The notes under the pieces: model-generated
Told to the model about the DNA's origin: nothing
The model's database searches: none
The model's input: the letters and a program-made list of their open reading frames with translations, nothing else
Source: Saccostrea echinata
Lineage: Eukaryota
Length of the DNA stretch: 64,000 nucleotides
Reading direction: 5' to 3'
NCBI RefSeq assembly: GCF_033153115.1
Contig: NW_026889778.1
Location: forward strand, 5,828,001 to 5,892,000
Shown here: one piece after another, positions 1-64,000 of the stretch
How positions within the stretch are numbered: position 1 is the stretch's first letter
Layout of the letters: each line of letters begins with the position of its first letter
Made by a program: the position numbers and the translations under genes

Positions 1-976
1 TTTCTTTCCCCCCAACACTGATTAATATTTGTATTGATGTAGTTTAATGTTGCAGAATAATCTGCCAATACCATGGAGATACATCACGCGGTGACAGATG
101 TACAAAACATACACAGACGGAATTCTCCGAGGTGGAAAATCAGGGGAGTGGGTCCCAGCATAAAACATGAGACTCAAAAACAAAACAGCTACGAATATAC
201 GTATCTTAACGATCAGGAAGTTACCAGAGTGATTCATTATCAACCAAATGGAAGGTAGAAAATTCTCATATATATATTATTCTACTTCCATCAGGCATAA
301 TTGATATAATATGCAGTAAAAGATTTGGTTATAAGGAAAAAGCATACCTAATAAACCTAAAGATTTCTCTTTGACAATTGTAATAAGAAAATGATAGTAA
401 GGAATACTTTTTAATAATCAAATTGCAACATTAGTCAGCAGAAATATGTGGAAAAGATTAAAAGTAAGTGCATGTCTGAAAGACAGACAGATCCAATGAC
501 TTTAAGGTATTAAGCTCTAGAAACATGAACACGCAGCAACTGATGCCGGTAATTAAGAAACATGAATCAGACTCCACGTTACTTTTTCATCAAATCTCAT
601 TCCCAACACTAAGACACATAAGACAATACACATACATTAATTTTTTGCATCACATCAAAATGAGGCTGGTGATGCACATACCCATTGCTTTACAAACAGA
701 AGGTCAAAACCCAGCAAGGGATTATATACTACCTTGTGGCTCTGGGCATAAAAAAAACTACAATGTACAGGGAAAAGAAAGGCACTCAGGGGAACAAAGA
801 GGAAAATAATATAAAGCTTTCTGATTATTTTCCAATTAGCTAAAAAGATCTCAATTTACTTGAATAACACTGAACACTGCTGTGAGGTAGGAAGACGCAC
901 AGGCTTGTTCTTGCTTAGGGCTCCATGTCAATATATCGCAGAACAGTATGTGCATTTCACCAAGCCATGCAAATAA

Positions 977-1358
977 GGACCCTCTATACACTAGAGGAAA
1001 ATATTTTTTGGACATTGAAAAAATTATAGTATGTAAAGGTATAAACATTGAGATTATCTATCACATTTTCAACATTGTGTGCCTTGCATTTACCCCCAGG
1101 AAAAATGTTCAAAGACAATGAAGTACTGATGAACAGAAATCACTGTTGTTTACTTAAGTGGACAAAATACCTGCAAATGAAATGTTCTATCTATTCCTCT
1201 TGGCCTATTGAAGTGTTACGAATGCTTAATTTAATAAAAATTAAGTAATAAACTGTACATTGCAGTTTATTTTCTTCTTGATCAAAGGGCAGATCACTCT
1301 TTCTGCATAAAAATACCACAAAATCAGAACTCTTTAGTGTGCAGTGTATAGAGGGCTC
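977..1358. mobile_element. Non-autonomous DNA transposon (Kolobok-like MITE)
   Basis: TIRs GGACCCTCTATACACT / AGTGTATAGAGGGCTC, flanked by ATAA and TTAA. A reverse-complement copy of the right ~95 bp occurs at ~33930-34022. Confidence 0.55.
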
Positions 1359-4300
1359 TTAAGACTCTAAACTGTAAAATTTCTTTTACTACAGAATTAT
1401 TGCCAGAGCTAGTAAACAGTTTAATGCTAATGGTGTGATATAAGCTAATTACAACTTTACAGAGTTAAGTCCCTCTATATTTCTGATATATATGATTCAG
1501 TGTTTCCCCTTTATTTCAAAGTAAAGGGTTGGAGATCAATTGTAACAGGCTACGGGTTGATCCAGGTTTATGAACAAAATCTCTGTGGACCTTACAAACT
1601 CTGTAAATTTTTTATTTCTAAGCAGCATTTTTATTAACTGAAATGGTCAATTTGGCCAAAATAACTGGTTCTTAGGGAAGATACTGATTTAATATTAAAG
1701 TTTTAGAAACCTAAAACATGTAAACTCAAGTCTGAGCAAAATTTGATTTGTAAAAATGCATCATTCATCTTCTGAAAACAAAGCAAACACCTGCATCTAC
1801 CAAGCAACATTCACTAATTTAGTCAAAGATAATGCTCAGCAGGAATAACTATCAACACCACTGACAATCATACTAATGAAGAAATTACTCCACCAAAGGA
1901 GCAGGTTGTAACCAGACTATTAGAGAGTTATACCCCTCCCCTTCCTAAAAATAAACCCTAGTAAAGGTGCTAGAGGAGTCCCAGAACCCCTGCATCATCC
2001 AGGAATCCGTACAAATCAACCCCATAGCTACAGTCCTATTTCTACCTAACATACATTATCTCTACATGTAAAATGTTGGTGTCATAATATAGGTTTTCCT
2101 TAAAGTAAATGCTTGTGTCATAAATAAATAAATGTTTTCCTCAGAGTAAATGTTCGGGGCAGGCACAGCAGAATGGCAGAGACCTTTGGTCAGGATCAAG
2201 CATGCTCTCCATTTCCCGTTACTTCTTGCAATATGTTAGAGTTTGGAAGACAATCTCTTCCGTCACAAATTACAAACAACAGTAGAGCACTGCAGCTAAA
2301 AATTAATTCTTTTTCCCAGAACAGATTATACAATCAAGTTAATGTACTGTCTCAGATAAATCCATGCATGAGGAAGAGATACATGTAGAAATAAATATAA
2401 TAAAAAAAGGTGTGCAAGTCAGTCAATATATACAAAGGTGTAACCTAGGTCAATATTTGTTTGCCAGTTAGTAAAATATACAGAGGTGTTTTATAATTCA
2501 TTATTTGTCATTTAGTCAACAATACAAATGTGTCAGCTCCTAAGTTGTTTGCCAGACAGTTCTTCATTTTATTTCTTGTTTAGTAGTATGCTTGTTAGTT
2601 TACATGTCAAACTGAGCATCTCAATTTTAAAATCACAATTTTTTGAAAAATAAAATGGGGGAAATCCCGAGATCTCCACTCCTGGTGTAGTTAAAGCGTA
2701 TGTGAATATTTGAATGTTGAAACAATCCAGATCTCCCTATTTGAGTTTGTGATTCTGTATAAGTGTCTGGTAACTATTTCTAAGCTGTACAAGCACTTAA
2801 CCCTGCTGATCGTTAGTGCCCGAATAAAACAACACTCATCAAATACTACCAACCTTTCCAAAGTTTGCAAACACATGTTTGATTCTGCCCTGTCAGCAGA
2901 CAGCCCTAAACAGAAAGATGAAACATCTTTCTCTTTGTCAGAAATGACACTATATTCTACATTTACCGGTATATAAACTGTATGTACTACATTATTCAAA
3001 ATTTGTATACATCTATTTTCAAAATTATGTGTAATCAAAATTTATCTGATAAAATGCAGAATTACAAAGACTCATTTAAATAGCGCACAAAAGAATGCAT
3101 CAAACGGGCCAATTACCCGGTAATATGGATCTCATGTTAAATAAGAACACAGAACGTAGAAAGTGTTTACCACTGAAACAGAATTTTTCAAGTACAGCAT
3201 ATTAGAATGTGAAATCTGAACCAAATTGCTACCATATTATGAACTGTGTATAGTCTATGTATTCAACTTCTCCTCATATCATACTCATTAAAATTAAGAT
3301 TATGCAGATAAAACAACATTCTATTTCTATATGTGCACCACTTTCCAATAGGCAATCAGTCTGCCAATTTATGAAGTCAATCCAACCTTCTTAGAATTCA
3401 GCAAAATCTTAAAAGATTGATGTCCATTTCCCAATTATTTCTATTTTTCTTTTTCCTCACTGAAACTTCATTAACATTGACGTTATGATATTTAAAATTT
3501 TGGGATAAAAAACTTTTTAAAATTGATATCTACATCATAAATACTCCACACTGTATGACACTGATAAGTCGAGGTTGACATTGCAATGTAACCCATCCAT
3601 CTATAGGTCATCTATCATGTACTATAAAATTAATGGTTACATCTTTAGGGAAGTTTATACTTAAATTATCCAATATCAGAATTCTTTTGTGAAATGAACA
3701 CCAAGGTGAAATGTAAGTCAAACATATGAGTGGCCTTCCATGAACTTTCAAAAATAAAAATCTTGTGTATCAGTCATTTGAAATTCCTCTTGTGTATCAG
3801 GCTCTGTAGTGTATTAAGTTTTCCTCTCTTGTGTATTGAATTTTCTTCCTTCTTGTCAAACTGTCAGTTTCCATCATAGATATCTACGATCATATTGTAC
3901 TTAAAAACTGACTGTGATTAGCTGTCAAAGATGAGCCATCAAATTTTAAGTCAATCTACAACACACTTGCTTCCTCCAATAATCAGAGGCTTGGTTTTAC
4001 AAAAGGTCTTCATTATATAAAATGGAAGTAATATATAATATATAATATATTGCACATTTTCTAGGAAGTGTTCTACTTCACCAGGAATTTGGGAAAGAAA
4101 ATAAAAATTAAAGGAAATTAAATGAACATAATTAAAATTTTGTTGATCAGTGTAAATCTGTAACAAAATCATTTATGTTAAGGTGCTACCCAGTTTAAAC
4201 CAAACCCTTAGTCTACCTAAAAAAGAAATACGATTTCATTACTTGAAACTTTATATGGTCATAAAACACACCCTATGTATTTAATAATAATAAAAAAAAT

Positions 4301-4928
4301 AAATACAGTACTTAGAAGATTTGAAACTTCCTTGTGTCAAGTACTATTGATCTGAGTATCAACTAAGTAGTTAAATCATGTTTATAGGAGAAATTACCAA
4401 TCACACTGAGACATCTCAATTACACAAGATCTATCTGATTTAAATTCAAAACACTAGTCTATGACGGGGAATTATTTTATATTAGAGCTTATTTATTAAT
4501 TGATGAATTATCTTAGACATGCATAACAATCCTTTCATTAATCATAGATTGATAACATATATTTCTTTTCTCTTTTTTTTCAAATTGGGGGGGGGGGGGG
4601 TCAGCATATTTCATGATAGACTAATCAGCGCTTCAAATGACAGACCAGAATACATCATATTACGACACTGATCGTCACGCCTGATTTGTCACATTCAACA
4701 ATGGGTAAATTAAGGTCACAATATTTATATAGGCTACAAGTGTTTATTTGCGGAAGTGATTTAAAAACCGCCAGCTGTCGACCCATCCGGTGAGTGCTCC
4801 TGACGGAAACTCCTGAAAGGCTACCGGACACCAGATAACGGAGAAGGACCCCCCAACAGGTCGACCCAGACTCGAGATAAATTGGCATTTATCCTGTTTG
4901 TCAACAATGCGTAAAATTCATAACTTAC

Positions 4929-4995
4929 CTCTAGCCTGATTTTCAAATTCCAAGAGAATTTCCTTTTCTTTCTTTGGTTTCTTTTCCGAAGACAT
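4929..4995 (-). CDS. SRGAP: First coding exon of SLIT-ROBO Rho GTPase-activating protein (srGAP, F-BAR N-terminus); rest of the gene presumably left of the window
   Basis: ATG at 4995; 67-nt exon MSSEKKPKKEKEILLEFENQAR+G ending at a phase-1 G|GTAAGT donor. It resembles the vertebrate srGAP N-termini as I recall them (MSSQTKFKKDKEIIAEYEAQIKE / MTSPAKFKKDKEIIAEYDTQVKE). No second exon was recognised in 1-4900. Confidence 0.8.
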
Positions 4996-5446
4996 TGTGT
5001 GAAACTCAAACAATATTCCCGAAAATACTAAAACCGCTGTTCACGAATCGGTCTGCATCTTCCTCTGTCTGTGTATTGCATATCGGATCTGCACATCTCG
5101 TAATCGAAGACGAGACATCACGAGATTTCACTAGCAAAGTACTAGACTGGTACCCTGACATTGGTTAACGGGCGCAAGCGCCCTGAAAAACCAATTCCTA
5201 GCGGCAGCGACTGGAATCAAGGGCAGAGAACCAGTGCTAGCAAAGTACTCGCTTAACTACAAGTTCCAAGTGACCAATCAGATATCGGATCAGGAAATTG
5301 TTTTTAATTTTAAGCCAATCATAGACATCGTGACAAGTGTAAATATAGAAACCACATGTAGCTGTCAGACGCCATTCAGATACCAAAGAGGGAGCATCGT
5401 TTTATAGTAGAGTATCCATATTTTGTGTAGAACTGAACCTACAAAA
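4996..5446. promoter_or_regulatory. Putative bidirectional promoter and 5' UTRs shared by srGAP and FAM72
   Basis: 451 bp between divergent ATGs; CpG-richer than the flanks. CCAAT/ATTGG boxes at 5160, 5191, 5274 and 5315; palindrome GGGCGCAAGCGCCC at 5170-5183. Confidence 0.65.
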
Positions 5447-8400
5447 ATGTCTGACAAGTCTCCTATACATCCTCAATTCCAGTCTAAAGAGGTTTTCTTT
5501 TTGGACTGCAAAATCTGTGAAAATACCGTCTGCCGCCGAGCAATGGAATCGGTTTTAGTGGCTGACTCGGATACAAGGTTATTTTCAACAGACTGTCCTG
5601 AGAAAAGGTTTGAATGATATTTTTCACACAGGAGTTAGAGTGGAGTTAGAGTGTTTAGCCAAAGATTGAAAAAGACCCTTTTTAATTACATCAGTAATTG
5701 TTGCTGAAAACTTGTCTAATTCAATTCATTAATATTCATTGATATATGATTAAATTCAAAACTTGGAGGAATCTCCTGCTATAAATGCGTATTTTTCATT
5801 TACTCTATTTGTTTACAGCTGTGTTGCCTTGACAGGTGAAAGGTTTGAGACAGACACCTGTAACTGTCAGCTGGAGAATGTGGCCTGCACTCAATGGTAA
5901 GGCTTGGAAATCCAACAGGTTTTACATCTCCCACCACTGGTGATTCCATGGCCAGGGTAATCTCAGAGAGATCCATAGAGAGTAAAAATTTTGGTTTGGT
6001 GTCTCTACGGATCTCAGACCAGTGTCATTTAATCTATTCAGGGTTTTGTGCCCGGACTTCGACCGCTTGTTTCGATTAATATGGACTGAAATGAATTAGC
6101 TGTCCACTTCAACTTTTTGCTTTGGACATCCTTTTAATTCCTTATCACCATAAAACTTTCGTTTCTTACTTCTGAAAGGTTTAAATCCATCAAAATGTAA
6201 AGTTGTTGATTTTTCATAGCAATAAACTATTAGTTTAAACCTCCGATGCCAAGAGTTCCAGCAATAGTCTGCTTCAAATACTTCGACCTACTACTATTTC
6301 CTATAGAAATGAACCATAGTACGAAGTATTTGAAGCAGACTATTGCTGGAACTCTTCAGCATCTGAGGTTTAAACGAATAGCTTATTGGTATGAAAAATC
6401 AACAACTTTATATTTTGATGGATTTAAACCTTTCTGAGGTAAGAAACGAAAGTTTTATGGTGATAGCAGGGCTCGACATTAACTTTTTTCCTACTTGTCC
6501 ATTCGAACAAGTGACCAAGACATTTACTTGTCCGAACTTCAACTTCACTTATCCGAAAATTTTTCAATAAAGATCTAAAACTGTCAAATTGAAAAATGAA
6601 AACTAAAATAAAGTCCATTACACATGACATGTGCTTGATTTATTCGTGATGTTATTGATAAATACAACAAACACATAAAACGAAATTTTATCTGACAACA
6701 AGTGAACCTGTCAACATCAAACAGAATCCAAACTTTGTAAAGTTCGTAAGTTCTATGCCTTTTCAGTAGTATGCAATTAGTGAACTTTGATCCCGATTGA
6801 ATGTGAATCGAAGTCCGGTTTTTATGTACAGCTTCTGTCTTGAAACTACCGATTAACTTTCAACAGTCGTTCTTTTTATTATTTAGAGACTCCTTTACAT
6901 TAAAATGCACTTGTCCAATCGGACAAGTGCCCAGCAATATTCACTTGTCCATAATTTTTTTTCACTGGTACCAGACATGTGGACAAGCGTTAATGTCAAG
7001 CCCTGGATAGGGAATTAAAAGGATGTCCAGAGCAAAAAGTTGAAGCAGACAGCTAATTCATTTCAGCCTGTATTAATCAAAACAAGCTGTCGAAGTCCGG
7101 GCACAAAACCCCGAATGAGATTATGTGACACTGGTCTGAGATCTGTAGAGACACCAGACCAAATTTTTTAGTCTCTACGGATCTCACAGAGATTACGGCC
7201 AGGGGTCTGCATTTTTTTCCCAGTTCATGATTCATTTTGTGTATATGATTGATTAATTTGGGGGGAGATTAAGCTTGTCTTGATATTTGGACTGATACAT
7301 TTGGTGAAAGAGTCAATCCAAATATTAAGCAAAGCGAAATCTCAGCTGAGTTTAAGCAATTATCAGATTTATCACATTATGTTATCTTCATTTTTTTCAA
7401 TTTTATGTTTTGTAAAATTGATAGTCTATTAGTAGACACTACGTAATCGGTAATATCGCTGTAGTCTCACTAAATCTCAGCAGAGGTACTACAAACTCTT
7501 CGGGTATTATAATTTGCAGAACACCGGAAAATAAAAGGTTCTGATCAGAACTCATTTGTGTGTGTGGGGGGGGGGGGGGGGGGGGGGGGTTGAGTATCAC
7601 CTGGACAAGTGCAGTGAAATACAGGAGCTTTGTTTGAGATTAAAACAAATATTTTTATTTTTGTTTACAGTGGCAATGTGGTTGGTTATAATGTGAGACT
7701 GCCCTGTAAAACCTGTTTACAGTCCTGTAATAATGGCCACCTGTGGATGTTTTACACAGACAAGATATCACCATATGAGAGATTTGAAAAGAAAGGTATG
7801 CTGGTCAGATAAACAAATAAACTACAATTTATTTCTGCAGTGCACATATAGCAGATTAAAATTTTCATATTTATATAACAGTGTTATTCTATAAATGCAC
7901 TATGCCAAAAAATAGTCAGGGTTTGACACATGTTTCACAAGTTGGAGGGGAGTACACTGTGTGTCAAACCCTGACTACTACTGTATAAGCACAAATTTTC
8001 GTGAGGATAAAATTTCGTTGATTTGTCCTCTAAAAAGGTTTCTTGGGCATTTAATTTCGTTGTTTCGAAAGTAACCCTATTCAATATATAGAGGATATTC
8101 AATGTTTTGTAGATGAATATGGAATTTATTTCACGAGTGGGACAGGATTTTTTGATATTTTCACGAGTGCGAAGCACGAGTGAAAATATCAAAAATCCTG
8201 TCTCACGAGTGAAATAAATTCCATATTCATCTACAAAACATTGAATTTTCTGTTTATTACATTTTCTTTGATTTTCCCTTTGCCTCTGTCTTTTCTTAAC
8301 ACAGTGTCATAGCTAGGCTTGACGTCATAGTTGAGCGGTTGAGAAGTCATAGCTTAGCAGTTGTGAGATTGAAAACATTACATAGCATGGATTTTAGCAA

Positions 8401-9779
8401 CATATTTGGGAAGAAAATTGCAGTTTTAGCTCTATCAAGATGTTTAGTTACTATCTTTATCTTATGATAGGGCAGAAATTATTTTTTACTTAATTTGATA
8501 TCCTTTCACACTGTGAGAGAATATCATTTTGGTATTCTTTCACACTGTAAGAGAATATCACTTTTATTCAATAAATAAATCACAGTATTTCACTGTTGAA
8601 AATGTAATAAATAGTCATATAAAAATTTCGAGTGGGATTTAATTTTGTTGATAACTGTTAGAAACGAAATAAAAGAAATTTAATCCCCAACGAATATCTC
8701 TGCTTTTACAGTATTTCAGCATAGTGTGTGATAAATTATCCCACATTTCCAACTATCGTTGATGTCTCAGGCCCACCCAACAAATTAAACAGTGATTTCT
8801 TATATTTATATGTGAAATAAAAGAGTAAATATAAATAAAAAATGCTGTTTGATAGTTTTAAAATACACGAGACATACCATGTTAATTTCCATAGTTCCTG
8901 CCCACTGATGTCCGACACAAAGACAGCTGTGAGAGATTGACATGCATATTAGGCACACTAGACCATTTACATTCAGTTGTAATTATCAAGAAATCAACAC
9001 ACCTAACTTTCTAAGAGTTATCAAGAAAATAGTTGGAAATGTAAATATTTAAAAATATATTCCTCAATGTAATGTGTTTGCTTACACTTTATAAAACCTT
9101 TATATACTTTGCAAAAATAATTGGGTATTGATTATATAGAGACAAACTGACAAGAAGCATAATAATTTGTATTCAAAGATAAAAATTATAAAGTTGCAGA
9201 GAAATTTTGGCGTATAATTTTCAGGATTTTTGTCCCAATGGAATTGGAATTCTCAAGTTGATGATCATCATCAAAAAAGAAAATTATAAATAAATAAAAA
9301 ATAAGAATTGTACTCACTGTGCTAATACTTAAAAAAAAATTAGTATCAGAAATACTTACCTACTTAGTCCTCTTTGTGCTGGTCAGCACATAAGGCCGTC
9401 AGCAGAGACGTCCATGCTGGTCCATCTCTGGACTTGTCCCCATGTCCAGATGTTCTCTTTCATTTCTTTTTCCACTGATCTTTTCCAGGTCTCTTTTGGT
9501 CTTCCTCTCTTTTCAGAAATAGCCCTCTAATATTTTACACATACAGCTACTAAGTTTTAGCTATGTATATAACTCTCCATATCAGATCTCTGTATTATGA
9601 AATTGCAAAAAATTGTAGAAATTAAAAAGTAAAATAAGTAAAATTTTAAGTGAATACTTCAAGCGAGATCACCCTGTTATGATACTATTGCAGGAGATGA
9701 AATTTTGCTGTGGGGGAACATTCCCAAAGCCTCCCATGACCACTCTCTCGATTTCCTCATCGATGAATGTCTTCGTTAG
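5447..9779 (+). CDS. FAM72: Protein FAM72 (149 aa), 4 exons: 5447-5607, 5819-5896, 7671-7795, 9694-9779
   Basis: All introns are GT-AG with compatible phases; exon total is 450 nt. Translation MSDKSPIHPQFQSKEVFFLDCKICENTVCRRAMESVLVADSDTRLFSTDCPEKSCVALTGERFETDTCNCQLENVACTQCGNVVGYNVRLPCKTCLQSCNNGHLWMFYTDKISPYERFEKKGDEILLWGNIPKASHDHSLDFLIDECLR has the FAM72 hallmarks LFSTD, CxxCGNxVGY, PCxxCLxSCNNGHxWMF, LLWGN and ECxR end. Confidence 0.95.
5957..7196. mobile_element. Palindromic (foldback) MITE in FAM72 intron 2
   Basis: Termini GTAATCTC/GAGATTAC; arms of ~330 bp are inverted copies; 7-bp TSD GGCCAGG (5950-5956, 7197-7203). The right arm is interrupted by a nested element. Confidence 0.8.
6467..7005. 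mobile_element. Nested hAT-like MITE with 5-bp TSD
   Basis: TIR CAGGGCTCGACATTAAC / GTTAATGTCAAGCCCTG; TSD GATAG (6462-6466, 7006-7010). The empty site can be read from the left arm of the host palindrome. Confidence 0.8.
7981..8711. mobile_element. Tc1/mariner-type MITE in FAM72 intron 3
   Basis: TA-flanked imperfect TIRs CTGTATAAGCACAAATTTTCGT / ACGAATATCTCTGCTTTTACAG; contains a nested hairpin element. Confidence 0.65.
8087..8612. mobile_element. Non-autonomous hairpin element with split inverted repeats (Crypton/DIRS-like architecture)
   Basis: ~75-bp-arm hairpin (8097-8247) with a GCGAAGC apex. It is followed by TTTATTACATTTT, complementary to the right end AAAATGTAATAAA (8599-8611). 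Confidence 0.6.
9354..9512 (-). mobile_element. 3' fragment of RTE-clade LINE
   Basis: Minus strand encodes KRGRPKETWKRSVEKEMKE, with a (TAAG)-like tail; flanking direct repeat TCAGAAATA. Confidence 0.6.
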
Positions 9780-10719
9780 ATCATTCAGCCACAATGTACA
9801 GAGAGACAACAATCCCAGCAGTTTGTGTGATACATTTATTTTGTAAACATTTTGTCCATTTTATGTTACTTTGGAAAAAAGTGCTCAAATTGTGCCATCC
9901 AACTGGAAATAATACTATGTTATGTACAGAATAGTTTTTGTCCATGTGTCAGACATTGTTAACTGTAACTAGGCATTTGTTTTTTTTTTCAAATTGTGCT
10001 GATAGACTTGTGCAATAGCCGAGATTAAATGTAATTTCTGTCTCGTTAAAATGTGTAAAATCAACTCGTTCATGTTGGTGTCTTGACACACTGACAAAGT
10101 TAATGAAGGGCTTTAATGTTGATGTAGATGACATCTGAATGATTTACAAAATCTGTGATATTATAAACATTCATTTCCTACTGGTAGAGGATTTATTGTG
10201 CTTTATTTGCTCACAGGAGGTGAGACTTTATTTACAGATGTATACAGTTGATATGATTCCATTGTAAGCTTGTTTTACAAGCAATAGTATCTACATTTCA
10301 TGTCAAATATTAATCACAATATTATTGTTCTGTTTTTGTTAAACAATCTGGTTCATTGAATTAAATTTATAAAAGGAAGCTAAAGGACTTTTTGTCATTT
10401 TTAGCGCTACTTGTCACAGACAACAATTAACAATTCTTCAGAAGTACATGTACTCGTCTTATAGTTTTTGAACCTGATCCAGAGTAGAAGACACTGTGAT
10501 ACATTATTTTGTGTGTATTAGTTATTTATTTCCATTATCGGTGCTGCCATGGTTACCAAAGGTAGAGTGATCAGTGGAATTCTTTTAAATGCCTTCTATG
10601 TTCACATTTCAACAAGTTGGCTATACCAAGACACAAAACTCTGTCATGATTTTTTTTTTTTCAATTCAGTGAACAGTGTTTCTATGTTCATAGCATGAAT
10701 TCCCCTTTCTTGTTTGTAG

Positions 10720-11053
10720 AGTAACAGGAAAGGAGAAAATGTATGGCTGGACCGGGAATCGAACCCGGGACCCGGGACTCACTAGTCGGGTGCTCTACCG
10801 ACTGAGCTACCCAGGCTGATATCCACGGCCCAAACCATTACATTCCTCCCTAATAAATTGTCTTCAAAACCCAAGTTCTTATTTGCCCCTGGGAGGACTT
10901 TCACCTGCAAGTCCAGGGATGGTCAATGGCACCAAATCTGTAACAGGAAAGGAGAAAATGTATTGCTGGACTGGGAATTGAACCTGGGACCCCTGCATCA
11001 GTGCTCTTCCGACTGAGCTACACAGTCCGATATCCATGACCCAATCCAATACA
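10720..11053 (-). mobile_element. Helenus-type TRIM (non-autonomous LTR element with tRNA-derived LTRs)
   Basis: Two ~115-125 bp LTRs with a tRNA-Thr(AGT)-like A/B-box core; PBS TGGTGCCATTGACC after the 5' LTR; PPT AGGGAGGAA before the 3' LTR; 4-bp TSD GTAG (10716-10719, 11054-11057). Confidence 0.75.
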
Positions 11054-11313
11054 GTAGGATTTTTTTAATGGGTATCTGATAGAAGAAAACTCTACAACAT
11101 ACTCTCAGGAATGAGATAGTTATCCCTGAATTCCACAGCTTTACTTTAAGATAGGGTATTGAATAATCCTCTGCCTTTATACCTTAGTGACATTACATTT
11201 GTATAATTAAAGTTACAATTTGAAGATTCTGAATGCAGGAAATGAAGTGCCTTATTTCACTTTCATAATTATTTTGAATGGCTTTGGACGATCATAGTTG
11301 ATTCCATACATAT

Positions 11314-11680
11314 TGTGGCGGTCAGGCAGGTTCAATCGCCATTGGCTAGATAGCTTAGTTAGTAGACCACCTGACTAGTGATTCAGGGGGCCTAGGTTCA
11401 AATCCTGGTCTGGTCTGTTGCATTTTTCTCCTTCCCTGTTACTTTCAGTTCAGTGCCATGCTCTGGGAGGGACATGTGAAAGCCCTGCCAGGAAAGAACC
11501 TGGATTGATGTCTTTGAAGGCAAACACCTTTAAGGATGGAGGAATTAATGAGGTGGTCAGGCAGGTCTGATTGCTGGTGGTCGGTGATAACTTAATTGGT
11601 AGAGCAACTGACTTTTAGATTCAGGGGGCCTGGGTTCGAATCCTGATGTGGTCGGTCGCCTTTTCTCCTTCCCTGTTACA
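11314..11680 (+). mobile_element. Second Helenus-type TRIM
   Basis: TG...CA termini; two LTRs with tRNA-like cores ending TTCTCCTTCCCTGTTAC(A); purine tract GGATGGAGGAA before the 3' LTR; 4-bp TSD ATAT (11310-11313, 11681-11684). Confidence 0.72.
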
Positions 11681-12267
11681 ATATCTGAATGTGTGCACAT
11701 TACATAAATGGTTACAGTATCTTTGTTTGCTCCTTGAATTCTAAAATATCAAATAATTCATGCATGTTAAAATCACTGAAGAGGTTTTAGCCAAAGTCTT
11801 AAACGTTTTACATTTTCACCTCCAGAACTACTGGGCCAGTTTTAACTAAACTTGCCACAAAGCATCCGTGGGTGAAGGGGGTTCAAGTTTTTATCAAATG
11901 AAGGGTAAATGCTCTCTTTCAAGGGGAGATAATTAAGATTTTGTTACCTCCATAATTCATATTTCAAAAATCCTCTCAAGAATGGAGTCACGTGACTCAG
12001 AGGAGTAAAGACGTGTTTTTCTACCCTCTGTGTTCTTTTGACATTTTTCTGGAATTTCTGTGAAAATTTCAGTCACTCTTGGATTCTTCTCAAATATAGT
12101 GATATTTATTCTTAGGATATATGATACAGTGATATTTCAATGTTTTTGGATGTAGATATTTAGTGAATACTGTGAATGCTTTGTTAACACTGGGTGTGAG
12201 TATCTACTCACTCACTGTACGGAGATTTAATTCCTATTGTCATTGTGTGCTCTACAGTCAATAAAAA

Positions 12268-13479
12268 ATGGCAGATAAAAGATTACTTAAACCAGTCTAC
12301 CTACGAAATAGAGACATACAAACAAACAAAAAAGAACCGATTTCAGACTATGCTCTCGCCTGTGCTGTAAACACAGTGGCATCTGATATCACCTGCGTTC
12401 AAAGAGATCGAGATCTCTGGCGCATATATGTCGGGTCTACAGAGAGCCGAAATCTTCTAGTTTCAAACGGATTCACCCTCAACAATATAAGTATCTCCGT
12501 GTTTGATACTAACCCTTTCTCTGCGGGTACAGAGAAACCAGAGGAAGAGGTTGTAAGGGTCACGGTCAGGGGAGTTCCTCTTTCTGTGGAGGATTCGTGT
12601 GTAATCAACATGCTCGAAAAGCTTGGTGCTGAGCTCACGTCTGATATTAAATATGAAAAAATTCGCAACCCTACCACCCTTAAAATGACAGAAATATTAA
12701 ATGGAAACCGCTTTTTGTACATGAAACCAATGCCTAATGGCAAATTCCTACCAAAAAACAGTGAATGCGCCGGGTTGAGATGCACCATCTCACATCGGGG
12801 ACAACCAATAAAGAAGCAATCTTTGAGATGCACAAACTGTTGGGGCGAAGATCACCTTCGGTTCAACTGTGAGTATGAGACCTGTTGCAAAATCTGTAAA
12901 CAACCCGGTCACACTCCAGGAGACCCAAAATGCTCAAGTTATGATAATGGCGAGAAAGATATCATCGCTTTCAGTGGAAAGGAGGATATTCTTTCAAACT
13001 TTTATCCATGTAACATCAACATCTTTGGAATATCACATGACTCTGCCGAGCATGCCTTCCAGTATAGTAAGGCTATGCGATCTGGTGACGTTGTAAATGC
13101 CTCCGCAGTGCGCAACGCAACCTCCGCTTTAGAGGCTAAACGCATCGGAGCCAAGATTACTACATCCGATGATTGGCTGCTACAGCGTGACGATGTCATG
13201 AAGGAGATCCTGGAGGCCAAATTCGACCAAGTGCTCGAATTTAAAGAAAGCGTCTTCAAATCCAGTGAATCAGCTTTGTTTGTAGAAGCTGCCTTTGACG
13301 ATTACTGGGGATCGGGACTTGACAAACGTGGCACCACCAACTCTTCAGTCACTTCTTGGCCTGGTAAAAACGTTATGGGGCGAATTTTAACAAGCATCGC
13401 CAGATCAAAGCGAGAGCGTGCCATGCCCCAACGCAACCAGCCTTCACGTCGTGGCAAGGCAGGTAGTGTGTCAAGATAA
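12268..13479 (+). CDS. LINE ORF1p: RRM-like region, two CCHC zinc knuckles and a C-terminal NADAR (YbiA/DUF1768) domain
   Basis: 403 aa. Knuckles CTNCWGEDHLRFNC and CKICKQPGHTPGDPKC. aa ~232-379 carry LSNFYP, SAEHAFQ, AKRIG, W..RDDVM..ILEAKF.Q, FVEAAFDDYWGSG and GKNVMGRIL. Confidence 0.88.
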   Translation: MADKRLLKPVYLRNRDIQTNKKEPISDYALACAVNTVASDITCVQRDRDLWRIYVGSTESRNLLVSNGFTLNNISISVFDTNPFSAGTEKPEEEVVRVTVRGVPLSVEDSCVINMLEKLGAELTSDIKYEKIRNPTTLKMTEILNGNRFLYMKPMPNGKFLPKNSECAGLRCTISHRGQPIKKQSLRCTNCWGEDHLRFNCEYETCCKICKQPGHTPGDPKCSSYDNGEKDIIAFSGKEDILSNFYPCNINIFGISHDSAEHAFQYSKAMRSGDVVNASAVRNATSALEAKRIGAKITTSDDWLLQRDDVMKEILEAKFDQVLEFKESVFKSSESALFVEAAFDDYWGSGLDKRGTTNSSVTSWPGKNVMGRILTSIARSKRERAMPQRNQPSRRGKAGSVSR

Positions 13480-13539
13480 CTATATACATGTACTGAAGAA
13501 TTTCTTCACATTCAATCAGAAAGTTAATCAAACATTTGC

Positions 13540-16500
13540 ATGAACGTTTTAAATGTATATTCATTAAACTGTAGAGGTTTAAACTCTACAGAGAAAAGAA
13601 CTAAACTATATACCTGGTTATCTGACATAAATGCCGATGTAATATTATTACAGGAAACACATTTTATTGAAAAATATGAGGCATGCTATAATGCAACGCA
13701 GGGGTAATAAGGAAGCATACAAAATATTCTACCTTGACTTAATCAGTGCTACATTATGACGTCATAGTAGGCGAGATGACGTCAATTTTAGAATACAAGT
13801 TTTCGTATTTAGAGATGTAATTTAACTCTAGAAAATGAATAGAAACGTGTAAACATTAACAAAAATAAAATGTTTTTATTTTGTTATGCTGTATCTGTCA
13901 TTTTGATTAAAATCTACCACCGATGACGTCATATGTGTACTTCAAGTAACTTGGGAATTGATCATGTCGTGTAAAGAGAATTTGGCTAAGACGGCATGTA
14001 CAAAGATACGTAAAATGGAGTTTAAAAGCAAATATCCTGAATATTTTGTGAAATTCATATGGAGTTCAGTTACTTAAACAGGTATGCTAATTTATTTTCA
14101 TCGATTGTATTCTCTTCGAAGACAGTCAGCTATATACGTATCCCGGTCGGCCTTTCCTCTGTCATTTGTGACAAAAATAATGCAGCAGAACAACAATAAG
14201 CTGTATATTTCAAAACATAAGATTTGTACAGATGGAAAGTTTGCCTCCTAAAATACTTGGAAAGTGCTGCTAGAATCCCGAGTTAAGCATGGTTTTACGA
14301 AAAATCTCGGGTTATATGTATAAAATTCAAAACATCGGGTAAGGTTTCGTGCGAATGTGTGGAATTATCATTTTACTGACGGGACAGTGGGATTCTAGCA
14401 GCACTTTTTAGGCAAAATAGATGTTTTCCAACTATATTATTTACTCAAAGAAATTATTTCACTTCGGAGTATTGTTGTTCTGTTAGCTTTTTTACTAAGG
14501 AAAATTTCGCTATTAATAGAAGTCACGTGATGCCGTGGTGGTGGTGCACGCCTTTGCGTTAGACACTCTTTTATCTTTATGCAATAGATAATAATAGTTT
14601 ACATTTATCAGCGGTTTTGGTAAATTATCAAACGTAATTTTCTTTAAAAAGTCTAAATTTCCAGAGAATTGGCTTATATGCTTCCTTAACATACCCGCGA
14701 AGATGGTTTGGGATTAGTATCCATAATTTTTCTGACTCACAATATAGCAGAGGAACTTCGATATTATTTAGAAAAGGTTTAGATTTTGAAATATTAGATA
14801 TTCACAAGTCTTATGACGGAAGAATGATTTTTATTAATTTAATTTTGGAAGAAAAAAAGCTTACAATAATAAATATTTATGCACCAAACAATCAAGCGGA
14901 AAGAAAGTCCTTTTTCTTGAAAATTAATAAATGGATAACTAAATATTCTCACAATCCTGACAATATCATTTTAGCAGGAGATTTTAATTGTAATCTAGAG
15001 AAGACTGACGATTCCAGTATTAATTATTTTCAAAAAAATTTAAATAATAATAGTCTGATAGACTTGTGGCGAGACTTAAGGCCACAGGATGTAGGATATA
15101 CATGGTGCAACGGGGCAAACATACCCACAAGCAGAATCGACTACGTACTTATATCAAAATCCTTAATATATCCAGCTAAAAATATAATTCTCCGAGAAAT
15201 ACCAGGGTTACATTCAGGGGGAACAAGAATGTCAGATCACAAATGTATTAGGGTCATTTTTGACATTGATTTAAATATACGAGGTCCAGGATATTGGAAA
15301 TTTAATGTCTCACTTCTAGAAGATAATATTTTTGTCACGGAAATGAAAAAAATTATTAAAGATTTTAAATCAACTGAAAATATTCAAGCATCTTGGGAGG
15401 CACTTAAAATTAAAATTAAAGACTACTCTATAAAATACAGTAAAATTGTTAGTAAATCATGTAAACGTAAAATCATTTATTTAGAAAATGAAATATCTGA
15501 TATTGAAAAATCAAATTCAAACGATATTGATATGAATAAAAAAAGAAAATTAGAGTCCGAGCTAAAAGAATTGATAAATAAAAAAGCTAAAGGTGCCCAA
15601 ATTCGATCACGTGCGAAGTGGATAGACGAAGGAGAAACAAATTCGTCTTTCTTCCTTAAACTTGAATCATCTCATCAAAATAACAATACTATCAATCGTA
15701 TTAAAAATGACGATCATATAACTACGAATAGTTGTGACATCTTAGGAAAAATGTGTGATTTTTATATTAGATTATACAAATCATCAAATATTGATAATAA
15801 TGAGATCAAAACTTATTTAGATACAATTAACATAGCTCAGGTAGTTAATGATAAACAGAAAGTAGAATTAGATGAATTTCCAACAATGAAAGAATGTGAC
15901 GAAGCAGTTAAAATGTTAAAATCAAATAAATCGCCAGGCCTGGATGGGCTACCAGGCGAATTTTATCAAATTTTCTGGGATGAATTAAAACCTTATTTCT
16001 ACAATAATTTAATATACACCTTTAATAATAAATGTATGACATTCTCTCAACGTTTAGCTTTAATCACACTTATTCATAAAAAGGGAGATAAATCAGATTT
16101 AGCAAACTATCGCCCTATTAGTCTCACAAATACTGATTATAAGATATTAGCTATTATATTAGCTAACAGACTTCAGAAAGTAATAGACCTATTAATTAGT
16201 GAACATCAATCTGCATATATAAAGGGAAGATACATAGGAACAAATGCAAGAACAATTTTAGATATATTTGAATATTGTGAAAATAAAAACTACGATGGAA
16301 TTTTACTTTTCTTAGATTTCCAGAAAGCTTTTGATTCAGTCGAATGGAATTTTATTTTTGAAACCTTAAAACGTTTTAACTTTGGGGATAATTTTCTGCA
16401 ATGGATATCGATTTTGTACAAAGAACCAATTTTCAAACTAAAAAATAATGGATGGATTTCTAAAACGTGCAATATGGAAAGGGGCATACGACAAGGATGC

Positions 16501-18291
16501 CCTATTTCTTCGATGATATTCCTTTTCGTTGCAGAAATCTTATCAATAAAAATAATGTCTGATGAAAACATTATTGGATTTAAAACTCCTAAGATGTCAA
16601 CAGACATAAAAATGATACAACACGCTGATGATGCTACATTAGCACTCCGTGATAAAAAATCTTTAAAACAAGCAGTAACATGTATAAAGAACTTTGGAAA
16701 TATATCTGGATTGACTCTCAATATTAGCAAAACGGAATGCATGTTACTAGGCAATTTGAAGAATACAGCACATAATTTATATGGAGTAAAGGTCAACAAA
16801 GAAAGTATTAAAGTGTTAGGAATTCATATTGGTTATGACATAGAGAAATGTATTGAAAAAAATTGGGGAAACAAAATTAAAGAGCTTGAGAGACTTTTCG
16901 AATCATGGAAAAAAAGAAAATTAACTATATTCGGGAAAACCTGCATTATTAACAATCTTGCTGTATCCAAATTAATATACAACCTCTCACTCTTACCATA
17001 TCCTAGTGCTAATATCATAAAAAATATCAATAAAATTATCTTCAATTTTATTTGGAATAAGAGAGACAGAATAAAACGAAGAACCTTAATAGGGGATATA
17101 CAGCAGGGTGGTATAGGAGTTGTGGATATAGAGTCTAAAGCGAAAGCAATTAAATGTTCATGGATTTCCAAAATAATATCAGATGAAAAAAGCAACATTA
17201 AAATCTTTTTAGAAAATTTCAATTTAAGAAAGCAAGATATTATCTACATGTTACACACTAATAACTTAGCAATACATGATCACAATATACTTAAGCATCT
17301 TCCGATATTTTATAGAGAAATTTTTGAAGCATTTAGTGAAACTAAGAGCCCAATGGAAATAAGTAAAATGACTACATTTGACTTTCTGAGACAATCTATA
17401 TGGGGAAACAAAATTTTTAACTACAAAAATAAGGTATTATTTTTTGAAAACTGGTATGATGCTGGAATCTTATATGTAAAAGATATTGTGGATGAAAATG
17501 GTATCAAGCCACTCGAATACTTTTTAAACATGCTTGTTAAAAAAAATAACATATTTTGTGAGTACTTGATATTGAAAAATGTGTTTCAGAAATATAAGAA
17601 TCAGTTTGATTTCAGCTTATCAAAATATACAAATATCAGAAATACTTTTCATTTTGTTTTAAATGATAATCAATGTCACTGTATCAAAGACAAAAAATGC
17701 AAGTTCTATTATGATATCTTTAAAAATAAAAAATTTGTAAAGCCATGCTATATTAACAAGTTTAGAAAAGAATTTATTATCCAGAATCAATGTTTTTCCA
17801 AAATATATTTTTCCAAAATTGTCAAAGTCTTTGACAAAAAAATCGCAGATTTTAACTATAGAATACTTAATAATCTGCTTAATAATAGAAGTTATTTAAG
17901 CAAATGGAATGACATATCTAATCTGTGTCCATACTGTAAAGAATGTGTTGAAACAAACAAACACTTATTATACGAATGCCAAAATGTTCAAAGAATATGG
18001 AATGTTGTTAGTGAAATTTTAAAATTTAATGTATCATGGAAACTTATAGTAGTAGGATTCTATAATGAAGTCAACGAAAAAACAATTTTATTTACCAATC
18101 TTATATCATTTGTAGCCCTTAGAATCTATAAATACAAAATGCTATGTAGACTGGAAGAAATAGCTGAAACGCCAAAAGCAATTCTTTGTCATGTTAAAAA
18201 ATCCTTAAACACGTTTTATTATGCTCTTAAAAGATCAAAATACAAGAACTGGAAAATAAATATATTTAAAAAGGTCGAGGAAAGTCTGTGA
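13540..18291 (+). CDS. LINE ORF2p (APE endonuclease, reverse transcriptase, C-terminal CCHC finger), interrupted by a ~1 kb insertion; ~1248 aa if the insertion is removed
   Basis: 13540-13695 gives MNVLNVYSLNCRGLN...LLQETH (APE start). The same frame resumes at 14701 (RWFG...SRGTSILF) and runs into the 14824-18291 ORF with GDFN, SRIDY, SDH, KSPGLDG, NYRPISL, LDFQKAFD, RQGCPIS, HADD and CPYC..ET..HLL.EC. Confidence 0.93.
13697..14699. mobile_element. Non-autonomous DNA transposon inserted in LINE ORF2
   Basis: Imperfect TIRs CGCAGGGGTAATAAGGAAGCATA / TATGCTTCCTTAACATACCCGCG; apparent 2-bp TSD AA. Removal restores AAT GCA AGA TGG (N-A-R-W). No ORF. Confidence 0.8.
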
Positions 18292-18865
18292 TATAAATCA
18301 TCCAACTTTTATACATATGAATATATATATATATATAAATATATATATGTATATAACATAAAAAAAAAAACTATATTAACTTAATCTCATTATTATGTAT
18401 GCTATGTATTACTCTTCGTTTTCAATATATCTTTTTTCTTTATTTTACTTCAATGTTAAAACATGAATATGTATAAACTATAAGAGTTGTTTTATTAATA
18501 GCCACTATTAAGAGGGTCCAGTCCTCTGATAGAGCTGCCATATGAATCAATATGAACTGCAGTGGGACGACATGGACTCATTATGGCAGCGTGGCATAAT
18601 TATGATACATCTTATCAATTTAATTTGCAAGCTGTACAAAAATCAGTATATTGAATTATATAATATCTAAAGTATAAATTTACATAATATAAATTATAAT
18701 ATACATTGTATCTTAATTATACAGGTATATGCATCCTGCGAGATGCAATAGCTATTGTATCACTTGGAGCTTAGTCGGGGCCCCATCCCCGATAGCTGCC
18801 TTCTTTTCAAATATAAGGATATATTCTTTGTTATAGATTAGGTCTGGGAAATAAAGTTTATTTAA

Positions 18866-18896
<31 letters not shown>

Positions 18897-20187
18897 TCTC
18901 AAGAACTACTGGCTAAGAAAAGATGAAACATACGTGAAAGCTTCACTACATAGTGTAGATGTAAATTTGTTCAAATCATGACCCTCAAGAAAGGGTGGGG
19001 CCATAATGGGCGATCAAGGTTTTACATAGGAATTTATTGGAAATTTTTTTTAAAAGCTTCTTCTCAAGAACCACTGGACCAGAAGAGTTGAAACTTATAT
19101 AAAAGCTTCTTTATATATTGTAGAAGTAAATTTGTTCAAATCATGACCCTCGTGGTAGAGTGGGGACGCAATGGGCGATCATGCAAAGTTTTACATAGAA
19201 ATTTACAGGAAAAGTCTTGAAAAATCTTCTCAAGAACCACTGAACCACTGAGCGAGGAGTTGCACCATCAATATTTATCAACATAGGAATTTATAGGGAA
19301 AAAAAATCTCTAAAAATCTTTTTCACAAGAATAGCAAAGACATCATGTCATACTGATAAGCATGCATCCTCATGTAGTGTAGATTCAGGTTTGTTCAAAT
19401 CGAGACACCCCGGAGGAAGGGTTGGGTCGCAATGGATAATCAAAAAGTTTTACATAGGAATATATAGTAAATAAATCTTCCGATGAAGAACAGCAGGGCA
19501 TATAATGGCCCATATCAGCGTTGTGGACCATGAGCCTCTTGTTTTCAATCAGTTTTCTTTGTGATATATGTGTACGACTCTTTTTTTATATGCATAAGAA
19601 TTTGTTCACTTATGACATTGATAATTGTTTTGATTTGCTGCTGGAAAAGGTTTAAATATTGCAGACATAAGAAATCTTTCGTGCAATTCTTAAGTGAAAA
19701 ACAAAACATTAGTAACATTTATATCAAAGTTTAATTAATAATTCACAGTTGCTGATCATTTCCTTGAAAAGGAATACTTCTATGTATAAGTCATACACTA
19801 CACACCTTTCACATTTTCTGAGCGCAAAAAGAATACAAAGAATATATTAATCAATTCCTAGAATTTAAATCATCATTAAAATTTTAGTATTTTTGCCAAT
19901 AATTTATTTCCCCTAATCCATTTTTTTTTGTTATCACCTATTGGAAATCAGAGATTAGCCTATTCGAATGGGTGATAGCAACCATACAGTTTGAAGATAT
20001 CACCTCATCAAATAGGTGTTTAATCTATTCAAAACGAATACCTGAAGGTATGATGACTTATTCAATGAATTTGTAATATCACCTATTTGAAATAGTAATG
20101 TCACCTCTTTGCATTTCCTATAGACTTAAGTATACTTCTTTTAATAAAAAATGAACTGTCTCTTCTTGAAGACATTGTTACTCTTAA

Positions 20188-20531
20188 GGACATACTTAAC
20201 GTACCTTACCTACTGATAGTTTTTCAAGATACAGTGTATTCTTAATTTATGATTATAGTGCTATCAGATGTTCGTAGACAAAAAATCAGTATGCATTACC
20301 AGGGGTTTTGAAAAGATATCAATTGATGAAAATTCTTGTATAATTCAAAGAAAATTTTACAAAAATTACTAAACATATATTCTAGATGTTTTGTTTATCC
20401 AAACTTGTTTTAAAAGAAGTGTACAACAGCATATATAGACATTGAAATGTAGCACGCAGTTCCTTTAAGTATTGTAACTCTTCAACTCCAGGGAAAAAGA
20501 CAATAAAGTTCAAATTACGTTGTGTATGTCC
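20188..20531. mobile_element. Kolobok-like MITE
   Basis: TTAA-GGACATAC ... GTATGTCC-TTAA. Confidence 0.5.
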
Positions 20532-21661
20532 TTAAAAAGAAATATGGCGGCCACCAAAGCAAAGGTGGAAGTTTTAAAAAGCATTCAAAGAATTTTTTAC
20601 ATTTTGAACAGTGAAATACTGTAATTTATTTATTTAATAAAAGTGTGAAAGAATATCAAAAGCATACGGCAAAACTCGAGATTAATTTTCTTTCCCTTCA
20701 CGAAATAATATGATACATACATGTAGTCGCAAGTGACGCCACTACATCAACAATTTAAATTGAATATGTTATATTGTCATTCAATTCAGAGGCTGAATAA
20801 GCGATTTATTTTATTCTTAAATATTTGATATCACTTAATGACAGTATGTACATGTACCAAAATAGCCCTCATACCAGAAACTGTCGCTGTTAGCAAGTAA
20901 GCTTTGTATCTACGGAAAAAGCTGAAATCATGAAATCCCGTAAATTTATGCACATACTGGGCTGTGAACAGGATATAAAAATATATACTTAATAGCAATA
21001 TAGATGGTAGGGATTAAAAGCAAAATCAAACGACTCAGTTTGTAATTGAGAATCGTTCACTTTTTGAAAAGGGGCGTGGGTCAACAAATATATATATGTA
21101 CTAGTATTTTATTTTCAATTTTTCATCAATATAAAGAATGATGATTTTTTTCAATAAAAAAATGAATGAAAAAAAATCTGCTAGTAAAATAATTTCTATT
21201 TGAAACTAGAATATGTGAAAAGAAGAATAACTCATTATGTGATCGACATTTTACTTATCATCATTTAAGATATGATAACGAAGAATAAACACCAAGCCGG
21301 AAGTATAAAGTCTGGTCTGGTTAATATCAGGGCGGTGGCTAAAAGAACGTTAGTCCAGCTGATTAAGGTACATTTTCTGACGTAGACACCTGCTGTGATC
21401 AATATTTACTATCCAGGCTAATTTGTAGTTTGCATATACTTAGTAGACTTTTGAGTATATTGTCACATTTTAGAAACATTTCAAAACTTGCATGTGTATA
21501 ACTTAAAGTTTGTAAACTTGAAGTTTAAAACTCAAAGTTGAGGATTTATAATTCCCCCTTCAAATTTCTATCTTACAGATTTAAAAAAATATAAATATTT
21601 AAACAATTTCCTGTATCAATAATTTATTTACAGATTCAAATTTTGACGATCAAGTTAAAGA

Positions 21662-23302
21662 ATGGCTACTTCAATCTCCTTGGCCCAGGAAGTCATCACG
21701 TGTGATCTTTGTGACACGCCCACTCAACAATTCTGTAACAACTGTCAAGTCAGTTTATGTGTCAGTAAACATGTGGACAAGCACCAGGCTCTCGCACATG
21801 ACATTGTTCCTTTCAAAAACAGGAAGACAGAACATATTTTTCCAGAGTGTGAATTTCACCCCGACCATAGATGCGAGGGCCACTGTCAACAGTGTGATGT
21901 CACTGTCTGCATGAAATGTGTCATCACTTCCCATAATGGACATATCGTGGGAGACATACCAAAAAACTTTAATGACAAGAAAAAAGATATCCAGAGGGAA
22001 AATCATGAAATAGAATCCAATATCATTCCCAGATACATGAAGAAAAATGAAAATATAGAAAAAGACAAAGAACTGGTAATGAAAAAATTTGATGAGGTTG
22101 AAAAAGAAATAGAGAGACACAGAAAATCGTGGCATCAAGAAGTAGACAGCATCTTCAATAAGCTTAGATCTTTGCTCAAATCTATGAGAGACGACCACCT
22201 GACTGTATTGAAGTCACATCAAACCAAACTCAAAAATCTGATTCCAGACATGATGAAAACAGTTCAAGAAAACAAAGAAATACTCAAGTCCAATAAAGTT
22301 GCTAAAGTCACAAACTTCACATCTAAACTTATGGGATACAGAAATATTGGTCTAGACATTTATTTGTCAGTTCCTGCACTGCAAACTAACACAGTTCAAG
22401 GGAGAGAACTCAGTATAGAGTTAGGTGAATATAAGGCTACTCTGACGCAGACATCACTCTCCAACCAGACAGAAGAAGTCTCCTATATATCTACAAGAGA
22501 GTTATTAGACAAAGCAAGAGTTATTACTACTTTTCCTACCTCAGCTAAACCTCTATACAGACTGGCCTGTTTAGGATCAGATAAAGCTTGGGTTAGTGGA
22601 GAAAACAATACCGTGAACTGTCTTGACATAAACGGGTCTGTACAGGAGACTGTTTCTTGTGAAACACACCCTGAAGATATCTTTGTGACCAAAAACGGGG
22701 AATTAATATATAGTGATTATGAAAATAAAAAGGTGAACATTGTAAAACACGGTAAAACAGAGGTATTGATCACGACACAAAAGGACTGGAATCCAGCAGG
22801 ACTGAGCAGCACTAGATCAGGAGACATACTGGTCAGTCTGTATAATGGAGACCAAAATAAGATTGTACGTTATCAGGGACAGAAAGTGGGGCACGAACTA
22901 TTTAAAGATGAAAATGAATAACTAATCTATGGAAGTGGTAAATGGACCCTTTTTGTTGCAGAGAACAAGAATGAAGATATCTGTGCCTCTGATCGCAATG
23001 CCGACTCTGTAGTAGTAGTGGACAAGACAGGAAGAGTCCGATTCCAATACGATGGTACACCAGCCATAGGGAAGAAGAAATTTGATCCAAATCAGCTAGT
23101 GACAGACTCTTTGAGTCAGATCATTGTAGCAGATTGGACCAACGACTGTCTACACATTCTGGATCAAGATGGAGAGTTCCTGAGATGTGTGGATAATTGC
23201 AAATTATCTAGGCCCCTAGGACTGGGTTTGGACAGCGATGGAAGGTTGTGGGTCGGATTATATGAAAAGGGAGATGTAAAGGTGATCCAGTACATGAAAT
23301 AA
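21662..23302 (+). pseudogene. TRIM-like B-box/coiled-coil/NHL gene copy A1 with premature stop
   Basis: Close paralog of 44376-46034. TAA at 22919-22921 where the paralog has AAA; the same frame continues to 23302. A 9-bp deletion in B-box 1 turns LCAGCVSKH into LCVSKH. Probable 5' UTR intron 21368-21633. Confidence 0.8.
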
Positions 23303-23454
23303 ACTTGTAGTATAATATTTCAGAATATGATCGTGTACAATGTGTGTTCTTCATGTTTGTATATAAACGGAATCTAAATACATGTATACAGTTTAGATGG
23401 TGAGGGCGTACAAGTTATGTTTTTCATGTTTGTATATATCTGATCAATATAAAG

Positions 23455-23605
23455 CATGTGACCGATTGATAGGGGATGCTTACTCTTCCTAGGCGCCTGA
23501 TCCCATCTCTGGAGTTTCCAGGCGTCCGTCTTTTATGTTCTGCTCACAATTATGTAATGTTCCTGGGATTTATGAGATCGATCATTATCCGTCATCTTCA
23601 TTTCT
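23455..23605 (+). repeat. Interspersed retroelement-tail-like repeat; paralogous copy ~46178-46330
   Basis: GC-richer TGTGACCGATTGA(T/C)AGGGGATGCTTA(C/T)TCTTCCTAGG block in both duplicate units; recognised as a common bivalve repeat, family uncertain. Confidence 0.4.
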
Positions 23606-24068
23606 TTTCATTTAGAAAAAAATCCTGGAAAAAAAGTATCACCTCACCTAACTACCTCTTCACAATCTGCGAAATACACTGTTTAGTGAGACCCTATAAT
23701 GTTAAACGAGAACTTCAGTAAATACGTGCAATGCTAAAGAATACCGACATATAGCGAATTTGATTATTAACCAAGAAGAAAATTAGATCATCTTTCAATG
23801 ATATAGCTACCTGATTCTTAACAATCAAATCAAAATACTGTTGAAGTAAATAACCATTCAACGTTGCAACGTAAAGCAAGACCTCTATTGATGGATTTTT
23901 TTTCACCAAAAGTTTATAGAGTCAATAAGTGCCAATATCTAAGAAGAATGAAGGGGAAAATAGAGACAACGCTTTCTTACTTTTGAAAAAGAGAAAATCA
24001 ACGTAACGCCCAAAAATGCTGAGGTTACCAAATACTGCGATTTTATACTTTTACAGGACTGTGAACAA

Positions 24069-24459
24069 TTAAGGAATGTTTTTCAGTTTTGTGTGAGTTA
24101 TTGGTGTGTAAATCACACAGACTTGTCACGTTGGCATATTTCATGAAGCGCGCTAGCTTCATGAAAAATATGCCTACGTGCAAGTCTGTGTGATTTACAC
24201 ACCAATAATTCACACTAAACTTAAAAACATTCCTTATATTTACATTTTACAAGTTCAAAAGCAACAATATTATGCTCAATATTTGAATTTCTTGCTGCCC
24301 TATATCGTTACATTTTTATTAACGTCTCTGTAGCCTCATTGTGACGTCACTTTACCGCGAGTTTCACCGTGTATATTTCTACGCGTGAGTATACACAAAA
24401 ATGAACTTCAAATCAATTTCACAGTTGGCTTAGTAGAAAAACATAGCAAATGTAAATAT
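24069..24459. mobile_element. TSD-less hairpin element with internal end-complementary region
   Basis: Absent from the paralogous site at ~46777 (GTGAACAA|CATATTATAAA). ~80-bp-arm hairpin. Internal AAACATTCCTTATATTTACATTT is the reverse complement of the right end joined to the left end. Confidence 0.75.
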
Positions 24460-25411
24460 TATATTATAAATTTAAAACAAAACAATATAGATAGAAAGGA
24501 TTAAAAGTAAAATCAACAGCTTGCTTTGTTATTATCAAATAAGAAGTACTCATTCTTGGGTAATTTTCTACTTTTGAAAAGGTAGTTTGTTAAAATGACG
24601 TATTTGAGTAAATTTTTTAATAAACAATAAGTGATAATTTATTTCAATAGAAACATTAGCAAAACATCTGCTAAAGAATATCAATTTCTTTTACAAGGTC
24701 TAAGAAATTCTGTTCTGTGTTGTTTGTTAGAAACATGAATATTTGAAAGGACAAATAAGTCTAGTATGGATGTCATGGAGTGATCTACATGTTATCTAAC
24801 CAATATATCCTGACAACAACTATATGAAATCTGATACATGTACTTCCGGTTTGACAAAGATAACAATAACAAAACTGAAAGTAAAATCATAGTCTACGTA
24901 ATATTGGGGTGGTTAAAGAACAGTTTAGCTGATTAAGGTATATTTTCTGATTTACCATATCTTTCTTAGATCAATATGTATTATAACATTTTAAAAGAAA
25001 TGTACTTTTCATTTTACACCTTACATACAAACTATGTACACTAGAAATTAGCCATCCCAACAATATATAAGTAGATAGATAAATAAATAAACAAATAAAT
25101 AAATGAATAAGAATACAATTTGGAAAAATAAAACAAACAAATTTCCCTCGAGCACATAAAAAAAGAAGATATTTCAGCTCTCATTTTCATAAAGGCGGAT
25201 GTAAGATTTTTTTCTAGGGGAAAATAAAATTTGATTCAAAAAGGTTTTTGATAAGCAAATGGGCACCCTATGTGGAGTCATTTTAGTCACTTGATTATTT
25301 AAATTCAATAACGCTGAAAATCATTCAGAGAGATTTCTCCAGACCCCTGACTCCTCCCTCCCCTCCAATCTGGATTTAATACTGATTATTTTAATGTTCA
25401 AAACTACATCA

Positions 25412-26675
25412 TCGGTCAGGGTAAAATAGTGGTGGGGCGTTTGCTTCGTGATCGGGAGGCCGGGGCTTAATTCTCGTTCGCCGCGCCGCGTCAAACCTAG
25501 GACGTAAACAAAAGTAGTGACTGTTCCCTCGCCAAGCGCCCGGCTTAAGGAGGGATTCTTGTCTGGTTTTTGACTAAATGAAATATTCAAAGTATATTTG
25601 CTTATAGGTCTTATATAGTTAATTGTAAGGGATTTAAAAGATCATATTTTTCTTTCCTCCTCATAATTATACAACTTTAAATAGGAATGTTAAACTGAGC
25701 TTGAAATCTAGCAGGGGACTATATTTTTGGCGGTACGATGGCGTATGAAAATATCTCCTTTTCTGCTTCTCAAAATTACTACAGAACAATGAAATTAGTT
25801 AAATTTTTTAAACAATCAAAGGCTTAAAAAAATTCTACTGTAACTAAAATTGATAATAGTCGTAAGTTATAAAATATATCAAATAGATATGATTTTCCAA
25901 TCAAACTACAATCTTGTTAGCTTTTAAAAACTTCCAATCTAAATACAGATTTGAGCAAAAAATGAGTAAAAAGTGTTTTTTTCTCTTTAAGTAAACGGTC
26001 CAATTTTTTGTTTTTGTATCGTTTTGTATCTTTATAGTACTACTTTACCATATGTGAAAATAAGAAAAATTTAAATATTAGAAGCATATAATAATGAATA
26101 ATATTCCCTAAAAATCTAAGAAAAATTGAGAAAATTTGGATTAGCTAATATCTATTTCCATTAAATTATTTATGTCAATTTGGTAGTATCTTCTGAGAGA
26201 CCCTATATGGTAACGCCTTTTAACGCAAAAAGATAAACAATTTATCTTTTGAAATAGAAGAAGGCATCACATGATTTTCAATAGTAATATTTTATTCATA
26301 ATGTCAAAGAAAAAGATAATGACCTTGACCTGACCTTGCTTCTAAAATAAAACGGTCAAATTTAATATAATTGATACCATCACTTAGTGATATTGTCTTT
26401 TAGAATCTACGAAAATTTCATTAATATTTAAATATAAGAAATATGAGAAGAATCCCTCCTTAAGAAGTGAAAGTCACGGGTCTTTCGGACGAGGCCTTAA
26501 AAACAGAGGTCCCTGTCAAGGTAGGCGTTGGCACGATAAAGAACCCTCACTGCTCAATGGCTCTGAGTGCCGAGTGTAGGCCTAATTTTGAAGCCCTTCA
26601 TTGGCATACGATGACGTCTCTATATGAGTGAAAAATTCTCGAATTGGACGTTACATAACACAATCATCCAACCAA
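25412..26675 (+). mobile_element. tRNA-derived SINE (Meta/Deu-domain type), interrupted by a Kolobok-like element; uninterrupted paralog ~47733-48028
   Basis: Degenerate A/B-box head and the conserved core GGCACGATAAAGAACCCTCACTGCTCAATGG; (CAAC/CAAT)-like tail. Confidence 0.6.
25549..26459. mobile_element. Kolobok-like non-autonomous DNA transposon
   Basis: TIR GGAGGGATTCTT / AAGAATCCCTCC; TTAA TSD (25545-25548, 26460-26463). Empty site CGGCTTAAGAATTG in the duplicate at ~47846. Confidence 0.85.
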
Positions 26676-27080
26676 CGAATTAATTAAAATTACATCAGCT
26701 GAACGTTAACAAAATGAGAAAGATATAACAAACATCTTAAATGACAAAAAAGAAATCTATCTGATATGTTCAATTTTATTTCTCTTTATTTTTTCTCATT
26801 ATCACTGACAGTGATCACTCCCTGAACTCTGAATTTCATAATCTGTCATGGTTGACATTTCTTTTCTTGTGCTACTCCGTAGTAAAATGTTTTATAACTT
26901 AATCTTAAGTTTCTGATGTTTGCATTAAATGTATAATCATGATGACCCTTATATAACCTTGACCAGTTGTTCCAGAATTTCTAAAAATAAATTATCGTAA
27001 TTTAGATACATTATGCTTCATAACAATTTCCTGTAAAACAATTTATTTACAGATTGAAGTTTCAAAAAACAAGCAAGAGA

Positions 27081-28736
27081 ATGGCTACAGATACTTCGAT
27101 TTCTTGTGCTCAGAAAGTCATCACATGTGACCTTTGTGACAACCCTATCCAGCATTTTTGCAACAGGTGTCAAGTCAGTTTATGCGAAGAATGTATTAAC
27201 AAACATGTAAGGAACCAGAAGTCACTAACCCATGAAATCGCTCCTTTCAAGGAGGGAAATATACAGATTGTTTTTTCAGAGTGCAAATTTCACCCTAACC
27301 AGAGATGTGAGGCCCAATGCCAACAGTGTGATGTCCCTGTGTGCATGATATGTGTCACCACTTCCCATAATGGACACAAAGTGAGGGATATAACAAACAT
27401 ATTCAATGACAAGAAAAAGGAAATCCAGGAGGAAATTCACGAAATCGAATCCAGTATTCTTCCCAGATTTACGAAGAAAAATGAAGATACAGATACAGAG
27501 ATAGCCAAATTTGTGAATAAATATATTGAACTTGAGAAAGAATTAGAGAATCAAAGACAATTTTGGCACCAAGAAGTGGACATCATCTTCAATAAACTGA
27601 GCTCTATGATCCAATCCATGAAAGATGACCACATGGCTGTACTGAAATTACACCAAACCAAACTCAAAAACCTGATTGCAGACATGATCGAAACAGTTGA
27701 ACAAAACAAGAAGATGCTGAAGTCCAATAAAGTGTCTCAAGTCAACAACTTCAAACCGAAAGTGGAAGAGTACAGAGACATTCCTGAAGTCACTGACGTT
27801 TTGATTCCTTTATTGAAAACCAACACAGTTCAAGGGAGAGATCTCAGTATTGAGCTAGGTGAAAGGAAGGCTACACTGGCACAAACATCTACGAAAGAGT
27901 TATTAGACAAAGCCAAAGTTATTGCCACATTTTCTACTGGAATTAAACCAATATTTAGAGTAGTTTGTGTTGGAGCTGATAAGTCTTGGGTAAGTGAAAA
28001 AGGAAGAACTATAAGATGTGTTGACATTCATGGATCTGTACATGATACTGTCACACCAACATTAAACTCTTCTGATGATAGCCCAAAACCTAAAGAGGAA
28101 GAACTGATATGTATATCAGTGAACCGAAATGGAGAACTCATGTACAGTGATTATAACAATAGAACTGTTAACATTTACAGACATGAGAGGACAGAGATTA
28201 TGATTACCTCACCAAATGATTGGAATCCAGCAGGATTGACTAGTACTAAATCAGGGGACATACTGGTTAATCTGTATAATGGAGACCAAAATAAGATTGT
28301 CCGTTATCAGGGACAGAAAGTGGTGAATGAAATATTTAAAGATGAAAATGAAAAACCAATTTATGGAAGTGGTAAATATATGCTGTTTGTTGAAGAGAAC
28401 AACAATGAAGATATTTGTGTCTCTGATCGTAATGCGGACACAGTGGTAGTGGTGGACAAAACAGGAAGAGTCCGATTCCGATTCGATGGTACACCAGCCA
28501 AAAGGAAGGAAACATTTGATCCTAATGAGCTAGTGACGGACTCATTGAGTCAGATCATTGTTACAGATTGGAGAAATAACTGTCTACATATTCTGGATCA
28601 AGATGGCCAGTTCCTGAAATGTGTGGATAATTGTGATTTATCCAACCCTCGTGGACTGAGTTTGGACAATGAGGGGAGGTTGTGGGTGGGATTATATGGA
28701 AAAGGAGAAGTGAAGGTGATCGAGTATACGAAATAG
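27081..28736 (+). CDS. TRIM-like B-box/B-box/coiled-coil/NHL-repeat protein, copy A2 (551 aa, no RING)
   Basis: CDLC..FCNRC..LCEEC..H; CKFH..RCEAQCQQCDVPVCMIC..H..H; heptad region; C-terminal propeller repeats (DICVSD, QIIVTDW, HILDQDGQFL, PRGLSLD..GRLWVG). Single coding exon after the acceptor at 27052; first ATG at 27081. Confidence 0.9.
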   Translation: MATDTSISCAQKVITCDLCDNPIQHFCNRCQVSLCEECINKHVRNQKSLTHEIAPFKEGNIQIVFSECKFHPNQRCEAQCQQCDVPVCMICVTTSHNGHKVRDITNIFNDKKKEIQEEIHEIESSILPRFTKKNEDTDTEIAKFVNKYIELEKELENQRQFWHQEVDIIFNKLSSMIQSMKDDHMAVLKLHQTKLKNLIADMIETVEQNKKMLKSNKVSQVNNFKPKVEEYRDIPEVTDVLIPLLKTNTVQGRDLSIELGERKATLAQTSTKELLDKAKVIATFSTGIKPIFRVVCVGADKSWVSEKGRTIRCVDIHGSVHDTVTPTLNSSDDSPKPKEEELICISVNRNGELMYSDYNNRTVNIYRHERTEIMITSPNDWNPAGLTSTKSGDILVNLYNGDQNKIVRYQGQKVVNEIFKDENEKPIYGSGKYMLFVEENNNEDICVSDRNADTVVVVDKTGRVRFRFDGTPAKRKETFDPNELVTDSLSQIIVTDWRNNCLHILDQDGQFLKCVDNCDLSNPRGLSLDNEGRLWVGLYGKGEVKVIEYTK

Positions 28737-28848
28737 ACATATATCAGTAAAATAATAAACTTGTCATAATCGGACTGTGGACAACTTGTGTTCTTTGGAT
28801 TTTTTCTGAATTTTACGACGATCATTTCAATTTACATTATGATTATAT

Positions 28849-29010
28849 ATACAGTTAAAACTGCCATAGCGACCAACTGTAATAAGCGACTCACTGTCAT
28901 ATGTGACCGTAAGAATTCCTCCCAACGCTTTTCCCTATACATTATACCTGTATTAAACGACCACCTGTCTAACGCGACCAGCGACCGTGATTTTCCTGAC
29001 CATTTTTAGC
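28849..29010 (+). mobile_element. Left end of a Tc1/mariner(pogo)-like element, truncated
   Basis: TA-CAGTTAAAACTGCCATAGCGACC with repeated (G/A)CGACC motifs; starts where homology with duplicate unit B ends. No matching right end was found. Confidence 0.4.
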
Positions 29011-31124
29011 CGGGCTCATTCCTCGAAGAGCAATAGCCGGCTTTTGTTACGGTGTTCAACCGGAAATGCTGCTTCCTCACCGCCAAATCAAATACGAGTA
29101 AGAATATAGTACGTATGCTCAACCACCTTTGAAGCAATACAAACACTAAAATAAACAAATTTAAGTTAACTACAAAATTCTCTAAACCCAAAAACATTAA
29201 TGGTAATATACTTTCTCCCCTCTTCTTTAATTAAGTATTTGTTCAAAATATGCGAAAGGTTTTCATCAAGTCTCTGTCAACGTCACATTCTATAAATAAA
29301 GAACCTTTCGTTATCAGGCTAACACTAATGCGGGGAGCACGTGACCCGATGTGCACCTTAATGCAAAACTCCCCGCTGAGGACCCGTCTGTGTATAAACG
29401 TTTGACCTTGCCGTATCAATGTTTATTTACTTCTGTAAGTGATGTTAGACCCCGAAACGATATATGTGATAAATTGTTTACGCTGTTAAATTCAAACTGC
29501 ATTTTATTTAATTTTTTAAACATTTTTCTTATTTATACTATATACCATAAATATATTTTTGCGTTACATATTCTTCCAGTGTCTTGTTGTTATTCATCTG
29601 TTCTTACAATGTATGTTTCATGTAAAACGGATTTGTTCACTTTTCTGTATATGAGCCCGGCTCTCAGTACTTCTGAGTACTTTGATTTGTAATTTCAGGC
29701 AATTTGGTCTGTCAGCTAACATCCGCAACTGTACTCGGCAGTGCTGGTACCGGACATCCATGACTGTACCTGCTCACTAATATCAAAAACGGAATGTCAG
29801 AGCAAGATTTTCCGGATTGTTCAACATATTAAACTATAGGTTGTTGATTAAGTATGGATTGTTTTTTAATGAAAAATACGAAATGTGTTAATATGGAGGA
29901 AAGAAAATTTCTGATTTTAAATAAATCTACTTTATGGAAGGCTGTAATCGCCAAAACGGTAACGATAACTGGCTTAGTGAATATTAATATATCGCGGAAA
30001 ATATATGTAAACTTGACTATGCCTACATTTTGTATATCTATGACTGTATCCTCTGCCTGGTATACAACATCTGCGACTGTACCTGTGCCGTACATACACA
30101 CTACCACTTGCTCAACCCGCGCTTGATTAATAACATCCATAACAAAAAATTCTGTGGATTTTCTCCGATTCAGATTTAAACTGAATTCAATCAAAGCGCA
30201 ATTAACGCTAATCTTTATATTACCCATGACAGTGATACCGAGACAAACGATGTCAGCAGTGATTAGGGAAAGATCCAAAACTTTTACAATTTAAAGCTTT
30301 ATGTTCAGAGAACAATATGAACCAGGTCTTTATTTATTTTTTTTGGGGGGGGGGGGGGGGGGGGCTAGGGGCATGATTTCAATATCCTAAGTGCTCAATA
30401 ATAATGATGAATTTAAAAATGAAACATGCTAGTATAATTATAGAAAATATACGAGTAAATAATAAACAAAGTAAAATAAAAAAGGAAATTAAAATAAATA
30501 TCGGAATTAATTTGTAATCCTTAATTTTATGTTAGAAAGTATAAGTACGTCACAATATTATTAATTTCACCCATTTCATTGATCACGCAAGTGGTGTCAA
30601 TGAAAAACACAGGTTTTATTTCCCATAAATATACATTTGTATGTCTTACGATATATACGGGTGGAATGGACTGATCCACCCGTTTTCAATGTGTTATATA
30701 TAAACCTCTCAAGTGCACCCCAGGAAGTAGCCTCCTATGCCCTGAAAAAGAATAGTTCCTGACAAAACACCTTTATTTATTTACAAAGTACATAAAATTT
30801 ACTAGGCACAGGCATCAAAGTAATAAAAATAGGCTGGAAGAACCCCCCCCCCCCCCCAAAAAAAATCTCAAAAGAAATAAAAATTAATTTTTTATGCATG
30901 GAACAATTAACATATTGACTGGTCGATAACCGTGGTGTGATACCTGAAATATGCAGGGTATGGTATTAAAATAATTGATCATATTAAAGGAAATTTATGC
31001 TAAAATTATCGATAACATCCAAAGTAAATATTTGTATAAGTAAATATTTTTATTAGATCCACCTCTCTAAGATTCTGCTGTACTGTCCAGACAACTCTAG
31101 AAATTTTACACCATGACTGTACCG

Positions 31125-33330
31125 GTGTCTGATTGACAACATCCACGACTGTAGCTGTCCAGTACACACACTTAATTCTACATCCCTGACTGTACTTGTG
31201 CCTTATAAACAACATCCCTGACTGTACCTGTGCCTTATAAATAACATCCATGACTGTATCTGTCCAGTACACACACTTTATTCTACATCCATGACTGTAC
31301 CTGTGCCTTATAAATAACATCCACGACTGTACCTGTCCAGTACACACACTTTATTCTACATCCATGACTGTACTTGTGCCTTATAAACAACATCCCTGAC
31401 TGTACCTGTGCCTTATAAATTACATCCATGACTGTATCTGTCCAGTACACACACTTTATTCTACATCCATGACTGTACCTGTGTCTTATAAACAACATCC
31501 CTGACTGTACCTGTGCAGTATACACATCTAACTCTACATCCCTGACTGTACCTGTGCCTTATAAACAACATCCATGACTGTACCTGTGTCTTATACACAA
31601 CATCCACGACTGTACCTGTGCCTTATAAACAACATCCCTGACTGTACCTGTGCCTTATAAACAACATCCACGACTGTACCTGTCCAGTACACACACTTTA
31701 TTCTACATCCATGATTGTACTTGTGCCTTATAAACAACATCCCTGACTGTACCTGTGCCTTATAAATAACATCCATGACTGTATCTGTCCAGTACACACA
31801 CTTTATTCTACATCCATGACTGTACCTGTGTTTTATAAACAACATCCCTGACTGTACCTGTGCAGTATACACATCTAACTCTACATCCCTGACTGTACCT
31901 GTGCCTTATAAACAACATCCATGACTGTACCTGTGTCTTATACACAACATCCACGACTGTACCTGTGCCTTATAAACAACATCCCTGACTGTACCTGTGC
32001 CTTATAAACAACATCCACGACTGTACCTGTCCAGTACACACACTTTATTCTACATCCATGACTGTACTTGTGCCTTATAAACAACATCCCTGACTGTACC
32101 TGTGCCTTATAAATAACATCCATGACTGTATCTGTCCAGTACACACACTTTATTCTACATCCATGACTGTACCTGTGTCTTATAAACAACATCCCTGACT
32201 GTACCTGTGCAGTATACACATCTAACTCTACATCCCTGACTGTACCTGTGCCTTATAAACAACATCCATGACTGTACCTGTGTCTTATACACAACATCCA
32301 CGACTGTACCCGTGCCTTATAAACAACATCCATGGCTGTACCTGTGCCTTATAAACAACATCCACGTCTGTACCTGTGCAGTACACACACTTTATTCTAC
32401 ATCCAACACTGTACTTGTGCCTTATAAACAACATCCCTGACTGTACCTGTGCAGTATACGCATCTAACTCTACATCCCTGACTGTACCTGTGCCTTATAG
32501 ACAACATCCATGACTGTACCTGTGTCTTATAAACAACATCCGCAACTGTACCTGTGCCTTATAAACAACATCCATGACTGTACCTGTGCTTTATAAACAA
32601 CATCCACGACTGTACCTGTGCAGTACACACACTTTATTCTACATCCAACACAGTACTCGTGCCTTATAAACAACATCCCTGATTGTACCTGTGCAGTATA
32701 CACATCTAACTCTACATCCCTGACTGTACCTGTGCCTTATAAACAACATCCACAACTGTACCTGTCCAGTACACACACTTTATTCTACATCCATGACTGT
32801 ACCTGTGCCTTATAAACAACATCCATGACTGTACCTGTGCAGTAAAGTATACACATCTAACTTTACATCCCTGACTGTACCTGTGCCTTATAAACAAAAT
32901 CCACGACTGTACCTGTGCATATATACATACTTTATTCTACATCCCTGACTGTACCCGTGCCTTATAAACAACATCCACGACTGTACCTGTCCAGTACACA
33001 CACTTTATTCTACATCCATGACTGTGCCTGTGCCTTATAAACAACATCCCTGACTGTACCTGTGCAGTATACACATCTAACTCTACATCCATGACTGTAC
33101 CTGTGCCTTATAAACAACATCCACGACTGTACCTGTGCATATATACAAACTTTATTCCACATCCCTGACTGTACCCGTGCCTTATAAACAACATCCACGA
33201 CTGTACCTGTCCAGTACACACACTTTATTCTACATCCATGACTGAATCTGTGCCTTATAAACAACATCCACAACTGTACCTGTGTATGACACACACACTA
33301 CATCTATGACTGTACCTATGCCTTATAATC
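31125..33330 (+). repeat. Minisatellite of interleaved 32-bp and 41-bp units (core ACATCCHYGACTGTACCTGT)
   Basis: Units read directly; a 347-bp higher-order block repeats (31591 vs 31938). Confidence 0.95.
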
Positions 33331-34021
33331 AAGATTTACACACAATAAACTTCTCAGGGTTTAAGAGGTACGTATTGTATACTGTATTTGGACCATCCTA
33401 CCATAAAAAACAACAATATTTAAACAATTTTATTTCACTCACAAATTTTGATCTTTAAGTGTGTCATTGACTCTTAAAATTTGACCATGAAAACCAATTA
33501 GAATCAAGTTCGAGACACGAATAATCATTAGTGTACAGGTGGAAAACTCAAAGCTATAAGTCAACTCATAGCCAATTACTATTATTAATTTTAATTAATT
33601 TTAATAAACATTTGTCGTATACGTTTGACGTATAATCAGTTGTAAACTATGATAATAATACCCCGCAACTTTGGGATTGGCACAGAAGAAGGTGTAAAAC
33701 TGTTTTCATAGTTGAAAACATTTTAGGATGGAATATTGCATTTTATCGTGTTAACAAAGAAAGACCTATTGAAAATAATTATTGCAGTACATGTAATACT
33801 ACATGTATCTACACTTCACAATTCAATGTTTAAATGGCATTCAAAAGAATTAAGAAATAAGCCAATGATGAAACATGACATAAACAGGAGAGGAAAATGA
33901 GGAAAAAGTTGGATTTTTTTTTTCATGTGCTTAAGAGCCCTCTATACACTGCACACTAAAGACTTCTAATTTTGTGGTATATTTATGCAAAAAGAGTAAT
34001 TAATCTGCCCTTTCATCAAGA

Positions 34022-34892
34022 ACAAGCATTCTGAGAGTATTGCATTAGTAATACTAGTCCCCTACCGGAAAGTGTAATCTGGTTCCCGTTAAAAATTGAA
34101 AATGCCATAATTCCGTCAAAAAATCAATGAAGCGGAACGAAATAAAAACTTCATCTATAACTCATCATGGTAAAGTCACATACCAAAAATCAGCTCAATA
34201 TCTGCAAGCGTTTAGAAAATAATTGCGGAAAACCCTGAAAAAATGAAAAGGTCGTAATTCCGTCAAAAAGTACTGAAGCGTAACGAAATGCAAACTTGAT
34301 CTGTAACTCGTCAAGATACACTCACATGCCGAAAATCAGCTCAATATCTGCAAGCGTTTAGAAAAAAGTGCGGAAAAACTTAGTGGGACAGACTGACAGA
34401 CAGACAGACCGACCGACGTCCCCTCCGGTTTCTATAAACAACTAATAAAATAAATTAAAACCGGAGGGGACGATAGGTTTCCTCTGAGTCTGTCCGTCCG
34501 TCCGTCTGTCCGCCTAGCTGTCCCTCTGTCACTCTGTCCCACTTGGTTTTCCGCATTTTTTTCTAAACACTTGCAGATAAGCTGATTTTGATATGTTAGT
34601 GTGTATTGATGAGTTAAAGATCAATTTTTTAATTTCTTTCCGCTTCATTGATTTTTGAGGGAATTACAACCTTTTTAATTTTTAAGGGTTTTCCACACTT
34701 TTTTTAAAAACGTTTGCAGATATTGAGCGTTGATGTTTGGTATGTCAGTGTATCTTGATGAGTTATAGATCAAGTTTGCATTATGTTCCGCTTCAATGAT
34801 TTTTTGACAGAATTACAGCATTTTCAATTTTTAATGGGAACCAGATTACACTTTCCGGTAGGGGACTAGTATTGCTAATGCAGAAGGCTTGT
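34022..34892. mobile_element. Two HINE/Helentron-like elements joined head-to-head, forming an ~870 bp palindrome
   Basis: TGCATTAG..ACTAGTCCCCTACCGGAAAG at left and its complement at right; (GACA/GTCC)n microsatellites beside the centre. Confidence 0.6.
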
Positions 34893-35821
34893 CTCAATAG
34901 CTTTAATACGCATGCTTGAATAAACCATATGATAGCAAGAATGATAGTAAAATTCTGCCATCTATCGCAGAGTTAATTTAAAAAGTTAACATATTGGAAA
35001 GATCTGTTCATATTTATATACCGAATATTTATGTGAATTTTATCAGAAAACATAACTTATTTGGGAAAACAAAGAGAGATAAGTTTATAATTTTGGTAAA
35101 ACTTCATCTCTATAGAAATCAACGGAAAATATTTTTATCCCCCCCCCCTCACTGAAACAACAATTCCTTTTTCAAGTATTATGAATTGTTATTTCACAAC
35201 TTCAAATTTATACCAATTGTTTTTTGTTTCAGGAGAGTGAGTTATTTGGGGGTAGGGGTGGGGGGTGGGGGTGGGTGAGGGTGTAGAACATATGTTTACA
35301 GACTAAAAGCAGCAAAAATAGTCATTTTATTGCCAATGAATCTAATATGTCAGTTGACTTTTACATAAGTTAAACATACGGAGAGAGTTGATGGTTATTT
35401 ATCCATTTCCATGAGTATTTGAAAATCTGGTTCACTCTTTATGTTTAAAGCCCGATTTAAATTTATAAAATTGTCTAACCCTTCCCCCTCTTTATGAGAA
35501 GAGTTTTAAATGAGCAGTTAACTTTTTGACACTGGTTTTAAAATAATTAATCCATTACTTATAAACTCTTCTACAATAATAATAAAACTTGGCAGAAGTT
35601 GTGAAGGCGTGGATGGCGTATATCGAAAGAAGGAGTATTTCCTCTTAAAAACAAAAGTCTAAATCCCACGCTTTCTTGCAGGCATATCATTCAATTTTTT
35701 TTGACGGGGTGGGGGTTGCATTGGGGGTGGGGGTTCGGGTCACAAACGAAAAAGAACAAACTTTAAGTAGAGCCTTGAATAACTTTTCTTGGATGTTGTT
35801 AATAAAACAATATGGAAGTAC

Positions 35822-37135
35822 ATGTAGAATAATGTGTGTGTACTGGACAGGTACAGTCGTGGATGTTGTTTATAAGACACAGGTACAGTCAGGGATGTAG
35901 AATTAGATGTGTATACTGCACAGGTACAGTCGTGGATGTTGTTTATAAGGCACAAGTACAGTCATGGATGTAGAATAAAGTGTGTGTACTGGACAGGTAC
36001 AGTCGTGGATGTTGTTTATAAGACACAGGTACAGTCAGGGATGTAGAATAAAGTGTGTGTACTGCACAGGTACAGTCGTGGATGTTGTTTATAAGGCACA
36101 GGTACAGTCAGGGATGTAGAATTAGATGTGTATACTGCACAGGTACAGTCAGGGATGTTGTTTATAAGGCACAGGTACAGTCAGGGATGTAGAATTAGAT
36201 GTGTATACTGCACAGGTACAGTCGTGGATGTTGTTTATAAGCACAGGTACAGTCATGGATGTAGAGTAAAATGTGTATACTGCACAGGTACAGTCGTGGA
36301 TGTTGTTTATAAGACACAGGTACAGTCGTGGATGTTGTGTATAAGACACAGGTACAGTCATGGATGTTGTTTATAAGGCACAGGTACAGTCATGGATGTT
36401 GTTTATAAGGCACAGGTACAGTCAGGGATGTTGTTTATAAGCACTGGTACAGTCATGGATGTAGAATAAAGTGTGTGTACTGAACAGGTACAGTCATGGA
36501 TGTTGTTTATAAGGCACAGGTACAGTCAGGGATGTAGAATAAAGTGTATGTACTGGACAAGTACAGTCATGGATGTTGTTTATAAGGCACAGGTACAGTC
36601 ATGGATGTTGTTTATAAGGCACAGGTACAGTCAGGGATGTTGTTTATAAGGCACAGGTACATTCATGGATGTTGTTTATAAGCACTGGTACAGTCATGGG
36701 TGTAGAATAAAGTGTGTGTACTGGACAGGTACAGTCATGGATGTTGTTTATAAGGCACAGATACAGTCATGGATGTTGTTCATAAGGCACAGGTACAGTC
36801 AGGGATGTTGTTTATAAGGCACAAGTACAGTCAGGGATGTTGTTTAAAAGACACAGGTACAGTTAGGGATGTTGTTTATAAGGCACAGATACAGTCATGG
36901 ATGTTGTTTATAAGGCACAGGTACAGTCAGTGATGTTGTTTATAAGGCACAGGTACAGTCATGGATGTTATTTATAAGGCACAGGTACAGTCATGGATGT
37001 TGTTTATAAGGCACAGGTACAGTCAGGGATGTTGTTTATAAGCACTGGTACAGTCATGGATGTAGAATAAAGTGTGTGTACTGGACAGCTACAGTCGTGG
37101 ATGTTGTCAGTCACACACCGGTACAGTCATGGTGT
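35822..37135 (-). repeat. Inverted copy of the 32/41-bp minisatellite
   Basis: ACAGGTACAGTCRDGGATGT units. Confidence 0.95.
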
Positions 37136-37895
37136 AAAATTTCTAGAGTTGTCTGGACAGTACAGCAGAATCTTAGAGAGGTGGATCTAATAAAAATATT
37201 TACTTATACAAATATTTTCTTCGGATGTTATCGATAATTATAGCATTAATTTCCTTTAATATGATCAATTATTTTAATACCATACCCTGCATATTTCAGG
37301 TATCACACCACGGTTATCGACCAGTCAAGATGTTAATTGTTCCATGCATATAAAATTAATTTTTATTTCTTTTGAGAATTTTTTTTTTGGGGGGGGGGGG
37401 TTCTTCCAGTCTATTTTTGCAACTTTGATGCCTGTGCCTAGTAAATTTTATGTACTTTGTAAATAAATAAAGGTTTTTTTGTCAGGATCTATTCTTTTTC
37501 ATGCAGGGCATAGGAGGCTACTTCCTGGGGTGCACTTGAGAGGTTTATATATAACACATTGAAAACGGGTGAATCAGCCCATTCCACCCGTATTTATCGT
37601 AAGACATATATTTATGGGAAAAAACCTGTGTTTTTCATTGACACCACTTGCGTGATCAATGAAATGGGTGAAATTAATAATATTGTGACGTACTTATACT
37701 TTCTAACATAAAATTAAGGATTACAAATTAATTCCGATATTTATTTTAATTTCCTTTTTTATTTTACTTTGTTTATTTTTACTCATATATTTTCTATAAT
37801 TATACTAGGATGTTTCATTTTAAATTCATCATTATTATTGAGCACGTAGGATATTGAAATCATGCCCCCAGCCCCCCCCCCCCCCCCCCCCTCCC

Positions 37896-37926
<31 letters not shown>

Positions 37927-39376
37927 AAAGACCTGGCTCATATTGTACTCTGAACATAAAGCTTTAAACTTAAATCTGTAAAAGTTTTGGATCCTTCCCT
38001 AATTACTGCTGACATCGTTTGTCTCGGTATCACTGTCATGGGTAATATAAAGATTAGCGTTAATTGCGCTTTGATTGAATTTAGTCTAAATCTAAATCCG
38101 AGAAAATCCACAGAATTTTTTGTTTGGATGTTATTAATCAAGCGCGGGTTGAGTCAGTGGTAGTGTGTATGTACGGCACAGGTACAGTCGCACATGTTGT
38201 ATATATCAGGCACAGGATACAGTCATAGATATACAAAATGTACGCTGTAGTAAATGTTACTTTTTAGAGATAATAGCGATTCATACAATGGATTTAGGCA
38301 TAGTCAAGCTTACATATATTTTCCACGATATATTCACTAAGCCAGTTATCGTTACCGTTTTTGCGATTACAGCCTTCCATAAAGTAGATTTATTTAAAAT
38401 CAGAAATTTTCTTTCCTCCATATTAACACATTTCGTATTTTTCATTAAAAAACAATCCATACTTAATCAACAACCTATAGTTTAATACGTTGAACAATCC
38501 GGAAAATCTTGCTCTGACATTCCGTTTTTGATATTAGTGAGCAGGTACAGTCATGGATGTCCGGTACCAGCATTGCCGAGTACAGTTGCGGATGATAGCT
38601 GACAGCCACTGTTGCAATTTTACCTGGATTTAACGACTATATAATTTCCGATTCCTACTTTCGATTTCGGTCGAGCATGCTACGTTATTTGGTTCAAAAC
38701 ATCTACAGACACGCGTTTATTTCATTTAATAATTATATAATGCGAGTTTTAGGAATAAGACAACATTTCAAAATAAATATTTTTACTTACGTTTTGATAT
38801 TTATTGAATAAAAATTAAAATATAATGCATAAACATTCATGTTTTTTCTCTCCAATGATCGAGTGCCATTTTGAAAATAGACGTTCGAGGTCGATCCCGG
38901 TATCATTTCGTGCTATAACGACCAAATGGATATTCAGCTATAAAACCTGCCTGTTTAACTTTTAATTAACAAGTAACTTAATCCTAGATGTTTATTTAAC
39001 TTAAATTGGGACTGTGCTCCTGATACTGTCCAACTTAGCGATAAATAAAAATAAAGGATTTCAAATTATTAAGGCGTTTTCTCAATCTTTTTACCATTAG
39101 TCCACCCCTGTGTCTTTTGAAAAGTACATGCACATTTGCCTTGGTATGACAAGTGGTGTGAAAAACCGGGCATGCCCCTCCTCTCACCATGGCAGGTGAT
39201 ACTTCATCTATCGCAGTCTGCATCATTCACAGATACCTTTCATTCAGGATCATCAATTGGTTGTGAGGCACATTTGGAATTTTGCATGGACCCGTTTGCC
39301 ATGCATAGGATGAGGAGTGATAGAGACAAAGCGTCGTCGTCATTTCTCTAGAAAGTGGGGGGGGGGCATCTTTCTC

Positions 39377-39377
<1 letters not shown>

Positions 39378-39416
<39 letters not shown>

Positions 39417-42400
39417 CCGTTCTCGTCCGTCGGCGTGCGTCGTGCGGTGTGCGTCGTGCGTTAACATTTGAACATTTTTAGCTTCTTCTCTATAACCGCT
39501 TAACCAATTTCAACCAAATTTAGCATATAGCATCTATCGGTGAAGGGGAACAAAATTTGTGAATTTCATGGTCCCTGCCCCCCTGGGGCCTGAGGGGTGG
39601 GGCTAAAACCACCAAAAATAATGCAATCTTTAAAAATCTTCTTCTTTACTCCCGGCCATCAAGCAGTCAAACTGTTGGCATCATTGTAATAAGCATTGAG
39701 CCCTCTACCAAAATTGTGAAATTCATGGCCCCAGGGTCAGGGGTTCTGGCCCCAGGGTGGGGCTATATAGATCATATAGTGAAAGTGCATTATTTCTTTG
39801 AAAATCTTCTTCTCTGCTCCTGAGTATTAAATAAGGTAACTAAGTACATAGTTATGAAGAGCAAGAGTGCCTCTTCCAAAATTGTGAAATTCATGGCCCC
39901 AGGGTCAGGGCTTCTGGTGTTAGGGCGGGGCTCTGTAGATTATATAGTGAAAATGCATTTATTCTTTGAAAATCTTCTTCTCTGCTCCTGGGCATTAAGA
40001 TGATAAACTAAGTACATAGTTATGATGAGCAAGAGTGCCTCTTCCAAAATTGTGAAATTCATGGCCCCAGGGTCAGGGGTTCTGGCCCCAGGGTGGGCTA
40101 TATAGATCATATAGTGAAAGTGCATTATTTCTTTGAAAATCTTCTTCTCTGCTCCTGGGTATTAAATAAGGTAACTAAGTACATAGTTATGAAGAGCAAG
40201 AGTGCCTCTTCCAAAATTGTGAAATTCATGGCCCCAGGGTCAGGCTTCTGGTGTTAGGGCGGGGCTCTGTAGATTATATAGTGAAAATGCATTTATTCTT
40301 TGAAAATCTTCTTCTCTGCTCCTGGGTATTAAATAAAGTAACTAAGTACATAGTTATGATGAGCAAGAGTGCCTCTTCCAAAATTGTGAAATTCATGGCC
40401 CCAGGGTCAGGGGTTCTGGCCCCAGGGTGGGGCTATATAGATCATATAGTGAAAGTGCATTATTTCTTTGAAAATCTTCTTCTCTGCTCCTGGGTATTAA
40501 ATAAGGTAACTAAGTACATAGTTATGATGAGCAAGAGTGCCTCTTCCAAAATTGTGAAATTCATGGCCCCAGGGTTAGGGGTTCTGGTATAAGGGCGGGG
40601 CTCTATTGATTATATAGGGAAAATGCATTAATTCTTTGAAAATCTTCTTCTCTGCTCCTGGGTATTGAATAAAGTAACTAAGTACATAGTTATGATGAGC
40701 AAGAGTGCCTCTTCCAAAATTGTGAAATTCATGGCCCCAGGGTCAGGGGTTCTGGTGTTAGGGCGGGGCTCTATAGTTTATATAGTGAAAAAACATTAAT
40801 TCTTTGAAAATCTTCTTCTCTGCTCCTGGGTATTAAATAAAGTAACTAAGTACATAGTTATGATGAGCAAAAGTGCCTTTTCAAGAATTGTGAATTTCAT
40901 GGCCCCAGGGTCAGGGGTTCTGGTGTTAGGGCGGGGCTCTATTGACTAAATAGTGAAAATGCATTAATTCTTTGAAAATCTTCTCCTCTGCTCCTGGGCA
41001 TTAAGATGATAAACTAAGTACATAGTTATGATGAGCAAGAGTGCCTCTTCCAAAATTGTAAAATTCATGGCCCCAGGGTCAGGGGTTCTGGTGTTAGGGC
41101 GGGGCTGTATTGATTATATAGTGAAAATGCATTAATTCTTTGAAAATCTTCTCCTCTGCTCCTGGGTATTATTTAAACAAACTAAGTGCATGGTTATGAT
41201 GCATAAGGATGCCTTTTCAAAAATTGTGAATTTCATGGCCCCAGGGTCAGGGGTTCTGGTGTTAGGGTGGGGCTCTATTGATTATATAGTGAAAATGCAT
41301 TGATTCTTTGAAAATCTTCTTCTCTGCTACTGGAGATTATTTAAACAAACTAAGTGCATGGTTATGATGCATAAGGATGCCTTTTCAAAAATTGTGAATT
41401 TCATGGCCCCAGGGTCAGGGGTTCTGGTGTTAGGGTGGGGCTCTATTGATTATATAGTGAAAATGCATTGATTCTTTGAAAATCTTCTTCTCTGCTACTG
41501 GAGATTATTTAAACAAACTAAGTGCATGGTTATGATGCATAAGGATGCCTTTTCAAAAATTGTGAATTTCATGGCCCCAGGGTCAGGGGTTCTGGTGTTA
41601 GGGTGGGGCTCTATTGATTATATAGTGAAAATGCATTGATTCTTTGAAAATCTTCTTCTCTGCTACTGGAGATTATTTAAACAAACTAAGTGCATGGTTA
41701 TGATGCATAAGGATGCCTTTTTAAAAATTGTGAATTTCATGGCCCCAGGGTCAGGGGTTCCGGTGTTAGGGCGGGGCTCTATTGATTATATAGTGAAAAT
41801 GCATTGATTCTATGAAAATCTTCTTCTTTGCTACTGGAGATTATTTAAACAAACTAAATGCATGATTAAGATAGGCAAGGATGCCTCTTCCAAAATTTTT
41901 AAATACATGGCCTCAGTTTTTGGGGTTCTTGAGGGGGGGGGGGGAGGGGGGCTCTATTGATTATATAGTGAAAATGCATTAACTCTATTAATTAATCATT
42001 AACTAATCCTGCCTGCTCCTTAGTGTTGAGCTGATAAATAAATTGCTTAGCTATGATGAAGATGGGAGCTTCGAACAGAATTTTTAAATCTTGTGGTCCT
42101 AGGGTCAGGGGTTCTGGCATAACGAGGAGGGGGGGGGGCTTTTGATAATATAGTGGAAAAGTGTTAATTCTTTGAAGTCCATAGTTATGATGATGAGGGT
42201 AACTCTTCCAAATTTGTAAATTTCTTGACCTTTGGTCTTGGGTTCTGGTGTTAGGGTAAGGCTTTTTTGAATCTGTAGTGAAAATGCACTGTACCTGTGA
42301 AATTCTTCTCTGCTTCTGGGCATATTGGAAGCAAGCTGAGTAAAAGTTTAAATGATATAAGTAAGCGTATTTCTACCAGATTTTTGAACATCTGGACAAT

Positions 42401-42944
42401 TTGTCTAAGCATTCTGGTCCTGGACAGGGCTCTATTAATTTGTATTCTACTGAGAGAAGTTATTCCCCTTTTCCATTCACCTTTGATAATTAATCACTGT
42501 AAATAATGTATTTGAAAGATTAATAGAATAAGATAATTATGTAAGAATGTTTATCGTATAATTCAAAAAGTACTTTCTTAGTTTTAATAATCAGGCAGAC
42601 CTGTAAGTAATAGATAAATAAAAATGAGACAAAAATAACTTATCTTATTAAAAGTTCTTCAAAGACCATAAGAGAGGTCAATGCTAGAGGTCTTAATATG
42701 GGTTTATAAATAGTACAGAAGCACTAATAGTTTGTTAATAGTCTGCATGGTGATAATTTTAAGTGGGGGACAGATTAGAACTTAAGTTATGAGTTGATAC
42801 TGAATACTAGACTAATTATTTTGTTGATGCTGATCTTCCTACTTCTCTTGCTTTAGGGCAACAAAGCTTCATCTATCAGTGTATTTAACTTCTAAATTGT
42901 TGTATTATACTCAGGTGACCGTTAAGGACCTTGGGCCTCTTGTT
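39378..42944 (+). mobile_element. Non-autonomous Helentron (HINE) with central ~167-168 bp satellite array (Cg170/HindIII-like)
   Basis: 5' TTTT-AGGTCACCTGAGTCACTCAGGTGACCT hairpin and a CGTC/CGTG microsatellite; ~14-15 tandem units (TTCATGG at 39722, 39890, 40058, 40225, 40392, 40560...); 3' CTCAGGTGACC..GGGCCTCTTGTT. Confidence 0.85.
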
Positions 42945-44375
42945 CTCAAAAGATGACCATAAATAGAATTTGTACGGAAAATCAAGAGCAACATGAAGAA
43001 TGTCCACAAAACAACAAAAATTCATTTAGAAAAATAGCCATAGATGAAACATAACCCACGTGAGTCTAATTTTTGTTTCTGGAACATTTGCAACTTTAAT
43101 GTCCGTATTGACATTCAAAGATCGACAATTCAATGCTTATATTTATATCTGTATAAATTATTTGTATTAAGTGGATATAAGTACATAAAATATTATATCA
43201 TTGATCCGTGCATTGCATTGATGGAAGAGCTTACTTTTTTAAAACTCTCTCATTTAGATATGGCTTTAGATGGCTTTAGAAAACATGTTCTAACCACATG
43301 TAGTTTAGAGTTGGTCAATTGGAATCGAGTTTTTATAAGAAATAAAGGAGAAAATATATTCAGTGGCTGTAAATCTTTACAGATACATGTACAATGATAA
43401 AATTTCTAACGCTACGACAAAAAAAATTGATATTTTACTTTTCAAATCTGGTTTATGATGTATGTGATATATTAATATGTTTGCAAAGGAAAACATGAGG
43501 CATTTAAATGGCTTAACTGATAAATAACTACAATTTTCAATGTTTACTGAAGGTAACAATTTCATAGGAAAAAAAAATATGAAAATCTTGCTCACATTTT
43601 TTGGGAGGAATAAATTTCTCTTTTTTAGGGGTAGGTCGGGACCACTTATGCATTAAAGCTTTTCAATATTGAACTGAGATTTGCTTTCTTCCTAGCCACA
43701 GTGCTCAGGTGAATGATGTGGCCTATGGTCATCTTGTTTGAAAAGGGGGCGTAGGTAAGTAAAAATATATACGAGTATTTTATTTTCAATTTTTCATCAA
43801 TATAAAGAATGATGATTTTTTTCAGTAAAAAATAAATGGAAAAAATCTACTAGTAAAATAATTTCTATTTGAAACTAGAATATATGATAAGAAGAACAAC
43901 TTATAAAGTGATCGACATTTTACTTATCATCATCTATGATATGATAACGAAGAATAAACACCAAACCGGAAGTATAAACTCTGGTCTAGTTAATATCAGG
44001 GCGGTGGCTAGAATTAAGAACGTTAGGCCAGCTGATTAAGGTACATTTTCTGACGTAGACACCTGCTGTGATCAATATTTATTATCCAGGTTCATTTGTA
44101 GTTTGCTTATAGACTTTTTAGTATATTGTCTGTTTTTAGAAACATTTCAGAAACTTGCATGTGTATAACTTTGTAGATTGAAGTTTAAAACTCAAAGATG
44201 AGCTTGCATGTGTATAACTTTGTACACTTGAAGTTTAAAACTCAAAGTTGAGGATTTTTAATGCCCTCTACAAATTTCTATCTTACAGATTAAAAAAAAT
44301 TACAATTATTTAAACAATTTCTTCCTGTATCAATAATTTATTTACAGATTCAAATTTTGACAATCAAGTTAAAGA

Positions 44376-46034
44376 ATGGCTACTCCCATCTCCCTGGCTC
44401 AGGAAGTCATCACGTGTGACCTTTGTGACACGCCCACTCAACAATTCTGTAACAGATGTCAAGTCAGTTTATGTGCGGGTTGTGTCAGTAAACATGTGGA
44501 CAAGCACCGGCCTCACACACATGTCATTGTTCCTTTCAAGAACAGGAAGACAGAACATGTTTTTACAGAGTGTGAATTTCACCCATATCATAGATGCGAG
44601 GGCCACTGTCAACAGTGTGATGTCACTGTCTGCATGAAATGTGTCATCACTTCCCATAATGGACATATCGTGGGAGACATACCAAAAAACTTTAATGACA
44701 AGAAAAAAAATATCCAGAGAGAAAATCATGAAATAGAATCCAATATCATTCCCAGTTACATGAAGAAAAATGAAAATATAGAAAAAGACAAAGAACTAGC
44801 AATGAAAAAATTTGATGAAGTTGAAAAAGAAATAAAGAGACACAGAAAATTGTGGCATCAAGAAGTAGGCAGCATCTTCAATAAGCTTAGATCTTTGCTC
44901 AAATCCATGAGAGATAACCAACTAGCTGTACTGAAGACACACCAAACCAAACTCAAAAATCTGATTCCAGACATGATTAAAACAGTCCAAGAAAACAAAG
45001 AAATACTCAAGTCCAATAAAGTTGCCAAAATCACAAACTTCAAATCTAGACTTATGGAATACAGGAATATTGGTCTAGACATTTATGTGTCAGTTCCTGC
45101 ACTGCAAACTAACACAGTTCAAGGGAGAGAACTCAGTATAGAGTTAGGTGAATACAAGGCTACACTGACACAGTCATCAGACTCATCACTCTCCAACCTG
45201 ACAGATGAAGTATCCTATTTATCTGCAAGAGAATTATTAGACAGAGCAAGAATTATTACCACTTTTCCTATTGCAGTTAAACCTCTATACAGACTGGCCT
45301 GTTCAGGATCAGATAAAGCTTGGGTAAGTGGAGAAAACAATACCGTAGACTGTCTTGACATTAACGGGTCTATACTGGAGACTGTTTCTTGTAAAACACA
45401 CCCTGAAGATATCTCTGTGACCAAAAACGGAGAATTAATATACAGTGATTATGAAAATAAAACGGTGGACATTGTAAAACACGGGAAAACAGAGGTATTG
45501 ATCACAACACAAAAGGACTGGAATCCAGCAAGACTGACCAGTACCAAATCAGGAGACATACTGGTCAGTCTGTATAATGGAGACCAAAATAAGATTGTCC
45601 GTTATCAGGGACAGAAAGTGAAACAGGAAATATTTAAAGACGAAAATGAAAAACTAATCTATGGAGGTGGTAAATGGACCCTTTTTGTTGCGGAGAACAA
45701 CAATGAAGATATCTGTGTCTCTGATCGTAATGGTGACGCTGTAGTTGTAGTGGACAAGACACGAAGAGTCCGATTCCGATACGATAGTACGCCAGCCATA
45801 GGGAAGAAGAAATTTGATCCAAATCAGCTTGTGACAGATTCTCTGAGTCAGATCATTGTAGCAGATTGGACCAACGACTGTCTACATATTCTGGATCAAG
45901 ATGGAGAGTTCCTGAGATGTGTGGATAATTGCGAATTATCTAGGCCCCTAGGACTGATTTTGGACAGCGATGAAAGGTTGTGGGTTGGATTGTATGAAAA
46001 AGGAGAAGTAAAGGTGATCCAGTACATGAAATAA
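44376..46034 (+). CDS. TRIM-like B-box/B-box/coiled-coil/NHL-repeat protein, copy B1 (552 aa)
   Basis: Intact ORF with two B-boxes, coiled coil and NHL-like repeats; paralog of A1. Confidence 0.9.
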   Translation: MATPISLAQEVITCDLCDTPTQQFCNRCQVSLCAGCVSKHVDKHRPHTHVIVPFKNRKTEHVFTECEFHPYHRCEGHCQQCDVTVCMKCVITSHNGHIVGDIPKNFNDKKKNIQRENHEIESNIIPSYMKKNENIEKDKELAMKKFDEVEKEIKRHRKLWHQEVGSIFNKLRSLLKSMRDNQLAVLKTHQTKLKNLIPDMIKTVQENKEILKSNKVAKITNFKSRLMEYRNIGLDIYVSVPALQTNTVQGRELSIELGEYKATLTQSSDSSLSNLTDEVSYLSARELLDRARIITTFPIAVKPLYRLACSGSDKAWVSGENNTVDCLDINGSILETVSCKTHPEDISVTKNGELIYSDYENKTVDIVKHGKTEVLITTQKDWNPARLTSTKSGDILVSLYNGDQNKIVRYQGQKVKQEIFKDENEKLIYGGGKWTLFVAENNNEDICVSDRNGDAVVVVDKTRRVRFRYDSTPAIGKKKFDPNQLVTDSLSQIIVADWTNDCLHILDQDGEFLRCVDNCELSRPLGLILDSDERLWVGLYEKGEVKVIQYMK

Positions 46035-48384
46035 ACTTATAATGTAACATTTCAGAATATGATCGTGTACGACGTGTGTTCTTCGTGTTTGCATATACAC
46101 AGAATTACATGTATACAGTTTTGATGGTGAGGGCGGACAAGTTATGTTTTTCATATATCTGATCAATATAAACACCCACGGCGGATGTGACCGATTGACA
46201 GGGGATGCTTATTCTTCCTAGGCACCTAATCCTACCTCTGGAGTTTCCAGGCGTCCGTGTTTTATGTTCTGCTCAAAATTTTGTAATGTTTATGGGATTT
46301 ATGAGGTCGTGCATTATCCGTCATCTTTTATTTTTTTCATTTAGAAAAAAAAATCCTGGAAAAAATATCACCTAACATAACTACCTTTCTACAATCTGCG
46401 AAATACAGTGTTACGTGAGACCCTAATATTAGAAGATTAAATACGTGCAATGCTAAAAGAATACCGACAAAGCGAATGTGATTATTAACCAAGAAGAAAA
46501 GTTGATCATCTTTCAGTGATATACCTCCTTTATTCTGAACAATCAAATCAAAATACTGTTGAAGTAAATAACCATTTCAACGAAGCAACATAGAGCAAGA
46601 ACTCTATTGATGGAATTTTTTTTACCAAAAGTTTATGGAATCAATAAGTGCCATTATCTAAGAAGAATGAAGAGGAAAATAGACAACGCTTTCTTACTTT
46701 TGAAAAGAGAAAATCAACTTAAGGCTCAAAAATGCGGATGTTATGAAATCCTGCGATTTTATGCTTTTACAGGACTGTGAACAACATATTATAAATTTAA
46801 AACAAAACAATATAGATAGAAAGGATTAAAAGTAAAATCAACAGCTTCTTTGTTAATATCAAATAAGAAGTACTCATTCTTGAGTAATTTTCTACTTTTG
46901 AAAGGGTTGAGTTTGTTAGAATTACACATGTAAGTAAATTTTTTTTTGATAAATAATAAGTGATAATTTATTTCAATAGAAACATTTACAAAGGAATATT
47001 AATTTCTTTATCAGGCTCTCTGAAATTCTGTTCTGTGTTGTCTGTTAGAAACTTGAATACATGTATTTGAAAGGACAAATAAGTTAAGCATGGATATCAT
47101 GGAGTGATCTACAGGTTATCTGATTTGTATATCCTGATAACAACTATGAAATCTGATACTTCCGGTTTGACAAAGACTGAAAGTAAAATCATAGTCTACG
47201 TAATATCGGGGTGGCTGCTAGAAGAACAGTTTAGCTGATCAAGTTATATTTTCTGATTTACCATATTTGCTTTGATCAATAATTATGTATTATACCATTT
47301 TAAAAGAAATTTACTTTCCATTTGACACTTTACACTTGTACATTAACTATGTAAACCAGAATTTACCCATCCCAAAAATAAATAAATAGATAGATAAATA
47401 AACAAGTAAATATATAAATGAATCAGAATAAAAATTGGAAAAAGGAAAGACAAATTTTTCTCGAGTAAGTAAAAAAGAGATATTTCAATTAACGTTTTCA
47501 TAAAGGCGGATGTAAGAATTTTTTTCTAGGAAAACATAAAAAATTGACGCAAAAAGTTTTTTGATAAGCAAATGGGGTTCCTATGTGGGTCATTTTTAGT
47601 CACTTGCAATTGATGATTTAAATTCAATAACTCTGAAAATCCTTCAGAGAGATTTCTCCAGACCCCTGACCCCTCCCTCCCTCCAATCTGGATCTGGTAC
47701 TGATTATTTAAATATTCAAAATTACATCAGCAGCCAGGGTAGAATAGTGGTGGAGAGTTCGCGAACGTGATCGGAAGGCCCAGATTCAATTCTTGTTGCC
47801 GCACCGCCTCAACAAAGGTAGTGACTGTTCCATCGCCAACCGCCCGGCTTAAGAATTGAAAGTCACGGGTCTTTCGGATAAGACCTTTAAAAAACCGAGG
47901 TCCCTGTCAAGGTAGGCGTTGGCACGATAAAGAACCCTTACTGCTCAATGGCCCCGAGTGCCGAGTATAGGTCTAAATTCGAAGCCCATCATCTTCATAC
48001 GATATGACGTCTCTAAATGAGCGAAAAAGTCACAATGTGACAGATATAACAAACATCTTGAATGACAAGAAAAAAGAAATCCGGCTGAAATGTTCGCTTT
48101 TATTACTCATATTATTTGACAATGTTCACTCGCATCCCTGAACTTTGGAGTTCATAATCTGTCATGTTTGACATTTCCTCTCTAGTGTTACTCCGTAGTA
48201 GAACGTTTTTATAATTTAATCTTAAGTTTCTGGTAATCATGATGACCCTTACATAATCTTTTCCTTGATCAGTTCCAGAATTTCCAAAAATAAAATATCG
48301 TATTTGAGATACATCATGCCTCATAACAATTTCCTGTAAAAACAATTTATTTACAGATTAAAGTTTCAACAATCAAGCAAGAGA

Positions 48385-50073
48385 ATGGCTACAGATATTT
48401 CGATTTCCTGTGCTCAGAAAGTCAACACATGTGACTTTTGTGACAACCCTATCCAGCATTTTTGCAACAGGTGTCAAGTCAGTTTATGTGAAGATTGTAT
48501 TAACAAACATGTAAGGAAACAGAAATCATTAACCCATGAAATCGCTTCTTTCAAGGAGGGAATTATACAGATAATTTTTTCAGAGTGCAGGTTTCACCCT
48601 AACTGGAGATGTGAGGCCCACTGCCAGCAGTGTGATGTCCCTGTGTGCATGATGTGTGTCATCACTTCCCATAATGGACACAAGGTGGGAGATATAACAA
48701 ACATATTCAATGAAAAGAAAAAGAAAATCCAGGAGGAAATTCACGAAATCGAATCTAGTATTCTCCCGAGATCCACGAAGAAAAATGAAGATACAGAAAC
48801 AGGGATAACCAATTTTATGAATAAATATGCTGAACTTGAGAAAGAAACAGAGAAACAAAGACAAGTTTGGCACCAAGAAGTGGACATCATCTTCAATAAA
48901 CTGAGTTCTATGAACCAATCCATGAAGGATGACCACATGGCCGTACTGAAATTACGCCAAACCAAACTCAACAACCTGATTGCAGACATGATCGAAACAG
49001 TTGATCAAAACAAGAAGATGCTGAAGTCCAATGAAGTGTCTCAAGTCAACAACTTCAAACCGAAAGTGAAAGAGTACAGAGACATTCCTGAAGTCACTGA
49101 CGTTTTCATTCCTTTATTGAGAACCAACACAGTTCAAGGGAGAGAACTCAGTATTGAGCTAGGTGAATGGAAGGCTACACTGGCACAGACATCTACGAAA
49201 GAGTTATTAGACAAAGCCAAAGTTGTTGCCACATTTTCTACTGGAATTAAACCACTATTTAGAGTAGTTTGTGTTGGAGCTGATAAATCTTGGGTAAGTG
49301 AAAAAGGAAGAACCATAAGATGTGTTGACATGCATGGATCTGTACATGATACTGTTACACCAACATTAAACTCTTCTGATGATAGCCCAAAACCTAAAGA
49401 GGAAGAACTGATATGTATATCAGTGAACAGAAAGGGAGAACTCATGTACAGTGATTATAACAATAGAACTGTTAACATTTACAGACATGGAAGGTCAGAG
49501 TTAATGATCACAACACCAAATGACTGGAAACCAGCAGGACTGAGCAGTACTAAATCAGGCGACATACTGGTTAATCTGTATAATGGAGATCAAAATAAGA
49601 TTGTCCGTTATCAGGGACAGAAAGTGAAACAGAAAATATTTAAAGATGAGTATGAAAAACCAATCTATGGAAGCGGTGACTATATGCTGTTTGTAGCAGA
49701 GAACAACAATGAAGATATCTGTGTCTCTGATCGTAATGCGGACACAGTGGTAGTGGTGGACAAAACAGGAAGAGTTCGATTCCGATTCGATGGTACACCA
49801 GCCAAAAGTAAGGAAGCATTTGATCCTAATGAGCTAGTGACGGACTCATTGAGTCAGATCATTGTGACAGATTGGAAAAATAACTGTCTACATATTCTGG
49901 ATCAAGATGGCCAGTTCCTGAGATGTGTGGATAATTGTGATTTATGCAAGCCTCGTGGACTGAGTTTGGACAATGAGGGGAGGTTGTGGGTGGGATTATT
50001 TGAAAAAGGAGAAGTGAAGTTGATCCAGTACATGAAATCAACATATACCAGTATAATGTTAAACTTGTCATAA
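48385..50073 (+). CDS. TRIM-like B-box/B-box/coiled-coil/NHL-repeat protein, copy B2 (562 aa)
   Basis: Intact ORF, paralog of A2. TCA replaces the A2 TAG, adding 11 aa. Confidence 0.9.
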   Translation: MATDISISCAQKVNTCDFCDNPIQHFCNRCQVSLCEDCINKHVRKQKSLTHEIASFKEGIIQIIFSECRFHPNWRCEAHCQQCDVPVCMMCVITSHNGHKVGDITNIFNEKKKKIQEEIHEIESSILPRSTKKNEDTETGITNFMNKYAELEKETEKQRQVWHQEVDIIFNKLSSMNQSMKDDHMAVLKLRQTKLNNLIADMIETVDQNKKMLKSNEVSQVNNFKPKVKEYRDIPEVTDVFIPLLRTNTVQGRELSIELGEWKATLAQTSTKELLDKAKVVATFSTGIKPLFRVVCVGADKSWVSEKGRTIRCVDMHGSVHDTVTPTLNSSDDSPKPKEEELICISVNRKGELMYSDYNNRTVNIYRHGRSELMITTPNDWKPAGLSSTKSGDILVNLYNGDQNKIVRYQGQKVKQKIFKDEYEKPIYGSGDYMLFVAENNNEDICVSDRNADTVVVVDKTGRVRFRFDGTPAKSKEAFDPNELVTDSLSQIIVTDWKNNCLHILDQDGQFLRCVDNCDLCKPRGLSLDNEGRLWVGLFEKGEVKLIQYMKSTYTSIMLNLS

Positions 50074-50258
50074 TTTGCCTGTGTACCATTTGTGTTTTTC
50101 TAATGTTTACTGGTTTATTTGATGCATTTTATGACGATCATTTCAATTTACATTATCAATATTGCAACGAAAATATGCTGTGTCTAAATATTTGCATTAA
50201 ACCTGGTATAAATTATTACTTTTCCTGTACTCTACAGCATTTCGTTATAATAATACGT

Positions 50259-51128
50259 GGGCTCTGTACCTTTTGACAGTCAACAAAACAAGAGAAAGTC
50301 TTTGTATAAAAGAAATATATAATAATTTATTGTATAAAAGTACATAAAACATACGCGATATTTGGAACTTCCTGGTTTCGTAGGGAAGGTGTAAAAATAG
50401 AAGGTGCACCACTTTGGATACGAAGGTGCAACTGTATGGGAATGAAGGGGCGTAGCAGACGTTGCTAAGATAAACAGAACTACGAAAGGAGAGTATGTTG
50501 TAACTCTGGTAACTAGAGAAGGTGCACACTATTACTAGAAAATATTCACCTTCTGTAATATAGAAGGGTTATTGAGAAACACCTTCTGGACCATTATACT
50601 TGTAGGTTAACCTCCGAAATCTAACTGTCCTTTTGGTAAAATTTGGTAGTCTGACACCTTCAGCGAGTTTGTTTATATACACAGAAGAGCTAGGTCGCTA
50701 TCCAATCAGCGAGCGGCTAACAAACGAAGTTCCGCGTGCGAAACTTCAAGCTGAAGTAATGAAACTTGGAGGGAAATCGAAGCACAATAGAGCTTTAAAT
50801 ATGGATTATGGATAAAATATTGCTTATGATCGATGGTAAAACATCTAATAAACACAGGTAAGCACTGCTGTGCGTAATAACACATATTTAATGCCACAAG
50901 GATCGAAAACAACATCCCGAATGAATGTAAACAACACATTCTCATTGTGAAACGGCATGTTTTTACTTTCACTTTCAATCAAAGCGAATGATTATAAATA
51001 AATTGGAATAAAACACATATTATCACTTGAAATATCGTATCTACACTTCGTAGTAATGTGTAAATACCCATGTTAAACTAAAATAATAATCATATGTGAT
51101 AACAATGGATGGCACAAGGTACAGGCCC
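50259..51128. mobile_element. Degenerate MITE (possibly PIF/Harbinger-like)
   Basis: Imperfect TIR GGGCTCTGTACCTTTTGAC / GGCACAAGGTACAGGCCC. Confidence 0.35.
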
Positions 51129-53149
51129 ATGTAAATTCATAATATTATATATGTATCTTAATTTCATGCTATCTTTTGCAGGTCTTTTCTTAGTAAAGTA
51201 TTTTCCACAGAAAAAGTGTTATGGTGACCTTACAATTCACTGTTAACTTTGCTGAACATGGAAACTTAGTTCAGAATATAAAAGAAACTATAGAGGCGAT
51301 CAAAGGACCACAGATGAAAATCTACAATTGGATTTTTGTCATATTCGCTTTCATTTGCTGATCTTGTAGTTATAACTATAATCTTCAATTCTACTTGTAA
51401 AGCAAATAACCAACGGCAACTGTTGTTCACATTTGTTAATCAAAAATACACTGTAGTTACTCTTAATAACCAATCTTTGTTAACATTTGGAGAACTTAAA
51501 TTAAGACTGTGCTACTGATACTGCCCAACTTAGCGATAAATAAAGGATTTCAAATTCTTAAGACGTTTTCTCGATCTTTTTACCATTAGTCCACACCTTT
51601 GTCTTTTGAAAAGTACATGCATTTGCCTGGGTATGACAAGTGATGCAAGTAACCGGGCATGCCCCTCCTCTCACCATGGCAGGTAATATTTCATCTATCA
51701 CAACCTTTGTCATTCACAGATACCTTTCATTCAGGGTCATCACTTGGTTGAGGCACATTTGGAATTTTGCATGGACCCGTTTGCCATGCTTAGGATGAGG
51801 AGTGATACAGATAAAGTATCACTGTAACTTCAGAAGATTATAATCCATGTTTTATTTTTTGGATCGAGGGGTGGGCATATTTTAATTCCTATCAGAAGGT
51901 ATTCAAATACACCCACTTTCTTTAAAACTTAGGAACATTGCAATTTCATGAAGCCTGTTTTTCAATACCTGGACTTTCACAGGAAACATTTTTTTAAAAA
52001 AACGCAAGCACTAAGTCTCTACTTTATATTGATGTTTGAAATAGGACACTGGGACTTGGTCATTTAATTGGTATATGGGGAGGGCCATTTTATGGATAAA
52101 GTGAATCTAGCTCTTTTTAGGGCTTTGGACAGAGTGTGCGATTAAAAAGAGCATAATGAGTACACTTGTAGCAGGGGTTAAAGATGAAATAAACACATGC
52201 TGGTTCGATTGTCTATGATTTTTATTCCATCATTATTATTTGATCAATTGGCCAGTCATTGCCCTGAAATACAATGCATATTTCATTCACAATGCATCAA
52301 TAGTAAATTTACATTAACAAGTCCTAAAACATCATTACATCACATCTGAGGAATTCAAGAGTTATTCCCCTTGATTTAGACCTTTATAAAATACAAAGAA
52401 ATACAAGTATAACTTATATTAAACATGCATATATGTTGACATTATAATAAACAGAAATTATTACTAAATTTCATGTTTGCAATTTTCAGAATAAAATAAT
52501 AAACCTAAATTGTAGATCAGGCCCCAAGACCATAAACTGAGAACAGACTTAAGTCAAAATTTCAAGCCATAATAATTTTGAAAATAATTTTGATAATGAA
52601 ACAAAATTTTCATCATATGTTTGAATTGAAATGTTATACAAAATTGCAAATTTTTACGCAAATACATTAGATAAAACTCAAGATATTAAAAATCAAAATT
52701 TTGACAAGTCTGTTCTCAGTTTATGGTCTTGGGACCAGAACATATATTTGTACCTATTTGTGGAACAGAGCTGGACTCTTTCTTTATATGTAATGAGTCT
52801 TATAAATGTTGACTCTGCAATATAGATTTTATCTCTCACTCCAAAACTCTTTCATTCAGTTTACTAATTCCAGAAGTTAGTTATTATGAATATTGAATCA
52901 ATGTGTTTTAAAAGAAAAGTAAATTATGGTACCTTAAAACAGACAGTCAGAGATTTCGTTGTTACAATGGTCATGAATACTCATGAACAGTCTAACTGAA
53001 AGTGTCTTTGTCTCAGATCAGAAATTTGGAAGTAAAGTTTAGACCAATGGACTTTGAATAAGATGAGTACTACTCATGTACCCCTCTAACAGGTGTACAA
53101 GTAGTATCATCACAAAACAAGTGTGTGGTAAATTTAGAGGAAACACAGG

Positions 53150-53880
53150 AGGACCTATTAAAGATAAACATGGGGCACTACTGACAACAGAAAAAGAACA
53201 AGAAGAGATTGGGTGAAGACTTCAGCGAACTACTTAATCGACCATCACCTGATGAAACAGCTGTCATACCAGAAGCCACGGAGGATCTGGACATCAACAC
53301 TGACCCACTGACCAAGGATGAGATAATTGATGCAATCAAGACCCTTAAGAACGGTAAGTCACTAGGGTTTGACACTCTTGATGCACAGCAATTTAAGGCG
53401 GACCCTGGAATAGCAGCCAACATCCTCAGGCCACTGTTCGACCACTGTTCACAGCTGTGTGGGAAGGAGAGAAAGTGCCTGGTGATTGGTTTAGGTTGGG
53501 TGATTGTTAAGATCTCAAAGAAAAGAGATCTGAGCGATTGCAACAACTGAGGAGAATCACTCCTTTGCCAAGTAAGATCCTGGCCAAGATAATCATTGAA
53601 AGAATGTCAAATGCTGTAGACGCTGTACTGAGGAAGGATCAAGCAAGGTTTAGGCAACAACGAGGATGTACTGACTAGGTCTTTTTTAACTCTGCAATAT
53701 AAAGAAGTTGTGCACAGAGTGGCAAAAACTACTGTATGTAAACTTCGTGAACTTAGATACATCGAGATAGCCTTTGGAACATCCTACGTCATTATGGAAT
53801 TCCACCCAAGCTGGTCCATCAGATCAAGAGCTTCTACAGCAGCTTCAGATGCTCAGTAAGACACAACAACACCTTCTTCG

Positions 53881-53915
<35 letters not shown>

Positions 53916-54825
53916 GGAGTTAGACAAGGATGCGTGATGTCTGCAGTAGTATTCAACTGGGTCATGGGGAAAATGACAGAAGATCTCCAAGGGGAATCCA
54001 CTGGGGCCAGTTCTCAACTTTGGAGACTCTGAACTTTGCGAACGACCTTGCGCTGCTGTCTCACAAACACCATCACATCCAAGAGAAGACCAACAGACTG
54101 CAAACCTACGGACAGCAGATGTGGCTACGTATCAACACCAAGAAGACAAAGCCAGTGACACTTAATGTGGAATTCCCTGCTCCTGTTACGGTCAGTGATG
54201 AAGAACTACAGGCCAGATGGACAACTTTATTTACCTGGGTAGCATCATTGAACTAGAGGGCGGCACAAAGGAGGACATCCACAGCAGACTGGGCAAGGCC
54301 AGGAGAGTATTTAGAGAAATGAATAACATCTGGAGGTCTGCACAGTTCAGCACCAGCACCAAGCTGAGGTTTTTATCAGAACTGTGTTGTATAAACTCCC
54401 TATATGGATCGGAGTACTGGAGAATGACAGAGTCAGATCTTACCAAACTACTATCCTTCCACACCATATTCCTCCGCCGAATACCTAGGATATTCTGGCC
54501 GAAGAAGATTACAAATGAAGACCTGCTGAGCAGATGTAAAGAAGACATGGGAACCATCATTACCAAACGCCCATGGAGATAGATAGGACATGTTATACTA
54601 AAAGACCACCAGTCAACAAAAACAACAGGACTGCACTGGACACCAGAGGACAAAAGAAAGATAGGAAGGCCTAGAGCCTCATGGAGAAGGACAATGAAAA
54701 GTGAGATGAAAGTCATGCACCAGATCTGGGGATCATTAACTAGGCTGGCCCAGGATAGGCAAGAGTGGAGGAGGTTTGTTGCTGCCCTACACACCATAGG
54801 GTGTAAAGGACGATGATAAGTAGTA
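53150..54825 (+). mobile_element. 5'-truncated, frameshifted RTE-clade LINE relic
   Basis: Fragments LKNGKSLG.D, KKRDLSDCNN, GVRQGC, LNFANDLALL (degenerate FADD), FIYLGS, YGSEYW, WTPEDKRKIGRPRASWRR, LAQDRQEWRRFVAAL. Multiple stops; internal poly(A) at ~53883-53914. Confidence 0.85.
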
Positions 54826-55540
54826 TCGAGGGTGGGTCCAAAGTTTTATTTGATTTTTTTATTTTATTTCATCAGTTTGTTTAGAGTTTTAGTTAATTTT
54901 ATCACATGTTTACACCGTTATACGGTGGATATACATCATAGGATATCGTTTTTATATCCACAGTGTGACGTCACAATAGTTTTTGTGTGCATTTGATCAA
55001 GTCAGATATTGTTGATTTACAAATATAAAACAGTTAAAACATGAAATACCTACATATAATATGAAATACCTTGTGTGTTTTTCCCCTCGCCAAGACACGG
55101 GGATAAAAACACACAACTCGTTGGATAAAAAAATCTTATCCAACCACAAACCATAGGAGATCCTATATTTATTTGATAAATCATTCTACCGATATTAATT
55201 GACTTACAAATGAACAATTTTAGTCAATATTGATTGAAACACATATGTAAAGATGTGTTTATATTAAAATCATTTGTTTCATATCCATCAATGTATAATC
55301 AGTTTATTAATTGACGTCCTTGTCATTCGTTAACAAACGGTGGAGGGAAAATTACATATAAAACATTCATTTTATGAGAAGAGTGATCAAATCTACAATA
55401 AATAGAGCCCTTCGTGCTTTATGGTATTTGATCACATGACCAACCCCGTATGTCTTTAGATAGTGTCTAAATACCTACCAAATATCTAGTTGATATATCA
55501 GTTAACAAAAAAAGTTATGCCCAAAAATGATGCCAAAATT

Positions 55541-57134
55541 GTCAGGAGTGCAACACCTTTTTGTGACATTTTGAAATTTCAATATTTTTTGGAGATCTGT
55601 GAAATGAATAATAATGCTTTATGTTGAAAATAAAGACTTTCCTGATAATATTCAAAGTATTGAGCTTTAAATGTGGACTGTAGTAACTTTTGTTTAATCA
55701 AGTTGTGGTAATGGCTGATGTTTAAAAAACTGTTATACCATGTCAGGAGTGCAACAGAAAAAATGTAGTGTTGCCAAAAAAAAAAAAAAAAACTCCAATT
55801 GTAAAATTCTGAAAGAAAATTGAGACAAAAAAGAATTTTCAAAGTGTAAAACAATAACTGATATACATTTTAAAACTTATTAATGTTATATAAATCACAA
55901 GCAGCATTAGTGAGAGTCAAATATATGTGCATACCCAATAATGTCAGGAGTGCAACATTTGATGTTTTGCTCCCGAGCATGAAAAAACTATTATCATTAC
56001 ATGATTTTCTGATTTTTATTTTGAAAAATAAAGACACAAAGAACATTTTTATCAAATAGATTTATCAATTACAGGGTCTGTCTGTGCTTCAGATCTATAT
56101 TTCTGTGGTCAGGAGTGCAACACATTTTGACAAAAACACTTCTATTCAAGCTAAGAAGTACTCATTAATTAATAATGATCTTTTTGTATAATTTAAAACT
56201 AAATTATTGACAGTTTTATGATTAAAATCCTTTCTTTTTCAATTTTATCAATTCAAATGTGTTTTTATCTTTTTTGTGACTTTTTAATGAACGTTGGAAA
56301 TAAATACACTAAACAATTGTCATAAAATTCAAGTAATTCCTCCTCAAACTCACTGAAACAACAGAACAAATTCTTATGTAATTTTCACTTCACAATTCTA
56401 CTTTTAAGGCCCCTATGCTTTTGGTCAGGAGTGCAACAAATATGTTAGAATTATAAATCATCCAATAAGAATAAAAATAAAGAAAAAAATGACGAGTATA
56501 ATTTTTCTGGTGGGTTACTGTGTTTGTCCTCCAAAGGAAAATATGCTATAAAATATATTTTATCTTCTAAATATACATTTAAGCTAGTTTTTTTGGCATA
56601 AATAGGGAATAATTCCAGATAAAATGCGAATTTTAAATACTTTCATCTGTTTTAATTATGAAGTAATGGCCTATAAATATTGCACAATTTCATTACCACT
56701 TGATGTTGCCAACACTTTATGAATTTTTGTATTCTATGGTTTTAATTTTAAATTTTACTGCAGTCAGGAGTGCAACAAAACTGCTTTATGATTACCAATG
56801 CTTTTTAATTATCATTACTTATAAATAAGTTGAAAAAAAATGTTTGATACTATTTGATGTTCAAAACACTATGTCTATCAACAATTACAGAAATTTTACA
56901 GTCAATTCAGGGAATAGTTTTTATCATTTCACATATATTTTTAAATACAATTTATATACATTACACTTTGCAAATAATCATGTGTTGAGGTCTTCAAAAT
57001 ATGAAAAACCTGCTGTAAACGATGAAAAATATCAAAACGACAAATTGATTTACAAAGTAAGAATGGGTTATTGTGTGTTATATTTTTTAAAACAATGTTA
57101 AATAAAATACATATCAGATGTCAGGAGTGCAACA
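55541..57134 (+). repeat. Seven perfect copies of GTCAGGAGTGCAACA separated by unrelated AT-rich spacers
   Basis: Copies start at 55541, 55742, 55943, 56108, 56424, 56763 and 57120. Confidence 0.9.
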
Positions 57135-57894
57135 CAATAATGTAACATAAGGTCACTTCAAAATCTAGTATTTTTTGTAAGAGAACTCGTAAATAAAAAT
57201 TCTTTTTTGGCTTAGATTTAAAGAACTGACTTGAACGGACAAAAAAAGAAATGAAATTTGGGGAATTTTATTGCTTCATATTTTTTTCATATTAAAACTT
57301 TCAAACCAGAATTGAAAAAATAATGTAAAATAACAATCAAAAAGCCAATTTTTTTTCGCATATACAAGAGAAGATAATCAAGGTCTAGATTTAATCATTT
57401 ATACCCCTTTTACCATTTTGAAGCATAAAAAACTAAAATTTCTTGTGATTTTGTATTTTAGAAAGCCCTTTAAGGTGTAATGATATTTTCTTTTTTCAAA
57501 AGAAATTTTACTAATAAAAATTCTGAAACTTTTTAATCCAATTGTCTATTCAATTGCCGGATTTTAAGTTGGAATGCATGTGCAATAAGATAATATAAAT
57601 GAAAAATATGTTATACGTAGTTGAATTTTTCCAAAAAATTCAGTTTGGTGGTCATTTTTTTTAATTCACCCATATATATATATATATTCATTGAATATTT
57701 TCTCCTGTATTTCTTAAGAAAATCATTGCCGTTTATCAGCCAGTAAACACCACTAAGCATATCACCTCTACAGATTTCTTGGGCAGTGGCTGTTCCATCA
57801 ATGAAACGTACAATGACGTACATATCAATAATGCAATATTTAAGCTACCTAAATCTTATTTTAGATAATTATTTGTACAGATATAATTATAAAC

Positions 57895-58040
57895 AATAAA
57901 ATGTCTTTCTTTGATTGTTAGTACGGGAATTAACGTTGCAGCTATTGCAGAAAAAAAAAAACGCTTACGCGGGTTACGTATTTTTTCTGCAACATCTACA
58001 ACATTAATTCCCTTACTAACAACCAAAGGAAGCATTATAA
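57895..58040. repeat. Imperfect ~140 bp hairpin, probably another hairpin-type element
   Basis: CTTTGATTGTTAGTACGGGAATTAA ... TTAATTCCCTTACTAACAACCAAAG. Confidence 0.5.
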
Positions 58041-58047
58041 ATATATA

Positions 58048-58775
58048 TAAGGGATGGCAATTTGTAACCGGTTAACCGATTACTAGGTCGGAACGGTGGT
58101 AATCGGTTAGCAAATCTGTAATCGGTTAGTCGGAAAAAATAAAATATATGTAAAGTTTAGTGCAATATTCTTGAAATTTATTTCTTAAAAAAAGGAATCT
58201 TTTCATCAAAGTTTATAATTTAGCGTTTTTACATATCTATTCAAGCTGATTTGGAGGTAATTATGACTCTCCGATATGAGATCGAGGGGGTAATTAGTCA
58301 TTTTCTGAATTAATAATTACTGTTTTTAAAAACACCATGTCGTTACCCGGCTGTCCTGTAATTCTTTAATGATATTAAATAAAACACCGTTGAGCACTGT
58401 GAATAATAAAGTGTGTCTATCTTTTGCCGTTATCTGTTAAATTATATTATTAGACAAACAGTTTAAATTAAGTGAAAGTTCAGACTTAGTTTTGATTATG
58501 GTGACAATGCAGATAGAACTTGTGTTGTCAATGTCTGATTTCTCAGGCATGCTTCATGGTTTTCTTAATTTCTTTCTTGTCTATTGAAATTGAAATAAAA
58601 TCTATGTACATGTAGTTTCCTGATGAAGAAAACCAGAATGATTCTTACTTCTAACGCCTTTTTAGTCTTCTTGTGTATATGGATAGAACTATTCTTAACA
58701 AAATGTGTATTTTGATACGATTAACCGGTTAATCGGTCGGAACGTCTTGCGGTTAACCGATTAGCAATTCTGTAT
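58048..58775. mobile_element. hAT-like MITE truncated by the assembly gap
   Basis: Left end AGGGATGGCAA with subterminal TAACCG/CGGTTA repeats near both ends. Confidence 0.5.
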
Positions 58776-58927
58776 NNNNNNNNNNNNNNNNNNNNNNNNN
58801 NNNNNNNNNNNNNNNNNNNNNNNNNNNNNNNNNNNNNNNNNNNNNNNNNNNNNNNNNNNNNNNNNNNNNNNNNNNNNNNNNNNNNNNNNNNNNNNNNNNN
58901 NNNNNNNNNNNNNNNNNNNNNNNNNNN
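58776..58927. other. Assembly gap (152 N)
   Basis: Run of n. Confidence 1.
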
Positions 58928-60086
58928 TACACAGTAAAGCATTAGCGCTTTCATTTACAATCTTCAGATGCTTCATAAACAAGTTTTCTAACTGTCACAT
59001 GGTAACATATATTGTGATATTGTGACGTCATAATAAGCGGAATGTTATAAAGTCATTATTACTTTATTTTCCAGCGTGTTATTACGGGAAAATCAAAAAT
59101 GATAATAAGCTTTGTTTTAAGGTATTAATAAAGTGTTTCTCTTTTTTCTTCATTGGATGTGATTTCCAAACAGCATCTTACAAAAGGGAAAAACAGTAAA
59201 TTGTCTGTTCCCGCATACATCTAAATATTCACTTAGTTGAATTTGTCTATATTCCGGATTATTTATTTGCTGTTTTTGGACTCGTATCCGAGCTCTTAGT
59301 GTGTCGCTTGTTTCTACGATGTAAAATTCCTAACATCAAGGGCATAACATAGATTACGTTCTTAGTTTCGCACGTCATATCTGCATTGACATTGAAATGT
59401 CGTCCCTGGAAATTGTAACTAGTTGCCTCTGTAATATGCTCACGGGTATTTGTATTGTTTTAATTGAATTTCGAGCTTGATATCTTTTCTTTATCTTCAT
59501 ATTTCACCACACACACACACGCACCAACACACCCACACACACAATAATTGCCTATTTTAATACAAAGACATACTTCTATGTAATTTTTCAAACGCCACAA
59601 AAAGTTTATCCCAGTTGTCCAACCTTAATGCCCCCATATCGACGTAGTTGTTTTGTTAATCAGCAAGAAAAAATATATTTATGACATGTGAAAATAACGA
59701 ACATTAATCATACTCAAAAGTCCACTTAATCAATACATATTGTAAGCAGAGGAAACACGGACCCCTGAATATAGGTGGGGTCGGGTGTCAGATAGTCTTT
59801 TACCTATATGTTTGTGTACATGTATCTAAGTATAGTAAGTAGCTAATTATAATGACCTGTCAGATATAGTTCTGTATATGTGTATATGTCTTACTAACTA
59901 AATGCCATGACATGTAAGATAGGTCTGTGTGTCTGTATGTATGTGAACATGTATTTTATTTAGGTATTAAAAAACCTCTCAGATGATCCTGTACCTATAT
60001 GTATGTGTACATGTTCTAATTAGTTAACTACCTTGACAGAACAGATACTCAAGCGTTTGCACGTATTCTTGTATTTCTTTGATAAG

Positions 60087-61742
60087 TTAATTACGTTCAC
60101 CTGTTTGATAGTCCCTGTTTATATATCTGTATACATACACCCTGTTGACACTTGATCCAAACCACAAAAGGTGAGATTTTTCATCATAACTCAGACCCCT
60201 TGGTGTGTATATCCCATGTTCTCGTGACAGTATCTTCGACAGGAAGAAACCGTCTTTGTTCACCACGTGTATATTGTAAGTGGCAGGCCTAACATCACAC
60301 ACCAGAATGTTTGACAACACGTCTGTACAGACCCCACGTGGATATATCGATCTTGACTCAGGGTAGGAGAAGCGATATCTTCCTGCACTATCTGTCACCA
60401 CCAGAGCACCATGGTCCCAGTCAGACACAATAACATCTCCATTGCAGTTCTCTGTGATGTGGACAGGATTACTGTATATCTGACCTATATTCTTGTGTTG
60501 TATTGTCTGTATAAATTGTAATTTGTCGTTAAACCGTGTTACTTTGGCTGCTTTTGAACGAGTATTCCTCATCCCGACCAGTAGATCTCCATTGATGGAG
60601 GAACTTTTGACACAGCGAGGTTCCCAATATTCTGTTTTCTCAATCAGTGTTGTCAATGTTCTGTTATCTCTAGAAAGTTTTTTAATGTTATAATACCTGT
60701 CTATATAGATAAGTTCACAGGTAATGTTCACTGTGTGTACTCCCCATTCACTAAGTATATCTGTCAGATGATGCAGTCTGTTACCTTCCATATTTGCTAA
60801 GATGAGATTGTTCCAATCACTAATCCATACCTGGTCCGGTGTCACATGTGAAATGTGAGATACATATCCCATTCCTTTCCCTTCAACTATGACACATCTT
60901 TTTAACACGGGTGTATACATCCTTTTCAGAAGACATTCATTTGTAGCTTGTCTTTTTCCTGACTCTATGATTTGAATACCACTCATAAACGTCATTCCAA
61001 ACTTCATTTTTATTTCCATGCACAACCGAGCGTGTTTTGCAAGATTAGGAGTGTCCTTTATCTTGTGAACATGGTGTTCCTTTAGGAATAATAGGAATTG
61101 CACAGGTCTGTTTGCTGTCTGTTTCAATCGATATTTATACATATAGTTCTCTATGCTGACAAGGTATCTGGTCATTTTTCTTTTTTGTTGTGGTAATCTC
61201 TGAGACATAAAATGTAAAATATCACATATCGCATTGTCAATGACTATCTTTAGTTTCTGGCCTTTTTCTGACATTCCTATTTGAAGGTTGGAGATCTTTG
61301 TTTGACAAGTTTTTCTATTTTTTACATCAGTTTTGATTCCTGCCAGAAGAAAATAGCTGTTATAGATAATATCACTTCTGATGTTCTGAATGATTTCTTT
61401 GTGATGGTGTCGATTTGTTTTATAAGCTGTTCTAATGTTCACAATATTGTGTGTTTCATGTCGTTCTTTGCATTGGAAACAGACAGGAAGTTCACAAGAG
61501 GGACAGTACAATTCATAAATTTTGCCTGGATGTCTCACACAGGTTTCTTGTTTTGGGATGTATTCATATTTCTCACGATAAATCACAACATCATGGAATT
61601 TGGTATCTAGATCAATAACATGTCTTTCTTTACACTGTTGACAAAGGTTGTATTTACATGTGTTACAGTAGAATTCTGTATTTTCCTGACATTGAGAACA
61701 CTGCCGTACTTTCTGCTGGGTGCTGACGATTGCCATGGTCAT
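60087..61742 (-). CDS. Divergent TRIM-like B-box/B-box/coiled-coil/beta-propeller protein (~551 aa)
   Basis: CSQC..FYCNTC..LCQQC..H..H; CVRH..YCPSCELPVCFQC..H..H; C-terminal NCNGDVIVSDW, PRGVCTD..NILVCD, PRGLSYD. First ATG at 61742; an acceptor-like site near 61777 means an upstream exon is possible. Confidence 0.85.
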   Translation of the reverse strand: MTMAIVSTQQKVRQCSQCQENTEFYCNTCKYNLCQQCKERHVIDLDTKFHDVVIYREKYEYIPKQETCVRHPGKIYELYCPSCELPVCFQCKERHETHNIVNIRTAYKTNRHHHKEIIQNIRSDIIYNSYFLLAGIKTDVKNRKTCQTKISNLQIGMSEKGQKLKIVIDNAICDILHFMSQRLPQQKRKMTRYLVSIENYMYKYRLKQTANRPVQFLLFLKEHHVHKIKDTPNLAKHARLCMEIKMKFGMTFMSGIQIIESGKRQATNECLLKRMYTPVLKRCVIVEGKGMGYVSHISHVTPDQVWISDWNNLILANMEGNRLHHLTDILSEWGVHTVNITCELIYIDRYYNIKKLSRDNRTLTTLIEKTEYWEPRCVKSSSINGDLLVGMRNTRSKAAKVTRFNDKLQFIQTIQHKNIGQIYSNPVHITENCNGDVIVSDWDHGALVVTDSAGRYRFSYPESRSIYPRGVCTDVLSNILVCDVRPATYNIHVVNKDGFFLSKILSREHGIYTPRGLSYDEKSHLLWFGSSVNRVYVYRYINRDYQTGERN

Positions 61743-62759
61743 GATGTAGATGGTCCAAGTCGTCAACGGGGGCTACTGAGAATACATAAATATCATATTG
61801 AATATGAAGTGTGGTACATCCAAAAATCACCTTGAAAAATATACATTTGCTGCAAAATTTAGCATTATAATGTCACTTGAAGTCGCTATGTAATCTGTAG
61901 TATGTATGCTACAATGAATTAAATAATTATGTGTCACTTTCAATAGCAATATTAAGAAAAAATGAAAGGTACAAAATGGTTCGCAGAAAAAAGTATGTTT
62001 GTGCTCTTTTTTCGTGAATTTTGATTTGCAGGAACATGTTTCTGCAATATTTAAACGAGTCCCATGGGGCACAAATCTCACCAGAGTCACCTTGCCCTGT
62101 TGTTTTGAAAAACATTTTAACTCACATGTAAAAATTTCATCCCTTACTATGACCCCACCTACCCTCAAGAGTTACGAAAGACGTGATTTACTTAAACAAA
62201 TTTGAATCTGTACTAATGGAGAATGCTTACAAAATAATATCAACTATTATGTCCCCTGCTGTTCTTGAGAAGAAGATTAAAAAAAAAAAATCGACTATAT
62301 ATTCATGTAAACATATGATCCCCTGATGTGACCCCAAATTGTTCCAGGGAATATGATTTGAAATCTTGAATCTGTAGTAACTGAGCTTGCATGAAATATT
62401 TGTATCATTGACATGTATCATGGCTCTGCCGTTCTTGAGAAAAAAATTAGATGTTTTTCAATATACATGTGAATAAATATGCAAAGGTTCGTTCCCTTAA
62501 TGTGGCCCTAGCCTACCACCGAGGACCATGATTTTAACAAATTTAAATCTGAGGACTTGAGATGCATCAACTTTACAATGTTTGATGACACTCTTCCTTG
62601 TAAATACGAGGATTGATCCAAGAGTAATGTCACAACTCTATAGTTATTTAAAAATCGAAAGTTTTCAACAAAACTTTATATACTAGTATATCTAACTATT
62701 TTGACCTTTGTCCTAAAATTTCATTCAGATATAAGCAACACTTTATAAAACATTGGAAT

Positions 62760-63096
62760 AAACACAACGTTGGGTCTCATCTACCGCCGCACGGCAAGAA
62801 TAGTGACGTCGTTGTGACGTTTGTTTTCGATTTTGAATCTGTTGATACATAAGATCTACACAAAAGAAATGAATTTAAAAAAAAAAACATTTGGACAAAG
62901 TTCAAATCATTTTAATACTACAACTCAAAACAAGGCTTTTTAATGCAAAATGGCAGTGAGGATTATTAAAAAGAAACACGTCCGGAGGTTTAAAAGACAT
63001 GCGGATGAACTGAAAGTGAGTGCCGAAAAGTAACGTCATAACGAAGTCGGTATGATTCTCACCGTGCGGCGATAGACAAAACCTAGCGTTGTGTTT
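62760..63096. mobile_element. MITE with ~35 bp TIRs
   Basis: AAACACAACGTTGGGTCTCATCTACCGCCGCACGG / CCGTGCGGCGATAGACAAAACCTAGCGTTGTGTTT. Confidence 0.6.
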
Positions 63097-64000
63097 TTAT
63101 GCCCCCGTATCGAAGATTCGGGGGTATATAGTTTTTGCCCTGTCCGTCCGTCTGTCTGTCTGTCTGTTTGTTTTTCTGTTTGTCCGCAAGAACTTTAACA
63201 TTGCCCATAACTTTTGATTGGTTGGAGCTATGGCTTTCATATTTCACATGTGTATTTCTTGTGACATGACCTTTCTTTAGGTACCACCATATTTGACCTT
63301 TTGACCTTGGAGTTTGATCCATTTTTGCAAAATTTTACCCAACTTTAACCTTGGCTATAACTTTTGAACAATTGGTGCTAGAGCTTTCATACTTCACATG
63401 TGTAATTCTTTGACAAGACCTTTCTTTGGATACCAACAACTTTGACTCTTTGACCTTGGAGTTTGACCTATTTTTGGAAAACTTTAACACTGGCCATAAC
63501 TTTTGAACGGTATGTGCTAAGGCTTTCATACTTCACATATGTAATCCTTGTGACAAGACCTTCCTTTGGATACCAACAGCTTTGACCCTTTGACCTTGAC
63601 CTTGGAGATTGACCTACATTTGAAAAACTTTAACCTTGGCCATAACTATTGAACCGTTGGAGCTAGCTATAGGGCTTTCATACTTCACATATGTAATCCT
63701 TGTGACAAGACCTTCCTTTGGATACCAACAATTATAATCCATTGACCTTGGAGTTTGACCTACTTTTGAAAAACATAAACCATGGTCATAACTTTTGAAT
63801 GATTGGTGCTTCAGCTTTAATATTTCACCAGAATATTTCTTGTGAGAAGGCCTTTCCTTAGGTACCATTGATTTTGACCATTTGACCTTAACCTTGATGT
63901 TTGACTTACTTTTGAAAAACTTTAACCTTTTCCATATCTATTCAATGGTTGCTGCTAGGGCTCTCATATTTCACAGGTTTATTCCTCGAGACAAGACCTT
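63094..64000 (+). mobile_element. Non-autonomous Helentron/Helitron-N with internal tandem repeats, running off the window
   Basis: TTTTATGCCCCCG..CGGGGGTATA hairpin, (GTCC/GTCT)n microsatellite, then ~140-155 bp units containing TTTGACCTT and CCATAACTTTTG. Confidence 0.75.

What the first reader, a model, noticed from the sequence alone, without database searches (positions are those of the whole stretch)
4929..9779. srGAP and FAM72 head-to-head in an apparent mollusc
Seen: an srGAP-like first exon on the minus strand and a complete FAM72 on the plus strand, ATGs 451 bp apart, with several CCAAT boxes between them. FAM72 keeps the LLWGN tryptophan motif. Established: vertebrate SRGAP2 and FAM72 form a divergent pair sharing an intergenic promoter, and mammalian FAM72A binds and promotes degradation of UNG2 during antibody diversification. 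Inference: the linkage may predate the protostome-deuterostome split, and FAM72 has an ancestral role independent of immunoglobulin genes.
Basis: partly seen in the sequence, partly recalled or inferred. Interest (0 to 1): 0.7.

Follow-up and report, generated by a model that had tools for sequence, protein, structure and literature searches.

The report
Ancient head-to-head srGAP-FAM72 gene pair
In this oyster the genes srGAP and FAM72 sit back to back across a short, likely shared promoter, as in humans, so a pairing once described as vertebrate-only is likely as old as bilaterally symmetric animals, although the oyster FAM72 probably tags other proteins than the DNA-repair enzyme it destroys in mammals.

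Summary
Real. The window (Saccostrea echinata by the source's label) holds a spliced four-exon FAM72 and, 451 bp away on the other strand, the 67-nt first exon of the genome's only detected srGAP; its F-BAR, RhoGAP and SH3 exons lie 24-48 kb left. A review says non-vertebrates lack this pair. Accession and scaffold evidence puts the genes side by side in two more oysters, two scallops and probably a limpet. Two non-mollusc animal contigs show the same head-to-head 67-nt exon. The link looks broken in mussels and one other animal group. Two corrections: two of the four CCAAT boxes belong to a 97-bp transposon missing from some alleles, and the predicted oyster UNG start lacks the Met-[Ile/Leu/Val]-Gly tag that FAM72A needs, while the binding pocket and muskelin are kept. 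Ancient head-to-head pairs number in the hundreds, so this is a new member of a known kind. The scan had not noted this pair; it noted a fungal FAM72 whose UNG also lacks the tag.

The parts
1..4928 (-). Part of srGAP intron 1 (23.6 kb in all; exon 2 lies outside the window at G000:C29:5809179-5809364)
4929..4995 (-). srGAP first coding exon, 67 nt, phase 1, GT donor
   Evidence: joined to exon 2 in a run X4 contig; 20 of 22 residues equal to the N-terminus of C. gigas srGAP P0182
4996..5446 (.). Gap between the two ATGs: both 5' UTRs and the likely shared two-way promoter
   Evidence: contigs reach into it from both sides; start sites not mapped
5143..5239 (.). 97-bp non-autonomous DNA transposon (MITE-like) with imperfect inverted ends; holds the pentamers at 5160 and 5191; missing from some alleles
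   Evidence: 42 other matches in the genome at 88-100% identity; skipped in runs X3 and X4
5134..5142 (+). Left 9-bp target-site duplication of the transposon
5240..5248 (+). Right 9-bp target-site duplication of the transposon
5272..5280 (+). Full NF-Y-type CCAAT box outside the transposon
   Evidence: binding not tested
5313..5321 (+). Second full NF-Y-type CCAAT box outside the transposon
   Evidence: binding not tested
5447..5607 (+). FAM72 coding exon 1
5819..5896 (+). FAM72 coding exon 2
7671..7795 (+). FAM72 coding exon 3
9694..9779 (+). FAM72 coding exon 4 with Trp128 (human W125), C-terminal Arg149 and stop
9780..10258 (+). Probable FAM72 3' UTR (end not mapped)
   Evidence: contigs continue to 10239-10258 in X1, X2 and X4

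Best explanation
The oyster's only detected srGAP and FAM72 genes are head to head across 451 bp, and this likely is an inherited bilaterian gene pair held together by a shared two-way promoter. Shown: both gene structures, the FAM72 splices, the exon 1 to exon 2 splice of srGAP (one contig), the transposon insertion. Inferred: the two NF-Y-type boxes at 5272 and 5313 mark a core promoter firing both ways, so a break in the gap would cripple both starts; this slows separation but does not forbid it, because srGAP has two more first exons further in. Inferred for the protein: oyster FAM72 works as in mammals, as a zinc-bound Yippee-fold adaptor that grips an acetylated N-terminus and docks on muskelin in the CTLH ubiquitin ligase through its zinc knuckle and C-terminal Arg, but on other substrates than UNG. 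The transposon is a recent passenger.
For: srGAP identity: FCH, RhoGAP and SH3 exons in order on the minus strand; one match for exon 2 in the genome, one locus for FAM72. Neighbours elsewhere, by accession order plus equal contig length: Argopecten srGAP XP_069141661-666, FAM72 XP_069141667; Pecten XP_033746259 and ...261; Ostrea XP_048740893-896 and ...912; by accession order only: C. gigas XP_011416126 onward and ...117. Lottia models 141691 and 141696 lie on contigs of the same 398,026-bp length. L112 and L084 carry a 67-nt phase-1 exon on the opposite strand, 1089 and 789 bp from the FAM72 ATG, scoring 34.9 and 23.1 against a best chance score of 11.0 among 700 other candidates; an AU test rejects placing both inside molluscs, p 0.006. 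L084 also has two CCAAT boxes 31 bp apart. Vertebrate side from PMC7957592 and PMC12672016. Protein: 21 of 24 pocket, zinc and Trp positions equal the lizard protein; C-terminal Arg in 149 of 176 homologues; model matches Mis18, YPEL5 and cereblon; muskelin is in the genome.
Against: Mytilus: same chromosome lengths but accessions thousands apart in four species, and different scaffolds in M. coruscus. No srGAP exon in 10 kb upstream of FAM72 in L098 and L120, in 1.4 kb in L079, in up to 1.2 kb in the L128-like loci, or in 39 kb upstream in G001. Tachypleus copies seen lie on different chromosomes. L112 and L084 hold only the 22-residue exon, not the srGAP body, and their phylum is unknown; the AU groups were named after a first tree was seen. 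Accession order is a proxy and gives no orientation. No promoter assay, no start-site data, no binding data. The exon 1 to exon 2 bridge is 28 letters in 1 of 4 runs, under the tool's 31-letter bar.
Confidence: 0.78

Rival explanations
1. The pair is ancient but only a leftover: slow-rearranging genomes keep neighbours with a tiny gap, and each gene has its own promoter.
For: Apparent loss in Mytilus and in the L098/L120 group; Lottia and amphioxus keep 448-492 ancient pairs (PMC3514665); no cell-cycle CHR or E2F match in the oyster gap outside the transposon (motifs recalled); a transposon is tolerated in the gap.
Against: Gap stays 0.3-1.1 kb in three distant animals and about 4 kb in vertebrates; paired CCAAT boxes in oyster and L084.
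Confidence: 0.3
2. Oyster FAM72 degrades oyster UNG as in mammals, with a pocket that has shifted to fit its different N-terminus.
For: Oyster UNG keeps Gly3-Gln4 and a PCNA-box-like motif after its second Met; small residues at position 2 still bound in vitro; the position-2 cavity differs in oysters (Ala32 to Ser; Ser in 9 of 176).
Against: In cells, Ala or Thr at position 2 abolished binding because the Met is removed; Ser is likewise small (general knowledge). 0 of 4 tested substrate families (UNG, two genes; IST1; QKI; HPF1) have the tag at their predicted oyster starts.
Confidence: 0.15
3. The mollusc and vertebrate pairs arose independently.
For: Patchy presence; no invertebrate deuterostome was positively identified here.
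Against: Same two genes and same orientation in vertebrates, oyster and two further non-mollusc contigs, with the same first-exon length and phase in the three invertebrates.
Confidence: 0.03

Closest known systems
Vertebrate SRGAP2-FAM72 divergent pair (PMC7957592; PMC12672016)
   Same: Same two gene families, head to head; FAM72 with four exons and 149 aa.
   Different: Gap 451 bp ATG to ATG against a 4-kb intergenic region; partner is the single pre-duplication srGAP; no canonical CHR or E2F match; a polymorphic transposon sits in the gap. The review states that other species show no such pair.
Conserved ancestral microsyntenic pairs of metazoans (Irimia 2012, PMC3514665), e.g. HSPE1-HSPD1
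   Same: Unrelated genes, 5'-5' orientation, short gap, kept in slow-evolving lineages.
   Different: This pair is not named in the main text (supplements could not be read); seen here only in apparent bilaterians.
Mammalian FAM72A, adaptor of CTLH-MKLN1 for the AcMet-[Ile/Leu/Val]-Gly degron (PMC11364545; PMC13676621; 10.64898/2026.09.19.752822)
   Same: Zinc ligands, pocket, W125 equivalent, C-terminal Arg, Yippee fold; muskelin present.
   Different: Three pocket changes (A32S, L35V, F101L in human numbering); predicted oyster UNG, IST1, QKI and HPF1 starts lack the degron.
Miniature inverted-repeat elements of Mutator-like type (assignment recalled from the 9-10 bp duplication)
   Same: About 100 bp, no coding capacity, inverted ends, 9-10 bp target duplication, many copies.
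   Different: Inverted ends imperfect; no parent transposase was looked for.

Membership tests
FAM72 (PF14976) | Profile match above cut-off | tested here: met
   Exons 1 and 3: 46.1 and 60.0 bits, cut-off 27
FAM72 (PF14976) | Zinc ligands and Yippee/CULT fold | tested here: met
   All six Cys ligands named in the bioRxiv structure plus C96 kept; model pLDDT 81, best matches Mis18 and YPEL5 at E under 0.001
CTLH-MKLN1 degron adaptor | Acetyl-Met pocket residues (Y83, N97, N98, F8 and others) | tested here: met
   21 of 24 positions equal to lizard FAM72A, whose letters match the human numbering in the paper
CTLH-MKLN1 degron adaptor | C-terminal Arg and a muskelin gene | tested here: met
   Arg149; Muskelin_N exons on C29
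CTLH-MKLN1 degron adaptor | Binding to muskelin and ubiquitylation of a substrate | not testable with these tools
   No full oyster muskelin protein was on hand; acetylated peptides cannot be modelled
FAM72A-UNG2 axis | UNG starting Met-[Ile/Leu/Val]-Gly | tested here: not met
   Predicted starts: Met-Ser-Gly behind a targeting-like leader (C47 gene), Met-Pro-Gly (C28 gene); genomic prediction only
srGAP | F-BAR, RhoGAP, SH3 in order in one gene | tested here: met
   closest proteins are labelled srGAP
srGAP | 67-nt exon spliced to the F-BAR exon | tested here: met
   X4 contig, 28 letters beyond the joint; same N-terminus in C. gigas P0182
Bidirectional promoter pair | Head-to-head, under 1 kb apart | tested here: met
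Bidirectional promoter pair | Divergent start sites driven by shared elements; co-expression | not testable with these tools
   Only unstranded contigs were available
Ancient conserved microsyntenic pair | Adjacent in several distant lineages | tested here: met
   Vertebrates (papers), bivalves, probably limpet, two non-mollusc contigs; exceptions exist
Ancient conserved microsyntenic pair | Present in non-bilaterians | tested here: inconclusive
   L128-like loci have at most 1.2 kb upstream and no exon; G001 negative, host group unknown
G2/M DREAM-type promoter | CHR or E2F element near the start | tested here: not met
   No canonical match in 4996-5446; one variant hexamer inside the transposon; motifs recalled
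MITE | Dispersed short copies with inverted ends, target duplication and an empty allele | tested here: met
   9-10 bp duplication in 17 of 19 copies examined; empty form in 2 of 4 runs

The most novel reading that the evidence does not exclude
The srGAP-FAM72 unit that was duplicated in human brain evolution is an Urbilaterian two-way promoter module, co-regulating a Slit-Robo cytoskeletal GAP with the receptor of an ancient acetyl-N-terminus degradation pathway whose original substrates are unknown; UNG became a target only later, by gaining the tag, and an oyster transposon polymorphism gives a natural test of the promoter.
Probability: 0.4. Interest if true: 0.7.

Novelty: new member of a known kind. 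Interest (0 to 1): 0.5.

Why it matters
It overturns a printed statement that the SRGAP2-FAM72 pair is confined to vertebrates and moves its origin back to the bilaterian ancestor, so the 'neural master gene' reading needs a more general explanation. It also separates the conserved machine (FAM72 pocket, muskelin docking) from the mammalian substrate list, which makes the ancestral job of the acetyl-N-degron pathway a testable question. The compact promoter with and without the transposon is a ready reporter system.

Tried and rejected
Run search listed no holder on record as RNA; 4 of 6 listed runs were laid, all contigs, so start sites, strand and levels could not be read and depths were not used. 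X1 laid nothing on the exon 2 stretch, which proves nothing. Contigs in X3 and X4 cross the whole gap; this does not show a single transcript. The 107-nt skip was considered as an intron and rejected: ends AA..CA, and it removes the element, one duplication and one more base. No FAM72 chain in the PDB sequence copy with exon 3 as query. An exon-1-only alignment was too variable for a collection scan. An SH3 hit upstream of FAM72 in G001 was followed and rejected as srGAP: no F-BAR or RhoGAP match. The first UDG-family hit looks by eye like SMUG1, not UNG. The phylum of L084 and L112 could not be fixed; the Atlas gave only family clusters. No complex was predicted. Supplements of PMC3514665 could not be read and may list this pair; those of PMC7530604 name FAM72C/D and SRGAP2/3 only in unrelated tables in the rows shown. 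The eight word-search notes and the sequence look-up had no bearing.
Full report
Observation. The coordinates hold. The minus-strand exon at 4995-4929 is 67 nt with a GT donor; four plus-strand exons give a 149-residue protein with LLWGN; the ATGs are 451 bp apart. Three of the four exons hit PF14976, the FAM72 family. The protein is in the collection letter for letter as 'FAM72B-like [Saccostrea echinata]' on a contig of the same length as C29. All three introns are joined in 4 of 4 laid runs (three samples, two studies; RNA by the tool's guess). FAM72 has one locus in the genome.

The left gene is srGAP. An FCH exon lies 23.6 kb to the left on the same strand, then RhoGAP and SH3 exons; C. 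gigas srGAP maps exon by exon over C29:5832995-5784922. A contig of run X4 runs from exon 2 into 28 letters equal to window 4930-4957; this is 1 of 4 runs and under the tool's 31-letter bar, but C. gigas srGAP begins with the same exon (20 of 22 residues). Exon 2 has one match in the genome. Two other first exons exist inside intron 1: near C29:5820.4 kb, spliced to exon 2 in X2 and X3, and near 5811.0 kb by likeness to an Ostrea isoform. So srGAP can also be made away from FAM72.

The gap. Its middle, 5143-5239, matches 42 other places at 88-100% identity (only 40 of 155 candidates scored, so a lower bound). It has imperfect inverted ends and a 9-bp duplication. I examined 18 loci chosen from the top matches, holding 19 copies: 17 have an exact 9-10 bp duplication, 2 do not, and two of the 17 share flanks and may be one site assembled twice. 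Contigs in X3 and X4 skip 5136-5242, an X1 contig enters the element, X2 stops short. It is a recent transposon missing from some alleles; without it the gap is about 344 bp. The two outside it fit the full NF-Y consensus, P about 0.0015. No canonical CHR or E2F site is present, unlike the human region described in PMC7957592. These consensus motifs are recalled.

Age of the pair. No other animal genome could be read whole, so I used two proxies. First, accession order and contig length. Argopecten: six srGAP isoforms are followed directly by FAM72. Pecten, Ostrea and C. gigas: numbers within 2 to 16. Lottia: models 141691 and 141696 on contigs of equal 398-kb length. Against: four Mytilus species have both genes on contigs of matching or unstated length with accessions thousands apart, M. 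coruscus has them on different scaffolds, and the Tachypleus copies seen are on different chromosomes. Second, host DNA in metagenomes: 94 FAM72 stretches, 80 kept. All 80 were scanned with an exon-1 profile built from ten srGAPs, and 37 of the 80 with a splice-anchored score; many of the others are transcript-like or have little upstream DNA, and many loci are near copies. Two hit: L112 and L084, each with ATG, 22 codons plus one base and GT on the opposite strand, 1089 and 789 bp from FAM72, scoring 34.9 and 23.1 where the best of 700 chance candidates scored 11.0. Their srGAP bodies are off the contigs. In FAM72 trees they group with other unnamed sequences away from molluscs; forcing them into molluscs is rejected (p 0.006) while molluscs alone are not (p 0.40), with groups named after the first tree. 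L098 and L120, from the same branch, have no such exon in 10 kb; L079 none in 1.4 kb; the L128-like group none in up to 1.2 kb; G001 none in 39 kb. With the vertebrate pair from the literature, one origin in the bilaterian ancestor and several losses is the simplest history.

What FAM72 does. FAM72A grips AcMet-[Ile/Leu/Val]-Gly termini and docks on muskelin by its zinc knuckle and C-terminal Arg (10.64898/2026.09.19.752822, abstract and sections 6, 8, 11 read; PMC13676621, passages and section 10; PMC11364545, passages). Using lizard FAM72A for numbering, the oyster keeps 21 of 24 named positions; Tyr83, Asn98 and the second zinc site are nearly invariant in 176 homologues (10 fragments or mis-spliced rows dropped from 186), and 149 of 176 end in Arg. 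Named homologues include a chytrid, a mucoralean fungus, an ichthyosporean, a choanoflagellate, a sponge and a ctenophore, so independence from antibody genes is plain. The model matches Mis18, YPEL5 and cereblon, and muskelin is encoded on C29. But the UNG gene on C47 has a leader followed by Met-Ser-Gly-Gln and a PCNA-box-like motif, the UNG-like gene on C28 starts Met-Pro-Gly, and IST1, QKI and HPF1 also lack the tag: 0 of 4 families, predicted starts only; HEBP1 and CKAP2L were not checked. Small residues at position 2 fail in cells because the Met is removed. An earlier scan note on a fungal FAM72 (e1-9827360, seen after these tests) says the same of its UNG; it is not independent proof.

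What is known. PMC7957592 (passages, section 12 part 1, Figure 1 legend) states that species other than vertebrates show no such pair. PMC12672016 (passages) treats it as single-copy in other vertebrates; PMC6579814 (passage) lists srgap2 beside fam72a in a fish. PMC11377751 (passages) names the Yippee fold and does not mention SRGAP. Searches for FAM72 with invertebrate, with SRGAP and synteny, with phylogenetic and fungi, with amphioxus, with head-to-head, and with mollus- (listings, most hits not opened) showed no report of an invertebrate pair; subscription papers and theses are not covered, and the supplements of PMC3514665 (passages only) may list it. That paper shows that Lottia keeps over 400 such ancient pairs and that head-to-head pairs are enriched among them.

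Verdict. A real and probably unreported ancient pair that corrects a printed claim, within a well-known class. Interest 0.5.

Noticed in passing
G000:C29:5820381-5820480 and 5810988-5811074 (L003, L004), minus strand: Two alternative srGAP first exons inside intron 1; similar N-termini occur in scallop, octopus, limpet, chiton and other mollusc isoforms, so three promoters look conserved across molluscs.
   Followed up: partly
window 5143-5239 and L002, L033-L049: A young family of 91-104 bp transposons with 9-10 bp target duplications; every one of 19 copies carries one or two CCAAT pentamers, so it could seed promoter motifs genome-wide.
   Followed up: partly
FAM72 residues 35 and 38 (window exon 1): Oyster has Ser and Val where 165 and 163 of 176 homologues have Ala and Leu in the substrate pocket; Pinctada shares the Ser. 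Specificity may have shifted.
   Followed up: no
G000:C47:2.352-2.365 Mb and C28:7.584-7.589 Mb: Two UNG-family genes; the C47 gene has an upstream in-frame Met giving a targeting-like leader before the PCNA-box-like start, suggesting two forms from one first exon.
   Followed up: partly
window about 12265-18290, + strand: Open frames of 404 and 1217 codons that look by eye like ORF1 and ORF2 of a nearly intact LINE.
   Followed up: no
window about 21660, 27020, 44370, 48340 (+) and 61770 (-): Cluster of 420-577 codon frames that look by eye like B-box/TRIM-type genes right downstream of FAM72.
   Followed up: no
window about 10740-11000: tRNA-like repeats that look like SINE copies just past the FAM72 3' end.
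   Followed up: no
L135, G001:C4 (622 kb): A contig filed in a gammaproteobacterial genome bin carries an intron-containing FAM72 and other eukaryote-type genes, so it is probably host DNA in the bin.
   Followed up: partly
L112:11900-14200, minus strand: Exons that look by eye like IMP4 lie tail to tail with FAM72 in this contig; not seen in the oyster window's long frames.
   Followed up: no
window 5370, L084:4472, L112:8340: A YY1-like core (motif recalled) lies in the gap of all three head-to-head loci; no chance test made.
   Followed up: no
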